Source: an uncultured Acidobacteriota bacterium (GTDB lineage Bacteria; Acidobacteriota; UBA6911). Taken from it: a stretch of DNA of 64,000 nucleotides. The stretch covers positions 96,001-160,000 of the forward strand of contig CAWHCF010000022.1 in assembly GCA_963827655.1 (NCBI GenBank). Direction: 5' to 3'. Of the stretch, positions 1-64,000 are shown in pieces; within the stretch, counting starts at the first letter, position 1, and each line of letters begins with the position of its first letter. The notes beneath the pieces are model-generated. The model saw nothing but the letters and a program-made list of their open reading frames with translations, was not told the origin of the DNA and did not search any database. A program made the position numbers and the translations under genes.

Positions 1-2136
1 CGGTCCCGGCGTAAATAAGGCCGCCGGTCAAGTTCAGACCTGGCGCCTGGATCGGTGCCGGCTGGCCGAAGGCGAAGCCTCGAGTCTGCCGGTCGAAGCG
101 TTCGCTCGTCGGCGCTTCGTAGTCCCATCGCAACCCGAGATTCACGGTGAGACGTTCGTTGATTTTCCAGTCGTCCTGGAGATAACCGACGTAATAGAGG
201 TTCTGCCAGGCGAAGGTTTCGTTCTTGGAGACAAACCCTGAACCGGGTAGCCCAGCAGAAACGATGCGTAGGGATCTCCCGAGGTCGTATCGGCCGTACT
301 GGGGTCGCGCCGGGTCATGTCACGAAGGAAGCTGTAGGAGCCCGTCGTGTTGCCGGGCGAAACGTCAAACCAGCGGTAGACGCGGAACTCGAAGCCCGTC
401 TTGATCGTGTGCTTTCGCCAGTTCCTGGTAAGATTGGCCTGCGCGCTGTAGGTGTAGTCAGGATTGAGCGTCTCGGGGCGGCTGGCTCCGAATCCCTGAT
501 AACCGTCCAGATTGAACTGAGGGAAGTGGAAGGGCTGGTTGAACTGAGATACCAGGCTGGACGGGAAACCGATGAGTGTGGGATCGAACCCTGCCCCAAA
601 GGTTCCGCTGCGGTTGTGCCACTTCAAGGCGCCCACGCGCGCGTTGAAGATGGTCGTTGGATTCAATGTGGAGGTCCAGTCTACAGCGCCGCTCGTGTCA
701 CCGCGCACCAGAGGTTGGTTGCCGCTGGGCTCGGCCGCGTTAGTGCCCCAGATGATGCCTCGATGTTCATGGAGGATATTGTGGCCATAGCGGACGAAAA
801 TGTTGTTCTTTGGGTTCATCGCCCAGTCGAGACGACCGATGTACGAGTCGAAATGCTGAATCCAGCGCGAGGGATAAATGTAGTTGTTGGCGCGCTGGGG
901 GCCGTCTCCCGGTGAGTTAGGGAGGGGATAATAACTCCCTTGAAGGATCTTCAGCGCCACCGGATCCATGCGGCTCGCGGGAATGATATTGTTAGGGAAC
1001 GGATCGCGGACGTATCGCTGGGTGGCGTCGTCAAGCCGGGTCGTCAGCGGATCGTAAATAGCGATCGGTTGTCCGGCGGAGTTCCTGAGGCTGTTGAAAT
1101 CACCGTTGCGGATCTCCGCAATCGGCAGTGTGACCGTTCCGGGATCGGCGGTGCCCTGGCGGATGCTCTCGTAGCTGACCATGAAGAAAAGCTTGTCCCG
1201 CCCGTCGAGAACGCGTGGAATCACAACCGGCCCATCGACCTGCAGCCCATAGGTGTGAATCTTGGCCGATGGCCGGCGAGCCTTGCCCGTCTCGGGATCC
1301 ATCAAGGTTCCCCGGTTCAATTCAAAGGTGTTGGCATTAAGGATGCTGGCCTGTTCGTCGAAGAAGGCCGAGCCATGCAACCTGTTGGTTCCGGTCTTCA
1401 GAGAGATATTGACTACGCCTCCCGAGCTGCGGCCATATTGAGCATCGTAGGTATTGGTCTGGACCTTGAACTCTTGAGTGGCGTCAATCGTGGGGACCAG
1501 CGAAACGCTGCGATCCGAGCGCACGTTGGTGACGCCATCGATCAGGACCTCGTTTTCCCTGGGACGGCCGCCGTTGATCGATATCCCGGAACTGCCGGCT
1601 ATGTCTAGCGGGCGCAGGTAGCGCCAGGTCCCTCCGCGCAGAACCCCCGGGGAGAGCCAGGCCAATTGGAATGGATTCCGCCCGGAGGTAGGCAGATTGA
1701 AGATCTCCTTCTTGCCGATGACCACTCCGCGATTGGCGGTGTCGGTTTCCAGGACCTCGGTCTGTCCCGTGACGGTCACACTCTCCGCGACCTCACCCAA
1801 CTCCAACTGAATATCCAGACGCAGCCTGTCGTTAACGCGCAACTCGACGCTCGAACGGACGTAGCGCTTGAATCCGGCGAGTTCTGCCGAGACCCGATAA
1901 TTCCCGGGCAGGAGGAAAAGAACCAGGTAATTCCCATCGTGAGCGCTCACGGTTTCATGCGAGACATTGCGCTCGACACTGGTTACGGTAAGGGTAACAC
2001 CGGGAATCGCGGCTCCGGAGGGATCCGTCACGGTACCGCCGATCGAGCCCCGGTATTCCTGGGCTGCGACAGGAATCGAGAGAAGAAGCAAAACGAAAAG
2101 CAGGACGCACTTGATGTCGCTTCGGGGGTATTCCAT
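1..2136 (-). CDS. Oar-like TonB-dependent receptor (carboxypeptidase-regulatory N-domain); frameshift near 245, continues past window start
   Basis: Signal peptide, GSIGGTVTDPSGAAIPG, QEFKVQTNTYDAQYGRSSGG. After LGYP a second frame reads GFVSKNETFAWQNLYYVGYLQDDWKINERLTVNLGLRWDY, the canonical QDDWK...NLGLRWDY motif. Confidence 0.9.
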
Positions 2137-2269
2137 GTTTCCTCCAGAAGGGGGAGGTTTGGGAGGCCGCCTGATTTCTCAGCGAAGGGAATTCTACCCC
2201 GACCGTCGGCGCGACTCAAAGGGTCTTGGTGTTTCCTGGCGTCTTCGTGTCTTCGTGGTTAGCGCGACG

Positions 2270-2962
2270 TCATGCGTCAGGATTCAAGCGATACCCTACC
2301 CATGGTTCGGTCAAGATGTATCGAGGGTGTTGAGGATCAGGTTCGATCTTGCGGCGCAGCTGATTGATGACTACGCGCAAATATTCGGTCTGCTCGGACG
2401 ATTGCCAGCCCCAAACTGATTGCAGCAGCTTTCGATGAGTCACAACCTTGCCCGCGTTGCTCGCCAGGTACTTGAGCACGTCGAATTCTTTGGGCGTCAG
2501 TTTGAATTCCTTGCCCGCGACTACAACCCGCCTCTCAGCGCTGTCGATCAGGACGTCCCCCACCTCCAGCACGGAGGCGCCGGCTTCAGATGCGGGCAGC
2601 CGGCGCAACACAGCCCGAACGCGCGCCAGCAGTTCGTCCATGCCGAAAGGCTTCGTGACATAATCGTCCGCCCCCAGATCCAGGGCCGCGACCTTATCAC
2701 TCTCCGACCCTTTTGCGGAGAGCACAATCACGGGCACGGACGAAAACTCGCGCACACGCCGGCAGACTTCGAGTCCAGACATGCCCGGCATCGCCAGATC
2801 GAGAATAATGATGTCGGGCATCTGCTTGCCGATCTCATCGAGCGCTTCGTCGCCATCAGACGCCGTCCTGACCTCGTATCCACGCGCGGGCAAGCTGGCC
2901 CGCATGACGCGCAGGATTTGTGGTTCATCGTCGACCACAAGGATGACTGGTTTACTGTTCAT
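2270..2962 (-). CDS. kdpE: KdpE response regulator (OmpR family)
   Basis: VVDDEPQI receiver, LDLAMP, GADDYVTKPF, LRRKIEPDPQHPRYILTEPWVGYR; lies at the end of the kdp operon. Confidence 0.95.
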   Translation of the reverse strand: MNSKPVILVVDDEPQILRVMRASLPARGYEVRTASDGDEALDEIGKQMPDIIILDLAMPGMSGLEVCRRVREFSSVPVIVLSAKGSESDKVAALDLGADDYVTKPFGMDELLARVRAVLRRLPASEAGASVLEVGDVLIDSAERRVVVAGKEFKLTPKEFDVLKYLASNAGKVVTHRKLLQSVWGWQSSEQTEYLRVVINQLRRKIEPDPQHPRYILTEPWVGYRLNPDA

Positions 2963-3012
2963 TGAACGATTGTCTTGGGAAACAAAAGCGGAGCCCGGCC
3001 GCAGCCGTTCAG

Positions 3013-4530
3013 TTACCCTGCCATTGCGCGCTTATACTCTACCGGAATCGCGATTGTGAAGGTGGCTCCCTGGGCAGGAGCGCTCTCGACCCATATCCGC
3101 CCGCCATGCGCCTCTACTATGCCGCGCGCTATCGCCAGGCCCATGCCCGTCCCTTCGCTGACCCGCCTCGCGGGGTGCCGGCCGCGATAGAATTTGTCAA
3201 AGATGCGGCCCATCTCATCGGACGTGATTCCAGGTCCGTGGTCCGTGACGCTGATAATCAATTCATCCCCTGCTACGCGCGCGCGGACAATTATGGCGCT
3301 GTCAGCCGGTGAATATTTGGCGGCGTTCTCGACCAGATTGGTGAGAGCCTCCGCCACCAGCCGGGAATCGACTTTCACAACCGGCGTGTGCTCGTCTAGG
3401 GCGACGCTCACGCGGTGATTGCGAATTGAGGCCGCGCACCTCTCCAGCACGTTATCGACTATCTCGGAGACTGATTGCCAGTGTTTGGATGGCTTGAGTT
3501 CGCCCGCCTCTATGCGAGCCATCTCCAGCAGATTCCGGACCAGCTTCGTCAGGCGCGAGACCTCCTCGCTGATAATCAGGTGAAACTCACGCAGCGCCTT
3601 CCGGTCCCATTCGGTCTCTTCCTGCAGGAGGCTATCAATCGCCGCTCGAATCGAAGTGAGCGGTGTGCGCAGGTCGTGCGATACCGAGGCGAGCAGCGCC
3701 GACTTCAACTCATCGCTCTGTCGGAGAGCCTCTGTGCGACTGACCTCTTTAAGGAAGCGCGCTCGTTCCAGCGCGAGGGCGACCAGGCCGGCGATGGCTT
3801 CCACAGTCCCGCGTTCGAGCGCTGACGATACTATGACCATTACCCCGATCGACCGGACTCCGACTTTTAACGGCACGTAGGCGACGGTGTGCTTCCGTTC
3901 GAGCGCTCCGGCCTCCGAGTCGGCCAGGCCGATTTCTCCCAGGCGAAAAGCTCTATCCACCCCTGTCTCTGCCGGCGTGAATGAGCCATACACATTGACG
4001 TCGGTGGCGATTGCCAGCCTCCGCCACCCGCCTCGATCGTCGGGCACGAAGACACCACAGTAGTCGAACGCGAAGACCTCGACGACCTGCCTCGCGATCG
4101 ATGACACGGCCGTCTCGGAGTCGGGCGTGGCGATTATTGCCCGGCTGAGCTGGTAAAGATTCCACACCTCCTCTCGCCGTCTTTCTGCCTCGCGGGTTCG
4201 ACTGCGCGCGGCAGCGGACAGCTGACTGGCAATAACCGCGGTCACCAGGAATGCGAACAACGCCACCCAATTCTGGGGATCCTGTATGGTCAGCGTTCCA
4301 ACGGGCGGGAGGAAAAAGAAGTTGAAGCAGAGCATTCCAGTGACGGACGCCAGGATGCCGGCACCGAGTCCGTGAGCGAATGCGGCGAGCAGCACGACGA
4401 GCAAAAGGCTGAGCGCGACGGTCGTATAGTTAACTTCGGTGACGACAAACCTGTACAGAGCCGTGACCGACGCCACGCCCGCGAGAGCGATGATATACCC
4501 TATCCAGTTTTGACGGGCGGAGGTGTGCAT
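3013..4530 (-). CDS. kdpD: KdpD C-terminal half: 4-TM (DUF4118) + GAF + HisKA + HATPase
   Basis: FNFFFLPPVGTLTI TM motif, intact H-box SVSHDLRTPL, NLVENAAKYS, GTGMGLAI. Confidence 0.92.
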   Translation of the reverse strand: MHTSARQNWIGYIIALAGVASVTALYRFVVTEVNYTTVALSLLLVVLLAAFAHGLGAGILASVTGMLCFNFFFLPPVGTLTIQDPQNWVALFAFLVTAVIASQLSAAARSRTREAERRREEVWNLYQLSRAIIATPDSETAVSSIARQVVEVFAFDYCGVFVPDDRGGWRRLAIATDVNVYGSFTPAETGVDRAFRLGEIGLADSEAGALERKHTVAYVPLKVGVRSIGVMVIVSSALERGTVEAIAGLVALALERARFLKEVSRTEALRQSDELKSALLASVSHDLRTPLTSIRAAIDSLLQEETEWDRKALREFHLIISEEVSRLTKLVRNLLEMARIEAGELKPSKHWQSVSEIVDNVLERCAASIRNHRVSVALDEHTPVVKVDSRLVAEALTNLVENAAKYSPADSAIIVRARVAGDELIISVTDHGPGITSDEMGRIFDKFYRGRHPARRVSEGTGMGLAIARGIVEAHGGRIWVESAPAQGATFTIAIPVEYKRAMAG

Positions 4531-4589
4531 TGGGCGCCTTTACCCGGTGATTTTACCTCGAGCGGGTTGAGATGACAAATGCGCCAAGA

Positions 4590-4650
4590 AAGTCGAAAGT
4601 AAAAAGTGCTGAGTTGAAAGCACTTCAGCACTTTTAACTCAGCACTCGAC
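4590..4650. repeat. Degenerate 7-mer repeats forming an imperfect inverted repeat between the two kdpD halves
   Basis: AGTGCTGAGTTGAAAG...CTTTTAACTCAGCACT, preceded by AAAGTCG AAAGTAA AAAGTGC. Confidence 0.55.
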
Positions 4651-4656
4651 AGGATC

Positions 4657-5828
4657 CTAGGCGTCCCGCCGCTCTCGGGCCTCGACCGTCTCACCGGTAG
4701 GTATGACCTGGACAGCGGCGTCTTTCACCTCTGCCAGAAAGCGGTTGAGAGTGGAGCCGCGCAGGAGAATGTCCCAGCGCGAGCGGGCCGACTGGCCGAA
4801 AATGACGTGGCTGATGCCTTCGCGCCGAGCGAACTCAACCAGCGCATCGGCCGCGCGTTTCGCTTTCAGCTTGACTACGGTCGCTCCGAGCTCTTCAGCT
4901 AACTCGATATTCGCAGCCAGCTGACGGGCGTCATTGGGATTTATCCGGGCGGCATCTTCCTCGGGGGTTTCCACGTAGACGGCATACCATAGGGCGCCCA
5001 ACCGCCCGGCAATACGCGCGCCCGCCCGCAGCAGTTTCTTGGCCGTCTGGTTCGACGAGATGCAGACCATCACTTTTTCAGGTATCAAGGCGGCGCCAAG
5101 CCCCTCGCGTGAACGGTACTGCGCGGCTTTCGAGCCCACCTCCTCGGCAACGGCGCGCAGCGCCAGCTCTCGCAGCGTCGATAGATTTCCCTTGCGAAAA
5201 AAGTGAGTGAGCGCCTGTTCGATTTTTTCCGGCTTGTATATCTTGCCCTGTCTCAACCGGGCGCGCAGTTCCTCGATCGTGACATCAACGTTAACTACTT
5301 CGTCGGCCCGCTTCAAGAAGCTGTCGGGAACGGTCTCGCGCACACGAACGCCGGACGAGCGTATCACGGCGTCGTTGAGCGTCTCGAGATGCTGGATGTT
5401 GACGGCGGTGAATACGCTGATGCCCGCCTCCAGGAGGTCGAGCACGTCTTCGTAGCGTTTCTTGTTTTTCGACCCTGGAACGTTCGAGTGCGCGAGTTCA
5501 TCGACCAGGCAGATTTCGGGCTTCCGTGCAATGATTGCATCCACGTCCATCTCTTCCAGCACGACGTTGCGATATTCGATCTTCCTGCGCGGAATGGTCT
5601 CCAGATCGCGAATCTGCGCTTCCGTTTCCGGCCGGCGTAAGTCTCGAGAAAACCGATCACCACGTCGTAGCCCTGGCGCCGAAGATGGTGCGCGTCTTCG
5701 AGCATCTGATAGGTCTTGCCTACACCAGGGGCTGCTCCAATGTAGATCCGCAGCCGCGCGCGCTGCTCTTGCTCAAGCCGCGCGAGCAGCGCTTCGCCGC
5801 TCGGGCGGACGTCAGCGTCTCGGCTCAT
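4657..5828 (-). CDS. kdpD: Stand-alone KdpD N-terminal protein (KdpD sensor domain + Usp); frameshift near 5637
   Basis: RLRIYIGAAPGVGKTYQML Walker A in ORF 5364-5828; LEEMDVDAI, LVDELAHSN, FFRKGNLSTLRELALR and a Usp domain in ORF 4657-5562. The frames join at ETY/GRPETEAQ. Confidence 0.9.
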
Positions 5829-7807
5829 AAACCAATACCGCTAAGACACGAAGACACAAAGAAACACAAGGGTTCGCGCAGAAATAAGTTCGCATTCTGT
5901 GCAGGCCAGGCCGCTGGCGAGGCCACGACGATCGTACCCCTACTCCATGTCTGGTGGCCTGCGGGCCGTCCGGTGGGAAGAGCAAACGTAAAGGTCGTAC
6001 CCTCAGCCCACCCGCGGCTCTCGACCCCGATCTGCCCCCCTTGAGCGTCGACGAGCCGCTTCACCAGCGCCAGTCCCAATCCCGTTCCGCCGCCCGGGCG
6101 CCCCTCGACGTGGACGAACCGTCCGAAAATATTCGGCAGAGATTCTTCAGGGATGCCGTCGCCGGTATCCCTTACGCTGAAGAATACACGATCGGCGCGC
6201 TCGATTGCCGCGAGGGTCACCGTCCCATCGCGCCCCGTGTGACGGATGGCGTTCGACAGCAAGTTATCGAAAATGCGCTTGACGGCCTGGCGATCGGCCT
6301 TGACCCAGGGGAGGTCGGGCCAGACATTGTTCTCCAGTTTGACGCGCTTGCATTCGGCCGCAGACTGGAAGCGTTCGATGGCCACCCGCGCCAGGTCAAT
6401 CGGACGCAAGCGCTCGGTCGAAACCTGCCGCGCGCCCGACTCGATTTCCGCCAGCTCCAGCAGGTCGCCCATGATCTCGTCGAGCTGCTCGGCGTCCTGC
6501 CGCGCGCCCAGGAGCATCTCTCTTTGCTCGTCGGTTAGTTCTCCGGTATACCCTTCCAGGACGCCATGCAAGGCGAGCTGGAGCGAGTGGAGCGGCTCGC
6601 GCAATTTGCCCGAGGCGACCGAAATGAAATCCGTCTTGATTTTGTCAACCTCCCTGAGGGCGGTAATATCTTCCAACACGGTGACGGCACCGAGAAGCCG
6701 TCCGTCCTCGTCACGCATGGGTGTGGTACGCAGGCGGAAGCTGCGCTGCGCGCCCCCCACTTTCAGGGGCACGAGCGCCGCGTCGCCTTCGGCCGCCACG
6801 GGCTGCTGCATCCTGACGGCGTCTTGCACGGCGCGCAAGATGCGCTCTCCCGCGGTAAAGCCCGTGAGCGACAGATCGCCCTCACCCCCATTGCCGCCCC
6901 TGGAGTCGAACAACTGCCTGGCCGCGCGGTTGATCTTGGTGACACGACCGCGCGCGTCCGTCACGATGACAGGTTCGTAGATAGAGTCGATGGCCGCATC
7001 GGATTTTTTCTGTTCTATCCGCAGGCGCCAGTACTCCGACTGGCGCAGCTCGCGCAGCCTCGCCGCCATCCGGTTGAACTCGGCGGCCAGCATCCCTATT
7101 TCATCCTGAGAGGAGATGTGCAGGCGCTGGTCGAAATCTCCCTCGGCTATCCGCTTCGCTTTCTGGGTGAGAGTCGAGATCGGATCGACCACATAGCTGG
7201 TAAAGCGGTAGGCGAACAGGAGCGCCAACACGACCGCCGCCACGCCGGCAATCGCGGTGGAAACCTCCGCGCGCCACGACTGGGCGACGGCGCGCTCGCT
7301 CGCCGCCAGCATCGCCTTCTGGTTGAGTTGCAACAGGTCGTCGAGTCGCTGTTTCAGGTCAAGGAAGGCCGGCTCGAGCCGCGCGAAGTACCTGTTGGAC
7401 TGCTCGGGCGAAGGGAGCGGCTGCGGCGGGTTGATGAATCGTTCGATCTCTTGTTTGTAGGCCGAGTATTTCGCGTCTATCTCGGCGACGATCTGATCCT
7501 CTCCCGGCTCCGTGATGTTGCTCGCGGCAACCTGAAACTCCTGCCGGAATCTATCGATGTTGGCCGCAAACTGGGCGCGGGCTTGATCGGGATGACCGGC
7601 AATGAAAAACATGGCCGCGGAGTCCTGCCGTTCGAGCGCCTCCTTCATGTTCTCGGCAGCGACGATGCTCTTGTAGTTATTGACGAGTATTACATCGACG
7701 GCCCGCCCCAGAACCACCAGGTGGTAGATGGCCCACGTGCTCACGGCCAGGATGATAACAATCAGCAGGCCGTAACTGAGGGCCAGTTTGCGTTTCAGGC
7801 TTCTCAT
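5825..7807 (-). CDS. Membrane sensor histidine-kinase-like protein (4HB sensor-HAMP-PAS-HisKA-HATPase) with degenerate H-box
   Basis: Two TMs, HAMP (DEIGMLAAEFNRMA), PAS (PVIVTDARGRVTKIN), NLLSNAIRH, DTGDGI, GTGLGL. The H-box reads ASGKLREPL instead of ASHELRTPL. Confidence 0.88.
   Translation of the reverse strand: MRSLKRKLALSYGLLIVIILAVSTWAIYHLVVLGRAVDVILVNNYKSIVAAENMKEALERQDSAAMFFIAGHPDQARAQFAANIDRFRQEFQVAASNITEPGEDQIVAEIDAKYSAYKQEIERFINPPQPLPSPEQSNRYFARLEPAFLDLKQRLDDLLQLNQKAMLAASERAVAQSWRAEVSTAIAGVAAVVLALLFAYRFTSYVVDPISTLTQKAKRIAEGDFDQRLHISSQDEIGMLAAEFNRMAARLRELRQSEYWRLRIEQKKSDAAIDSIYEPVIVTDARGRVTKINRAARQLFDSRGGNGGEGDLSLTGFTAGERILRAVQDAVRMQQPVAAEGDAALVPLKVGGAQRSFRLRTTPMRDEDGRLLGAVTVLEDITALREVDKIKTDFISVASGKLREPLHSLQLALHGVLEGYTGELTDEQREMLLGARQDAEQLDEIMGDLLELAEIESGARQVSTERLRPIDLARVAIERFQSAAECKRVKLENNVWPDLPWVKADRQAVKRIFDNLLSNAIRHTGRDGTVTLAAIERADRVFFSVRDTGDGIPEESLPNIFGRFVHVEGRPGGGTGLGLALVKRLVDAQGGQIGVESRGWAEGTTFTFALPTGRPAGHQTWSRGTIVVASPAAWPAQNANLFLREPLCFFVSSCLSGIGL
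5870..5968 (+). mobile_element. Partial/degenerate copy of the TAA-flanked MITE
   Basis: GGGTTCGCGCAGAAATAAGTTCGCATTCTG...GCAGGCCAGGCCGCTGGCGAGGC matches the end of the 32484 and 61137 elements; the other end was not found. Confidence 0.7.
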
Positions 7808-7890
7808 ATTACCAGGACGTGACTTCGCTGTTTCTTCGGTCTGGTCTTGTGGTTTGTTAACAGCTCAAAGACACGAAAAACACTAGCGCC

Positions 7891-8478
7891 TTAGCGCGCC
7901 GGTTTCGCTCGAACCTCATCCAGAACCAGATTCAATTCGAGGACGTTGACACGCGCCTCGCCCAGCACGCCGAACTGCCGCCCCTCGGTATGCTCCCGCA
8001 CCAGGCGGCGCACTTCGTCCTGGCTCATCTGCCGCGCGCGCGCGACACGCGGAAGCTGAAACTCGGCCGCGGCCGGTGTGATATGAGGGTCGAGTCCCGA
8101 TGCCGATGACGTAACCAGGTCGACCGGGATCGGCAAACCAGGATTTTCCTCCCGGCGCGCCTTGGCAGCTACGCCCACCTGTTCTTCGATGAGCTTCTTG
8201 CTCGTGGGGCCGAGATTGGTCCCGCCGGAGGAAACCCCGTCGTACCCTTGACCCGCCGCCGAGGGACGCGAATGGAAGTAACCTTCGCCCGAAAACGGCT
8301 GGCCGATCAATCGAGATCCTATCACCTTGCCGTCTTTCTCAATGAGGCTGCCCGCCGCTTTATCGGGAAAGATCGCCTGCGCCAGCCCGGTCACGACCAG
8401 CGGATAAACCAGCCCAAACAGCACAGTAAGCACAACAGTCATTGCGACAGCCGGATAAATCTGTTTGATCAAGTTCAT
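7891..8478 (-). CDS. kdpC: K+-transporting ATPase subunit C
   Basis: YPLVVTGLAQ, GSRLIGQPF, YFHSRPSAAG, PVDLVTSSASGLDPHITP, GEARVNVLELNL. Confidence 0.97.
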   Translation of the reverse strand: MNLIKQIYPAVAMTVVLTVLFGLVYPLVVTGLAQAIFPDKAAGSLIEKDGKVIGSRLIGQPFSGEGYFHSRPSAAGQGYDGVSSGGTNLGPTSKKLIEEQVGVAAKARREENPGLPIPVDLVTSSASGLDPHITPAAAEFQLPRVARARQMSQDEVRRLVREHTEGRQFGVLGEARVNVLELNLVLDEVRAKPAR

Positions 8479-8526
8479 TGTATCACCAAGATGTTAGCGT
8501 TTCTTCGCGGTTGATTGTGTTTCGCA

Positions 8527-10650
<2,124 letters not shown>

Positions 10651-10706
10651 AACAACTCCTGATGAGAATTCCGATTGCGAAGCTCGAGCGCGAAGACTCC
10701 AATCAA

Positions 10707-12497
10707 TTAAAACGTTGTTCCCGCATTCATCAAGAAGTGCTCTACGATCGGGCCCAGCGACAGCATGGGGAAGAAGGTCAGCGCGCCCACGATCAATATC
10801 ACGCCGATCAAGAGCGTGACGAAAAGGGGCGTGTGAACCGGGAAAGTGCCCGCGGAAGGAGGCACGATCTTCTTGGCCGCAAGACTTCCAGCGATCCCCA
10901 TCATCGGGATGATCATGAGAAATCGCCCGATAAGCATGGCAAGCCCCAGGGTCGTGTTGTACCAATGGGTATTGACGGTAATCCCGGCGAAGGCGGAGCC
11001 GTTGTTGCCGGTGGCGGAGGTGTAAGCGTAGACGATCTCCGAGAGACCGTGCGGGCCGCTATTGTTGACTTTCGACGCGCCGTAATCCACGACGCTCGAC
11101 CAGGCCGAGAAGACCAGGATCGAAAGCGCAAAGACCAGCACGTAAAGCATCGCCAACTTCACGTCCTTCGACTCGATTTTCTTTCCCAGGTATTCGGGCG
11201 TGCGCCCAACCATCAGCCCCGCGATGAAGACCGTCAGCACGACCATCACCAGCATCCCGTACATGCCTGCGCCCACTCCGCCGAAGATCACCTCGCCCAA
11301 CATTATGTTCAACAGCGGCACCATGCCTCCCAGCGGCGTGTACGAGTCATGCATGGAGTTGACCGCGCCGCACGAAGCATCGGTTGTCATCGTGGCGAAC
11401 AGCGCCGAGTTCGCGATGCCGAAGCGCACCTCCTTGCCTTCCATGTTGCCGCCTGACTGCTCGCCTCCCGGCGTATCAACGGCCGCTTGCGTTATCCCGT
11501 GCCGGTCGAACATAGGATTGCCGCGAGCCTCGAAGTAATAGGCGGCGAAAAATCCCGCCAGGAAGAGTACCGCCATCGCAGCAAAGACCGCCCAGCCGTG
11601 CTTTTGATTGCCGGTCATGCGACCCAGCGTGTAAGTGAGCCCGGCCCGATGGCGAAGATGGCGAGCATCTCGAAGAAGTTGGAGAAGGGCGTCGGGTTCT
11701 CAAACGGATGGGCCGAATTAGCGTTGAAGAATCCGCCGCCGTTCGTGCCCAGTTCCTTGATGATCTCCTGAGAGGCGACCGGCCCCTGGGCAATCACCTG
11801 CTCGGTTCGGGTCTCGGTGGTGGTGGTGCCGTCATCCTTCTTGGTCTCGACCTGCTGCTCCTCGACCAGCGTCGCCGAGGTGTACGGGCTCAAGTTCTGG
11901 ACCACGCCCTGGGAGACCAGCACGAGCGCCCCGACTATGCAGAGCGGGAAGCAGCAAGTAAAGCGAGCAGCGCACAAGGTCAACCCAGAAATTACCAACC
12001 GTCCTGGCTTCGCGCCGCGCGATCCCTCGAATGAAGGCGACGGCCAACACTATGCCGGTAGCCGCGGAGACGAAATTGTGAAAAGCGAGCCCGGCCATCT
12101 GCACCAGGTAGCTCATCGTGGACTCGCCGGAGTAAGCCTGCCAGTTGGTGTTAGTGGTGAAGCTGACGGCCGTGTTGAATGCCAGGTCCGGGTTGACACC
12201 CGTGAATGCCTGCGGGTTAAGCGGCAGGTAGAACTGGAGCCGCTGGAGCGCGTAGAGCACAAGCAGCCCCGCCAGGTTGAACATCAGCATGGCCGCGGTG
12301 TACTCGGTCCAGCGCTGCTCATTTCCCGCGTCCACGCGGCATAAGCGATAAATAAACCGCTCTACGGGACCGAGCAACCTGCCGGCAAGCGTCCGCTCTC
12401 CGGAGAAGATCCTGGCCATGAAAACCCCGAGCGGCTTGGTAACGGCGAGCACGGCCAGGAAAAGGATCGCGAGCTGGACTATCCCGTTGGTTGTCAT
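10707..12497 (-). CDS. kdpA: K+-transporting ATPase subunit A; two apparent frameshifts (~11950, ~11642)
   Basis: [43 protein letters not shown] and [20 protein letters not shown] are spread across three ORF fragments. Confidence 0.95.
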
Positions 12498-12629
12498 TTT
12501 CTTTTCCTCGATTAGTGCGTTCGACGTGCTTTGGACTGCGGTAGCTTGCCTGGCTTGCTACCGCCTTGGTTCGGCGAAGCTGTTTCGCTGGTCCCATTCA
12601 ACTGTTTGCAATCCGGGCGTCAGGCACCG

Positions 12630-12719
12630 CTAGAACTTCTCCGGCTTGAGCATCGCGTAGGTAAGGTACACAAGCAGGCCCAGAGCAATGAGTCCGCTGA
12701 TGATGTATTCCAAGCTCAT
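12630..12719 (-). CDS. kdpF: KdpF, 29 aa (below ORF-track cutoff)
   Basis: Manual translation MSLEYIISGLIALGLLVYLTYAMLKPEKF* with the YL.YA...PE.F KdpF signature; GGAGG RBS; directly upstream of kdpA. Confidence 0.93.
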   Translation of the reverse strand: MSLEYIISGLIALGLLVYLTYAMLKPEKF

Positions 12720-12805
12720 AACCCCTCCGGAGTTACCACGTAGCTGACAACGGGCCAGAAACGTCAACTTCTTGCCGTTGTCGGTTGCCTGTTATGGCAA
12801 TTGCC

Positions 12806-12889
12806 TCAAACGCGCTCGCAGAAAGTCACGTACCAGAACGCCAGCGCAAAGAAAATCAAAACCAATGCGATAAAGATGATGTCGAGCAT
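12806..12889 (-). CDS. 27-aa single-TM peptide upstream of kdpF (kdp-associated small protein)
   Basis: Manual translation MLDIIFIALVLIFFALAFWYVTFCERV*; GGAG upstream; hydrophobic helix ending in CER. Confidence 0.75.
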   Translation of the reverse strand: MLDIIFIALVLIFFALAFWYVTFCERV

Positions 12890-13058
12890 CTGTGTCAGGC
12901 TCCGCTATGTACCTGCGATTCAGACAGCAGTATGGTTCGAAAGTTCTCTTGCGTCCCGTTAACCAGGGCCGTAGCTTGGTTCGCCATCCCGGCTCCGCCC
13001 TTTTGGTCCTTCCCCTCTTCGTTCTCGGCCAGCGGAGCACTGTCGGAACCGCAGAGTT

Positions 13059-14567
13059 TCACCAGGAACCTTCCTTGCGGCCGAGCCACCATATGACTCC
13101 GAGGGTGGCTGTATTCTGTTCCGACTTGCGGACGCCGGGAACTTCGGTCAAGAAGAACTCCTGGTTGGAAAAATCGCGTCTCCACTCCCCTCGCATCAAG
13201 AAGCCATCGGCCAGTTTGAAATCAGCGGTGAGCGTCGTCTCCTTCAAGGCCTGAGTCACGCCGCTGAACAGTCCGCCGCGATCGGACAGATACTCGGCGC
13301 GCGCTGCGAGAGCGAACCTGGGAGTGAATTGATAGCGCGCGTAAGCCGCGCCGCCCGTGACTCGAGTGGGCGACGAGAATTCCTCCACGCGATTGATAGC
13401 GTAGTCCGCTTCGAAAGCCAGGGTGAAATTGTCGGTCGCGTTGAAGGTCACGTAAGTATCGAGCACATGGAACCTGCCCCTGGACTCCGGCCGGATGACG
13501 TCGGTCGGCAGACCCGGCTGAGTCGGCAGGCTGGGGAAAGTGGGATTCAGAATGGCCACCACGTCACGCTGTTCGCGCCCGACGTAGTAGTTGATCTGCC
13601 AGGCGACCTTCTTGGACGGCGTCAATATCAACGAGACTTCCTGGGACTTGAAGCCGTTGAAGTCTTCCGACTGTTGAGTGCCGTTCACCAGCTGATACTG
13701 CACGGCAAATTTTTCGTTGAAGGGATATTTCGCCCGCAGGCCGAGATGATAGAACGGCAAAAAAGTGAAGAAGTAGGCGCGGGAATAGTTGAAATTGTCC
13801 CGCGTATAGTTGGTCTCGTAGCCGAGATTGGCCGCGAATTTGCCGAAATCAACCGTCAACCCGGAGCCGACCGGTGCGACATAGGTTCCGTAGGCTTGCC
13901 AGATGTTCCGGTATGCCTGGGGGCGCAACTCGTTCGCGGCGCTCCCCTGGGCGGCCTCGGTCGCCTGGCCGTACTGCAAGTCCAGGCGCAGTCCGAAGCG
14001 GCGGCCCGCTTCCACGTCGGGCGCGCGTTCGATAACAACCGCCGCCTGGTTGAGGCTGAAGCTATTGCTCGATACATCGTAGGCCCGAAGCAGATTGACG
14101 CGCCCTACGGGTTTATTGAAGTTGTATCCGTAGTAACCGTCGACCGTCAGGTTGATGGTCGTATCACGAAAGAAGTCGAGCACCGCGCGATCTTCCGTCG
14201 CCGCCTGCGGAGCCGTTGCAGCGCCGCCAGCCTGAACCGGCGCCGAAGTCGCCGGAGCCGGCTCGACCGCCGCCGGTTCTTTCGCGGCCGTATGAGACGG
14301 CTCGCCGCTGCCATTGCCTGCCGTTCGCGCCTCGAGCTCGGCCAGCCGCCGCTCCAACTGCTCGATGCGATCGACCAATGCACGCTCCCGTTCGTTCGTC
14401 TCGCCGGTTTTGGCCGCTGGACCCGACGCCTCCGCTTTGCCGGCAGCGACGCGCGCGCCATTCTCCCCCGGCTCCTTGCCGTTCGCCGCTTGCGCCCTGG
14501 CCGTCCCGCCCACGGTCGAGAACAAAGCCGCCGCAATCAGGATTCGGGTGACCAGATGAAGCTTCAC
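13059..14567 (-). CDS. Outer-membrane beta-barrel porin (BBP2/DUF1597-like) with N-terminal coiled coil, first gene of kdp operon
   Basis: Signal peptide from GTG 14567 (MKLHLVTRILIAAALFSTVGGTARA), RIEQLERRLAELE coil, VDGYYGYNFN, QAYGTY, DFGKF...NFNYSR, RAEY; C-terminal Trp. Confidence 0.85.
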   Translation of the reverse strand: MKLHLVTRILIAAALFSTVGGTARAQAANGKEPGENGARVAAGKAEASGPAAKTGETNERERALVDRIEQLERRLAELEARTAGNGSGEPSHTAAKEPAAVEPAPATSAPVQAGGAATAPQAATEDRAVLDFFRDTTINLTVDGYYGYNFNKPVGRVNLLRAYDVSSNSFSLNQAAVVIERAPDVEAGRRFGLRLDLQYGQATEAAQGSAANELRPQAYRNIWQAYGTYVAPVGSGLTVDFGKFAANLGYETNYTRDNFNYSRAYFFTFLPFYHLGLRAKYPFNEKFAVQYQLVNGTQQSEDFNGFKSQEVSLILTPSKKVAWQINYYVGREQRDVVAILNPTFPSLPTQPGLPTDVIRPESRGRFHVLDTYVTFNATDNFTLAFEADYAINRVEEFSSPTRVTGGAAYARYQFTPRFALAARAEYLSDRGGLFSGVTQALKETTLTADFKLADGFLMRGEWRRDFSNQEFFLTEVPGVRKSEQNTATLGVIWWLGRKEGSW

Positions 14568-15234
14568 TTTGCGCGGTGTCCGGGAGGTTCCAGCCGACAC
14601 CCCGTCTTTGTGCCGCGCGCGCCGCTTCAGACACGCGGGAAGAATGGCGAGTTGAGCCGCGAGGTGAGGGTGCATAGCAGTTCGGTGAATCGGAAGGCCT
14701 CCACCTGAAACACCCGTAATAGACGTTTGCGCCGAGACCTTGCCGGCTCGGCCCATCAGTGCCACGGCAGTGACAAACGGATTTTGAACGCGTTGATCGG
14801 CAACAGTTCTATTGAGCATTGCAGAATAACTCCCCTCTCTTCCAAGCGTGCGCCACGGACGACAAAAGAATTGTTTCAATTTGACACAAACTCCATCGAG
14901 GTCTGCGTAGGATCTGATACTGGCTCGCGAGCCAAAGTTACCATTCGCCGGAACTCTTACGACATCCGCAAGCCTCGGTCCCTGAAGTTCCTGAGCGGAA
15001 CCGTTCTGCCCGAGCCCCAGAAAAAAATCTCGAAAACGCAGCAGAAGATACGTAATGACAACCATAGAGTCCCATGCCCAGCAATTGTTCTTTCATCGCG
15101 TCCATCCTGAGCCGCCATTGTCTAGCGGCGTTTGGCGAAGCTTGCTACGCCATCCCGATCCGACGTCGAGGCCTGGAGCCTGTACCCGCCCTCGGCAGCA
15201 AGCTTGCGCACTCCACAGCGCACATTGCCCGAAT

Positions 15235-15312
15235 AGACTAGCAGAGGGGGCATAAGAGACGCGTAAGGTACGCATCAAGAATTCGTAAGGAAGGCGTTAG
15301 AAGTCTGTTAGG
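15235..15312 (-). promoter_or_regulatory. Predicted kdp promoter with six 11-bp-phased boxes (putative KdpE operator array)
   Basis: + strand TAAG/TCAAG/TTAG at 15253, 15264, 15275, 15286, 15297 and 15308; -10-like TAGTCT on the - strand at 15240-15235. Confidence 0.7.
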
Positions 15313-15443
15313 CGGCGAGTGAGGATTGACAAGAGCGCAGCGCGAAGATTTCTTAGCGGCCATCGTGTCTTCGCGGTTAGTGCGACTGGACGAATCCCAG
15401 CGTCACTCAGCGACTCAGACGACTCGAAGAAACGCTAAGAATC

Positions 15444-16886
15444 TTAACCGAAGAGGTTCAGCAACGGTTGGCCTTTGACCAGCGGGCGAGGCTGATTGAG
15501 ATCGTTGAGAACTTCCATGGCTGGATCGACGCCCAGCGCATAGTAAACCGTCGCCAGCAGGTCGGTTGGGTGGACCGGGTTCTCCTTTGGCGCCGACCCC
15601 GTGTCGTCGGACATGCCATAACTCTCCCCTCGCTTGATTCCGGCGCCCGCAATCAGCGCGGTGTAGCAATAGGGCCAGTGATCCCTCCCGTCGGGAGCAT
15701 TGGTGTTTCCCGAGGTGCTGACCCCGAGTCGCGGAGAGCGACCAAACTCGCCCACCGCAACCACCAGGGTTTCGTCAAGCAGACGGCGCTCCTCGAGGTC
15801 CTCCAATAAAGCCGAAAGGGTCCGATCGAGGATGGGGCAGTGGAGATTTTTCAGGGGTCCGAAATTGGCGGCGTGAGTATCGAACGCGTCGACCTCCGGA
15901 TTTCCGTTGGCGACGGCCGGCCAGTTCAGCTGGACCAGGCGCGTCCCTGCTTCCACCAACCGGCGCGCGAGGAGAGCGCCCTGGCCGAACGTCGTGCGGC
16001 CGTATCGCTCGCGCATCGCGGCAGGCTCGCGCTCGAGATCAAAGGCGTCGCGGGCCTTGCCTGAAAGCACGAGATCGTAGGCTTTAGCGTAATACTCGTC
16101 TACTGCGGTGGAGCTGACGGCCTTTTCCAGGTCCTTCATCGAACCGTTAATCCCCTTCAAGAGTTCGTAACGCTCTTTCAATCGCGCCTCGCCGACATCC
16201 GAGCGCAGCGAAAGATCGTCGGTCCTGATGGGCTTGTTTGGATCCTGGTAGAGGCGATACGGATCGTAGGCCTTTCCTAGAAACCCGGCGGCGCCACCCT
16301 TTCCGATGACATTGCTCTCTTGCAGCGGGCGCGGCATTTCAACGAAGGGGATCATTGGAACCGTGGGAGGCTTCAGCTTGGCGATCTGCGATCCTGCATT
16401 GGGAAAATCCCTGGGCGACGGGGGCTCGAGCTGGCCGGAGGGAGAGACTCGGTCGGGTGGGTAACCTGTCAGCATCTGGTAAATCGCAGCCGTGTGATTG
16501 AAGAGTCCCTCGGGGGTGTAGCTCATCGACCGGATGAGCGTGCACTTGTCCAGTTGTTGCGCCAGCATTGGCATGGTTTCACTGACATACACACCCGAGA
16601 TTTTCGTCTTTATAGGCTTGAATTCGCCCCGGATGTTCGTCGGGGCATCAGGCTTCGGGTCCCAGATGTCCAGGTGGCTTGGCCCCCCTTGCAGAAAAAG
16701 CAGGATGACGGATTTCGCCTGTCCGAAACCCTTCTGCTTTCGCGTTCCATCCGCGGCGGGGTGTTCTTGAAACGCAAACAACTGCGGCAAGCTCATCCCG
16801 AAAACCGCGGAACTTCCTACGCGCAGGAACTCGCGCCGCGTGGTGCCATCACACAACCTGCCGACCTTGCCTGGAATGACTAACAT
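15444..16886 (-). CDS. DUF1501 domain protein (Tat-like RREFL)
   Basis: TRREFLRVG, ILLFLQGGPSHLDIWDPKP, RERYG..FGQ..LLARRLVEAG, GEFGRSP, GRDHWP. Confidence 0.93.
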   Translation of the reverse strand: MLVIPGKVGRLCDGTTRREFLRVGSSAVFGMSLPQLFAFQEHPAADGTRKQKGFGQAKSVILLFLQGGPSHLDIWDPKPDAPTNIRGEFKPIKTKISGVYVSETMPMLAQQLDKCTLIRSMSYTPEGLFNHTAAIYQMLTGYPPDRVSPSGQLEPPSPRDFPNAGSQIAKLKPPTVPMIPFVEMPRPLQESNVIGKGGAAGFLGKAYDPYRLYQDPNKPIRTDDLSLRSDVGEARLKERYELLKGINGSMKDLEKAVSSTAVDEYYAKAYDLVLSGKARDAFDLEREPAAMRERYGRTTFGQGALLARRLVEAGTRLVQLNWPAVANGNPEVDAFDTHAANFGPLKNLHCPILDRTLSALLEDLEERRLLDETLVVAVGEFGRSPRLGVSTSGNTNAPDGRDHWPYCYTALIAGAGIKRGESYGMSDDTGSAPKENPVHPTDLLATVYYALGVDPAMEVLNDLNQPRPLVKGQPLLNLFG

Positions 16887-16943
16887 GGTTTCTCCCTCAC
16901 GAGAAATGCAGAAAAGAATGAACCAGGAAGCCGCAAAGGGTCC

Positions 16944-19412
16944 TCACCGATTGAACAAGAAGGCGTGACTGTTTAAAAGGGCCCAGAGAAGATCCTGTGC
17001 GCGTTCGGTGCGATTGTTCCCGGCCTTCAGATGCTTGATCGAGGATGCGAGCTCGTTCTCATCCGGCGGCCGGCTCAGCGTTGCCAGATAGAGGCTCTCG
17101 ACAATCTTCTGGTCGCTGGCTCCGGAAAGAATCAGCCGGGCGACCCGTCCGTCGGGATCGGCGAGGGCATCGGCCACCACTCCCCCGTTGACCAGATTGA
17201 GCGCCTGAGCCAGGCTGATATCGCCGCGACGCTCGCATTCGCAGGACGACTCGCGGGCAGGCCGGCCAAAGAGATCCAGAAACCCTCCTACTCCAACCCT
17301 GGAGTCTGGCAGCTGCTGCGCGCTATATCCTTTGGGGACTCCTTCGAAATCCGTGCTGCTGCCGGTTGCCAGACTTACGGCATCGAGCAATTCCTCGGCC
17401 GAGAGACGGCGCGGACGCTGGTGAGCAAAGTTCGCTTCGTCGTCTTCGTTCCATTCATTCGAGCGATAGCTCGTCTGGTAAATCCGGGAGGACGTGATCC
17501 GGCGCATCAGATGCTTCAGGTCCATTCGATTCCGCTTGAGATCACCAGCAAGCGCGGCGAGTAACGCAGGATTAGTGGGCGGATTGCTTGGGCGCAAATC
17601 GTCTACCGGCTCGATGATTCCTCGCGCGAAGAAGTAGCTCCAGATTCGGTTTGCAATGGCGAACGCGAAATAGGGATTGTCTTTAGAGGTCAGCCAGGCG
17701 GCAAACTGTTCGCGGCGATTCTTCTCCGTGTCGACCTGATCAGGACCGGCAAACGGGAATTTAGCCGGCACCGTGTAACCGTACTTGGGATGACGAATCT
17801 CATAGGCCTGGCGCTTCTCGTAAACAATCTCCTCGTCGCTCTGCGCTCCCTCCTTCAGGGTCACACCGCCGAAGAATGCCGTCATCTCGTAATAGTTGCG
17901 CTGGGTCCACGGCTCGAACGGATGATCGTGACAGTTAGCGCACATCATGCGCACGCCGAGAAAGAGCTGTGACGCCGTCTCCATCATCGCCTTCGGTTCA
18001 CGGGTCGCCCTGAAGAAATTGCTGGGCGGGTTATCATGAGTGCTGCCGTTTGCGACCACGATCTCCCGGACAAACTGATCGTAGGGCTTGTTTTCAGCAA
18101 TGGATTGGCGGATCCAGTTCCGGTAGCTCCACAAACCCTTTTCGCCCAGAAAACGGCGATTGCTGAGCAACAGGTCTCCCCACTTCAACGACCAATGATC
18201 GACATACTCGGGCGATGCAAGCAACTTGTCGATCAGCCTGCCCCGCTTGATCTGCGACTCGGTCGGATCCTCGAGGAAAGCCCGGACATCTTCCGGACGA
18301 GGGAGAAGCCCGATCAGGTCGAGGGAAACGCGACGCATGAACTCGGCGTCGGTGCTAATGCTCGATGGAAGCACTTTAAGGCGCTTCAGTTTCTCATCTA
18401 CCAGCCTGTCGATGTAGTTGTGCTGAGGAAGCTGCGTCCACTTGAACCCTGGTTTTTCGGTTACCGCGGTGAGAGGAACTGAAATCGACTGTCCCTGGTA
18501 CCGCACCTGTATCGTTGTTTCGCCTTTTCGAAGCGACTTCACCACGCCGGTGTCGGAAACTTCGGCCACCGACGGGGTGCCCGACACGTAGACCGATTCG
18601 GCGGTCACGTCGCGTTGCGAGCCATCGGGATAGTGCGCCAGAGCCAGCACCTGCTGGGTCAATCCCGGTTTGTTCATGAAAATCTCCGGCGGCACAACGT
18701 TCAGCTTTACGACCATGCCCTCCTTTTCGTCGGCATAGGAGACTCCCTGGCGGATCCACTCCAGCAGAGTCTTGTAGTAGCGCGAACCAGCCGCGAAACG
18801 GAGACCGCCGCCGTGCGCGACACCCATGGTCGGTTTCAGAAGCATGAGCGAATCCTCCGGAACGGCGCGGTTAAAGCGTCTTCCGGACAGGTCGTGAATC
18901 AGAGCGGCATAGTCGAAGCCAGGATCGTAGCCGCGCAGCGAAAGCTTGAAACCATTTTTCCCTTTCGCTCCGCCGTGACAGGCGCCGCTGTTGCAACCCG
19001 CTTTGCCCAGGATCGGCATAACGTCCTTGACGAACCCGACAGGACGGGCGCGCGAGAACCCCTGGACCGTGACATCGAAATGCGTCGTGATTCCTTCAGC
19101 CTCGACCTCTACCGTGCCCTGGCCATCCTTGAGCGGATGGATCAGTCCGGCTTCATCGATTTTCACCACGTCGCTGGTCGTCTTCAACTTTGCGACCGGG
19201 GTCAGGTCAACCATGCGGCCATCCGGCTGTTTTTTCGAAATCAAGACCCGACGCGTCTCGCGAGGATCGGAGATCACGACGGGAAGGGGGGTAATCTCCA
19301 GCACCGGTTTCGAAATCGAGCGCGGCGCCGGTGTCTTCGCGCTCACCCAAGGAGCCGAAACCCAGATCATCAAACCTGTTATGCACAACCCTCGTAGAAT
19401 CCGCATTGGCAT
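16944..19412 (-). CDS. PSCyt2/PSD1 (DUF1549/DUF1553) protein with Ig-like domains
   Basis: GCNSGACHG, GFKLSLRGYD, EFMRRVSLDLIG, CANCHDHP, NRIWSYFF.RGIIEPVDD, FGRPARESSCECER. Confidence 0.92.
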   Translation of the reverse strand: MPMRILRGLCITGLMIWVSAPWVSAKTPAPRSISKPVLEITPLPVVISDPRETRRVLISKKQPDGRMVDLTPVAKLKTTSDVVKIDEAGLIHPLKDGQGTVEVEAEGITTHFDVTVQGFSRARPVGFVKDVMPILGKAGCNSGACHGGAKGKNGFKLSLRGYDPGFDYAALIHDLSGRRFNRAVPEDSLMLLKPTMGVAHGGGLRFAAGSRYYKTLLEWIRQGVSYADEKEGMVVKLNVVPPEIFMNKPGLTQQVLALAHYPDGSQRDVTAESVYVSGTPSVAEVSDTGVVKSLRKGETTIQVRYQGQSISVPLTAVTEKPGFKWTQLPQHNYIDRLVDEKLKRLKVLPSSISTDAEFMRRVSLDLIGLLPRPEDVRAFLEDPTESQIKRGRLIDKLLASPEYVDHWSLKWGDLLLSNRRFLGEKGLWSYRNWIRQSIAENKPYDQFVREIVVANGSTHDNPPSNFFRATREPKAMMETASQLFLGVRMMCANCHDHPFEPWTQRNYYEMTAFFGGVTLKEGAQSDEEIVYEKRQAYEIRHPKYGYTVPAKFPFAGPDQVDTEKNRREQFAAWLTSKDNPYFAFAIANRIWSYFFARGIIEPVDDLRPSNPPTNPALLAALAGDLKRNRMDLKHLMRRITSSRIYQTSYRSNEWNEDDEANFAHQRPRRLSAEELLDAVSLATGSSTDFEGVPKGYSAQQLPDSRVGVGGFLDLFGRPARESSCECERRGDISLAQALNLVNGGVVADALADPDGRVARLILSGASDQKIVESLYLATLSRPPDENELASSIKHLKAGNNRTERAQDLLWALLNSHAFLFNR

Positions 19413-19455
19413 CTTTTTACCACGAAGACACGAAGGTGCGAAGAAACGCAACCAG

Positions 19456-21874
19456 TCAATCGTTGCTGGTCCGCGCTATTCTCAATCGCAACTTCACGTC
19501 GGGAATGGTGTAGTCCTTATTGTCCTTACGGCCTTCCATCTGGGCCGTCGCCACAAGGCGCACTTCATGCTCTCCTGGCTGTGCCGCCGGATCGGCCTGA
19601 AACTCAAGTCCTGAACGCCGATTCGCCGGGCGGGACGTCAACCGGCGCGCTCGTGACGTGCAGGGGGAGATCTTCCACCTTGAGGTGCACCGCCTCTTGA
19701 AATGGAGACTGGCGATGAATCTTTCCCTCGAGCACGAACTTGCCACCGCTCGCGAGCTGGATCCCTGGCTCCGGTATGACCAGCGCAAACGCTCGCACCA
19801 GTTCCACGGTAATGCAGGGAGAGACGACTCGCACCTCCCGGCCGCCCAGGTCCGCGCGCGCGACCATGACCATATCGAACCGGCCAATCTGGCTGTTGAA
19901 GGTCGAGGAGAGTTGCACGGGCGCCGAATTAGTCTTGGCATCCACGGCAGCTCCCTTGATGCTCACATCCAGACCGAGGGGCTGCATTCCCTCGATGCGG
20001 ATCGGGGCGTTCAGGGGAACGTTGCTGCGCACCTTCACCGGGAAATCTTGCTTCAGCCCCTGTACCAGCTTGATGGCGCGCTCCTCCAGCTCAAACGCAA
20101 TCGGCGGTGGACCCGCGACGCCGGCGGGAAGCTGCATTCCAAGCCACCTTGCCACATATGGCCTCTGAGTTGCCGCGCTCCCGCCCCCGACTTCTCTTCT
20201 TGCGCCCTTTACGGCAGTAACGAGGCCAGGACCGACCGCTCGACGACGGATTGGTTCCTGGCTCGAGGAGACCCCCTCTCCCCAGACTTCCAGATCAACG
20301 GTCGAGACAGCCGCGTTCGCCTTGGCGGTGGCTACGATCAACCCCTCTCTCGCGTTAGCGGGAATGTGCCCACCTTCGGTTGTGATTTCACCTCCTGCGC
20401 CGGTTACGCTGAGCTGGATCGGCCCACCGTAGGTATCGCGGATGACGCGCACAGATATCGCCGCGCTTCCTCCCGCGGGGATGTTAATGAACGGCGCAAC
20501 CAGCTCCAGGGAAAACTCTTCAATCTTCCGCGTGGCGCGCAGCCGGTAGCCATAAGCCGGGCCGCCGCGGTTGTTGATGTCTTCCACCGAAAGAGTTAAC
20601 TCTTCGATCTTTTCAGGCACCGTGAAAAGCAATTTCGGATCAACTCCCTTTTCACGTGGCACAAACGAGAACCCGGTCTGAAGCAGACTCGCTGCATCCA
20701 CCGCCGACGCGAGATGTTTCATTGCGTTGTCGGATACGCCCAGGTATGCTCCCAGCCGAGACGTTCCCAACCCGGCGGCCTGGATCTCAAAAAGCCACTT
20801 CTCTCCAGGCTTGACCGCGAGGCGATAGAGATCCTTCTCGCCCGGCTTCGAAATCCTTCCGTTCACGATGGTGTCGCCCGTCAGATTCGCCGGAGCACCA
20901 GACTCCGGTTCCTGAATCTCCGGCAGGTCTCCCAGGACGAACGGGAGCGGCAAACTTCCTTGCTCCTTCGCGGCAGGGAGGTTGATCATGGCCACTTCAT
21001 GAGACGGCGGATATTTCAAAGAGGCGCGCACAACGACCGGCTTCGGCAGGTTGCCGCCTTGAAGAGTCACGTCGACATCTTTTCCACGCTCGCCGCCCAA
21101 AGGGAAAATGCTTTCCGCGAAGAGGTAGTTTCCAATCTTGAGCCGGTAGAAGTTTTGCTCCTGGTCGCTGAATCGACTGTCGTGAACAACGACGCGATAC
21201 TCGCCCGCTCGCGGAAACTTCATTTCGACGCGTGAGTCGACACCGATGCCCGGCGCGTCGTCGTTGAACGCCAGCTCGCGGCCGTTGCTGTCAAGAATGC
21301 GAATCACCGGATCGATGGCAGAGGCCATGCGCCGGGCTTCGACTTCGAATACCAGGTTCTGACCCGCGGCGGCCGAGAATTTGAAAGCGTCCTGTTCGCC
21401 GGCTTTCAACGAGCTGCTGATGACCACCGGAGGCGTTACACTCCGGATTCTGTCTTTCACGTCCTGGTCATCTTCGGTTTTCTTGATCTCGATTTCTGGA
21501 AAGTCGCCCACGCTGAAGAGCATGACGTTCGAAATTCCTTCTCGAGTCCTCAGTCGAACGGGATAGTGAGCCAGGGGAGCATCGGCACGCAGTTCAATAA
21601 GAAACGGAAGCTCGGTTTCCGGAGTCTTCAGATCCCGTGAGGGCCCGAGGCGCGAAATCGTTGCGGGAAGCGTGGTGATCAACTCGGAACCCGCGGTCAA
21701 CTCCTGGCCGACGAGCGTCAAAGTAAAGGTGGTTCCCCGCTGAGCCCCGAACGGACGCAGAGTCTTGAGACTCGGAGCCGCTTGTACAAAACCAACCGCA
21801 AGTACCCAAAGGCACAGAGACAACATTCGGGCGACCTGACGTTTTCGATGAACCTGCATCAAAGCAGCACCCAT
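19456..21874 (-). CDS. Exported multi-PPC (pre-peptidase C-terminal) domain protein; frameshift near 19609
   Basis: PFGAQRG, GISN..LFSVGDFPEI, DAFKFSA..GQ.LVFEVEARR..S.IDP, FP..GEY.V..HD, YRL.IG. The C-terminus continues in ORF 19456-19941 (LEFQADPAAQPG). Confidence 0.85.
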
Positions 21875-21878
21875 GACG

Positions 21879-23270
21879 TCACCTGGAGGAAGCAGAGCCC
21901 GCGGCAATAGGAACCGGGACAAAGTCCTTAAGTAGATCCTGAGACTTTATATCGTAAATACGCACCAAACCGTCGAATCCAGCCGCAGCGAGCTGGGTTC
22001 CGGCAGGATGGAAATCCAGAGCATAGATCCCGCCTTTGTGACCCTTCAGTGTGGCTACTTTTGCGGCATTTTCAACCAGATAGATATTTATTTCGTCGCC
22101 CATACCGGCGACGGCGACCCGCAATCCGTCCGGACTGAAGCGCGCGCACTGGACGGGACCGGCTTGAATCGGGAACTCGCGCAAGAGACAGGAATCGTCG
22201 TCGATTTTCATTGCCCTCGGACGATGCATGGTATACATGCGCGGCGTCCGATCATCACCGGCGGCGACTACGACGTCGGATTTAGGATGGCGCGCCACGC
22301 AATAGAGTTCCCCATGGCCACCAAAGGTGGCTTTGGTCAACAGATTCAAGTTCTCCAGAAAAGAACCGGTCGCCACCTCCGATAGTTTGACGAAATGGTC
22401 GCGGCTAACGGAGACCAGTCGTTTCCCATCTACGGAAAAGACTGTTCCAAAGACCCAGTCTTCATGGCTTTCGATCTTCCTGACCGCTTCGCCGCTCCCG
22501 GCGTCAAAGATCCGCACCGTCTTGTCCGGACACCCCACGGCAAGATACTTGTCGTCGGGTGAAAAGGTAACGCTCAGGAGCGTGTCCGAACCGAGTTTGA
22601 TCGAACGAAGCTGCTTCGCATTGCCGACGTCCCAGAACTGTACCTCGCCGAAGCGAGCCGGAGAGCCTCCCACGGCAACCAGAATCTTGCCGTCCTTTGA
22701 GAAAGCCAGCGATTGAATGCGTTCGGCGCGGCCCACAAGGCGGCCGGCAATGCCGGAGCCATCCGTCCGGTGAAGGAGAATCTCGTGATTGCCCGAGACC
22801 GCCAGGATCGCCCCGTCAGGCGAATACGCCAGCGCCGTGATGACCGGCGACGCCTGGTAGACCGGAACCGAGGTCGGGATAGGATCACCATCGCCGCTCG
22901 CGCTGTCGTCTTTGCCTCCTTCGAGGATCCAGCGGCGGAAGAGCTCGATTTCAGCGGCTGCGAGCGGATCCATGCCCATCGGCATACGCGGTTCGAGCGC
23001 GCCGCTGAGGTGTTTGATCACGACGCTTTCATCCGGCTTTCCTGGAACAAAGGAGGGTCCCTTGCGTCCGCCTTTCTTGAAGTCGGAAAACGAAGTCGCC
23101 AGCATTCCACCGCTGCGCAGGCTGGGCAGGTGACAACCCTGGCACTTGGCGGTCAGGATGGGAAAGATCTGCTTGGCAAAACTCGCTTCGTCTTGAGCTG
23201 TAGCAACGGCCAAGGCGACCGTTGGAATGCAGACGACCGGCAAGAGAAATTGAAGAAACCTGGGAGGCAT
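21879..23270 (-). CDS. Planctomycete-type cytochrome c domain + WD40 repeats, exported
   Basis: Signal peptide, F..QIFPIL.AKCQGCH, VPGKPDES, RMP, RRWILEG, then ALAYSPDG/FSKDG/FSPDG WD40 blades. Confidence 0.92.
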   Translation of the reverse strand: MPPRFLQFLLPVVCIPTVALAVATAQDEASFAKQIFPILTAKCQGCHLPSLRSGGMLATSFSDFKKGGRKGPSFVPGKPDESVVIKHLSGALEPRMPMGMDPLAAAEIELFRRWILEGGKDDSASGDGDPIPTSVPVYQASPVITALAYSPDGAILAVSGNHEILLHRTDGSGIAGRLVGRAERIQSLAFSKDGKILVAVGGSPARFGEVQFWDVGNAKQLRSIKLGSDTLLSVTFSPDDKYLAVGCPDKTVRIFDAGSGEAVRKIESHEDWVFGTVFSVDGKRLVSVSRDHFVKLSEVATGSFLENLNLLTKATFGGHGELYCVARHPKSDVVVAAGDDRTPRMYTMHRPRAMKIDDDSCLLREFPIQAGPVQCARFSPDGLRVAVAGMGDEINIYLVENAAKVATLKGHKGGIYALDFHPAGTQLAAAGFDGLVRIYDIKSQDLLKDFVPVPIAAGSASSR

Positions 23271-23316
23271 CGAAACCCGAACGCTGACAGTTTATCGACT
23301 GCAAAAAGTACGTCTA

Positions 23317-23345
23317 TGTATAAGTCATTTCTCGTTAACTGTCAA
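23317..23345 (-). promoter_or_regulatory. sigma70-type promoter for the cytochrome-WD40/PPC/PSD1/DUF1501 operon
   Basis: TTGACA-17 bp-TATACA on the - strand, about 45 bp upstream of 23270. Confidence 0.55.
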
Positions 23346-23794
23346 CAATTCCGGGCGAGCGAAATGGTTCCGGAGGGGCCGCAATCGACGACGATTCTTG
23401 GTGCCCCGAGCGCATGGCGAGCACGTTCCCTCAATATCGCTCTCTCGCAATTGATTGTATTGAAGGACGACATGCAAAATAGTGATAGGATTCGCGCCCC
23501 GATAGTGTACCAGTGAATTCGTCCAGTCGACCAAAGAGCTTGCGTGCAATGAGATCAGTCACTCGATGTCAACCAGACGGGGCGAACGACGCCACACCGC
23601 GTGGTTTACCCGGGTAAACGTGCAAGCATCTGCTGCAGGTTTTTGCTTGCGCCTGTGAGCCACCCGCGATAGAAACACTTTTACGTTCGATGAAATCCGC
23701 ACGCCTCGCCAAACGGGTGACTGGCCACCGCCGATCGACGTGAACGGAGCGCCGATGCCGGTCATCTGAACTTGACCCCGCAGCTCGGACGCTG

Positions 23795-26515
23795 ATGCGC
23801 TGCGCCACGTGCCATTCCGAAATCCCCGACATGCACCGCTTCTGCGGCTCGTGCGGCGCCCCGGCGCCCGCGCGGTCTGAGACGGCGACGGTAAGCGCTG
23901 CGTCGGACTCCTTGCCCGCCCCTGCTGCTGGTCCGCCCGTGGTCCGAATCGTTTCGAGCGATTCGATGGCGGCGGGCGGGTTCACACCCGGGACGATTCT
24001 CGCCGGACGGTATCGCGTCATCGGACTGCTCGGCCGGGGCGGCATGGGTGAGGTTTACCGCGCCGATGACCTCAAGCTCGGCCAGCCGGTCGCCCTCAAG
24101 TTCCTGCCCCGCGCGCTCGCCGTTGACACCGTACAGCGAGAGCGGTTCCTGGCCGAGGTCCGCATCGCGCGCCAGGTCGCGCACCCGAATGTCTGCCGCG
24201 TTTACGATATCGCCGAGCTCGATGGCCAGCAGTTCCTCTCGATGGAGTACATCGACGGCGAGGACCTCGCTTCGCTGCTCAAGCGGATCGGCCGCCTGCC
24301 CCCGGACAAGGCGCTCGACATCGCACGGCAGATCTGCGCCGGCCTTGCCGCCGCCCACGACCGCGGCGTCCTCCATCGCGACCTCAAGCCGGCCAATGTA
24401 ATGCTCGACGGCCGCGGGCGCGTGCGCATCACAGATTTCGGACTCGCAGTCGCGGCCGACGCCAGCGGGCTTGAAGCGGACGTATCCGGGACGCCGGCCT
24501 ACATGGCGCCCGAGCAGTTCGCCGGCAAAGGCGCGTCGGTTCGCAGCGACATCTACGGGCTCGGCCTCGTGCTCTACGAGCTCTACACGGGCAAGCGCGC
24601 TTTCACCGCCGCGTCACTGCACGAACTCCGGGCGCGCAAAGAGCGAGGAGATGCCGCCGCCCCCGTCCGAGTTCATCAAGGACATCGACCCCGTGGTCGA
24701 GCGCGTTATCCTGCGCGCGATCGCGCGCGACCCGCGGGCACGCCAGGCCTCGGCGGCGCAGGTCGCGGCGGCGCTTCCGGGCGGGAACCCGCTTGAGGCG
24801 GCACTGCGCTCGGGTGAGACGCCGTCACCCGAGATGGTGGCCGCGTCCGGCAGCAGCGAGGGGCTCCATGCCGCCGATTGCCTGGGCGCTCCTGGCGCTG
24901 GTGATACGTCGGAACTATCGCGGCAGTCAGTCTGGGATCGAATGCGCTGCTCTGGCGCCGCGCCGCCCTTGAGAGGTCGCCCGACGCTCTCGCCGAGAAA
25001 GCTCGTGAGATCGGCGTCCGGCTCGGCTACGCTGAACCGCCTGGTCGACCGCGCCTCGGGATTCGAGGCGGATCTCGATTACCTGCGGTACCTCCGGACG
25101 CAGGACCGCTCGCGGTCCCGCTGGGATCGTCACGATCCGAGCTTCCTTCGTTTCTGGTATCGAGAGAGCCCGCAGCCGCTCGAGAGCTGGCGCTACGTGT
25201 TCCGCTACGGCAATCTCTCGCGGGTCGACCCTGTCGACCCTCCACTTGACCTGGCCGGCATGACGCTCATCCGGCTCGACCCCAGCGGCCGGCTAGTCCA
25301 GCTCGTCGTCGTCCCGACCTCCACCGGAGAGGCAGCCTCCAGTCGCGAATCCTGATTGGCCCGCGCTTCTCCAAGCCGGTGGCTTCGATCCCTCGGTCTG
25401 GAAGCCGGTCGAGCCGCGCTCGACGCCCCCCTTCTACGCAGACGCGCGCGCGGCGTGGGAGGGGACGTGGCCGAGCCGGCCCGACCTCAAGGTCCGGCTG
25501 GAGGCAGGAGGCTTTCGCGGCAAACCCGTCTACTTCGAAGCTGTGCTCCCGTGGACCCGATCCGTGCGGACGGAATCGAACCTGCTCACGGGCGCCGAAC
25601 GCACGTCTCTGGTGCTGATCTTCTTCGTGCTCGCCGCGATGATCGCGGCGGCTGCGATCTTCGCGCGGCGCAACCTGCGGGCGGGGCGAGGTGATCGACA
25701 GGGTGCGTTCCGGCTGTCGGCCTTCGTGTTCGCGGCGATGTTCGTTGCCTGGTTTTTCGGTGAAAGCCACGTCGCCACGCTGTGGGAAGTCGTGCTCGTC
25801 ACGATGGCGCTGAGCTGGGCACTACTCACGGCCGGCTTCTGCTGGCTGGCTTACGTGGCGGTCGAACCGTTCGTACGCCGCCGCTGGCCGGAGGTCCTGG
25901 TCTCGTGGGCCCGCCTGCTGGGGGGTGAATTCCGCGACCCGCTGGTCGGCCGCGACCTGCTGATCGGGTGCGTCGGTGGAATCGCCCTCGCCCTGATAGG
26001 CTTCGCAGGCATACTTCTCCCCGGAGTGGCTCGGGTTGGCGCCGGAGCTGATACCTGCGGATCTCATCGGCGTCGCCTACGGTCTCCAGCGGGTAGTTCC
26101 GCTGCTGGTTTGGCGCCTCGGTCAGAGCGTCATCGTCTCCCTCGCAACCCTGTTTCTGCTGTTTCTGGTGCGGCTGGCGCTTGGGTCCCGGTGGCGCGCG
26201 ATCGCCGCATGTGTGCTCCTCAGCTCCGTCCCCGGAGCGCTGGCGCAGGAGCATTTCTGGATTTCGCTCCTCCACTCGGCGGCTATGACCGGAGTTTTCT
26301 TCCTGCTGCTCGTACGGGTCGGGCTCGTGGCATCCGTGGCCGCCTTCTATACGTGGGGCCTGTTCGTTCTGTTCCCGGTGACGATGCAGCTGTCGGCCTG
26401 GTACGCAGGCAGCGGTGTGGCCGCGCTCATCGTCCTCGCCGCGCTTGCCTTGTTCGGTTTCTCCACGTCGCTCGGCGGCCGGCCTGCGCTGGGCGACGTC
26501 GAGCTTCACCAGTGA
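23795..26515 (+). CDS. Hanks-type Ser/Thr kinase with N-terminal Zn-ribbon and multi-TM C-terminal region; at least 4 apparent frameshifts
   Basis: CATC..FCGSCG, LGRGGMGEVY, VALKFL, HRDLKPAN, TDFGLA, GTPAYMAPE. Continues through ORF pieces 24471-25355, 25543-26598 and 26036-26515 (ARRNLRAGRGDR, EPFVRRRWP, RDPLVGRDLLIG). Confidence 0.85.
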
Positions 26516-26682
26516 CATTCAGCCAACGCTGCCGAACACTGCTTCGAGCAGGCCCCGATCGTCTTGTCGAATTTGGACACGTCTCCAGCGAGAGTTAATA
26601 AAATTAGAGTTTCTCAACTTCTTAAAATATAATATCAAGTAGCGATCTCCGATCAAAACTTCGACAAGGAAGGAAAGACGAG

Positions 26683-26967
26683 ATGGCACTGGTGAAGGTC
26701 AAGCGCTTTGCGCAAGTAACCTTGCCCCCGGACCTACGAAAGCGCTTCAACCTGACTGAAGGCGATTACCTGGAGGCCGAGGCCGTGAAGGAAGGCATTC
26801 TCCTCAAGCCTGTGACCGTGATCGAGCGAGCAAGAGCCTGGGACAAGGTATTTGGTGCGATGAAGAGCGTCAAAGACCGAAAGCCAAACCCTAAGCAGGG
26901 CCCCAAGGAACAAGAGGAGGAGATCGCTTCCTGGGTCAAGGACTTCAGAAAAAAGCGGCATGCCTGA
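26683..26967 (+). CDS. AbrB/MazE/SpoVT-family antitoxin
   Basis: QVTLPPDLRKRFNLTEGDYL; overlaps the PIN gene; TATAAT at 26628-26633 in an AT-rich upstream region. Confidence 0.9.
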   Translation: MALVKVKRFAQVTLPPDLRKRFNLTEGDYLEAEAVKEGILLKPVTVIERARAWDKVFGAMKSVKDRKPNPKQGPKEQEEEIASWVKDFRKKRHA

Positions 26968-27397
26968 ACCTCTCCGCGTGGTGCTTGATTCCACGGTACT
27001 GGTAAGCGCATTTCTTGCGGAGAAGAAACTCTCCGCCGAGCTCCTCCGCTTCGCTCGCCAAGGAGCTTTCATCGTGTGTTCAACCAATTCCATCCTGGTC
27101 GAAACCCAGCGCGTGCTTCTGGAATATCCTCGCATCCGTCGCCGCTACGAATACAAAGACCAAAAGGTGTTTGACTTTGTCCAGGGGTTACACGTTCTCG
27201 CCCGGCTCAGCATCGACCTTCCGGCGATCAAGGTAGTAAGAGATCCTGAAGATGACGTGGTGATTGCCACCGCGCTGGCTTCTCAAGCAAGCCACGTGGT
27301 TACGAGAGACAAAGATCTTCTTTCACTGAGAACGCATGAAGGAATCACGATTACGACCCCCGAAGATTTCATGGCCCTGCTCCGCAAGCGTTCTTAG
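26960..27397 (+). CDS. PIN-domain (VapC-like) toxin
   Basis: RVVLDSTVLVSA, RDPEDDVVI..A, VTRDKDLL, ITTPEDF. Confidence 0.92.
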   Translation: MPEPLRVVLDSTVLVSAFLAEKKLSAELLRFARQGAFIVCSTNSILVETQRVLLEYPRIRRRYEYKDQKVFDFVQGLHVLARLSIDLPAIKVVRDPEDDVVIATALASQASHVVTRDKDLLSLRTHEGITITTPEDFMALLRKRS

Positions 27398-27481
27398 AGC
27401 GCCCGCTCCACTCGAATGTCCGTGTCATGTTTCGTCACTTCCGCGTCAAACGCGAGCCCGGATGTTCTTGGCCAAAAGCCT

Positions 27482-28216
27482 CTATCCTCTGCCCAGATAA
27501 GCCTGCTGAACCGGCAGGACGATGGCTTCAAGCATGTTGATGTGGGGCGGGAGAACCGCCATGAGTACGGCTACCTGCGCGAGCTCGTCCGGCTCCATCA
27601 TCGGTTCTCGATCCTCCGGCCGGCTTCCAAGAGCGCGCCATTCATTGACCACGTTTCCGGGGTGAAGACAACTGGCGATGATGCCATGCTCCCGTCCCTC
27701 CAGCGCCGTCACCTGGGTGAGTCCCCACAATCCGTGCTTGGTTGCCGCATAGGCCGCGGCGCGAGGCCGCACGCGCTGCGCGGAAATACTTGCGATATTG
27801 ATGATGCGGCCGCCGCCCTGCTTCTTCATGATCCGGAAGGCCGCGCGAGAGCAGAGGAAGGGACCGCGCAGGTTTACCGCCACGACTCGGTCCCATTTTT
27901 CCGCGCTGAGTTCGTCGATCGGTCCGCCGTCAAACGCGCCCGCGTTGTTTACCAGCACATCCAGACGGCCAAAGCGTTCCATGGTCTGCTCAAACAGCCT
28001 CTCGACCTGCGCCTCATCCGAAACATCACTCGGGAATCCGGCCGCCGCGGGAGAACCCAAGTTGCCGACCTGCCGAACGGTTTGCTCCAATCGGACAGGA
28101 TCGCGCGCTGCCAGCGCCAGGCTCGCCCCTTCACTCGCGAAAGCGCGCGCGATCGCCGCCCCGATGCCTCGATTTCCGCCTGTGATCAATGCCGTCTTCC
28201 CATCGAGTTTGCCCAA
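27482..28216 (-). CDS. Short-chain dehydrogenase/reductase
   Basis: TGGNRGIG, DVLVNNAG, YAATKHG. Start placed at TTG 28216 behind GGAGG. Confidence 0.92.
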   Translation of the reverse strand: MGKLDGKTALITGGNRGIGAAIARAFASEGASLALAARDPVRLEQTVRQVGNLGSPAAAGFPSDVSDEAQVERLFEQTMERFGRLDVLVNNAGAFDGGPIDELSAEKWDRVVAVNLRGPFLCSRAAFRIMKKQGGGRIINIASISAQRVRPRAAAYAATKHGLWGLTQVTALEGREHGIIASCLHPGNVVNEWRALGSRPEDREPMMEPDELAQVAVLMAVLPPHINMLEAIVLPVQQAYLGRG

Positions 28217-28390
28217 AGTAGTCCTCCCCGGTGTACTTTCTTGTTTTTTCGGGTCTTCGAGTCTTAGTGGTTGGTTTTGTTCTGCCGCACTAACCACGAA
28301 GGCACGAACGACCGAACGAAGGCACGTAAGGCGTTTCACCAGCGCCTAGAAACGACATTTTAACGGGACGGCTGCTCGCAAAATGTTTTC

Positions 28391-28450
28391 AAAAAAAATT
28401 TTTCTAAAAAATCGTTGACAACATTTTTGAGCTCTGGCAAAGTGACGCCC
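28391..28450 (+). promoter_or_regulatory. Strong sigma70-type promoter (UP element, perfect -35, extended -10)
   Basis: AAAAAAAATTTTTCTAAAAAATC, TTGACA (28415-20), 17-bp spacer, TGgCAAAGT (28435-43), GC-rich discriminator GACGCCC. Confidence 0.7.
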
Positions 28451-28683
28451 GGTCGTTGCAGTTTGCGTGACCTTGAACACCGGTAGATGATCGACGGATG
28501 GGCTTAACAGGTTTGTTCGTCGGGCTAGGAAGCCGGAGCCAGTTGGCGGAAACCAATTCCCAACTGGTGTCGTCGAGAGAGAGACTTGACGACTGGTAGC
28601 GCCTTCCGGCTGACGTTCGATCCCGGGCAACGGGAGAGAACATTCCAAAAGGATCGGGTCAAGGGAACGGAGCCGCAACGGCC
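28451..28683 (+). ncRNA. Candidate ~233-nt structured non-coding RNA of unknown family
   Basis: 5' GGTCGTTGC pairs with 3' GCAACGGCC; long closing stem plus five further helices with many G-U pairs; begins 8 nt after a -10 box; followed by ATTTTATTTT. Confidence 0.72.
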
Positions 28684-28827
28684 ATTTTATTTTGTCCCGC
28701 TGACCGAAACAATCCACCGCCAAGACTCGAAGTCGCCGAGAACCCATAGGACCACCAAGATCTATTTGGGTCTCGTTTCTACGGGTGCTAGAATCATGGC
28801 GTCTACATCATTTTCACGGAGGCCCGG

Positions 28828-29193
28828 ATGAAAAAGGTGATGGTCTATTCAGTCGTACTGGCATGCACTCTGGCCGCTTCGATCGCGCTGGGCGCCAACG
28901 GCAATATCGATAAACGCGAGTATGTCTGCATGATGCAGGACATGGTTTTGACCAAGCCGGGAATTGCCATTGAGTACGAGGGAAAAACCTACTACGGCTG
29001 CTGCGACATGTGTAAAGACAAGATCAAGAACCAGCCGCAGAAATACACGCGAGCTACCGACGCTGTATCCGGCAAGCAGGTCGACAAAGCCACCGCGTTC
29101 ATCTATGGGCTCGACGGGGACGCCTACTACTTCACCTCCGAGGCAAACCGAAAAGCCTTCGCCGAAAATCCGCAGAAGTTTCTCAAGAAGTAA
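28828..29193 (+). CDS. Exported YHS/TRASH-domain protein
   Basis: Signal peptide, VCMM, YEGKTYYGCCDMCK, DAVSGK.VDK, YYFTSEAN...F; own extended -10 TGCTAGAAT at 28786-28794. Confidence 0.85.
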   Translation: MKKVMVYSVVLACTLAASIALGANGNIDKREYVCMMQDMVLTKPGIAIEYEGKTYYGCCDMCKDKIKNQPQKYTRATDAVSGKQVDKATAFIYGLDGDAYYFTSEANRKAFAENPQKFLKK

Positions 29194-29295
29194 GCTGAAT
29201 AACACTAGATGGCATTTCCCATCTTTTCTTTGGCTTCGGGTCTTCGCCTTTTCTGGCTCAGCCATAGACGCGGATCGAGGACCTGAACGCGAACC

Positions 29296-31755
29296 ATGTC
29301 CGCTTTTGCGCGCCTCTACGAAAAACTCATTCTCCGGCACCCGCTTCTCGTCGTCCTTGCCTTTGGCGCCGGGCTGATCTTCTTCGGCTACAACCTCAAG
29401 AATTTCCGCATGGACGCGTCGAGTGACTCACTGATCCTCGAAAACGACGCCGATCTGAAATATTACGAAGCGACCCGGGAAATCTTCGGCTCCGACGACT
29501 ACATTGTCCTCGCAGTCACGCTTCGCGAGCATCTGCTTTCCGACAACGTGCTTCGCACTCTGGAAAGCCTTTCTCGGGAGCTGGAACGGGTCTCGAATAT
29601 CGAATCGGTCAACAGCGTTCTCACCGTCCCGCTCTTCCATAGCCCGAAGGTTTCACTCTATGAAATGGGGACTCAGCACAAGACCTTGCTGATGGAGGGG
29701 TGCGACCGCCAGCTGGCCTACCAGGAGCTCACCACGAGTCCTCTGTGGCGCAATAACCTTATTTCCGAGGATGGCAAGACCACAGCCATTGTTCTCACCT
29801 TCAAGCCCAATGCGGAGTTCAACGCGCTCCGAGACGAACGTTACCGTCTCCGCCGCCAGCAGGCTTCGGGAAGTTTGACGGCCGATGAAGAAAGGCGGAT
29901 GAGAACGGTCAACCGGGCCTACAACGAAAAGCATGCCGAACTCTCGGCGCAACGGCGCGCCGATGTGCGGGAAATCAGGACGATCCTGGCCAAGTACCGC
30001 GGGCAAGCCTACGACTTTGTCGAGTCCGGCCTGCCGATGATCATCGCCGACATGGTCAGCTACATCGAACGAGACATCATTGTTTTCGGGATTGCGGTCC
30101 TGGCATTTCTCACTGCGGTTCTGGGCATCCTCTTTCGACAGGTCAAATGGATCCTGCTTCCGATCGTAACCTGCTTGATCTCCGCCATCTTCACGATGGG
30201 TTATCTGGGGTTGACCGGCTGGGAAACGACGGTGGTCTCCGCCAATTTTTCTTCGATGCTGCTCATCGTGGGGATGCAGAACGCCATCTACCTGATCGTG
30301 CGCTTCAGGGAGATTCATGCGCGCTTTCCCGAGCGCGACAAGAAGGACATCCTGTTTCAGACCGTGCGGGAAATCAGCGTTCCGTGCTTTTATGCTACCG
30401 CGACCGCCGTGGCAGGTTTTGCGACCCTCATCATCAGCGGCATCCGGCCCGTCATCGATTTCGGTCTCCTTATGGCGGCAGGTCTCTCGCTCGCCTATGT
30501 CGTGAACTTTACCTTCTTTCCGGCTGCGCTCCTCCTCTTCCCCAAGGGACCGCCACCTCCAAAGCATCTCGCTACGCTGGAGAAATCACCGGTCGCATTT
30601 CTGGCGGCATTCAGCCGCCGGCACCAAATCCCGATCGCAATGGCAAGCCTCGGGCTTCTCGGCGTATCAATCGCAGGTATGACGAAGCTTCAGGTGGAAA
30701 ACCGCTTCATTGATTATTTCCGGAAAAGCACGCCCATTTCCCGTGGCTTGAGCGTGATTGATGAACGCCTCGGGGGCACGACATCGCTGGAGATCGTCCT
30801 CGACGGCAAGAAGAAGGATTACTGGCTGGAGCCGCAGAATCTGGAGATCCTGCGCAAAATCCACAAACACACCGAGCAGCTGCCGAACGTCGGCAAGGTA
30901 TCGTCACTCGACACGCTGATCGAGATTCTGACCAAAGTCAACGACGGCGTTCCGCCCAACAAGTTCATCCTCAATCTGGCGCGCGCGACCCTCGCGCCCA
31001 GGATGCAGCAGGCCTATCTTCTCCCCTATGTGACCAGCGACTTTTCGCAAGCGCGCATCTTCATCCGGATTCGCGAGTCGAGCCCCACGCTGAGCCGTGA
31101 TGCCATGCTGGGAGACCTCGCAAATTTTCTGAGGAAGGAAACCAGGTTTACCGAGGATGAGGCCCGGGTCACCGGGCTCTTTGTCTTATACAACAACTTG
31201 CTGAACAGTCTTTTCGACTCGCAGATAAAGACGCTGGGCGTGGTCTTCGTGGTGATTTACTTGATGCTGGTTGCGCTCTTCCGCTCTTTTTATCTCTCCT
31301 TTATTTCGATGTTACCGACAACCCTTCCGATCCTGATTATCCTGGGAACCATGGGGGCGCTTCATATCTCGCTCGATATGATGACGATCATGATCGCTTC
31401 CGTGACCATGGGAATCGCCGTCGACAACATGATCCAATACACATTCCGTCACCGGGATGAGTTCCGTCTTCATGGAGATTACACCGTCGCCACGGACAGG
31501 ACGCACAACAGTATCGGCCGGGCGATTCTCTATTCCAATCTCACCATCATCGCCGGGTTCAGCATCCTGGCGTTATCGAATTTCATCCCGACCATCTACT
31601 TTGGAATCTTTACCAGCCTGGCCATGAGCGCCGGGTTGCTGGGTTCCCTCACTCTCCTTCCGATGTTGCTGAGTCTGCTCAAACCGTATCGACGCCGCGT
31701 CGTCGACCCACTCGCAGAGGCTGATCGTCAATCGTCAACCGCCAATCGCCAATAG
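29296..31755 (+). CDS. MMPL/RND-family transporter
   Basis: Duplicated 1+5 TM architecture, FGSDD, TAVAGFATL...IRPVIDFG, GIAVDN.IQ, IAGFSILALSNFIPTIYFG. Confidence 0.9.
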   Translation: MSAFARLYEKLILRHPLLVVLAFGAGLIFFGYNLKNFRMDASSDSLILENDADLKYYEATREIFGSDDYIVLAVTLREHLLSDNVLRTLESLSRELERVSNIESVNSVLTVPLFHSPKVSLYEMGTQHKTLLMEGCDRQLAYQELTTSPLWRNNLISEDGKTTAIVLTFKPNAEFNALRDERYRLRRQQASGSLTADEERRMRTVNRAYNEKHAELSAQRRADVREIRTILAKYRGQAYDFVESGLPMIIADMVSYIERDIIVFGIAVLAFLTAVLGILFRQVKWILLPIVTCLISAIFTMGYLGLTGWETTVVSANFSSMLLIVGMQNAIYLIVRFREIHARFPERDKKDILFQTVREISVPCFYATATAVAGFATLIISGIRPVIDFGLLMAAGLSLAYVVNFTFFPAALLLFPKGPPPPKHLATLEKSPVAFLAAFSRRHQIPIAMASLGLLGVSIAGMTKLQVENRFIDYFRKSTPISRGLSVIDERLGGTTSLEIVLDGKKKDYWLEPQNLEILRKIHKHTEQLPNVGKVSSLDTLIEILTKVNDGVPPNKFILNLARATLAPRMQQAYLLPYVTSDFSQARIFIRIRESSPTLSRDAMLGDLANFLRKETRFTEDEARVTGLFVLYNNLLNSLFDSQIKTLGVVFVVIYLMLVALFRSFYLSFISMLPTTLPILIILGTMGALHISLDMMTIMIASVTMGIAVDNMIQYTFRHRDEFRLHGDYTVATDRTHNSIGRAILYSNLTIIAGFSILALSNFIPTIYFGIFTSLAMSAGLLGSLTLLPMLLSLLKPYRRRVVDPLAEADRQSSTANRQ

Positions 31756-31854
31756 GTCGGTCGTTTCCCGCTTTGACTTCAGGTTCCCTGACTCGTCTGT
31801 TTCCAGCGCTGCGCGGTATCACTGTCAATTGGTCGACCCCACTCGCGGAGCCAA

Positions 31855-31917
31855 ATCGTCAATCGTCAATCGTCAATCGCCCATCGTCAATCGTCAATCG
31901 TCAATCGTCAATCGTCT
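31855..31917 (+). repeat. Tandem heptamer array (ATCGTCA)x9; shorter arrays at ~31724-31752 and (reverse) ~62480-62495
   Basis: Nine consecutive 7-bp units (two variant) between convergent genes. Confidence 0.9.
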
Positions 31918-32351
31918 CACTTCCCCGCTTTGACGGGTTCCTTCGTGATGTTGAAAGTCCCTTCGCCGATTTTCTCCCCTTTGGCCATCATGGAAAAAGT
32001 GCCCTGAATGGTTTTCCCTTTGAGAGGACCGGTGACTACGGCTTGCAGGGGATTCTCTCCCAGCTTGAAGACCGCTGTCCCGGAGAACACCTTCTTCTGG
32101 ACGGTGATGTCCGATATCTCCCCGGAATACTGAAGTCCCCCCGGGGCTTTGATCACAATCTTTCCCTTCAGCGCGCGAGTTTCGTCTCTGGAAAAGGTTA
32201 CGGTGATATCGCCGGTTGGCGGCGCCCCATCGGGGCCGGTCGCCTTGCCGGCCCACACACCCAGGAGAATCTTCGTCTCATCGGCCGCGACCAGTTCGGA
32301 GATGAAAGATGCCGAAGCCAGCAGAAGAAAAAGCACGTATATTCTCCTCAC
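31917..32351 (-). CDS. Small exported beta-rich hypothetical protein
   Basis: GTG start behind GGAGG; signal peptide RRIYVLFLLLASASF; GVWAG.ATG. The ORF-track N-terminal extension is MITE sequence. Confidence 0.7.
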   Translation of the reverse strand: MRRIYVLFLLLASASFISELVAADETKILLGVWAGKATGPDGAPPTGDITVTFSRDETRALKGKIVIKAPGGLQYSGEISDITVQKKVFSGTAVFKLGENPLQAVVTGPLKGKTIQGTFSMMAKGEKIGEGTFNITKEPVKAGK

Positions 32352-32483
32352 GTCTACCTCCAGGAACACAGGTAATCCTGCCCATGCGTCCGGTTGAGTC
32401 TGGAGCAGGTTAGTTTTTGGCGACTTGCCGTTTCGTTGCGCGTTCGTGTCTTGGCGACGCCTTTTTTGAGCATGAACCACTAA

Positions 32484-32660
32484 GGGTTCGTGCAGAAATA
32501 AGTTCGCATTCTGCTGCAGGCCCCCAGGCCCGCTGGCGAGGCGCGAGCGACGATGCGGCCCGAAGGGGCGCGATCCTCGGCGTGCTTGGCGAACAGAAAC
32601 CGGTTCATGATTGACCACCGACTCTCGCGCCAGAATGTGAAGTTATTTCTGCGCGAGCCC
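32484..32660. mobile_element. 177-bp MITE with ~30-bp terminal inverted repeats and TAA direct repeats
   Basis: TAA|GGGTTCGTGCAGAAATAAGTTCGCATTCTG ... CAGAATGTGAAGTTATTTCTGCGCGAGCCC|TAA. Confidence 0.85.
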
Positions 32661-32676
32661 TAAGACGCGACGGGCG

Positions 32677-33558
32677 CTAAGCGCCCCGATGGTTCGCCAG
32701 CAGGCCTCGGATGTAGCCCACGGACTCTGCCAATCCAGGCAAAGGATCGTCGGCATCCTTCTCATATTCGAAGGCAACCTGATAGGAATACTTGATATCC
32801 AGCAGGGCCTTGAGAATGGATTTCAGGTCCAGGACGCCGCGGCCGACTTCGACGTTGTTCGCTTTCGGCTGCGTGTCCATGAGATCTTTGATGTGCAGGT
32901 CATAAAGCCGGGCGCGGCACTTGAGAATGGCTTGCGCGGGATCGACCTTAGCGCGCGCCGTGTGGCCCACGTCAATGCACAACCCGATCCTTTTGTCGTA
33001 AGGCTCGACGGCTTTCCAAACGTCATGGGGAGAGGGAAAACGCTTGTCCTCCGGCCCATGATTATGGATCGCAAGTTTGATATCGAACTCTTTTACCATT
33101 TTATCGAGGATCGGCATCGATTCGGGCGCCGGGCTGCAAACGATCGTCGGAATACCCGCATCGCGCGCATATTGAAAGGCCGCGCGCACGTTGGCCTCGT
33201 CATTCTGCATCGAAATATTCCCGCAACTCAGCGGCGTAATCCCCGCGTCCTTGAACTTCTGAACCACGGCGCGACGTTCCTCGGGAGTACTCTTGAGGGA
33301 AAGGTGGAAATCCTTGATGGAGACGTAGTGCAAGCCAACGCGCTGAATCGCCTTGATCGCGGCGTCCAGTGGTAGTTTTCTCAGTGTGTAGGATGCCACC
33401 CCGACTTTGAGCCCGCGCCAGGGGTCGGCATCGTTAGCGGCGAATCCTCCCCAACCCATGGCCGAAGGCCGGAATTGGGTGATCCAGGGGAACAGCGTGG
33501 CTGCCAGAGCGCTGGTTTTGATTAAGTCACGTCGCGAAGACTTGCAGGGGTCAGACAT
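32677..33558 (-). CDS. Tat-exported sugar phosphate isomerase/epimerase (xylose-isomerase-like TIM barrel)
   Basis: SRRDLIK signal, [40 protein letters not shown]. Confidence 0.88.
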
Positions 33559-33746
33559 TTCAATCTCCTTGCTTTTTTAGAACCCGGCGTATTGTCAAGA
33601 GGTTGCCATCTGCGCGAGATTATCACGACCGGCTCATTTCGGGAAAGGTGCTTTGCGTCTGCGCGTCTTTGTTATTGCCGGGAAACATGAGCTTGCTTTT
33701 GGTCCGAGAGCGCGGTATGTAGAACGGCGCAACGCGGAGGTGATCA

Positions 33747-34217
33747 ATGGACGCTGCGGCACGCAAGGAATTGGTCAACAAATACAAGGATGGTTACCGG
33801 GCCGTAGTCGAAGCTCTCGAGAGAATCAGCGATCGAGAGCTGGACGCCCGGACTGCGCCCGGAAAATGGTCGGCGCGGGAGATCGTTCACCATCTAGCCG
33901 ACAGTGAAATGACTTCGGCCATCCGCCTGCGACGCCTGATTGCCGAGGAGCGCCCCGTGATTTCGGGTTACGACGAAGAGGAGTTCGCGCGCCGGCTGCA
34001 CTACGACCGGCCCATCGAGTCATCCCTTGAGGCAATCCATGCCGCCCGCAGCTCGACGGCGGATCTTCTGGACCGGTTGACCGAGGCAGAGTGGGGACGC
34101 GAAGGTACCCATACCGAAAGCGGACGTTACACCGTCGAAAACTGGCTGGAAATTTATGCCAGGCACGCCCACAATCACGCCGAACAGATCCGGCGCGCGC
34201 GCGCCAGCGTGAAGTAA
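33747..34217 (+). CDS. DinB-family protein
   Basis: PGKWSAREIVHHLADSE, YDEEEFA, HAHNHAEQI. Confidence 0.9.
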   Translation: MDAAARKELVNKYKDGYRAVVEALERISDRELDARTAPGKWSAREIVHHLADSEMTSAIRLRRLIAEERPVISGYDEEEFARRLHYDRPIESSLEAIHAARSSTADLLDRLTEAEWGREGTHTESGRYTVENWLEIYARHAHNHAEQIRRARASVK

Positions 34218-34268
34218 ACCTGCGGAACAGATACCCCCAAGACGCAAAGACACGAAGACAGCGGGGAG

Positions 34269-36538
34269 CTAGAATCGGGGGCGGGTCTTCTTGCGAACCG
34301 CCTTCTTGGAAGATTTCCTGAGCTCGTCCAGGATCTGCGCGCCGGCCGCGCCTTTGAACTCCTGATTGAAGCGATTCAAGGCCAGCGACACCACGTCGCG
34401 GTGATGGAATTCGCCCTCGGGTACTTTCTCGGTTATTTCCAGCCAGATCCGGTGGATCAGCTCGATATCCTCAGGAGCGAGATCCGGCACGTGCGCGCCG
34501 ATCTGGAAGCGGTGCGGTTCGCCGCGGTCAGCAGACGATGACGAACTCGAACTGGGTCTTGTCCGGATCGTCGATCTCCTCCCAGGCCTTTCCAACCAGG
34601 TGCGCCTGGGTAGTGATCGAGAGCTTCTCTGAAGCGCCGGCGTACATCCGTATGCAGCCTAGCAGGACTGCGGTGTTCACAGTGGCCGAAAACGGATTAT
34701 TGGACGGTACGGTCAGCAGCTTCACCGGCTTTCCCATCTTCTCGGCAGTAGCTACGACCCGGGTGAACAGCAACTGCTCGAATTCGGTGAACAGGTGCTC
34801 ATCGAAGATCTCGCGGTATCCTGCCGCGCTCCCTTGAATAATGCGGGCGGTCATGACGACCACGTCGTTTTCTTTGGTATCGGTCTCGGATAGCGCCAGC
34901 GTGAGCTGCTTCAGATTATTGTAATCCCGCGCCGTGACCAGAACGGGCGCCGCGCGCACCTTCACGACGTCGAGGTCGATTTTCTCTTCCCTGATCAGCT
35001 GAAACTGATCGAGTCCCGTTCCTTCTCGCTTCCGTTTCGCAACCCGCTCGGAGATGGTGAACAGAGTGAAGAATGCCGCGGTGAACACCAGGCCGCTGAT
35101 CGTAGCGACCTGCTTTGTCAGGAGATTCACGGTTGCAGTAGCAAGAAGGACCAGGAGCACAAGAAGTATGCCGAGAGGAATTTCCTTGCGTCCCCACCGG
35201 ATGTTGAGCGGCACTCTCCATTCGCGTGGTTCGCGGTTCTTGAAGCGAAGGACGAACATCGACAAGGAATTGAAGACAAAGCTCCAGAGCACCCCAAACG
35301 CATACGCCTCGCCCAGCACGTACGTGTCTCCGCCGCTTGCCACGACAGTGCCGATCTGGAGAATCACGATCAGGTTTATGATCCGGTACGATGTTCCATA
35401 GCGGCGGTGAGGCTGCCGAAACCAGCTGGAAAGAACGCCATCTTCAGAAACGCGGTTGAGAACGCCATTGGAGCCTATGATCGACGTGTTGACCGCGCCT
35501 GAAAGCATGAGAAAGCCGACGAGAACCACGAAGAGTTGAAAGGCCAGACGCAGCGGATAGGGCCCCACGACGTTCATGGCGAGACCGCTGATGAGGTTCT
35601 CGTGGAATTCCGGCCTGGTCGAATCCGGAATGATCATGACGGCGAAGAAAGAGACTAGCGAGGTAAACAGAATGCTGAAGACGAATATCACCAGCGCGGC
35701 GCGTTTGAGGTTTTTGACTTTGGGGTAGGCGATCTCCCGGTTGACCTGGGCTAAAGACTCTTCTCCGCTCATGGCCAGTATCGAGTGCCCGAAGGCGATC
35801 AGTATGCCGAGCAACCCTATCGTCTTTACCCAATCCGTTCCATGAAGCCATCCCAGGGATTCGGGCGAGAACGTGAGATTTTCCGGGACCGGCGCGGGTG
35901 GCAAGTTCCCCCCTCGAACCAGGAGGGTGGTTCCACACCAGACGATCATGAGTACCACCATGACGGTCGTGACCTGCATGATTCGCAGGGCCTTGTCGCT
36001 GCTTTCGTGGATCCCTATGACGTTCTTGCGCCAGAAATAGAGGGTAACGGCAATGGCGGTAACGGCGGCTCCCGGTCCCCTGGGGAATTGCCCATTGGAG
36101 TCCCATCAGGTGGAACACCTCGTTTACCAGCCCAACCAGGTATTGCCCGGCAGAGACGCCACTGATCGGACCGGTGAGAACGTAGTCGAACATCAGGGCC
36201 GAGACACTGAACTTGGCCAGCTTCGCACCCAGAGCCGCCTTGACCACCCGGTACACACCGCCGCGCACGAACAGGACGCACGATTCGATGTATACTGCAC
36301 GGACCGCGTAAGAAAAACACATCACCCCCAGAACGAACCAGGGTGCGGCGCTGCCAACTGCCTTCTCGGAAATGCCCCCGACATAGAAAGCCGATGAGCC
36401 AAGATCGCACAGGACGATAGCGGCCGCCCTCCAGAAGGAGATGAAGGTCAGCATGACCGAAGTAGCTACAACGATGGGGATGCGCTGGGGTAAAGGAGAG
36501 GGTTCTTCTGGAGATTCGGGGACCGCTTTGTCAGACAT
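34269..36538 (-). CDS. APC-family permease with cytoplasmic C-terminal domain; frameshifts near 36075 and 34530
   Basis: FISFWRAAAIVLCDLGSSAFY, GGVYRVVK, LAMSGEESLAQV.RE, LGEAYAFG across ORFs 35444-36538, 34528-35979 and 34269-34595. Confidence 0.85.
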
Positions 36539-36796
36539 GTACCAATGGAGGCAGGTGAAGAATAGAGTACAGGCCTGCCCCGTAACCGGCGAATTATACT
36601 CCCTTTTCGGCTGGTCTGGAAGGTCGCGTTTCTTCGAGTCTTCGTGTCCTGGAGGTACTTTGTTCCGCTCTAACCCACGAAGACGCGAAGACCCTTAAGC
36701 AACGCCAGGTTGGTCTGAATGGGGCACTTATAATTTTTTGGATTGAACCAAGAAGCGAGAAGGTCTACTCTTATTGATCTGACAGGACGCAGAGTC

Positions 36797-37972
36797 ATGA
36801 GTTTTCAGCTACCCGGTTGGATCAAGGAATTATTGGGAAAGGAACCGCCGACTCAAGCGTCGCTGTTTCATTATATTAAGACCGAGCCTGAACCCAGCGT
36901 CTGGTCCACTCTGGATTTCAGCGTACTGCGCCATCCGATTCAGTTCATCAAATTCATCAAAGAAGAGTGGAAGGCTCCTCGCACACGTCCATCCCTGTTC
37001 CACTACATCGAAGAAGAAGACCTTGTCGGCCAAGAATTTACCTGGAAAGAGTTTTTCCGCGACCTGTTTTTCGGTTCTCCCGCTCCATCGTTCATACCAG
37101 GGGTTTTGTCGGATCCGTACGGCATCGCCGCAGACCCGAAGGAGGTCCGGGCGGCGCGGCGGCGCTCAATAATTATTTCATCCCTGCTCCACGTAGTCCT
37201 TATCACGCTTGCAATAATCATAGTTCACAGACAGACCGAGCCGCTACCACCTAAAGACAACATAGTTTTCGTAGCTCCCCCGATTTTCTTCCCATTCGAA
37301 GGGGACGGGCGCGAAGGCGGCGGCGGCGGCGGCGGCGGAAAGAACGAACCAAAACCGCCGCCGGAAGGAAGAATTCCCGAGACTGCTCCGGTCCAACTCC
37401 GTCCACCGGATCCCGATCAACCCCAGCCGCTGATGCCATCCGAAGAGGAGCTCGCGGCCACAATCCAGATGCCCATTGAAATCCCTCAGGACGTGACCCT
37501 TCCGGTTGGAGATATTCAGGCGCCGCCCAGTGAGCTGCGCTCGTCAGGTTCCGGCTCCGGCGGCGGGATCGGCACGGGAAAAGGAACAGGGATCGGATCG
37601 GGCGAGGGTCCCGGCGTTGGGCCAGGAAGGGGAGGTGGAATGGGAGGAGGCTCTGGCGGCGGAATAGGCGCCGGCACGGGCCCCTATGTCGTCGGAGGCG
37701 GTGTTCGGTCTCCGATCCCTCTACTTCAGCCGTTGCCACCCTACACGGAAGCAGCGCGCAAGGCCCGAGTCGAAGGGCTGGTTCTGCTTCAGGCGGTCGT
37801 CCGGAAAGACGGTACGGTCGACAGCTTTCGAGTGTTGCGCGGCTTGGGATACGGTCTGGACGAGTCCGCCATCAATACTATTGCCACCAAGTGGCGCTTC
37901 AAGCCGGGCACCCTCAATGGAACAGCCGTCGACGTTCAGGCCAATATCGAGATTTCGTTCCGTCTTTACTAA
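36797..37972 (+). CDS. tonB: Energy transducer TonB
   Basis: SSLLHVVLI TM (SHLS-type), Gly/Pro-rich linker, PPYTEAARKARVEG.V.L, GLGYGLDESA, WRFKPG. Confidence 0.9.
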   Translation: MSFQLPGWIKELLGKEPPTQASLFHYIKTEPEPSVWSTLDFSVLRHPIQFIKFIKEEWKAPRTRPSLFHYIEEEDLVGQEFTWKEFFRDLFFGSPAPSFIPGVLSDPYGIAADPKEVRAARRRSIIISSLLHVVLITLAIIIVHRQTEPLPPKDNIVFVAPPIFFPFEGDGREGGGGGGGGKNEPKPPPEGRIPETAPVQLRPPDPDQPQPLMPSEEELAATIQMPIEIPQDVTLPVGDIQAPPSELRSSGSGSGGGIGTGKGTGIGSGEGPGVGPGRGGGMGGGSGGGIGAGTGPYVVGGGVRSPIPLLQPLPPYTEAARKARVEGLVLLQAVVRKDGTVDSFRVLRGLGYGLDESAINTIATKWRFKPGTLNGTAVDVQANIEISFRLY

Positions 37973-38072
37973 AAAGAGGCGTTCTCTGCTTTTCGAGTCA
38001 CAACGTTGACCCCATTGATCACGCCCGCAGCCTTTTGCAAGGTTAGGTTACAAGGAGCCAGCAGAATCCATC

Positions 38073-38483
38073 ATGATGTCAACAGCCAACAAAAAAGGCT
38101 ATAAGTCAGATATCAATATCACTCCCTATATCGACATATTGCTGGTGATGCTGATTATCTTCATGGTTGCCACTCCTATCCGGCAACACGACCTTCCAGT
38201 GCGTGTGCCGCAACCGGCGCCGCCAGACCAACCCAAGGTGCTGCGTCCGGACACCATCATTCTTGAAGTCGCCGGTGACCACACGATTACCCTCAATAAG
38301 CAGCCCGTGCCTCTGAGCGACCTCGAGTCCACGCTCAACGCGATTTATCGCGCGCGCGCGAACAAGCATATGTTCCTGAGAGGTAACTCCGAGTTGCCTT
38401 ATGGCGAGGTATTCAATGTCCTCGACATTGCGAAACGCGCGGGCGTCATGGATATTGCTCTGCTCGCGGGTTCCCTTCCCTGA
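38073..38483 (+). CDS. exbD: Biopolymer transport protein ExbD/TolR
   Basis: INITPYIDILLVMLIIFMV, LPYGEV..VLDIAK.AG. Confidence 0.9.
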   Translation: MMSTANKKGYKSDINITPYIDILLVMLIIFMVATPIRQHDLPVRVPQPAPPDQPKVLRPDTIILEVAGDHTITLNKQPVPLSDLESTLNAIYRARANKHMFLRGNSELPYGEVFNVLDIAKRAGVMDIALLAGSLP

Positions 38484-38615
38484 CGCCATCGGGTCTCCGC
38501 TCTTTGAACCACTAAGACCGAATGACGCTAAGAAACACAACGCAGCCGTGAGGCCGCGACCATTGCCCCGGCAATGTATCGTCGGTTTTCGCGCGCTGAC
38601 CGCTGGGACGGGACT

Positions 38616-39305
38616 CTATTCCGCGCGTCCGCGTTTGAGCAGCCGAATCCCGAACCGCGAACTCTGGAATGGCAGATCCCCCCAAAGCTTGACCGGGCTG
38701 TAGTGCGTCGTGACCCAGCCGTATATTTCCCGTCCGTAATCCTCGCCGAAATAAGGCAACTCGTATTCACTGGTATCCTTGTGAAGCAGGACCACGTAAT
38801 CGGGAGGGTGAGCCTTGAAGGCAGCCAGCATGGTCTCTTCACCAAACATTATCAGCTCGGGAGGCATGAAATTAATGTAAGGCGTCGGATTAACCCGGCG
38901 GGAAAGATAATTCAGCATGACCCCCTCGGGAAGAACGAGAAGGGTGTCCTTCGGGCTCAATCGGCGTTGGATTTCCTCCAGGAGCGGATTGATGAAATGG
39001 GCGCGCCCATCCGTCCGGATCAAGTCGGAGCCGCTTCCCACCGCATAAGTCTTGTGGTTAAGCACTCTCTCGAAGCCGCGGAGCAGATCAGTTCCGGCGA
39101 GCAGTAGAAGGGCCAGGGAACCCGCGCGAAACCGTAGTGGGCTACCTGCACTTTGAAAAGAATCTTTGTCAGCAGGACCAAGCCGAAGGTAGCGAGCATC
39201 ATACGCACTACCATCCGCTGCCGCGCCTCCGGGCTCAGGCCTGGTTTCAGAAACGCGGCGCAGCACGCCGCGCCCAGCGCAAGCATGACCGCCGTCCTCG
39301 AGCAA
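38616..39305 (-). pseudogene. 5'-truncated, frameshifted remnant of a membrane glycosyltransferase-like gene
   Basis: TM fragment ..LLTKILF.VQVAHYGFA (39020-39286 frame), then LLVLPEGVMLNYLSRRVNP..PPDYVVL..FGEDYG (38616 frame); no room for an N-terminus before the divergent gene at 39365. Confidence 0.55.
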
Positions 39306-39364
39306 GATGACGATCTGAGATCATTGGCTTCGCAACGGCCTCTGAAAGTACAATGCGCGGGTGA

Positions 39365-41320
39365 ATGAGATCAACCCCTAGGGTCATGACCGGGAATATG
39401 GCGCTCTCTTCGGAAACGAAAAAAACGGGAAAACGCAAGCGTAAGGATCTCTCCGGTTCGGGCAGGGCCTCCGCGCAAAAGCCGCTTGCGCCGCAGGAAC
39501 GTTTGCAGAGACGGTGGTGGCTTGTGCTGATAGCGGTTTGGGCGATCAGCGGGTTGTACGTGGCCAACGGCATGCTGCGCGGCTGGGTTCCGCACGATGA
39601 GGGAACGCTGGGGCAGTCTGCCGAAAGGGTCCTGGCTGGAGAACTTCCACACCGTGACTTTGATGACCCGTACACGGGCGGGCTGAGCTACCTGCACGCG
39701 CTCGCATTCCGTCTCTTGGGAATCAACCTGGTCTCGCTACGCTGGGTCCTCTTACTCTTCTTCCTCGCATGGGTGCCTGCAGTTTACTATGTCGCATCTT
39801 GCCTCGTCTCGCCTCTCACCGCTGCGGGAGCCGTACTGCTGGCGGTTGTTTGGAGCGTGCCCAACTACTTCGCCTCGCTTCCTTCCTGGTACAACCTGTT
39901 CCTTGCGGTCTTTGGCGCCGCTTTCCTGTTTCGTCATCTCGAGACCGGAGCGAGGAAGTGGCTGTTTGCGGCCGGTGTCTGCGCAGGTCTGTCGTGCCTG
40001 ATCAAGATCGCGGGCCTCTACTATGTGGCGGCGGTCCTCCTTTTCTTGTTCTTCCGCGAGCAATCGACGTCCTCTTCCGACGCCAGCCCGAAGAAGGAGT
40101 GGGGTTACACCCTCTTCCTGGCTTTATCGCTGCTCACGTTGCTTGCGCTCCTGGTCGGGCTTGTGCAAAGTCGCCCTGAAGCGGTGGACTTCATCCATTT
40201 CGTTTTGCCCGGGGCCGCCCTGGCCGGGCTGTTGCTCTTCCGCGAATGGCGCGAATCCCATCGAAGTGATCGGGAGCGCTTCCGTTTGCTGGTCCGGCTG
40301 CTTGGACCGTTCGCGATTGGAGTCGCTGCGCCCATTGGGATCTTCCTGCTTCCTTACTTCCTTTCGAGCGGGCTGACCAACCTGGTCCACAATGTCTTCG
40401 TGGCGCCGGCCAAACGATTCACCTTCGGGCGTATGGATGCTCCCGGCCTGTTGACGCTGGTTGCTGCGTTTCCTCTGGCGGGGCTTTTCGGACTGGTTGT
40501 ATATGGACGACGGCGCATAGGATGGCTTGCCGGCGGACTGATGACGCTGCCGCTGATAGCCCTGCTTGCGTTCTCAGACAGCCCCGTCGTGTATCGAGCC
40601 GTCTGGTATTCGGTTCGTCCGCTGGTACCGTTTACGGTGTTGGCCGGAGTCTTGCTCCTGATCCGGGCGAAGGGTCTGTCAGGACTCCGGCGTCAGCAAA
40701 TCATGCTCCTGCTCAGCCTGGCGGGAATGTGCAGTCTGGTCCAATTTCCCTTTGCCGCGCCGGTCTACTTCCTCTACGTGACTCCCCTGCTGGTGCTTGC
40801 GATTGTGGCTTTCTTTTCTGACCAGACGGCATGGCCCCGGATGCTTATGGCGGCGACGCTCGGATTCTATTTCCTCTTTGCTCTGTTGCGGGTCAATCCC
40901 GGCTTCATTTATCAGATGGGTTTCGGCTACGCGCGCGATAACCAGACGGAATTGCTTGGCCTTGAGCGTGGCGGGATCCGGGTGAACCCCGGGGACAAGC
41001 AGCAGTACGAGCAGCTGGCCGCCACGCTGCGCCACCATGCTTCCGGCGGTTTCACGTATGCGACGCCGGACTGTCCCGAAGTTTATTTCCTCACGGGCCT
41101 GCGCAATCCGACCCGCACAATATTTGAATTCCTGGATGCTTCCTCAAACCGGACGGCGGGCGTCTTAGAAGCCCTGAATCGCCATCGAGTGCGCGCCGTC
41201 GCCCTGAACGGCGAACCCCAATTCTCCGGCGCTCCTCCGCCCGACCTTGCGGCCGCGCTGGCCCAGCGCTTTCCTCATGCGATGGTGATCGGAAAATTCG
41301 AGGTCAGATGGATAGAATGA
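39365..41320 (+). CDS. GT-C-fold (ArnT/PMT-like) membrane glycosyltransferase
   Basis: PHDEG..GQSAERVLAGELPHRDF, many TM helices, C-terminal EVYFLTGLRNPT periplasmic domain. Confidence 0.8.
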   Translation: MRSTPRVMTGNMALSSETKKTGKRKRKDLSGSGRASAQKPLAPQERLQRRWWLVLIAVWAISGLYVANGMLRGWVPHDEGTLGQSAERVLAGELPHRDFDDPYTGGLSYLHALAFRLLGINLVSLRWVLLLFFLAWVPAVYYVASCLVSPLTAAGAVLLAVVWSVPNYFASLPSWYNLFLAVFGAAFLFRHLETGARKWLFAAGVCAGLSCLIKIAGLYYVAAVLLFLFFREQSTSSSDASPKKEWGYTLFLALSLLTLLALLVGLVQSRPEAVDFIHFVLPGAALAGLLLFREWRESHRSDRERFRLLVRLLGPFAIGVAAPIGIFLLPYFLSSGLTNLVHNVFVAPAKRFTFGRMDAPGLLTLVAAFPLAGLFGLVVYGRRRIGWLAGGLMTLPLIALLAFSDSPVVYRAVWYSVRPLVPFTVLAGVLLLIRAKGLSGLRRQQIMLLLSLAGMCSLVQFPFAAPVYFLYVTPLLVLAIVAFFSDQTAWPRMLMAATLGFYFLFALLRVNPGFIYQMGFGYARDNQTELLGLERGGIRVNPGDKQQYEQLAATLRHHASGGFTYATPDCPEVYFLTGLRNPTRTIFEFLDASSNRTAGVLEALNRHRVRAVALNGEPQFSGAPPPDLAAALAQRFPHAMVIGKFEVRWIE

Positions 41321-41913
41321 TTTCCCGGATCATGGAACACACCCTGGTCTACCGGCTATGGCAGGCCCCTTTTGCCGAGAAAAAGCTCGCGCCGGTCTTC
41401 GCTCACAACAACCTGACGCTGGCGCGGCGCGTCCTCGACGTCGGGTGCGGACCCGGAACCAACAGCCATCATTTCGAAAGAAGCGAGTACCTGGGGATAG
41501 ATTTGAACCCGCGTTACATTGATTATGCCCGCCGTCGCTGGCGGCGCAACTTTCTTGTGGCCGACGTCACAAAATATTCCGTGGTTGGGGAGCGCTTCGA
41601 CTTTATTCTGGTGAACAGCTTTCTCCACCACATCGATGCGCCCGGCACCCGCCGCATCCTGTCGCACCTCGAGACGCTGCTCACCCACGACGGGCATGTC
41701 CATATCCTCGAACTCGTGCTGCCCGCAGAGCCTTCCCTTTCCCGCCTGCTGGCGCGCTGGGACCGCGGGGATTTTCCCCGACCGCTCGAAACGTGGCAGG
41801 AGCTTTTCAGCGAGTACTTCGAACCGGTGGTATTCCAGCCGTATCCGCTCGGCGCATTTGGCGCCACCCTCTGGAGTATGGTCTACTTCAAGGGCCGCGC
41901 GCGGGGCGCCTGA
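41308..41913 (+). CDS. Class I SAM-dependent methyltransferase
   Basis: RVLDVGCGPG, YLGIDLN, FDFILVNSFLHHI. Confidence 0.9.
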   Translation: MDRMISRIMEHTLVYRLWQAPFAEKKLAPVFAHNNLTLARRVLDVGCGPGTNSHHFERSEYLGIDLNPRYIDYARRRWRRNFLVADVTKYSVVGERFDFILVNSFLHHIDAPGTRRILSHLETLLTHDGHVHILELVLPAEPSLSRLLARWDRGDFPRPLETWQELFSEYFEPVVFQPYPLGAFGATLWSMVYFKGRARGA

Positions 41914-41917
41914 CTGG

Positions 41918-42895
41918 TCAGGCTCTCTTCTGCTTCTCCAGGTGAGCCGTCGAGGCGCCGGTCTCCCCGAACCCGACGTGGGAGCTGACGATATAGATCG
42001 GACGCTGTCGAACCTCGTCATAGACGCGGCTCAAGTACTCGCCGATGACGCCGAGCATGAACAGCTGAGCGCCGCCGACGAACAGAACGACCGCCAGGGT
42101 GGAGGCCCAGCCACGCGGGCTCGCGATATCGAGCATCTTGGTTACGATGGCCCACACCGCCAGCGCGAATCCGGCAACGGCGGCCAGAAAGCCCAGCGCC
42201 GCGGCCGCCCGAAGCGGGAGCGCCGAAAAACCGATGTAACCCGAAAGCGCCAGGCGGACGAGCTTGCGGAGCGTGTATTTCGGCACGCCGGCATGGCGCG
42301 ATTCCCGCTCGTACTCCACACCTATCTGCTTGAATCCCACCCAGCTCCGCAGGCCGCGAAGGAATCGATTTCGCTCACGCAGCGAAACCAGAGTGTCGAC
42401 CACCCTGCGATCGAGTAAACAGAAGTCTCCCGCATCGAGCGGAATATCGATTTCGGCCATCGCCCTCATGGTGCGATAGAACAGGGCATAGCCCGCCCTT
42501 TTGAGGAGACCCTCCTTGCGATTCTTCCGCTGCGCATAGACGACATCGTAGCCTTGCCGCCAGCGCTCGATCAGCTGATGGAGAATCTCGGGAGGGTCCT
42601 GCAAATCGGCGTCCATCATCACCACGGATTTTCCGGTCGCTCGATCGAGACCCGCCTGCAGCGCCGCCTGGTGGCCGAAGTTGCGTGATAGATGAACCGC
42701 CTTGACCCTACGGTCCCGTGCGTGAAAAGAGTCCAGGATTTCTGCGGAGCCGTCCTGGCTTCCGTCATCCACGAAAACAATTTCGAAGGAGCCGTGCGTC
42801 GCCTCTTCCAAGGTAGGGAGAAGGCGAGCCAGCAGATCGTCTAGATTATCGCGCTCGTTGTAAACCGGCAGGACAACCGAGAGAGTGGGAGCCAT
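41918..42895 (-). CDS. GT2 polyprenol-phosphate glycosyltransferase (GtrB/DPM-synthase-like)
   Basis: LSVVLPVYNE, VDDGS.DGS, LSRNFGHQAAL.AGL, MDADLQDPP, two C-terminal TMs, GEYLSRVYDEV..RP.Y. Confidence 0.93.
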   Translation of the reverse strand: MAPTLSVVLPVYNERDNLDDLLARLLPTLEEATHGSFEIVFVDDGSQDGSAEILDSFHARDRRVKAVHLSRNFGHQAALQAGLDRATGKSVVMMDADLQDPPEILHQLIERWRQGYDVVYAQRKNRKEGLLKRAGYALFYRTMRAMAEIDIPLDAGDFCLLDRRVVDTLVSLRERNRFLRGLRSWVGFKQIGVEYERESRHAGVPKYTLRKLVRLALSGYIGFSALPLRAAAALGFLAAVAGFALAVWAIVTKMLDIASPRGWASTLAVVLFVGGAQLFMLGVIGEYLSRVYDEVRQRPIYIVSSHVGFGETGASTAHLEKQKRA

Positions 42896-43119
42896 CTTTT
42901 GTTCTCCTCACCGTCATTCTACTGCAGGTCGGCGTTGCATCGGCGCCTCATTTCTTCCCTGCTCAGCAGCCGTGAAGAGAACTCGATTCTGTAGCGCGGG
43001 CCTGTTTACTCACGTCTGCGCGGCAGAAAGCTTGCGGTCCTTGGAAAGACGGTAGCTTGCTCTGAACGTTACACCCAATCTTTGTATTGGTCCAGAACGC
43101 AATGGTTACGCCAGCTCGC

Positions 43120-43323
43120 GCCCTGAAAGGGCGATGGAAATTAGCCGGGGGCAAGCGGAGCGCTGCCCCCGGTCACACACGACCAAAGAGACGCGCCCGA
43201 GGGGCGCTGGACGCTGCCCCTCAAGGCTCCTGCGCCCGCTTCAGGGCGCATAGACTATAAACCCCCAAACCCCGGGCTGCGCTTCGCTTGCCCCGGGGCT
43301 AATTTCCGCCGCCCCTCCGGGGC
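43120..43323. repeat. ~204-bp palindromic REP/MITE-like element with ~50-bp imperfect terminal inverted repeats
   Basis: GCCCTGAAAGGGCGATGGAAATTAGCCGGGGGCAAGCGGAGCGC ... GCGCTTCGCTTGCCCCGGGGCTAATTTCCGCCGCCCCTCCGGGGC. Confidence 0.8.
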
Positions 43324-43437
43324 AAAATCGCCCGAGAGCAATGAGGTGCGTGTAAGGTCACGAGCTTGTTTCGCCTGCGCAAATGTCAGACTGCGCGCGG
43401 AGAGCGCAAATCGAATTGTTCCATTCTCGGCGAGCGC

Positions 43438-46400
43438 TCAAAACACGATCTTCGCCGACAGCTGGATAATCCGGGCCGGACGAGCGGTGCGAAACGCGCC
43501 GAAGTTCGAGTCGATCTGGCGCCCCGCGGCGTCGAAGCGCGCCGCGGTGAACAGGCCCGAGAATTGGGTGTGGTTCCAGGCATTGAACAGTTCGGTGCGG
43601 AACTGGATGTAGCGTCCCTCGCCAAACAGCGGGAAGCGCTTGTTCAGAGTGATGTCCCAGTTATTCGTGCCGGGCCCGCGAAGAATGCCGACGCCGGCAT
43701 TGCCGAATTCACCGAGCGGCGTGCGCTGGAAGGCCTCGGTGCGGAAATTGCGGAAGAAGTCGCGTTCGCTCTCGGGCAGATTCGGATCCCCGGCAACCGT
43801 GATGCGCGCTCCTTCGGAAGAGCCGGTGATGTCCTGGCCGTCCACTGTGCGTGAACGTGGGAGTAAAGGGTGTGCCGGAGATGAGCGACGTGATGCCGGA
43901 GAGCTGCCAGTTATCGAACACCCAGCGCGCCACCTTGGGGCCCATCATGGTCCCGACTTTGGGCAGTTCGTAAATATAGTGGAACACGAGCACGTGCGGA
44001 CGGTCGAACTCGAGCGGGCCGTAGTTCCACTTCCGAGGCGCGAAATACGGGCTGATTATCACGGTGTCGTTGTTGGCGAGGCCGAGCGTCCTGGCAAGGG
44101 TGTAGGAGACACCGTACTGGAGACCCCGCGACCAGTGGCGGTTCACTCCGAGCTGGAAGGAATGGTAATTGGTGGTTGCGATATGTTCGTACGCCGTAAC
44201 GTCGCCGTGGCCGACATAGGGACGAAGGAAGTTGTCGGGAAGCGGCCGGTTGGGCTGCGTGGGATCGAAGTTTTTCGGGTCGAAGCGAGCGTAGAGGGGA
44301 ATCGGGTTGATGCTGCGGCGGACATAAAGGTGGCGCGAGAGGCTGCCCACATAAGACGCATCGACGGCCATGCCCCCGATCTGGCGCTGCAGGCCAACGC
44401 TGAAGTTCATGGTGTTGGGCGTCTGGTGGCGGCCGTAGAGCGTGGTCAGGTTCTGCGGGCCGAGGGCGCCGCCGCTCGAAGCGTAGGTGTCGAGGTTGCC
44501 GTAGTACAGGGTCGGCTGGTCATAGACCGGCGCGTTGCCGACGGCGGCGGAAAAGGGATTGTTCTGGCCCGTATCGTAGAACCATCCCCAGCCGCCCCGC
44601 AGCGCAGTCTTGCCGTCACCGAAGAGGTCGTAGGCGAAGCCAAAGCGGGGCGCAAGGTTGACCCAGGGCCGCTCGTAGAGCCCTGACGGGTAGCCGTTGA
44701 CGCCGCCGACGGCCATGCCGTTAGCGGGGTCGCCCGTGCCGGGGACATACTGGCCGATGAGCGGCGCAGGAGCGAATGCGCCAGTGCGCGGATCCTGGGC
44801 GACGCGGCGCCCCGCGGCATCGCGCGCCGGCACGTAAATGACGGGGACCTTCGACGGATCATACAGCAAAGGATCAAAGGCGGCGGCCTGATGGTCGAGT
44901 TCGCGCATCGGCGGCATGCGGGAAAAACGCAGCCCCATGTCGAGCGTCAGGCGCCTGCTGATTTTCCAGTTGTCCTGTACATACCATTCGACCTGGACGA
45001 ACTGCTGCCGGGTCACGAAGCGCTGTTCATGCTCGGTGTAGGAAACAAAGTTGCCCAGCAGCACGTTGGAATAGCTGTGGCCGGAATCGAAGGGGTTATT
45101 CGTGTCGCGGCTGAAATCGAAGTTGCCCCGGTAGCTGCCGCGGCCAGGCAATACGGAGCGCGACCGCTCAAAATAGACGCCGGTCTTGAAGCTGTGCTGG
45201 CCCCAGACCTTGCTGAGGTTGTCGGTGACGGCATAGACCGGGTTGCGGTAGCTGTTCGGCAGGTAGTCGTTGAAATTGGGCGCCGCAGCGTTGGCCGGCT
45301 GACCGCCGAACCGGAGCGTCGGAATGTAGTTCGATTCAGGATTACCGTCATCGAACCACTGCGCCGGGTTGCCCATGTGAGAGCGCAGAAGGAGTTCGGG
45401 ATCCTCAAAATCGTAGTCGCGCACCACGTTGCTGAATCCAAAGCTGGCCTCGTTCACCAGCGTCGGTGAGAAGATCTTGGTGGCGCTGACCAGGTGGCCC
45501 TTGCCCGTGCGGTCGACGAAGACGGGGCTGACCAGAAAGTTCGTGTCACCGATGCGCGCACCCCAGGGGATAAAGGTGTCGTCGATGTCCTGGCCCCAGC
45601 GGTAATAGAGACGGAGCGAAGGGCTCGCGATCCAGTCGAGACGGAGGATGTCGTTGCGCCGCGGAGTGGCGCCGCTGTAAACATCGCGATGGTTCCAGCG
45701 GTACTGGTTGCGCGGATCCGGGTCGACGTAATTGGGCAGAGGAAAGAAATTCAGCATGGACTGGCCCAGGCTCTGAATCCGGTTCCGAGGGATCTGGTTG
45801 TTCGGGAAAGGCTGACCCGTTTGCGGGTCGGTGATGCGGATGAGCTGGTTGTTCACATCAAAGCTGCGTGAGAAGTCGCCGTTGCGCTCTGCCTCTGTGG
45901 GCATGTTGGCGAAGACGGCGCCGTAGTCGGTCTTTACGCCTGTGTATTCCTGAGACCAGAAGAAGAAGAGCTTTTCCTTGTTGGGATTGAATTTCCCGGG
46001 GACGTAGACCGGGCCGCCGATGGAGTAGCCGGTGATGCGATAGCGATAAGGCTGCTTGGGTGTGCCGGAGCGATTGAAAAAGAAGTTCGTGGCGTTGAGG
46101 CTCTCGTGGCGGTAGAACTCATAGGCCGAGCCGTGGAACGCGTTGGTGCCGGACTTGGTGATGGCGGTAATGGCGCCGCCGCCGTTACGGCCGTACTCGG
46201 CCTGATAGTTGCTCGTCAGAATGCGCACTTCCGCGATGGAATCCATGTTGGGCTGGAAGGTGGTGCTGCCGTTGGAGTGAGTATCCATGGCCGTGACACC
46301 GTCGACACTGACGTTTTTCTGGTTCTCTCGCGTGCCGTTGATGTAGATGCCGCGCTGGGGCTGGTTGCTGGTCACCTCGCGCGTCTCCTGGGCAGTATCG

Positions 46401-46885
46401 ACCACGCCCGGGATGGTCTGCAGGAGAGCGAAAAAGTCGCGACCCTTCAGGGCGAGATCGTTGATCTGGCTGCCGGTGACGACCCCGGAGCGCTCCGCGC
46501 TTGAAAGCTGCAGCGGCGTAGTTTCGGCGGTCACGCTGACGGATTCCCGGACCTCTCCAATCTGGAGGGTCAGGCGGCCGAGGCTCCGGATTTCGCTCGA
46601 ACTGACGGAAACCCCCTTGAGCTCAAACGCCTTGAAGCCGGGATGCTGGATGCTGAGCGCATAACTGCCGGCGGCAACGTTGGGGAAAGTGAACAGTCCC
46701 TCAGAGCCCGATATGGCCGTGAGGACGGCGCCGGTGCCCTGCCGTGTCAGGATGCAGGCCGCACCCTCAATCACGGCGCCCGTGGGATCGACCAGCGTAC
46801 CGTTTACCGAACTGGACACGTTTTGGGCGGCAGCCAAAGCAGCGCCCAACACAACCGAGAGGACGACATGCAGACAACGGCTCAT
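43438..46885 (-). CDS. Oar-like TonB-dependent receptor; frameshift near 43852
   Basis: GTLVDPTGAVI, TSNYQAEYGRNGGG, YVQDNWKISRRLTLDMGLRF, APRFGFAYD. The C-terminus (LRGPG.NNWD, QFRTELFNAWNH, RIIQLSAKIVF) is in ORF 43438-43845. Confidence 0.92.
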
Positions 46886-47072
46886 GGGTTCCTCCTGCTC
46901 TCGCCAATCTTCGGCCAGACGTTAGAATTGGGCCTATTATCTACGCGCTGCGCTGATTGGACAAGCGGTTGTTTGCCGTTTTTGTGACCCTGGCTCCTTT
47001 TATAGTGTTCTTCGTGTCTTCGTGGGCGGTTTCTTGATTTTAAAGATTAACCGCCAGGATACGAGCTCCTTT

Positions 47073-47516
47073 TCACTTGTCCTTCATTATCTCAACGTAT
47101 CGTCGCTGCATCTCTTCGGTCGAGACCTCTTCGATGCTATGCCCGACGTTCCACCTGTGTCCGAAGGGGTCTCGCACGCACCCTGAGCGCTCGCCATAGA
47201 ACTCGTCTTTGGGTTCCATTTCGACCACCGCTCCCGCGCTGACGGCGCGGCGGATCACTTCGTCGGCGTTGTCGACGTGGATATGGATCGTGACCGACGT
47301 CGCCCCGATCGCTTTCGGTCCTCTGATGTTGTACTCGGGAAACTCGTCGGCCAACATCAGAGTGGTTCCGTCGAAGTCGAGCTCGGCATGTCCGATACGG
47401 CCGCTCGGTTCGGTGAGCCGGAATTTTTCTTTGGCGCCAAAAGCCTTCTCATAAAACTCGATGGCTTTCGCCGCATTACTGACATGGAGGTAGGCAAATA
47501 ACTCGTGGACTTTCAT
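47073..47516 (-). CDS. VOC/glyoxalase family (PhnB-like)
   Basis: AIEFYEKAFGA, GRIGHAEL, MLADEFP, FYGERSG.VRDPFGHRW. Confidence 0.92.
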   Translation of the reverse strand: MKVHELFAYLHVSNAAKAIEFYEKAFGAKEKFRLTEPSGRIGHAELDFDGTTLMLADEFPEYNIRGPKAIGATSVTIHIHVDNADEVIRRAVSAGAVVEMEPKDEFYGERSGCVRDPFGHRWNVGHSIEEVSTEEMQRRYVEIMKDK

Positions 47517-47594
47517 GGAACACTCCTTTCTGAATGAACGACGCCGCGAGTTTAGCGCCTCAGCCGCCCATCGTCTTGAATGAAATTGACCTGG

Positions 47595-48431
47595 TCAGAT
47601 GTTGGCGGGGCGAGTGTGAATCGGAACGTGATGCGGAAAGGCCGGCACGAGTTCGCGGTATTCCCCCGGCGAGACGCCGGCGAATTCCCGGAACTCCCGG
47701 TTGAAGTGAGCCTGATCGCTGTAGCCGGCATCCAGAGCCACCTCGACCAGCGAGGCGGCGGCGTGGGCGGCAACCTGCTCCAGAGCTTCCTGGAAACGGA
47801 GAACACGACAGTAGAGCTTTGGGGTTAACCCCAGGCCACGGTGGAACAGCGCGATGAATCGCCGATGGCTGTAACCGCTTTCTTTCACCGCCTGGCGCAC
47901 GTCGGCGGTTGTCGTAAACCTTTCGAGAGCCTGGGCGACGGCTGGGTGAAGCCCGCGGACCGTCGGAAGCCGCGCCGCGAGAAGCGCCTCGAGGACATCG
48001 AGCCGCGGCTGCAGACCACCCGCCTCAATCAGACGTTCCCGCGCTTCGACAGCAGACGGACCCCAGAGATCCTCGAGAGGAGTATGCCGGCCGGCGAGCT
48101 CGCCGGCCGGCACGCCGAACAACAGTTCGGCCGTGCCCGGGCGGAGCTGCGCGCCAACCGAACTGACAGGCTGGGAGATCTCGCGCACATAGAACGAAGC
48201 TCGAGCCCCGCCGACGATCATGTGTCCGACGCGGTACCCGATGGGATCATTGATGTCATTGAAGAGACGCAGCGGGTGGTCGGAAAGCCGGAATACCAGG
48301 TGCATGCCGCCCGTCGGCAGGACTCGCTCGCGATCGGCGGCGACAGACCCCGGCGAGACCGCCTGATCCGAGGCCCACAGGATCTTTACGAACGGACTAA
48401 GACGGGGTCCAGGAAGACGCGTTAACATCAT
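47595..48431 (-). CDS. AraC-family regulator (DUF6597-type N-domain)
   Basis: ERVLPTG, GLTPKLYCRVLRFQ, GYSDQAHFNREFREFAGVSP. Confidence 0.92.
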   Translation of the reverse strand: MMLTRLPGPRLSPFVKILWASDQAVSPGSVAADRERVLPTGGMHLVFRLSDHPLRLFNDINDPIGYRVGHMIVGGARASFYVREISQPVSSVGAQLRPGTAELLFGVPAGELAGRHTPLEDLWGPSAVEARERLIEAGGLQPRLDVLEALLAARLPTVRGLHPAVAQALERFTTTADVRQAVKESGYSHRRFIALFHRGLGLTPKLYCRVLRFQEALEQVAAHAAASLVEVALDAGYSDQAHFNREFREFAGVSPGEYRELVPAFPHHVPIHTRPANI

Positions 48432-48694
48432 GCGAAAACCATTCTCCTCTCGCGTCTCCAGTGAGGCACAGCGGGGTTCTCAGGGCAACTCCACTTCCTG
48501 TTCGGGATCTCAAACACGTACTGATTTTATCGTAATTCATAGACTACGGTTGTGAAATTTGTAGAAGCGACCTGGCCGGCGACCGATCGGCGCCCGGAGT
48601 TGGTAGATTTCGGCGGGCTTCGGCGCCCGGAATCGCGATCGGTAGCAAGCTCTGAACCTGAGCGACTGCGTCTCATACGGTCTTAGATGATTTC

Positions 48695-48902
48695 GCCCCA
48701 GAGGGTGCTCTAAAGAATGTCTGAGCCCAGGGCAAGCGAAGCGCAGCCCGGGGTTTCGGGATCATGTCCCGTGAGGCCGGGATTGAGTTACCGGTATTGT
48801 TGAGGAGAGGCGCGGCACATATCTCCGGGGCCGACTCGCCTGTAAGATGGGGGCAAGCTTGCTGCCACTCGGCTAAGGCGGTGCCCTTTCAGGAGCGCGA
48901 GG
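48695..48902. repeat. Degenerate second copy of the 43120 palindromic element
   Basis: AGCCCAGGGCAAGCGAAGCGCAGCCCGGGG at ~48724-48753 and GCCCTTTCAGGAGCGCGAG at ~48883-48901. Confidence 0.6.
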
Positions 48903-48972
48903 TCTTAGCGCTAAGCGGCTCGAACTCGGTGGGCAAAACCTTGACAGCCATTTCGCAGGAAAAGCGAAAGAT

Positions 48973-49794
48973 CTATTGAGCAGGTTGGGCCGGCGGCTTG
49001 GTACTGGCTTGTGCTATCTGGCTGTTGGGCTGGAGTATGCGCTTCGGTCGCTTGATCCCACAGAAAGCAGCCAGCGCGGAGATCTGGTCTTTTGTGGGAG
49101 GCAGTGCCATTCGGCTGTGGTAGTTTCCAGGTCCCAGCAACAAAAAGGCAAAGGTCTCCGCAAAATCGCCTGCGGGCGTATTGTAGTCGGGGCAGCGGTT
49201 ACACCCGAACCAGGCTGCTTCGGGATCGATGCCTCGCAGCTCTCGCCAGCGGGTACGCCGCTCCGGAGTATTGTTGTCCAGATCAACCGCATGGCCGAGT
49301 TCATGGGCCAGATCGTACGCCGTCAACAGCGGAGAGTCGCCGGGGCGGTTGTAAATCTCAATTCTGCGCTGCTCCGAGATCGTCATCGCGCGATAGCCCG
49401 GACGCGGACCCATGAAGGCAATCTCGTATCCAAGCTTCTTCCACGGAAATCGAATCAGGGCCAGTACTTCTTTGCGAAGCCGCTCGGAGGCGGCGTCAGG
49501 GGTCGCCGCGGCCGTCGCAGACGCGACGGATGTCGTGGCGGCTGCCTCCGGAAACGGGAGACTCGCGGGCGTTGGTTTGGTCGTCACCTCGACCGGCGTG
49601 ATTACTTCATCGACCGGCCGTGCCAGCCGGGTGTGGTTGTCTTGAAAAAAGTGCTTCTGGTGATGAACGTCAGACGGGATGCGATCCCACGGACCTAAAA
49701 TCAGGAGCACGAAGGCTACAAGAACGAAACTGGCGTATCTGGATTTAGGCAACAAGCAGCAACGACCTCCCCGTCGTCCAATCTGGCAAGCCAT
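48973..49794 (-). CDS. Membrane-anchored hypothetical protein with HExxH zincin-like motif
   Basis: N-terminal TM, Pro/Thr/Ala linker, LAHELGHAVD, GDFAETF. Confidence 0.65.
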   Translation of the reverse strand: MACQIGRRGGRCCLLPKSRYASFVLVAFVLLILGPWDRIPSDVHHQKHFFQDNHTRLARPVDEVITPVEVTTKPTPASLPFPEAAATTSVASATAAATPDAASERLRKEVLALIRFPWKKLGYEIAFMGPRPGYRAMTISEQRRIEIYNRPGDSPLLTAYDLAHELGHAVDLDNNTPERRTRWRELRGIDPEAAWFGCNRCPDYNTPAGDFAETFAFLLLGPGNYHSRMALPPTKDQISALAAFCGIKRPKRILQPNSQIAQASTKPPAQPAQ

Positions 49795-50131
49795 TCCCGT
49801 CCCTTAGGTCCAGGGCAGACTTTTTTCTCGCCCCGAGGATCGGGGACTTGTTCAAATCAGCGAATTTGCGCGAGCTGCATGACGGGCGGGCATTCCCCGC
49901 ACATGCAGAATTCTTCCACCGAAGTGGAATTGCATGATCATACCACATCGGTTCCGGAAGAAAAGTCTATTTACCACAGCGTGATGCGTCACTTCCTCCT
50001 CGAAAGGCATTGTGACGCTTGTCGAGCAGTTGTTGCTTTTTACGAAAAGTTTCAGCATTTTTTTGCGTCCGCGCATTTTTTTCGGGCAGTGCCGCGGAAG
50101 CAGTTCACTCCCAGAACCAATCAGGCGTGGA

Positions 50132-50284
50132 TTAGCCCCGGCGCTTGAAGTATTGGATTGCCCGCTCATGTTTTTGCGCTTGCTGGAGCGTATCGAAGGT
50201 CCCGAGGTTTCTCCGTCTTCCGGTCTTAGGATCCTTCTTTCTGGAGTAAAGCCTGTACTTCCCCGATTTCAGTTTTCTGATCAT
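50132..50284 (-). CDS. 50-aa basic small protein (below ORF-track cutoff)
   Basis: Manual translation MIRKLKSGKYRLYSRKKDPKTGRRRNLGTFDTLQQAQKHERAIQYFKRRG*; GGAGG RBS. Confidence 0.8.
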   Translation of the reverse strand: MIRKLKSGKYRLYSRKKDPKTGRRRNLGTFDTLQQAQKHERAIQYFKRRG

Positions 50285-50381
50285 GTGCCTCCGCTGTTCC
50301 CTGGTAGAGCCTTAAGCGGCGCAGCATTCTTGATGGCGTATCCGCCCACGTCATTGTTGAAGCATGCTAAGATTGCGCGCC

Positions 50382-51032
50382 ATGGAACATGCGGTGTTAA
50401 TAACTGTCTCCGATCAACCTGGAACCCTGTTCCAGTTGACCAAGGTCCTCGCCGAGCACAACGCGAATATCAGCTACGTCGACATCATCCGTCCGCCAAT
50501 GCAAGACGTTCAGGTTTATTTCGAGTTCAAGCTCGAAGAACCCGCCAGAGAAGTGGTCGAAGACCTGGCACGAATCTCAAACGTCCGGCAAGTCGAGAGC
50601 ACGCCCCCCTTTTCGCACATTTACGGGAAACGAATTATCATCATGGGTGGGGGTGCCCAGGTGGGACAGGTGGCCCTGGGGGCGATCTCCGAGGCGGACC
50701 GGCACAACATTCGGGGAGAACGGATTTCCGTAGACACGATTCCTCTCGTCGGCGAGCAGGAGCTGGCAGCGGCCGTAAGAGCCGTTGTCAGGCTTCCCAG
50801 AGTTCGTCTTCTCGTTCTGGCCGGCTCGCTGATGGGCGGCCGGATCACGGAAGCGGTCGCAGAAGTGCGCCAGAAGGGTCTAACCGTGATTTCTCTTAAC
50901 ATGGCAGGAAGCGTTCCTGACGCAGCGGATCTCGTGGTCAGCGACCCGGTGCAGGCGGGAGTAATGGCAGTCATGGCCATCGCCGAGACCGCGAGATTTG
51001 ACATCCTTCGCCAGCAGAAGCGGCGGTATTGA
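50382..51032 (+). CDS. ACT domain + DUF5612/COG2150-type protein
   Basis: ACT (DQPGTLFQLTKVLAEHNANI) followed by IYGKRIIIMGGGAQVGQVALGAISEADRHNIRGERISVDTIPLVGE and SLNMAGSVP..ADLVVSDPVQAGVMAVM. Confidence 0.85.
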   Translation: MEHAVLITVSDQPGTLFQLTKVLAEHNANISYVDIIRPPMQDVQVYFEFKLEEPAREVVEDLARISNVRQVESTPPFSHIYGKRIIIMGGGAQVGQVALGAISEADRHNIRGERISVDTIPLVGEQELAAAVRAVVRLPRVRLLVLAGSLMGGRITEAVAEVRQKGLTVISLNMAGSVPDAADLVVSDPVQAGVMAVMAIAETARFDILRQQKRRY

Positions 51033-51144
51033 TCGCTCTTTGAGATGCTGGGTGCTGTAACGCTCATCCAGGATTCATCACCACATTAGGGAGGGGCGTT
51101 CTCTCACCACTATTAGAATCACGAAATATGCAAGGGGGTGTCCT

Positions 51145-51867
51145 ATGCGCTCGAAGCTTTTACTCGCAATCCTGATTCCGTACCTGATCAACGCCGGCCA
51201 CAGCCAGTCAACCCAGCAGGAACCGCAAACAAGGACTCAGGATCTTGCGAAGATGTTCTACAACGATACCCTGCCCGCCAAGACTGACGTGAAGGCTATC
51301 ACGGAGCGGCGCGTGGGCTTGAAATATCGCATTCTCCTCAAGACTCCAGATTGCGAGATTCGAGACGTGGCTTCCTCTCACAAGTTTCGCTCTGGAGACG
51401 GAATCCGGCTCTGGTTCGAATCCAATGTAGACGGATTTCTCTATGTGCTGGACAAGCAGTCGAGCGGGGTCGAAACCCTTCTCTTCCCTCATCCCGAAAT
51501 CAACAACGGCACGAACAATATTGAACGGGGGATCAGCTACCCGGTTCCGGCAACTGCCTGGTTCATCTTCAAAGGTGTTCCGGGAGAGGAACGCCTAACC
51601 GCAATCGTGAGCAAGACGCCCCTGAAGACTGTTCCGCAGCTAGCCAAGCCTCAGGACCACGGACCGGTTTCGATAATCTCCGTCCTCGAAGAGTTAAGCC
51701 GGAGCGTTCGACCCCGTGATCTGGTTCTCTTTCAGGAAAAAGCTCCCGTGTCACGACTCACTCCCCAGCCGACTCAATCCGCTACGACCCAGGCGACCAT
51801 AGTGATCAACACAAGCGCAAACAACAATACTGCAGCCTATACGGAAATCGGACTGAGACATCAATAA
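51145..51867 (+). CDS. Exported DUF4384-domain protein (copy 1)
   Basis: Signal peptide; GLKYRIL, FRSGDGIRL.FESN.DGFLYV, LLFP, WF.F...PGEERL; ends GLRHQ. Confidence 0.82.
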   Translation: MRSKLLLAILIPYLINAGHSQSTQQEPQTRTQDLAKMFYNDTLPAKTDVKAITERRVGLKYRILLKTPDCEIRDVASSHKFRSGDGIRLWFESNVDGFLYVLDKQSSGVETLLFPHPEINNGTNNIERGISYPVPATAWFIFKGVPGEERLTAIVSKTPLKTVPQLAKPQDHGPVSIISVLEELSRSVRPRDLVLFQEKAPVSRLTPQPTQSATTQATIVINTSANNNTAAYTEIGLRHQ

Positions 51868-51877
51868 AAGATTCTAG

Positions 51878-51956
51878 TGTTTCTTCGTGTCTTTGCGTCT
51901 TGGTGGTAGAGATGTCTAGCAAACGCTGACCACGGAGACACGAAGAAATACGAAGC
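51878..51956. repeat. Inverted pair of ACACGAAG-type short intergenic repeats between convergent genes (possible bidirectional terminator)
   Basis: TTTCTTCGTGTCT...TGGT faces ACCACGGAGACACGAAGAAA; similar units at more than 10 other intergenic sites. Confidence 0.7.
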
Positions 51957-51971
51957 ATCTTGCCAAAAAAG

Positions 51972-54900
51972 TCAGAAGCTGGCGCTGACCTGCGCGGAAG
52001 TTCCCTCCCCGTTACCCAGCGTTACCGAAACCGAGCCAATAGCACTGATGTCCCCTTGAACATTGAAGACAACGACCAGCGTAAACTGGCTTCCAAACTG
52101 TCTGGAGGCCTCCCCTTGGAACCAGCCGTTGGCATCATTGGTCAGGCTTACCGGAACCAGCGTCGTCGCCAGGTTGCCACCCCCTCGCGCAGTAAAGCGA
52201 AATTCACCCTGATTCACCACCCGAGTGTTGGAAAGGCCGTCGATTACCAGCTCAAAGCTCGAGGCCGTGCGCGAGGCGATACTCACACTTCTGATCGTCG
52301 GCGCCTGCCGTCTGATAGTAATATTCCGGCTCGCGTTCAGCGCACCCTCCAAGAAAACACTGAGATTGACGGTACCGGCCACGCTTCCGGTCTGAAACAT
52401 GGCGCTCGGAGCGCCGGCGAAAACTGCCTGAGTACTGTTGGCAGGAAAAGTGAAGTTCAACACCCTCCCCTGGTTTGAGATGAACACAATGGCAGGATCG
52501 TCGCTGGGATTAACCGCCTCGGGCGTAAACGTCAGTATCAACTGACCGTTAAGGACGCCGGTTTGGGCAGCCGACAGGGTCAGATTCACGCTGGGCTGTT
52601 CGCGCGAATCCAAACTGTCGCCGACGCCGCCGATGGTCACCTGGGGAGGCGGCAAGACATTGAAGTTCAGGGCGTTGGAGACTCCGCCACCCGGCGCCGG
52701 GTTGAAAACCGTAACGCTGGCCGCCGCCGGCGCAACAATATCGCCGGCCGGAATCGCCGCCGTCAGCTGGGTAGCACTAACGAAAGTCGTCGTCCGATTG
52801 GCCCCGTTCCAGCGCACCATGGACCCGCTCACGAAATTTGTTCCGCTGACACTAAGGGTAAAAGCGGGTGAACCCGCAGTGGCCGAAGCCGGATTGAGAC
52901 CGGTGATGGTCGGCACCGGATTGGTCTGCGATATCGTAAAGGCTACTGCATTGGACGTCCCGCCCCCGGGCGCAGGATTGAACACCGCAACACTCGCTGT
53001 TCCCGCGGTCGCAATGTCGGTGGCCGGAATCGCCGCCGTCAGCTGGGTGCTGCTAACGAAAGTCGTGGGCCGATTGGCCCCGTTCCAGCGCACCATGGAC
53101 CCGCTCACGAAATTCGTCCCGGTGACGGTAAGAGTAAAAGCGGGTGACCCCACGGTAGCTGTTGAAGGATTGAGGCCCGTGATCGTTGGCGCGGGATTAG
53201 TCTGCAGGATCGTAAAGTCTACTGCATTGGAAGTCCCGCCGCCGGGGGTTGGATTGAACACCGTAATGCTGGCCGTCGCCGACGTCGCAATGTCGCCGGC
53301 CGGAATCGCCGCCGTCAGTTGGGTGCCGCTGACGAAAGTCGTCGGCCGATTGGCCCCGTTCCAGCGCACCGTGGACCCGGTTACGAAATTTGTCCCGGTG
53401 ACGGTGAGGGTAAAAGCTGCCGAACCGGCGGTGGCTGTGGAAGGATTCAGGCTCGTGATCGTAGGCGCCGGGTTGGCCGGCGCTATCACAAAGCCCGCTT
53501 CATTGGAGGGCCCGCCGCCAGGCGCCGGATTGAACACCCGGACCCTGGCTGGCCCCGCTGCCGCAATGTCAGTGGCCGGAATCGCCGCCGTTAATTGCGT
53601 GCTGGTGACGAAAGTCGTCGGCCTGTCTGAATCGTTCCACCGCACGACGGATCCGCTTACGAAGTTTGTCCCGGTGACAGTAAGGGCAAAAGCGGGTGAA
53701 CCTGCGGTGGCTGTAGAAGGATTGAGACTGGTGATCGTCGGCACCGGGTTGGTCGGCGTTATCGTAAACGTTACTGCATTAGAAGTTCCGCCGCCGGGCG
53801 CCGGATTGAATACCGTAACGCTGGCGGTCCCTGCCGTCGCAATGTCGGTGGCCGGAATCGAAGCCATCAGTTGCGTACTGCTGACGAAGGTCGTCGGCCG
53901 ATTGGCCTCGTTCCACCGGACGATCGACCCATTCCCGAAGTTTGTCCCGGTCACGGTAAGGGTAAACGCGGGCGAACCAGCCGTGGCTGAAGCCGGATTG
54001 AGGCCGGTGATCGTCGGCACGGGGTTCACCGGCGTTATTGCAAAATTCACTGCATTGGAAATCCCGCCGCCGGGTGCCGCACTGAACACCGTAACGCTTG
54101 CGGTGCCCGCCGTCGCAATGTCGGCCGCCGTAATCGCCGCCGTCAGTCGCGTGGCACTGACGAAAGTCGTGGTTCGATTAGAGTTGTTCCAGCGCACTAC
54201 AGACCCAGTGCCATTTGTGGGTACGAAACCCGAACCATTGACCGTGAGGGTAAAAGCCGGACCGCCGGCGACGGCGGATGCCGGTTCGAGACTGGTGATT
54301 ACGGGGACCGGATTGCCAATAACGGTGAATGACACACCATTCGAAGAGCCGCCGCCGGGGGCTGGATTGAATACCGTCACGGTAGCAGTCCCCGCCGTGG
54401 CGATATCGCTGGCCGGGATCGCGGCTCCCAAGGTAGGAGACGCACCGGGTAACAGGGTTGTCGGACGTGCGGCGCCATTCCACCTCACCACCGATCCGCT
54501 GAAGAAGCCGGTTCCAGTGACCGTAAGGTTAAAGGCCGGGCCGCCGGCGGCTGCCGAAGCCGGGTTGATAGCGGTGATCTGAGGCATTCGATTGTTGATT
54601 GTGAAGGTTGCCGCGTTGGAGGTACCTATGCCCGGAGTGAAAACGGTAACGGTTGCCGTTCCCGCCGTGGCAAGGTCGCTGGCGAGGATTGACGCCGTTA
54701 ACTGCGTGTTACCCCCGTAACTGGTTGAACGGTCGGACCCGTTCCACTGGACCCTCGAGCCACCGCCACCGGTATCGGGGTCCGGACTGTAAAAATTCGT
54801 GCCCACGACCGTGAGAGTAAAAGCCGCGCCACCGGCCAGAGCTGACGCCGGGTTGATGCTGGTGATTCTTGGCACAGGTTGAATTGTAAAATCCAGGGCG

Positions 54901-55256
54901 TTTGAGATGCCACCCCCAGGTGGCGGATTGAAGACCGTAACGCTAACCGTGGCTGCGGCGGCGATATCTCCGGACGGAATTGTTGCGTTCAGTTGGAAGG
55001 AGTTGACCACAGTCGTTGTCCGGTTGGCCCCGTTCCACCGCACGACCGATCCGCTGACGAAGTTAAAGCCGGACACAGTCAAGGTAAATCCGGGTCCGCC
55101 GGCGACGGCAAAGTTCGGAGTGATACTATTGATCCTGGGATCCGGATTGCCCTGTCCGCGAGCCATATCTCCTGAGCCCAGAAAGACGAGTCCGATGAGC
55201 GCCAGAATGACGGTTCTCGCATCGATTGACTTAGGTCGAGATCTTGTGCGTTTCAT
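51972..55256 (-). CDS. Exported protein with nine tandem IPT/TIG repeats and a ~230-aa C-terminal non-repeat domain
   Basis: Signal peptide ending ARG-Q; 9 units of about 92 aa, [65 protein letters not shown]...FTI. Confidence 0.9.
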
Positions 55257-55324
55257 GATTGCTTTCTCCTTGAACGTCCTGATTGGCAACTACCAGTTGA
55301 GCAAAAGCGGACGGTTTCACCCTC

Positions 55325-56374
55325 TTACCTCGCGGGCAAACCGGGGACAAAAAGCGCGCGGGGCTCTTCCGCTCCGCCGTCGAGTAATAGAAGCGGCTCC
55401 TCTGAAAAGTCCGTCAAGCGAAAGACCGAAGGTCCTCCCAAGCGATACAATCCCGATGGCGCTTTCCCGCAGGGGACCTGTTTTATGACACCGCCATCCA
55501 GTTGAAGTACCGTGACGGTTGACGAATCGGAATTGGCAATAAAAATCCGCTTGTTGTCGTCGGACACCTGAACCGCAACGGGCCCCAGAATCCCATCCCT
55601 CTCCGCTGCCAGAGTCAGTCTTTCTGCCATCCCGGTCACATCACGTATCAACAGGAGCTCGTGATTTCGGCGATCGGTAATCAAGGCGTCGCGTGTGTTG
55701 CTCAAGAAAGATATGGCTGACGCCTGACCAATAACAGAAACTGGTCCGACTTCCTGGCGCTCGTTAACGACGTATACAGCCCCCGCCTCACCTTCGAAGA
55801 CTCCCAACAGCACCGCTCCCGCATCGTCGCTCACAGCCATTGCGCTCAGTGACTCCGACAAGCTGGAGATATCAATCTCGGCAACCAGCGAAGGCGCGGA
55901 GGGCAGACCTGTGATCAGTTGAATGCTATGGGTGGCGCGATGATGGAAAACAACCGAAGCGCCGGTTGGACTGAATACAACCTGATCGGGTCCGGGCTTC
56001 GCGACTCCCACCGAACTCACTTCAAGCGGGTCGCGGCTTAGATCGAGCAGGGCAATTTCTTTGCTGTCCTTGATCTCCGCTAGCACACAGTTCCGCTGAG
56101 GTGAAATCCATGCCTGCGAGATTGATATTCCAACTTCGAGAACGCCGCCAAGAGTCGAAGCTCCGGGAAATCCCAGAACGGGTCGCAGACCGCCATGGAT
56201 CTGGTCGAATACCCATCCCTGGATCGGGCCACGCATGGAGCTGGGTGAGAACGACCTCTTGCCCGGCTTGTCGCCGACCGCCTTTGTTGTTTGCTTCTGC
56301 GGCACTTGTGGCGTGGCAAGCGAAGGCGCAAGGATCGAGAACGCAAGCAGAACAAACCTTGATCTTTTTGACAT
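55325..56374 (-). CDS. Exported beta-propeller-like hypothetical protein
   Basis: Signal peptide; GWVFD...LRPVLGFPGA; blade-like FSPTG, AVSDDAG, VSDDNK.IFIAN. Confidence 0.7.
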   Translation of the reverse strand: MSKRSRFVLLAFSILAPSLATPQVPQKQTTKAVGDKPGKRSFSPSSMRGPIQGWVFDQIHGGLRPVLGFPGASTLGGVLEVGISISQAWISPQRNCVLAEIKDSKEIALLDLSRDPLEVSSVGVAKPGPDQVVFSPTGASVVFHHRATHSIQLITGLPSAPSLVAEIDISSLSESLSAMAVSDDAGAVLLGVFEGEAGAVYVVNERQEVGPVSVIGQASAISFLSNTRDALITDRRNHELLLIRDVTGMAERLTLAAERDGILGPVAVQVSDDNKRIFIANSDSSTVTVLQLDGGVIKQVPCGKAPSGLYRLGGPSVFRLTDFSEEPLLLLDGGAEEPRALFVPGLPAR

Positions 56375-56506
56375 GATCCATTCCTCTTCTTCTTCCGGCC
56401 GGTCCATTTCCCTGCGCAGGGAGCGCGCTACATCACCACAATTCTTCCACGCCCTTTTGCCGCGAGAATGATTCAGCCGGTGGGTTTTCGAAATCGTGAA
56501 CGATGT

Positions 56507-57130
56507 CTAAGGCTGCCGAGGCGGACCGAAGGTCGTTCGCCCTGGAGTAACGGTCGTGGGGGGCGGCGTTGAAGGGGCGTCGTTACCACCGCCGGAGGCA
56601 GCCACCGCGCCAACGGCCGCCGCCCCTCCAACAATCGCAAGTATCGTGATCAGTTTCGCGGAAATCCCACCGGCAGCTGCCGCCCCGGCCAGAGCATTGC
56701 TCTGGGTAACGGCGCTGCTGGTGGTAGCTCCTTGATGAGAGACATCCACTCGAATCTTGTATTGTCCCGCAGTCTGGTTCGGTTTAAGCCCCCGGGCGAC
56801 TGCCTGCCCCTTGGTATCGGTATGGACGATCAGGCTCTTGCTTCCATCGGCAAAGATTCCACTCGCCCCACGGTCGGGCAACGTGAACACAACCATGGCG
56901 CCTGCCACCGGCCGATCGTTTTCATCCTGGACCTGGACGATTGGCTCGCGCGCCGTGCCCAATTTGATGCTATTAACGGCGCCTTCGCCGTCCAGGATCA
57001 GAATCTTCAGCTTGGGGGGTGAAGCCACTTGCGCCTGCATGGGTGATGACCAATTGTGGAGTAGCATCAAGCACGTGAGCGTTACAGCAACACAGCGTAC
57101 CTTCACAGGAGAAAAGCTAATCAGTGACAT
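56507..57130 (-). CDS. Exported Ig-like (Big_1-like) protein with C-terminal hydrophobic/Gly-Ala anchor
   Basis: Signal peptide; VQVQDENDRPVAGAMVVFTLP, TDTKGQA; C-terminal KLITILAIVGGAAAVGAVAA and Pro/Thr tail. Confidence 0.78.
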   Translation of the reverse strand: MSLISFSPVKVRCVAVTLTCLMLLHNWSSPMQAQVASPPKLKILILDGEGAVNSIKLGTAREPIVQVQDENDRPVAGAMVVFTLPDRGASGIFADGSKSLIVHTDTKGQAVARGLKPNQTAGQYKIRVDVSHQGATTSSAVTQSNALAGAAAAGGISAKLITILAIVGGAAAVGAVAASGGGNDAPSTPPPTTVTPGRTTFGPPRQP

Positions 57131-57193
57131 CTCCTAGTCCTTTCTGGAATTGTTCCCGGGTTCCGGGCGAGCGCCTCGTATTTCAAAGAACGA

Positions 57194-57209
57194 TGCAAAG
57201 CCTGCTCCC
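57194..57209 (-). promoter_or_regulatory. Possible sigma54 (-24/-12) promoter for the Ig/propeller/IPT operon
   Basis: GG-AGCAGGCTTT-GC-A: GG-N10-GC with TTGCA, 64 bp upstream of ATG 57130. Confidence 0.4.
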
Positions 57210-57376
57210 GGATCAAGAATCCTTTGAGATGAAGCAATTAGATGAAACGATCGCGTACACTGAAGTCACGATAGTGAAGCCTTCTGATTTTGAAGGTCGG
57301 AGTTTAAGCTTGAGTGTCCGTCGCGTCCCATGTTATTTTTTGCTAACCCACCCAACCGATCAACGTGCAAGGAATC

Positions 57377-58114
57377 ATGTCAACCAAGAGCCTTTCGATA
57401 GTGATACTCCTCAGCGTATCGTTTCTGAAAAGTTCGGTTCTTTCTCAGACAGAGAAAAAGCTCACGGCGCGAGATCTGTTCCTGTCGAACGAGACGCCGG
57501 CGGTATCTAAGGTGGAGCCTGCTCCAGGATCGAAGATCAATGTCAAAGGGCCCAAGGCCACGACGCCGGTACCGCTGGGCCTGCGCTACAGCCTTTTGAA
57601 ACAGAACCGCAATAACCAGGCCGAAGAGGTGGATCCGGACACTATTTTCCATTCTGGAGACAGAATCCGTCTGAGCCTCGAGTCTAATGACAGCGGTTAC
57701 CTTTATGTCGTCCAGCGCGGTACCAGCGGACGGTGGACACTGCTGTTCCCATCTAAAGAAATTCTGGGTGGCAAGAACACCATCGAGAAAGGTGAGCGTC
57801 ATGAGATCCCGCTTGGAGATGTTTGGTTCGCCTTTGATCAGCAACCTGGGATCGAGAAGCTCTTCCTGGTTCTCTCGCGCGAGCCCGAATCCGATTTAGA
57901 GAAGCTGATCAAGCCTTCAGGTCAGAACGCAGCACCGGTTCTATCACTAGAGAACGCTACAGTGGGGAAAATTCGCAGCCAGGTCGCCGCTCGAGACCTG
58001 GTCTTCGAAAAGGTCAGCGAAGGGAGCTCTGGCGAAAAAGCAATCTACGTGGTGAATCATACAGGCAATACCAACGCCAGAGTCGTGGTGGACTTGAATC
58101 TAACGCATCGATGA
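57377..58114 (+). CDS. Exported DUF4384-domain protein (copy 2)
   Basis: Signal peptide; LGLRYSLL, FHSGDRIRL.LESN.SGYLYVV, LLFP, WFAFD.QPG.EKLFLVLSR; ends LTHR. Confidence 0.85.
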   Translation: MSTKSLSIVILLSVSFLKSSVLSQTEKKLTARDLFLSNETPAVSKVEPAPGSKINVKGPKATTPVPLGLRYSLLKQNRNNQAEEVDPDTIFHSGDRIRLSLESNDSGYLYVVQRGTSGRWTLLFPSKEILGGKNTIEKGERHEIPLGDVWFAFDQQPGIEKLFLVLSREPESDLEKLIKPSGQNAAPVLSLENATVGKIRSQVAARDLVFEKVSEGSSGEKAIYVVNHTGNTNARVVVDLNLTHR

Positions 58115-58159
58115 CACGTATGGGAGCGCCGGATGTGACCGGCCCCCTTCATTAATAAC

Positions 58160-58897
58160 ATGCGCAATCGTCGGACCGTCCACGAACTTGTCGAATTGTT
58201 GTTTGGGGCCATCGTTCTGCTGGCGCCTTCCTCGCCGGCGGCCCTTTGTCAAACCGGTCCTCCTGCGCAGGAATCCCTTCGCCTCGAGATAACCCTTGAA
58301 CGAAAGGTAGAAGATGAATGGCGAATCGCGGATCCTGGTCTGGTTTTTGAACAGAATGACGAATTGCGGTTTCGCCTCCGTGGCAATTTCGACGGCTACC
58401 TCTACGTGATGAACCTGAACACGTCGGGTCAGTACGTATTGCTTTTCCCGCGGGAGGACACCGGGCAGGCGAACCGGATCCAAGCGCACAAGGAATATCT
58501 TGTGCCCCCGACAGAAGGCTGGTTTCGCATCACAGGGCCGGCTGGATATGAAATAGTTTACTGGCTGGTCAGCCCGGTACCATTGCAAAATGAAACCATC
58601 GATTCAAAACCAGCCTTCGCTCCCGTCCCTCCTCCAGAATCGGGCAGGCCCCCGGCCACTCTCTTGCCTCGATGCGACGATTCAATCTTCAAAGCCCGCG
58701 GCGACTGTATCGATACTTCTGCCGGACCCAAAGGCGTTGGCGCTGCGGAGAATTTGCCGGAGAATCTGACCGGTATTGCGCGCGCCGCCGCTTCGCGGGA
58801 CCTGGTCTTCAGCCAGATGGAGAATTCGACCGTGATTTCATCTCCCGCCTCGTTGAAAGGGCCGGTGATTTTCGAGTTTCGTCTCGCTCATAGGTGA
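58160..58897 (+). CDS. Exported DUF4384-domain protein (copy 3)
   Basis: Signal peptide; FEQND.LRFR...NFDGYLYVMN, LLFP, WF.I.GPAGYE; Cys pair PRCDD...GDCID; ends LAHR; stop overlaps the next start (GTGA). Confidence 0.85.
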   Translation: MRNRRTVHELVELLFGAIVLLAPSSPAALCQTGPPAQESLRLEITLERKVEDEWRIADPGLVFEQNDELRFRLRGNFDGYLYVMNLNTSGQYVLLFPREDTGQANRIQAHKEYLVPPTEGWFRITGPAGYEIVYWLVSPVPLQNETIDSKPAFAPVPPPESGRPPATLLPRCDDSIFKARGDCIDTSAGPKGVGAAENLPENLTGIARAAASRDLVFSQMENSTVISSPASLKGPVIFEFRLAHR

Positions 58898-61053
58898 CGG
58901 CCATGCAATGGAGACGCAGCGCTGCGCTTACCATCCTTCTATGTCTGGCACTGTCGTGCTTCGCTCAGGAAAAACAGCGCGACCTCCGGATTGAGAAATC
59001 AACGCCGCCTGCGCAATCTGCCGTCGTCATTCCACGGAGTTACGCTCTGGTGGTCGGAATCTCCCAGTATCCTAATCTGCTGCCGAAGGATCAGCTCAGA
59101 TTTACCGAACGTGATGCCGAAAAGATTTATTCCATCCTGATAAGTCCCGCCGGCGGTAATTTCAAAGCCGAGAACGTCCACAGGCTGATCGGTCCCAAAG
59201 CAACCCTGCAAAGCCTGCGCCGAGAGCTTGAGGAATGGCTCCCCACGGTCGCGAAGGACGAAGACCGGGTCCTGGTTTATTTTGCCGGTCACGGGTTTGT
59301 CTTCAATGGCAAGGCTTATCTGGCTCCTTACGATATCGACCCGAAGAAAATCGCCGCCACGGGTTATCCGATGGATTCCTTGGGACGGGTGATCGGCAGC
59401 GGAATCAAGGCCAGATACAAGGTGCTCTTGACCGACTCTTGCCACAGCGGCGCAATCACACCTTATACCGACAGCCAGATGGTGAATCGGTCCCTGCTGG
59501 ATCTCGACCGCTCACTCTTTTCTTTAACGGCCAGTCGCGATCGCGAGAGTTCTTTCGAGAGTCCCGACTGGGGGGGAGGTCACGGAATCTTCACTTACTA
59601 CGTAGCGAAAGGTATGGAGGGAGAGGCCGACCAGGACCAGAACGGCATCGTCACCGCGGATGAGCTGGCTGAATACGTTCGCCGTAATGTGCGCGAGGCG
59701 ACCCAGGCAAAGCAAAATCCGACTGCCGAGCGCGGCAGTTTCGATCCCGCCCTGCCATTGTCTTACCTCACGGAGATTCTTAAACAACGCGCGCGGGTCA
59801 TGCCGGCGTCCGATTTCGGGACCCTGGTGATCGAAACCAATGTGGACGGCGTGGAAGTCTACGTTGACGGCAAGTCAGAAGGGGTGGTCAACAAGGGAGT
59901 CCCGCTCAAGCTCCAGGGACTCCGTCCGGGGGCCCACACGGTCAAGGGCGTGAAGATGGGATATGAGCCCGATGGCCCGCGGGAGGAAATGGTCTATCCG
60001 GGTCAAGAAACCACGGTCTCGATCAGAATCCTGATTCCACGCCGGCGAAGTAACGCCGTTCTGGAGTTGCTGGATAAAGGGCTGGAATACTACAACAAGG
60101 GCTACGCCCCGAATTACCGCAAGGCAGCGGAGCTGTTCGAAAAGGCCTTGACGCAGGATGCCACTTACAGCCAGGCCGCTCTCTACCTGGGTCGAACCTA
60201 CCACGCGCTCAACGAGCACGAGTCAGCCGGGAAATACTTTCGCCGCGCGATCGAGATCGATCCTGACTACGTGGAAGCGCGGGCAAGCTTCGCCGGCATG
60301 TTGCTGGATCTCGGCAACGTCGACGAAGCCATACGGCAACTCAATGCCGTGGTGCAGCGTGACCCCAACCATGCGCTGGCGCACTACTTGCTCGCTCAAG
60401 CGTTTCGTATGAAAGACCTCTACTCGGACTCCATCGAGTCAGCCCGCAAAGCTATAAGTCTCAAGCCCAACAATGCCGAGGCCCACTTCTGGCTGGCGGA
60501 AAGCCTTCGGATGCGAGCGGATGAAATCTCTGGAGCCGCGTCTCCAAAAGGTACCAGGGTCGAGTTCGAAGGTTCGCGAACGCCCGCTTCCGAAGCCGTG
60601 GTTTACTTGAAGCAGGCCAAGACCGAATACCTGGAATACCTGCGGCTGAGCGATTTTGACAGCAAGCTGCTAGGCAAGCTCGACTATTACGTGAAAGGGT
60701 TTTTAATAGGCAAAGGAAAGAAAACGCGGGCGTCACAACAAGATCTCTGGAAGGACCTCCGCAGCCTGGCGTATTTTGGATTGGGGGACTGCGAGCGTCT
60801 TCTTTTGCAACCTGATCTGGCGATTGACTATTACCAGAAGTCCGCTTCCTACGATCCTAAAGACCCGCTGATCTATTGGGCCCTCGGTCTGGCATTCTCC
60901 GGCAAAGCCGAAATGACCCAAACCACCGAAGGGTTATCCGAAGCGCGCGCATATTTCCTCAAGATGCTCGATCTTAATCCTCACTTGACCCAGGCCGAGA
61001 GAGCCAAGAAGTACGTGGCTAGAATCGATGCAGCTCTGCAGGAGCGCCGATAG
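58894..61053 (+). CDS. Exported caspase-family (C14) peptidase + EF-hand-like + PEGA + TPR repeats
   Basis: Signal peptide; YALVVGISQY, VYFAGHG (His), TDSCHSG (Cys), HGIFTYY, DQDQNGIVTADEL, GTLVIETN..GVEVYVDG (PEGA), multiple TPRs. Confidence 0.92.
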   Translation: MTAMQWRRSAALTILLCLALSCFAQEKQRDLRIEKSTPPAQSAVVIPRSYALVVGISQYPNLLPKDQLRFTERDAEKIYSILISPAGGNFKAENVHRLIGPKATLQSLRRELEEWLPTVAKDEDRVLVYFAGHGFVFNGKAYLAPYDIDPKKIAATGYPMDSLGRVIGSGIKARYKVLLTDSCHSGAITPYTDSQMVNRSLLDLDRSLFSLTASRDRESSFESPDWGGGHGIFTYYVAKGMEGEADQDQNGIVTADELAEYVRRNVREATQAKQNPTAERGSFDPALPLSYLTEILKQRARVMPASDFGTLVIETNVDGVEVYVDGKSEGVVNKGVPLKLQGLRPGAHTVKGVKMGYEPDGPREEMVYPGQETTVSIRILIPRRRSNAVLELLDKGLEYYNKGYAPNYRKAAELFEKALTQDATYSQAALYLGRTYHALNEHESAGKYFRRAIEIDPDYVEARASFAGMLLDLGNVDEAIRQLNAVVQRDPNHALAHYLLAQAFRMKDLYSDSIESARKAISLKPNNAEAHFWLAESLRMRADEISGAASPKGTRVEFEGSRTPASEAVVYLKQAKTEYLEYLRLSDFDSKLLGKLDYYVKGFLIGKGKKTRASQQDLWKDLRSLAYFGLGDCERLLLQPDLAIDYYQKSASYDPKDPLIYWALGLAFSGKAEMTQTTEGLSEARAYFLKMLDLNPHLTQAERAKKYVARIDAALQERR

Positions 61054-61136
61054 GTTCAAGCCTGGTGTTTTCTTCGTGTCTTCGTGGTAGAGCTGCTAAA
61101 CAAATACCGCTAAGACGCAAAGACGAACAGTGACTT

Positions 61137-61360
61137 GGGCTCGTTCGCAGAAATAATTTCGCATTCTGGCCGAAAATCAGTCATTAATCATGAACCGGTT
61201 TCTGTTCCTAAGCGCGTGAGGATTGCGCCCCTTCGGGTGCGGTCCGCAGGCCCGCTGGCTTTTGCTCACTCCTCACGTAACGCACGGGTACTCATCGTGC
61301 TCGCGCCTCGCCAGCAGGCTTGGGGGTCTGCAGCAGAATCACTTATTTCTGCGCGAACCC
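61137..61360. mobile_element. ~224-bp copy of the TAA-flanked MITE (opposite orientation, longer internal segment)
   Basis: GGGCTCGTTCGCAGAAATAATTTCGCATTCTG ... ACTTATTTCTGCGCGAACCC|TTA; shares AACAGAAACCGGTTCATGATT and CCCGAAGGGGCGC with the 32484 copy. Confidence 0.82.
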
Positions 61361-62161
61361 TTAGTCGAGTTCTTGATCGATTTCCGAAAAATTGATTTCT
61401 TCTATCTCGAGCATGGGTATTTCCTGTCCGTCTATCAGGAAAAGCCTTTGCCCGATGCCGCGGGACAGCCCCTCGCCGAGATCAATCCAATCAGTCAGGC
61501 GTCCAAGTTTCATAGCCTCGTCATGGTGCCCGCTCGAGCCCGGATAGATCACCGGCAGGCGCACTTCACCCAAAGAGCCTCCGCTCGCATGAACCTTCGC
61601 CCGTACCCAAATACGATCTCGCGACTCGACCGGCCGGATTATCTCGATCCAGCGTATCTGCTCAAACGGCAACCAGACATACTTCCTGTCCGTAAACACC
61701 TCCAGGAAGGGTCCCAGGAAAACGTCTGCATCCCCGAATTCCTCGAAGACCTCGCCGTCTACCTCCCCGGCTAGCGCCGGCTGCAGATCCAGCGCCCGTT
61801 CCAACAGTTCACTGGCCCTGGAACAACGCTTTTCCTTCAGCGCCTCGATATGCAGGGCGGCATACTCCGGGGGGGCAGTCAGAAAATGGGGTTCGCCTTG
61901 CGCCTCAAAAAAAGCGCGGCGCGCCTTCTCGGCGGCAAGAACCTGAAAGCAGGTTTCAACCGCAGGCTGCATCGCTCCATACTGATCTCCAACATGATCG
62001 AGCTGCTCACCGCCCTGGTCCAGTTCGCCGGCGAGGCAGAGCAGCTCAAAGAAAAAGAGGCGCGTGCTGATGTCCTCAGGCGTATCCTTCAGGCTTTCCT
62101 TTACCTGCCCGATAGCCAGTGAAAGCTGCCCTCGGTCCAGAAGATGTATGGCTTTAACCAT
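61361..62161 (-). CDS. TagJ/ImpE (SciE)-family protein
   Basis: GQLSLAI, P.D...R.F.FELLCLAGE, AE.AR..FF, DAD..LGP.LEV, YVW.PF..I, RD.IW, P.IYP.S, LGRLTDW, GIGQRLF. Confidence 0.85.
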   Translation of the reverse strand: MVKAIHLLDRGQLSLAIGQVKESLKDTPEDISTRLFFFELLCLAGELDQGGEQLDHVGDQYGAMQPAVETCFQVLAAEKARRAFFEAQGEPHFLTAPPEYAALHIEALKEKRCSRASELLERALDLQPALAGEVDGEVFEEFGDADVFLGPFLEVFTDRKYVWLPFEQIRWIEIIRPVESRDRIWVRAKVHASGGSLGEVRLPVIYPGSSGHHDEAMKLGRLTDWIDLGEGLSRGIGQRLFLIDGQEIPMLEIEEINFSEIDQELD

Positions 62162-62596
62162 GAGACAAAACTGCTATGGGTCGCGCCGCGCGATCGTCGC
62201 CCGGACACAACGCGCGAAATTCGTATCGGTTCAGGGCCACTGAAGTCCAACGTCCTCTGGTTTCGAGAAATCTACCTGGGTGCGCGAATCCGGCTTCGTG
62301 CAAGGCTGTGGTCAAGCTCTCGGCTGTTGATTGACAAACGTCCTTCTCGTAGAGTGATGGCCTGCGGTTGTTACAAGGGTTGAAGTATCGCATTGCGTTT
62401 TTGCCGAACGGGGGAACTGAGTGCAGTTTAAGACCAGGCATCGCCATGGACAACGGAAAACTGAGTCAAACCGATTTACGATTGACGATTGACGATTTAA
62501 CCGATGAAACAACCGATTTGACGGATCGACCGGCCGATACGTTATCGATAATCATGCGACTAACACCAGGGCAGTTCGTAATGGAGGAACTCCGCA

Positions 62597-63541
62597 ATGA
62601 AAATACGGTTGAACTCTATTTTTCGAGGGTCCCTTGGTGCAGAGAAGGCTCACAACTCTGGCAGCCGGGGCTCGATCCACACACACAGAGCCGTGGAGAT
62701 ACGAAGGCACAGAGCGTTGTCATTCTTTGTTTTCTGTGTCTCGGTGTCTCTCTGGCTGATTTCGCCGTCGCAATCGGGTGCAGCGTTAGCCCGGCGGCTC
62801 GAGGCTCGCTTCCCGGCTGCTGGTGCTTCGACGCCGCCACTACAGGCACAGCCAGGTGCGGCGAAGAAACCGAGCCGGGCCGGGCAGACGGCTCCCGCAG
62901 CCGAGAAAAAACCTCAAGCCGTCGCAGCACAGCGCGATCCCGGGCTTTACATGACGTTCGAGACTACCCTGGGCAGCATCACATGCAAGCTTTATGAAAA
63001 AGAAGCGCCGATCACGGTCCGAACCATCGTCGGGCTGGCACTGGGAAAACAGTCTTATCTGGATCCACGGACAAAACAAAAGGTCACGGGAAAGCGATTC
63101 TACGACGGACTCACCTTCCACCGCGTTATTCCGGAATTCATGATTCAAGGGGGAGACCCGCTCGGCAATGGTACAGGCGGCCCCGAAGGTCCGGGCTTCC
63201 CGTTCGAAGACGAGTTTGTGCCGACGCTCCGGTTCGATGTTCCAGGACGACTGGCAATGGCCAATGCCGGGCCCCGGACTAATTCGAGCCAGTTCTTCAT
63301 AACCGAGGATCCAACAACCGCCTTGAACAACAGGCACACTATCTTCGGTCAATGCGGAAACCTCGACGTAGTAAAGGCGATAGCGCGGGTGCCGACGCGG
63401 GAGGACCGTCCCATCAAGCCCGTAATAATGAAGCGCGTTGTCGTGGAACGTGTCGGCCCCGCGCCGCCGAACGCGCCTGAAGCCATGCCCGCGGTGAAGA
63501 AGGCTCCTGCGCCAGTGAAGAAGTCTTCGAAGAAACCGTAA
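62597..63541 (+). CDS. Cyclophilin-type peptidyl-prolyl isomerase with N-terminal export/linker region
   Basis: FYDGLTFHRVIPEFMIQGGDPLGNGTGGP, LAMANAGP.TNSSQFFIT, HTIFGQ; GGAGG 9 nt before ATG. Confidence 0.92.
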   Translation: MKIRLNSIFRGSLGAEKAHNSGSRGSIHTHRAVEIRRHRALSFFVFCVSVSLWLISPSQSGAALARRLEARFPAAGASTPPLQAQPGAAKKPSRAGQTAPAAEKKPQAVAAQRDPGLYMTFETTLGSITCKLYEKEAPITVRTIVGLALGKQSYLDPRTKQKVTGKRFYDGLTFHRVIPEFMIQGGDPLGNGTGGPEGPGFPFEDEFVPTLRFDVPGRLAMANAGPRTNSSQFFITEDPTTALNNRHTIFGQCGNLDVVKAIARVPTREDRPIKPVIMKRVVVERVGPAPPNAPEAMPAVKKAPAPVKKSSKKP

Positions 63542-63615
63542 GGTTGGGTGTGATTTCGTGTTTCTGTTGCGTCTTCGAGACAATATCGCGGTGAATGCTG
63601 AACCACCGAGCATCT

Positions 63616-64000
63616 TCATTGCGCCACTTTGAGCACGAGGTTGCGGAACGAAACCTTTCCGTGATCACCTTGTAACATGAGCGGTCCCGGCTCGCCTTCC
63701 TGGCTATCGAGCGCTCCTCCAGTGATCCCCGGAATCTCCTTGTTGCTGATAACGGTCTTGTCGTTCAAGACGACCGTCAGGTGACGACCCAGCAAGGTGA
63801 TGTCGTATTTCTGCCATTCGCCGGCCTTCTTTCCGGCGTTTTCGGTAGGATCGATGAAACCATAGAGCCCGCCTATGAAATGGCTTTCCGGCGGTTTGCC
63901 AAAATCGTCCTGAATCTGCACTTCGTACCGCCCTCTCAGGTAGACACCGCTGTTGCTCTTGGGCGCGACGTTGAATTCGATGTGTAGCGAGAAATCACGG
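63616..64000 (-). CDS. DUF1080 (3-keto-disaccharide hydrolase-like) protein, 3' part
   Basis: NSGVYLRGRYEVQIQD (read beyond the ORF-track start), GGLYG, GEWQKYDI, LQGDHG.VSFRN. Confidence 0.88.
   Translation of the reverse strand, partial: RDFSLHIEFNVAPKSNSGVYLRGRYEVQIQDDFGKPPESHFIGGLYGFIDPTENAGKKAGEWQKYDITLLGRHLTVVLNDKTVISNKEIPGITGGALDSQEGEPGPLMLQGDHGKVSFRNLVLKVAQ

Follow-up and report, generated by a model that had tools for sequence, protein, structure and literature searches.

Positions 28451–28693 on the plus strand of the window, that is, the whole 64,000-nt stretch of DNA from an uncultured Acidobacteriota bacterium that was analysed here, are the gene for a stand-alone, very abundant and compactly folded non-coding RNA. 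The gene was delimited by the stability of its fold (z = −7.4), the limits of homology, covariation, cover in metatranscriptomes and an R1 model score of 261 bits; the RNA is about 234 nt long up to the end of its closing helix, P1, and 243 nt long including the U-tract. The original prediction of a structured RNA in this region was confirmed, all of the helices listed in it being present both in the sequence and in the minimum-free-energy fold. We read this RNA as a new class, absent from Rfam and answering to none of the membership tests that were run, where “new” refers to the level of the RNA class and not to its mechanism.

The minimum free energy of the plus-strand fold of 28451–28693 was −115 kcal/mol, compared to −80.3 ± 4.7 for shuffled sequences (z = −7.40), and none of 200 shuffles folded as stably; the fold of the minus strand was weaker (−86.3 kcal/mol, z = −4.13). 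Full-length relatives showed 70–79% identity, and their BLAST blocks ran from the predicted +1 to the U-tract, with the flanks of the homologues unalignable except for the promoter, in agreement with the start and end first proposed for the transcript. RNAalifold applied to 27 homologues gave 72 pairs, 30 of them with compensatory changes. In a separate pair count on 27 copies, 95.4% of cells were paired and 32 of the 78 tested pairs had changed on both sides, against 17.4 ± 2.2 in shuffles (0 of 500 reached the observed value) and at most 11 in slid controls. The metagenome set agreed, with compensatory change in 36 of 72 pairs (75 copies). Moreover, in a mutual-information scan of 83 distinct sequences, the top 8 column pairs, and 20 of the best 45, were pairs of the model. 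The structure signal is far above chance, and the covarying homologues support the fold on the plus strand, so that the check by homology and covariation suggested together with that fold came out in its favour. Promoter, terminator, G-U pairs and fold energies are the grounds for assigning the RNA to the plus strand. In the consensus, the structure forms a multi-way junction that branches at three points. Beyond the pairs of the model, the scan of the 83 sequences did no more than lengthen P4a and P5 by one pair each and suggest, tentatively, a mini-hairpin of 3 bp within the inner junction; neither a pseudoknot nor a long-range tertiary pair was detected by it. A pseudoknot between an ACCA loop and UGGU, considered possible in the original prediction, did not hold up: 64.8% of cells pair, and 5 of 27 copies have a short loop instead.

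The whole molecule is closed by P1, in which 28451–28463 pair with 28671–28683 (12 pairs, 97.8% of cells paired, 4 pairs with compensatory change in 27 copies). The ends of the RNA thereby form a closing helix of 12–13 bp, and the U-tract (AUUUUAUUUU, 28684–28693) lies directly 3′ of it, as originally described; both are present and conserved (7 or more T among the final 12 nt in 71 of 75 full-length copies), and together P1 and the U-tract look like an intrinsic terminator. Inside P1, the 5′ strand of P2a (CCUUGAACACCGGU, with two bulged A; 28471–28484) pairs with 28653–28664 (AUCGGGUCAAGG); this helix, with 12 pairs and 99.1% of cells paired, is nearly invariant in sequence, because 6 of its pairs never vary in 27 copies. 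The P2b hairpin (28491–28523) has 15 pairs, of which 7 never vary, and a small apical loop, UUAAC; G-U occurs at four of its positions in 27 of 27 copies, these pairs never turning into G-C or A-U. It is followed by a junction strand (28524–28530) with the conserved CUAGGA, which reads GGCUAGG in the window and the final A of which pairs at the start of P3; its C, A, G and G vary little or not at all across the 27 copies.

The inner junction is enclosed by P3, formed by 28531–28536 and 28606–28611 (6 pairs, 98.8% paired and 4 with compensatory change in the count on 27 copies). P4a (28538–28568, helix strands 28538–28546 and 28560–28568) has 8 pairs, 5 of them with compensatory change, and a loop whose length varies between 7 and 20 nt. 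P4b (28569–28593, helix strands 28569–28577 and 28585–28593) carries a 7-nt purine-rich loop, with compensatory change in 8 of its 9 pairs in the 27 copies and in all 9 in the metagenome set. The junction strand that comes next (UGGUAGCGCCUU, 28594–28605), with its conserved GG..GC..C, may tentatively be drawn as the 3-bp mini-hairpin mentioned above; its first and second-to-last columns covary, the five commonest types among the 83 distinct sequences being UU (27), GC (27), GU (15), CU (6) and AU (6). P5 (28616–28640) is a hairpin with an invariant CCCGGGCAACGGG core (8 pairs, 99.5% paired, 3 with compensatory change in 27 copies), and a less certain mini-hairpin of 2 pairs (28645–28652, 87% paired) reads CCGAAAGG in most copies and CCAAAAGG in the window.

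The promoter of the RNA was shown to be of the sigma-70 type, with TTGACR, a 17-bp spacer, often an extended −10 and an A/T-rich upstream tract. In the window, the −35 hexamer TTGACA (28415–28420) is followed after a 17-nt spacer by the extended −10 TGgCAAAGT (28435–28443), which lies 7 nt before G28451; this arrangement, put forward in the original prediction, was found in the sequence and proved to be conserved across copies. TTGACN stands at the same position in 74 of 80 copies, the −35 consensus being TTGACR; at the 17-nt spacing, A2 and T6 of the −10 hexamer are present in 62 of 80 copies and TG in 34 of 80, and in 62 of 80, 7 nt separate the end of the hexamer from the first conserved base. 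Ahead of the −35, an A/T-rich tract (28381–28413) resembles an UP element, with a mean A+T content of 76% in the 22 nt upstream of the −35 versus 51% further upstream (80 copies). Conservation does not extend to the GC-rich discriminator, which had been taken to indicate a stable-RNA promoter; it is peculiar to the copy in the window, and the other copies are A/T-rich here. Note that a simple promoter scanner with a stricter −10 rule reported no site at this promoter, so the promoter claim rests on conservation across copies.

Additionally, the palindrome GTTTCC-N6-GGAAAC was found at a fixed distance, about 125 bp upstream of the start, in 51 of the 83 copies with enough upstream sequence, and it accompanies most paralogues. 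In five genomes, 5 of its 7 occurrences are upstream of the RNA; the other two lie within apparent coding sequence and are associated with no R1 match above 11 bits. The palindrome was rejected as a regulon marker, since these were the only two non-RNA sites and both were apparently coding. A second upstream motif is located at about −71, and 9 of its 12 occurrences are upstream of the RNA. The copy in the window carries neither the palindrome nor the −71 motif. No transcription-factor gene adjoining the RNA was found by a Pfam scan of 32 neighbouring proteins; the nearest candidate, a response-regulator-GAF-SpoIIE phosphatase with no DNA-binding domain, occurs next to a few related copies.

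In soil metatranscriptomes, the RNA reaches levels far exceeding those of its flanks. Four metatranscriptomes, each from a different study of soil or rhizosphere (runs X1, X2, X5 and X13), gave a summed depth of 10²–10⁶ over about 28461–28697, 0 upstream and 0–5 downstream, these depths being derived from the assembled contigs of the RNA runs, in which strand and exact ends are not resolvable, and being a poor measure of expression. In run X5, adapter-like sequence abuts position 28684. Parts of the stretch are also contained in sixteen other runs, 11 of them recorded as RNA, which do not count towards this evidence; a further RNA run, X21, listed only as an addition from the same study, contains next to none of its sequence words. 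The expectation of a stand-alone, abundant RNA was upheld, as all four metatranscriptomes cover the RNA only, at very high depth. The properties generally expected of a small RNA gene were thus observed: a discrete transcript in RNA samples (at the contig level, with cover confined to the RNA), a conserved promoter of its own, a conserved end resembling an intrinsic terminator, and non-coding character.

No matches at the gathering score were obtained in the window with the 4227 models of Rfam 15; at E values up to 10, nothing fell on the RNA, and only chance matches in the A/T-rich promoter were recorded. The same models, applied to 13 homologous loci, also placed nothing on the RNA, and the novelty of the RNA, which the original prediction had made dependent on Rfam, stands. 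ARAGORN returned 0 genes in 27500–29500 (no tRNA, tmRNA or tRNA-like module). At the same time, the genome of the window was found to contain a canonical 6S RNA on another contig (RF00013, 84.7 bits) and a small SRP RNA elsewhere (69.8 bits). The 6S RNA was rejected as an identity, given no RF00013 match, a multi-way junction instead of a rod with a central bubble, and a 6S role that is already filled; SRP RNA, tRNA and tmRNA were rejected on the lack of an Rfam match, the ARAGORN result and the SRP RNA present elsewhere in the genome. Rfam, ARAGORN and the separate 6S and SRP RNAs exclude the families that were named in the original prediction, in which no tRNA, tmRNA, RNase P, SRP or common riboswitch signature had been seen and 6S was listed among those to be checked. 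Keyword searches of the literature, which addressed words and not sequence and covered main texts, returned no description of this RNA. Acidobacteriota-related terms led to one passage of a 2026 preprint, on Acido-Lenti-1, and the RNA is not described in that passage.

The RNA occurs in 19 of the 51 genomes of one Terriglobia family of uncultured soil bacteria, with one to three full-length copies each and two extra 3′-truncated copies in one genome (G017), and in 0 of 86 and 0 of 149 genomes outside the family. A second model, R2, built from three divergent copies of the largest genus (g2), recovered the identical 19 of 51 genomes. In the genome of the window, the R1 model detected only the known copy and a 14.8-bit match (E = 0.46), which was treated as noise. 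Only 3 of the 30 genomes of g2 carry the RNA, and because the distribution within the family is this patchy, its function is dispensable. For about 93 distinct copies, with our own open reading frame calls, no neighbour family was present in more than 8 loci; the neighbours include PrmA, YacP/NYN, MMPL, GFO/IDH/MocA, ProRS and M28 peptidase. Since the neighbouring genes differ between copies, the RNA is concluded to act in trans.

We propose, with confidence somewhat short of even, that this is a trans-acting, protein-binding RNA that functions as a scaffold or a decoy. Protein binding is suggested by the invariance of 6 of the 12 pairs in P2a and 7 of the 15 in P2b, its four G-U pairs among them, as against P4b, where nearly every pair (8 of 9) changes. 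Transcription would stop at the closing helix and U-tract, acting as an intrinsic terminator; the surface for recognition would be provided by the invariant helical segments P2a, P2b and P5, and the freely covarying P1, P3, P4a and P4b would serve only to hold the shape. For most paralogues, the level of the RNA may be set by a hypothetical dedicated transcription factor acting on the palindrome and the −71 motif; a signalling pathway would then have the RNA as its output, by analogy with RsmY/Z, which are driven from the GacA box. The copy in the window, because it lacks both upstream motifs, would be expressed from a bare strong promoter. The palindrome could serve another role than that of a transcription-factor site, and the invariant helices could equally reflect tertiary contacts, alternative pairing, or a ligand-binding or catalytic core.

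Such a core would make the RNA self-sufficient, as a ribozyme or a ligand-binding or self-assembling RNA with the conserved part as its active site or tertiary scaffold. This would be in keeping with a conserved multi-way junction core surrounded by freely covarying peripheral helices, with a GAAA-type mini-hairpin for which docking to a receptor is conceivable, with the very high abundance, and with the absence of a partner protein from the CsrA and Ro60 tests. We consider it fairly unlikely, however, because conservation is found largely inside helices P2a, P2b and P5 and not in the junction strands, mutual information gave no pseudoknot or long-range tertiary pair, and no loop is long and self-complementary enough for kissing contacts when the alignment is judged by eye. 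A base-pairing small RNA, in which a conserved unpaired stretch or the invariant strand of P2b pairs with mRNAs, perhaps with Hfq on the U-tail, is unlikely as well: 243 nt and 72 conserved pairs are far more structure than seed-type small RNAs need, the unpaired junction strand 28594–28605 differs among copies, and the adapter-like sequence at 28684 in one run hints at a trimmed U-tail. Nevertheless, it would account for the RNA's own promoter and U-rich 3′ end and for siblings that carry a dedicated operator upstream, an arrangement known from many small RNA families, and a second pairing partner could explain why P2b is invariant and does not covary. Sequestration of CsrA/RsmA by a counterpart of CsrB or RsmY/Z, with a response regulator acting on the palindrome, is suggested by the conserved unpaired GGA stretches (CUAGGA, AGAGGAU and CAAGGAAACGGA), the several paralogues and the 6-N6-6 palindrome, which is almost exclusive to the promoters of the RNA and reminiscent of the GacA box. 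CsrA is also present in 16 of the 19 RNA-bearing genomes versus 17 of the 32 without the RNA, a contrast that is weak, since the genomes are kin. However, CsrA (PF02599) was not found in the genome of the window (G000, 90% complete) or in G025 (100% complete, two copies) and is common in RNA-less genomes; by eye, no more than three or four candidate sites can be made out in the alignment and structure, all of them outside hairpin loops, and a sponge has no need of so elaborate a conserved fold, which together leave this reading highly improbable. Ro60/TROVE (PF05731) was detected in only 3 of the 51 family genomes, 2 of them among the 19 with the RNA, and is absent from G000. Both CsrA and Ro60 were rejected as partners, as their presence or absence is not linked to the RNA.

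Very unlikely, too, is a cis-acting leader or riboswitch in which P1 and the U-tract would conditionally terminate transcription ahead of the YHS and MMPL transporter genes. Closure of P1 beside the U-tract does have the geometry of an off-switch, an MMPL gene is located on the same strand 57–603 nt downstream in 6 loci, the window included, and in type-A loci yacP/NYN follows closely, at 11–190 nt in 7 of 9 and at 667 and 2150 nt in the other two. But most copies are followed by unrelated or convergent genes, and the constant class of downstream gene expected of a riboswitch or leader was not observed, MMPL being found in those 6 loci only; depth is 0–5 past the U-tract versus 10²–10⁶ on the RNA, and no riboswitch family matches. 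The YHS gene, the product of which was verified as a YHS-domain protein, has a plausible promoter of its own (TGcTAGAAT, 28786–28794), as the original prediction had held. The probability that the region is not an RNA gene at all, being protein-coding or part of a phage, plasmid or transposon, is close to negligible. A 133-aa minus-strand open reading frame (28346–28747) spans the region, and in many copies a minus-strand frame has no stop over much of the RNA; its limits vary between copies, though, loop insertions and deletions are not multiples of three, and the compensatory changes are not explained by coding. A mobile element could be suspected from the multiple copies and the patchy distribution, but blastn against phage and plasmid records gave no match, viral contigs gave 0 matches, terminal repeats were not observed, and in one lineage the RNA keeps a syntenic position, with prmA and yacP on either side, across many genomes.

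A trans-acting, protein-binding RNA is thus the reading that we prefer. A broader version of it, which we regard as speculative and doubtful, would place the RNA at the effector end of a signalling pathway peculiar to this lineage, in which a box-bound regulator switches on sibling copies and the capture or scaffolding of a protein resets physiology.

RsmY/RsmZ and CsrB/CsrC are stand-alone, abundant sibling RNAs that end in a terminator and have a GacA/UvrY box upstream. The present RNA shares their stand-alone occurrence, abundance, sibling copies and terminator-like end, and is like them in the 18-bp 6-N6-6 palindrome far upstream, found almost only at the RNA genes, and in some conserved unpaired GGA motifs. 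It differs from them in that there is no sequence or model match, the sequence of the palindrome is unlike that of the GacA box, the fold is a large multi-way junction and not a string of small hairpins, the three or four GGA motifs are in junction or internal-loop strands with none apical, and CsrA is absent from two RNA-bearing genomes. With 6S RNA (RF00013), it shares abundance, stability, action in trans, a length of about 200 nt and a closing end stem, and 6S RNA works via protein binding, as proposed here; in contrast to 6S RNA, it is multi-branched, multi-copy and confined to one family and has no match to the model. The Y RNAs YrlA and Yrn1, which are bound by Ro60/Rsr, also have an end-to-end stem closing a multi-branched body, are abundant and non-coding, and sometimes occur in several copies, but the scarcity of Ro60/TROVE in the family (3 of 51 genomes), the lack of a tRNA-like module and the lack of an Rfam match set the present RNA apart.

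The large covarying orphan RNAs raiA, OLE, ROOL and GOLLD are in Rfam, are often very abundant and had no known biochemical function when found. The present RNA resembles them in its intricate fold, strong covariation, abundance and discovery by comparative genomics. It matches none of their models, is smaller than OLE, ROOL and GOLLD, and, unlike these orphan RNAs, has no phage association, belongs to another phylum with a much narrower range, and possesses a clear promoter of its own, an operator-like element and a terminator.

Acidobacteriota rank among the dominant bacteria of soils, and to our knowledge almost nothing is known about RNA-based regulation in them. The new RNA class can be taken up for structural and biochemical study, its length of about 240 nt being suitable for probing and possibly for cryo-EM, and it gives access to a regulatory circuit of bacteria that have not yet been cultivated. 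The covariance model allows its reads to be recognised and assigned in rRNA-depleted soil libraries, in some of which, should the broader reading be true, it would be among the most abundant non-ribosomal transcripts. In that case, the RNA would also rank with 6S RNA or the Csr/Rsm RNAs as a global regulator, while being unrelated to either.

The RNA at window positions 28451-28693 (+) is a real, independently delimited, non-coding and highly structured gene of a new family. With its promoter, it occupies a 488-nt intergenic gap between a divergent upstream short-chain dehydrogenase gene (27482-28339, minus strand) and a downstream YHS-domain gene (28828-29193). The promoter sequence of the original prediction is in place in this gap: an A/T-rich tract lies upstream, and the -35 element TTGACA (28415-28420) is followed by a 17-nt spacer, the extended -10 element TGgCAAAGT (28435-28443) and 7 nt leading to the proposed start, G28451. 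When 28451-28693 was folded, all of the helices proposed from the sequence were present in the minimum-free-energy structure, which reached -115 kcal/mol against -80.3 ± 4.7 for shuffles (z = -7.40; 0/200 shuffles as stable); the minus-strand fold was weaker (-86.3 kcal/mol, z = -4.13). A plausible promoter of the YHS gene itself was seen at 28766-28794 (TTGGGT, 17 nt, and TAGAAT after TG, as TGcTAGAAT at 28786-28794), and metatranscriptome depth over the YHS region was only 2-5.

A simple promoter scanner made no call at the promoter of the RNA, and the promoter claim therefore rests on conservation across copies. Among 80 copies, TTGACN was found at the -35 place in 74, a -10 hexamer with A2 and T6 after a 17-nt spacer in 62, and the extended -10 TG in 34; the hexamer ended 7 nt ahead of the first conserved base in 62. 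The mean A+T content of the 22 nt upstream of the -35 element was 76%, compared to 51% further upstream. At the 3' end, 71 of the 75 full-length copies carried at least seven T within the last 12 nt. The predicted GC-rich discriminator turned out to be peculiar to the window's copy.

The limits of the gene were also drawn by its homologues. Only one copy is present in the window's genome (8.18 Mb, 53 contigs). Among 60 relatives searched by BLAST, 15 of the 36 from the same family gave full-length matches at 70-79% identity, and none of the 24 from other families did. For the majority of matches, the first aligned query base was 11-12 (28450/28451) and the last lay within 249-261 (28688-28700), often at 254 (28693); the covariance model extended to full length the shorter blocks, whose first base was 23 or 31-32 or whose last was 193 or 232. 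With 120-nt flanks included in the alignment, similarity did not go past the U-tract; upstream of the RNA it was limited to the promoter and, in many copies, a pair of further motifs.

Compensatory changes far exceeded both controls. In the alignment of 27 full-length copies, compensatory changes were seen at 30 of the 72 pairs predicted by RNAalifold. In a separate count on the same alignment, with two test helices added to that structure (78 tested pairs), 95.4% of cells were paired and both-side changes occurred at 32 pairs, against 17.4 ± 2.2 in shuffles, none of 500 reaching that number, and no more than 11 when the 3' partners were slid by 1-3 columns. The changes were unevenly spread: 8/9 pairs of helix P4b had changed on both sides, while 6/12 pairs of P2a and 7/15 of P2b were invariant, the latter including four G-U pairs kept in all 27 copies. 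The proposed ACCA/UGGU pseudoknot, with 64.8% of cells paired, was rejected. The 75 metagenome copies, a set that leans towards the structure since the selection pattern specifies some P2a and P2b positions and the alignment was made to the model, were 95.7% paired, with both-side changes at 36/72 pairs against 22.7 ± 2.1. Across 83 distinct sequences, the 8 column pairs with the highest mutual information, and 20 of the first 45, belonged to the model; no new long-range helix emerged, and a 3-bp mini-hairpin in the inner junction was tentatively suggested.

The suggestion of a possibly new class held up: Rfam 15 gave no match in the whole window at the gathering score; with E relaxed to 10 the RNA still had none, nor did its counterparts in 13 homologous loci, and ARAGORN found nothing. 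Canonical 6S RNA (84.7 bits) and small SRP RNA (69.8 bits) are encoded elsewhere in the window's genome. Literature keyword searches, with supplementary files outside their scope, returned no account of this RNA, and the passage retrieved from one preprint concerned Acido-Lenti-1. A sub-threshold Acido-Lenti-1 match (32.2 bits, gathering score 37, E = 0.0011) was noted in a genus g2 genome (locus L048, 497-544, minus strand), about 1 kb from a divergent RNA copy and outside the RNA itself. Additionally, a tRNA gene lay about 0.3-1.4 kb from the RNA in 4 of the 13 loci scanned (L011 2855-2928, L012 10-83, L005 732-805, L025 1130-1203), which may reflect loose clustering of stable-RNA genes, or chance.

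In soil RNA samples the apparent abundance of this RNA is very high, in line with its prediction as an abundant species. Fifteen RNA runs from eight studies contained 25-34% of the sampled words of 28300-28900, a stretch of which the RNA makes up 40%. Expression evidence came from four of these metatranscriptomes, from four studies, with the flanks as an internal silent control: depth summed over assembled contigs across about 28461-28697, a poor proxy for expression that carries neither strand nor exact ends and includes some contigs of relatives (90-95% identity), was roughly 2,700 (X1), 9,000 (X2), 980,000 (X5) and 840 (X13) in these RNA runs, against 0 over 28300-28446 and 0-5 over 28699-28900. 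Judged by its promoter, terminator, numerous G-U pairs and fold energies, the RNA would be transcribed from the plus strand. In run X5, the sequence abutting 28461 (5', five contigs) and 28684 (3', three contigs) is presumably Illumina adapter, and the latter junction may mark a 3' end at the base of the closing helix P1.

The RNA is restricted to one family of uncultured Terriglobia. The main covariance model (243 positions, 72 pairs) found it in 19/51 family genomes, including 9/9 of genus g9, 2/2 of g10 and only 3/30 of g2, where the RNA has diverged and is shorter (197-219 nt, 59-70 bits); a model built from the three g2 copies returned the identical set of 19 genomes. Outside the family, none was found in 86 genomes of the same class or in a phylum sample of 149. 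A pattern scan gave 25 stretches in species-representative genomes, all titled uncultured Acidobacteriota, Acidobacteria or Terriglobia MAGs, and 75 metagenome contigs. Each carrier genome has between one and three full-length copies. In G017, a single full-length copy is accompanied by two that are truncated at the 3' end and lie about 4.9 kb from each other on contig C116 (L013 1502-1683; L023/L054 1501-1730). Both truncated copies retain the upstream palindrome, the promoter and roughly the first 182 nt of the RNA, beyond which all similarity is lost and the U-tract is missing; they score 159 and 144 bits, where full copies reach ~235-274. Downstream of one of the two lies a MacB/FtsX permease gene. 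They may be pseudogenes, or else represent a chimeric variant whose 3' portion differs.

A coding or mobile element is hardly credible as an explanation, given open frames without constant limits among copies on either strand, the absence of blastn matches to phage and plasmid records and zero viral contigs in the pattern scan. The P4a loop is 7, 8, 11, 13, 15, 16, 17 or 20 nt long, with differences that are not multiples of three, and the region is non-coding. A 133-aa minus-strand ORF (28346-28747) spans the whole RNA and promoter and might be annotated by gene callers; its limits and frame are not kept among homologues, and it looks spurious. A cis-acting leader is improbable, because neighbours vary between copies, which argues for action in trans: by our own ORF calls, no neighbour family occurred in more than 8 loci among ~93 distinct copies. 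In 12 loci, the RNA, mostly beginning AGCCGCUG (9/12), lies between a divergent prmA (8 loci) and a downstream yacP/NYN gene (9 loci) or a convergent M28 peptidase gene. In six, the window (with YHS between) and five others, it precedes a same-strand MMPL transporter gene (for example, window 28828-31755, L061 1558-3996, L128 2236-4740); a secreted YHS-domain protein is encoded between the two in the window and L147, and the linkage may reflect shared ancestry of one RNA lineage, not a functional link. The remaining loci are variable (GFO/IDH/MocA oxidoreductases, ProRS, MacB/FtsX, a response-regulator-GAF-SpoIIE phosphatase, an Na/sulfate symporter).

These settings also differ in an upstream palindrome, GTTTCC-N6-GGAAAC, absent from the prmA/yacP loci, present in one of the six MMPL loci and mostly present in the variable ones. 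Among the 83 copies for which 200 nt or more of upstream sequence was available, 51 carry it, starting at -133 to -136 in 41, -146 to -148 in nine and -141 in one; 40 carry a second motif, ATMTCYTGTG, at -70 to -72 (36) or -83 (4), and 31, including the window's copy, have neither. In five genomes, the exact palindrome occurred seven times, five upstream of the RNA and two in apparent coding sequence, and 9/12 occurrences of the second motif were upstream of RNA copies. The fixed spacing and near-exclusivity point to a hypothetical regulator devoted to the RNA. In L006, L027 and L030, the motif ATMTCCTGTG is tandem-duplicated (about -85 to -60, ~12 bp period) and the palindrome shifted from -134 to -147. 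In three copies the second motif reads TGTGGATAA, which we take to resemble the DnaA-box consensus.

Sequestration of CsrA is as improbable as the leader: CsrA was found in 33/51 family genomes (16/19 with the RNA, 17/32 without), and neither the window's genome (90% complete) nor G025 (100% complete, two RNA copies), both RNA carriers, yielded one, so that it does not fit as an obligate partner. Ro60/TROVE, found in 3/51 genomes only, does not fit that role either. A function residing in the RNA alone appears unlikely, and a base-pairing sRNA slightly more so. The reading we favour, tentatively and at a little under an even chance, is that the RNA would act in trans by binding a protein via its sequence-invariant helices, and that in most paralogues its production would be controlled by a transcription factor devoted to it. 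To our knowledge, no Csr/Rsm-type RNA has been described for organisms of this Terriglobia family; the RNA is not a member of the GacA-RsmY/Z system, but the proposed control of most paralogues would operate in a similar way.
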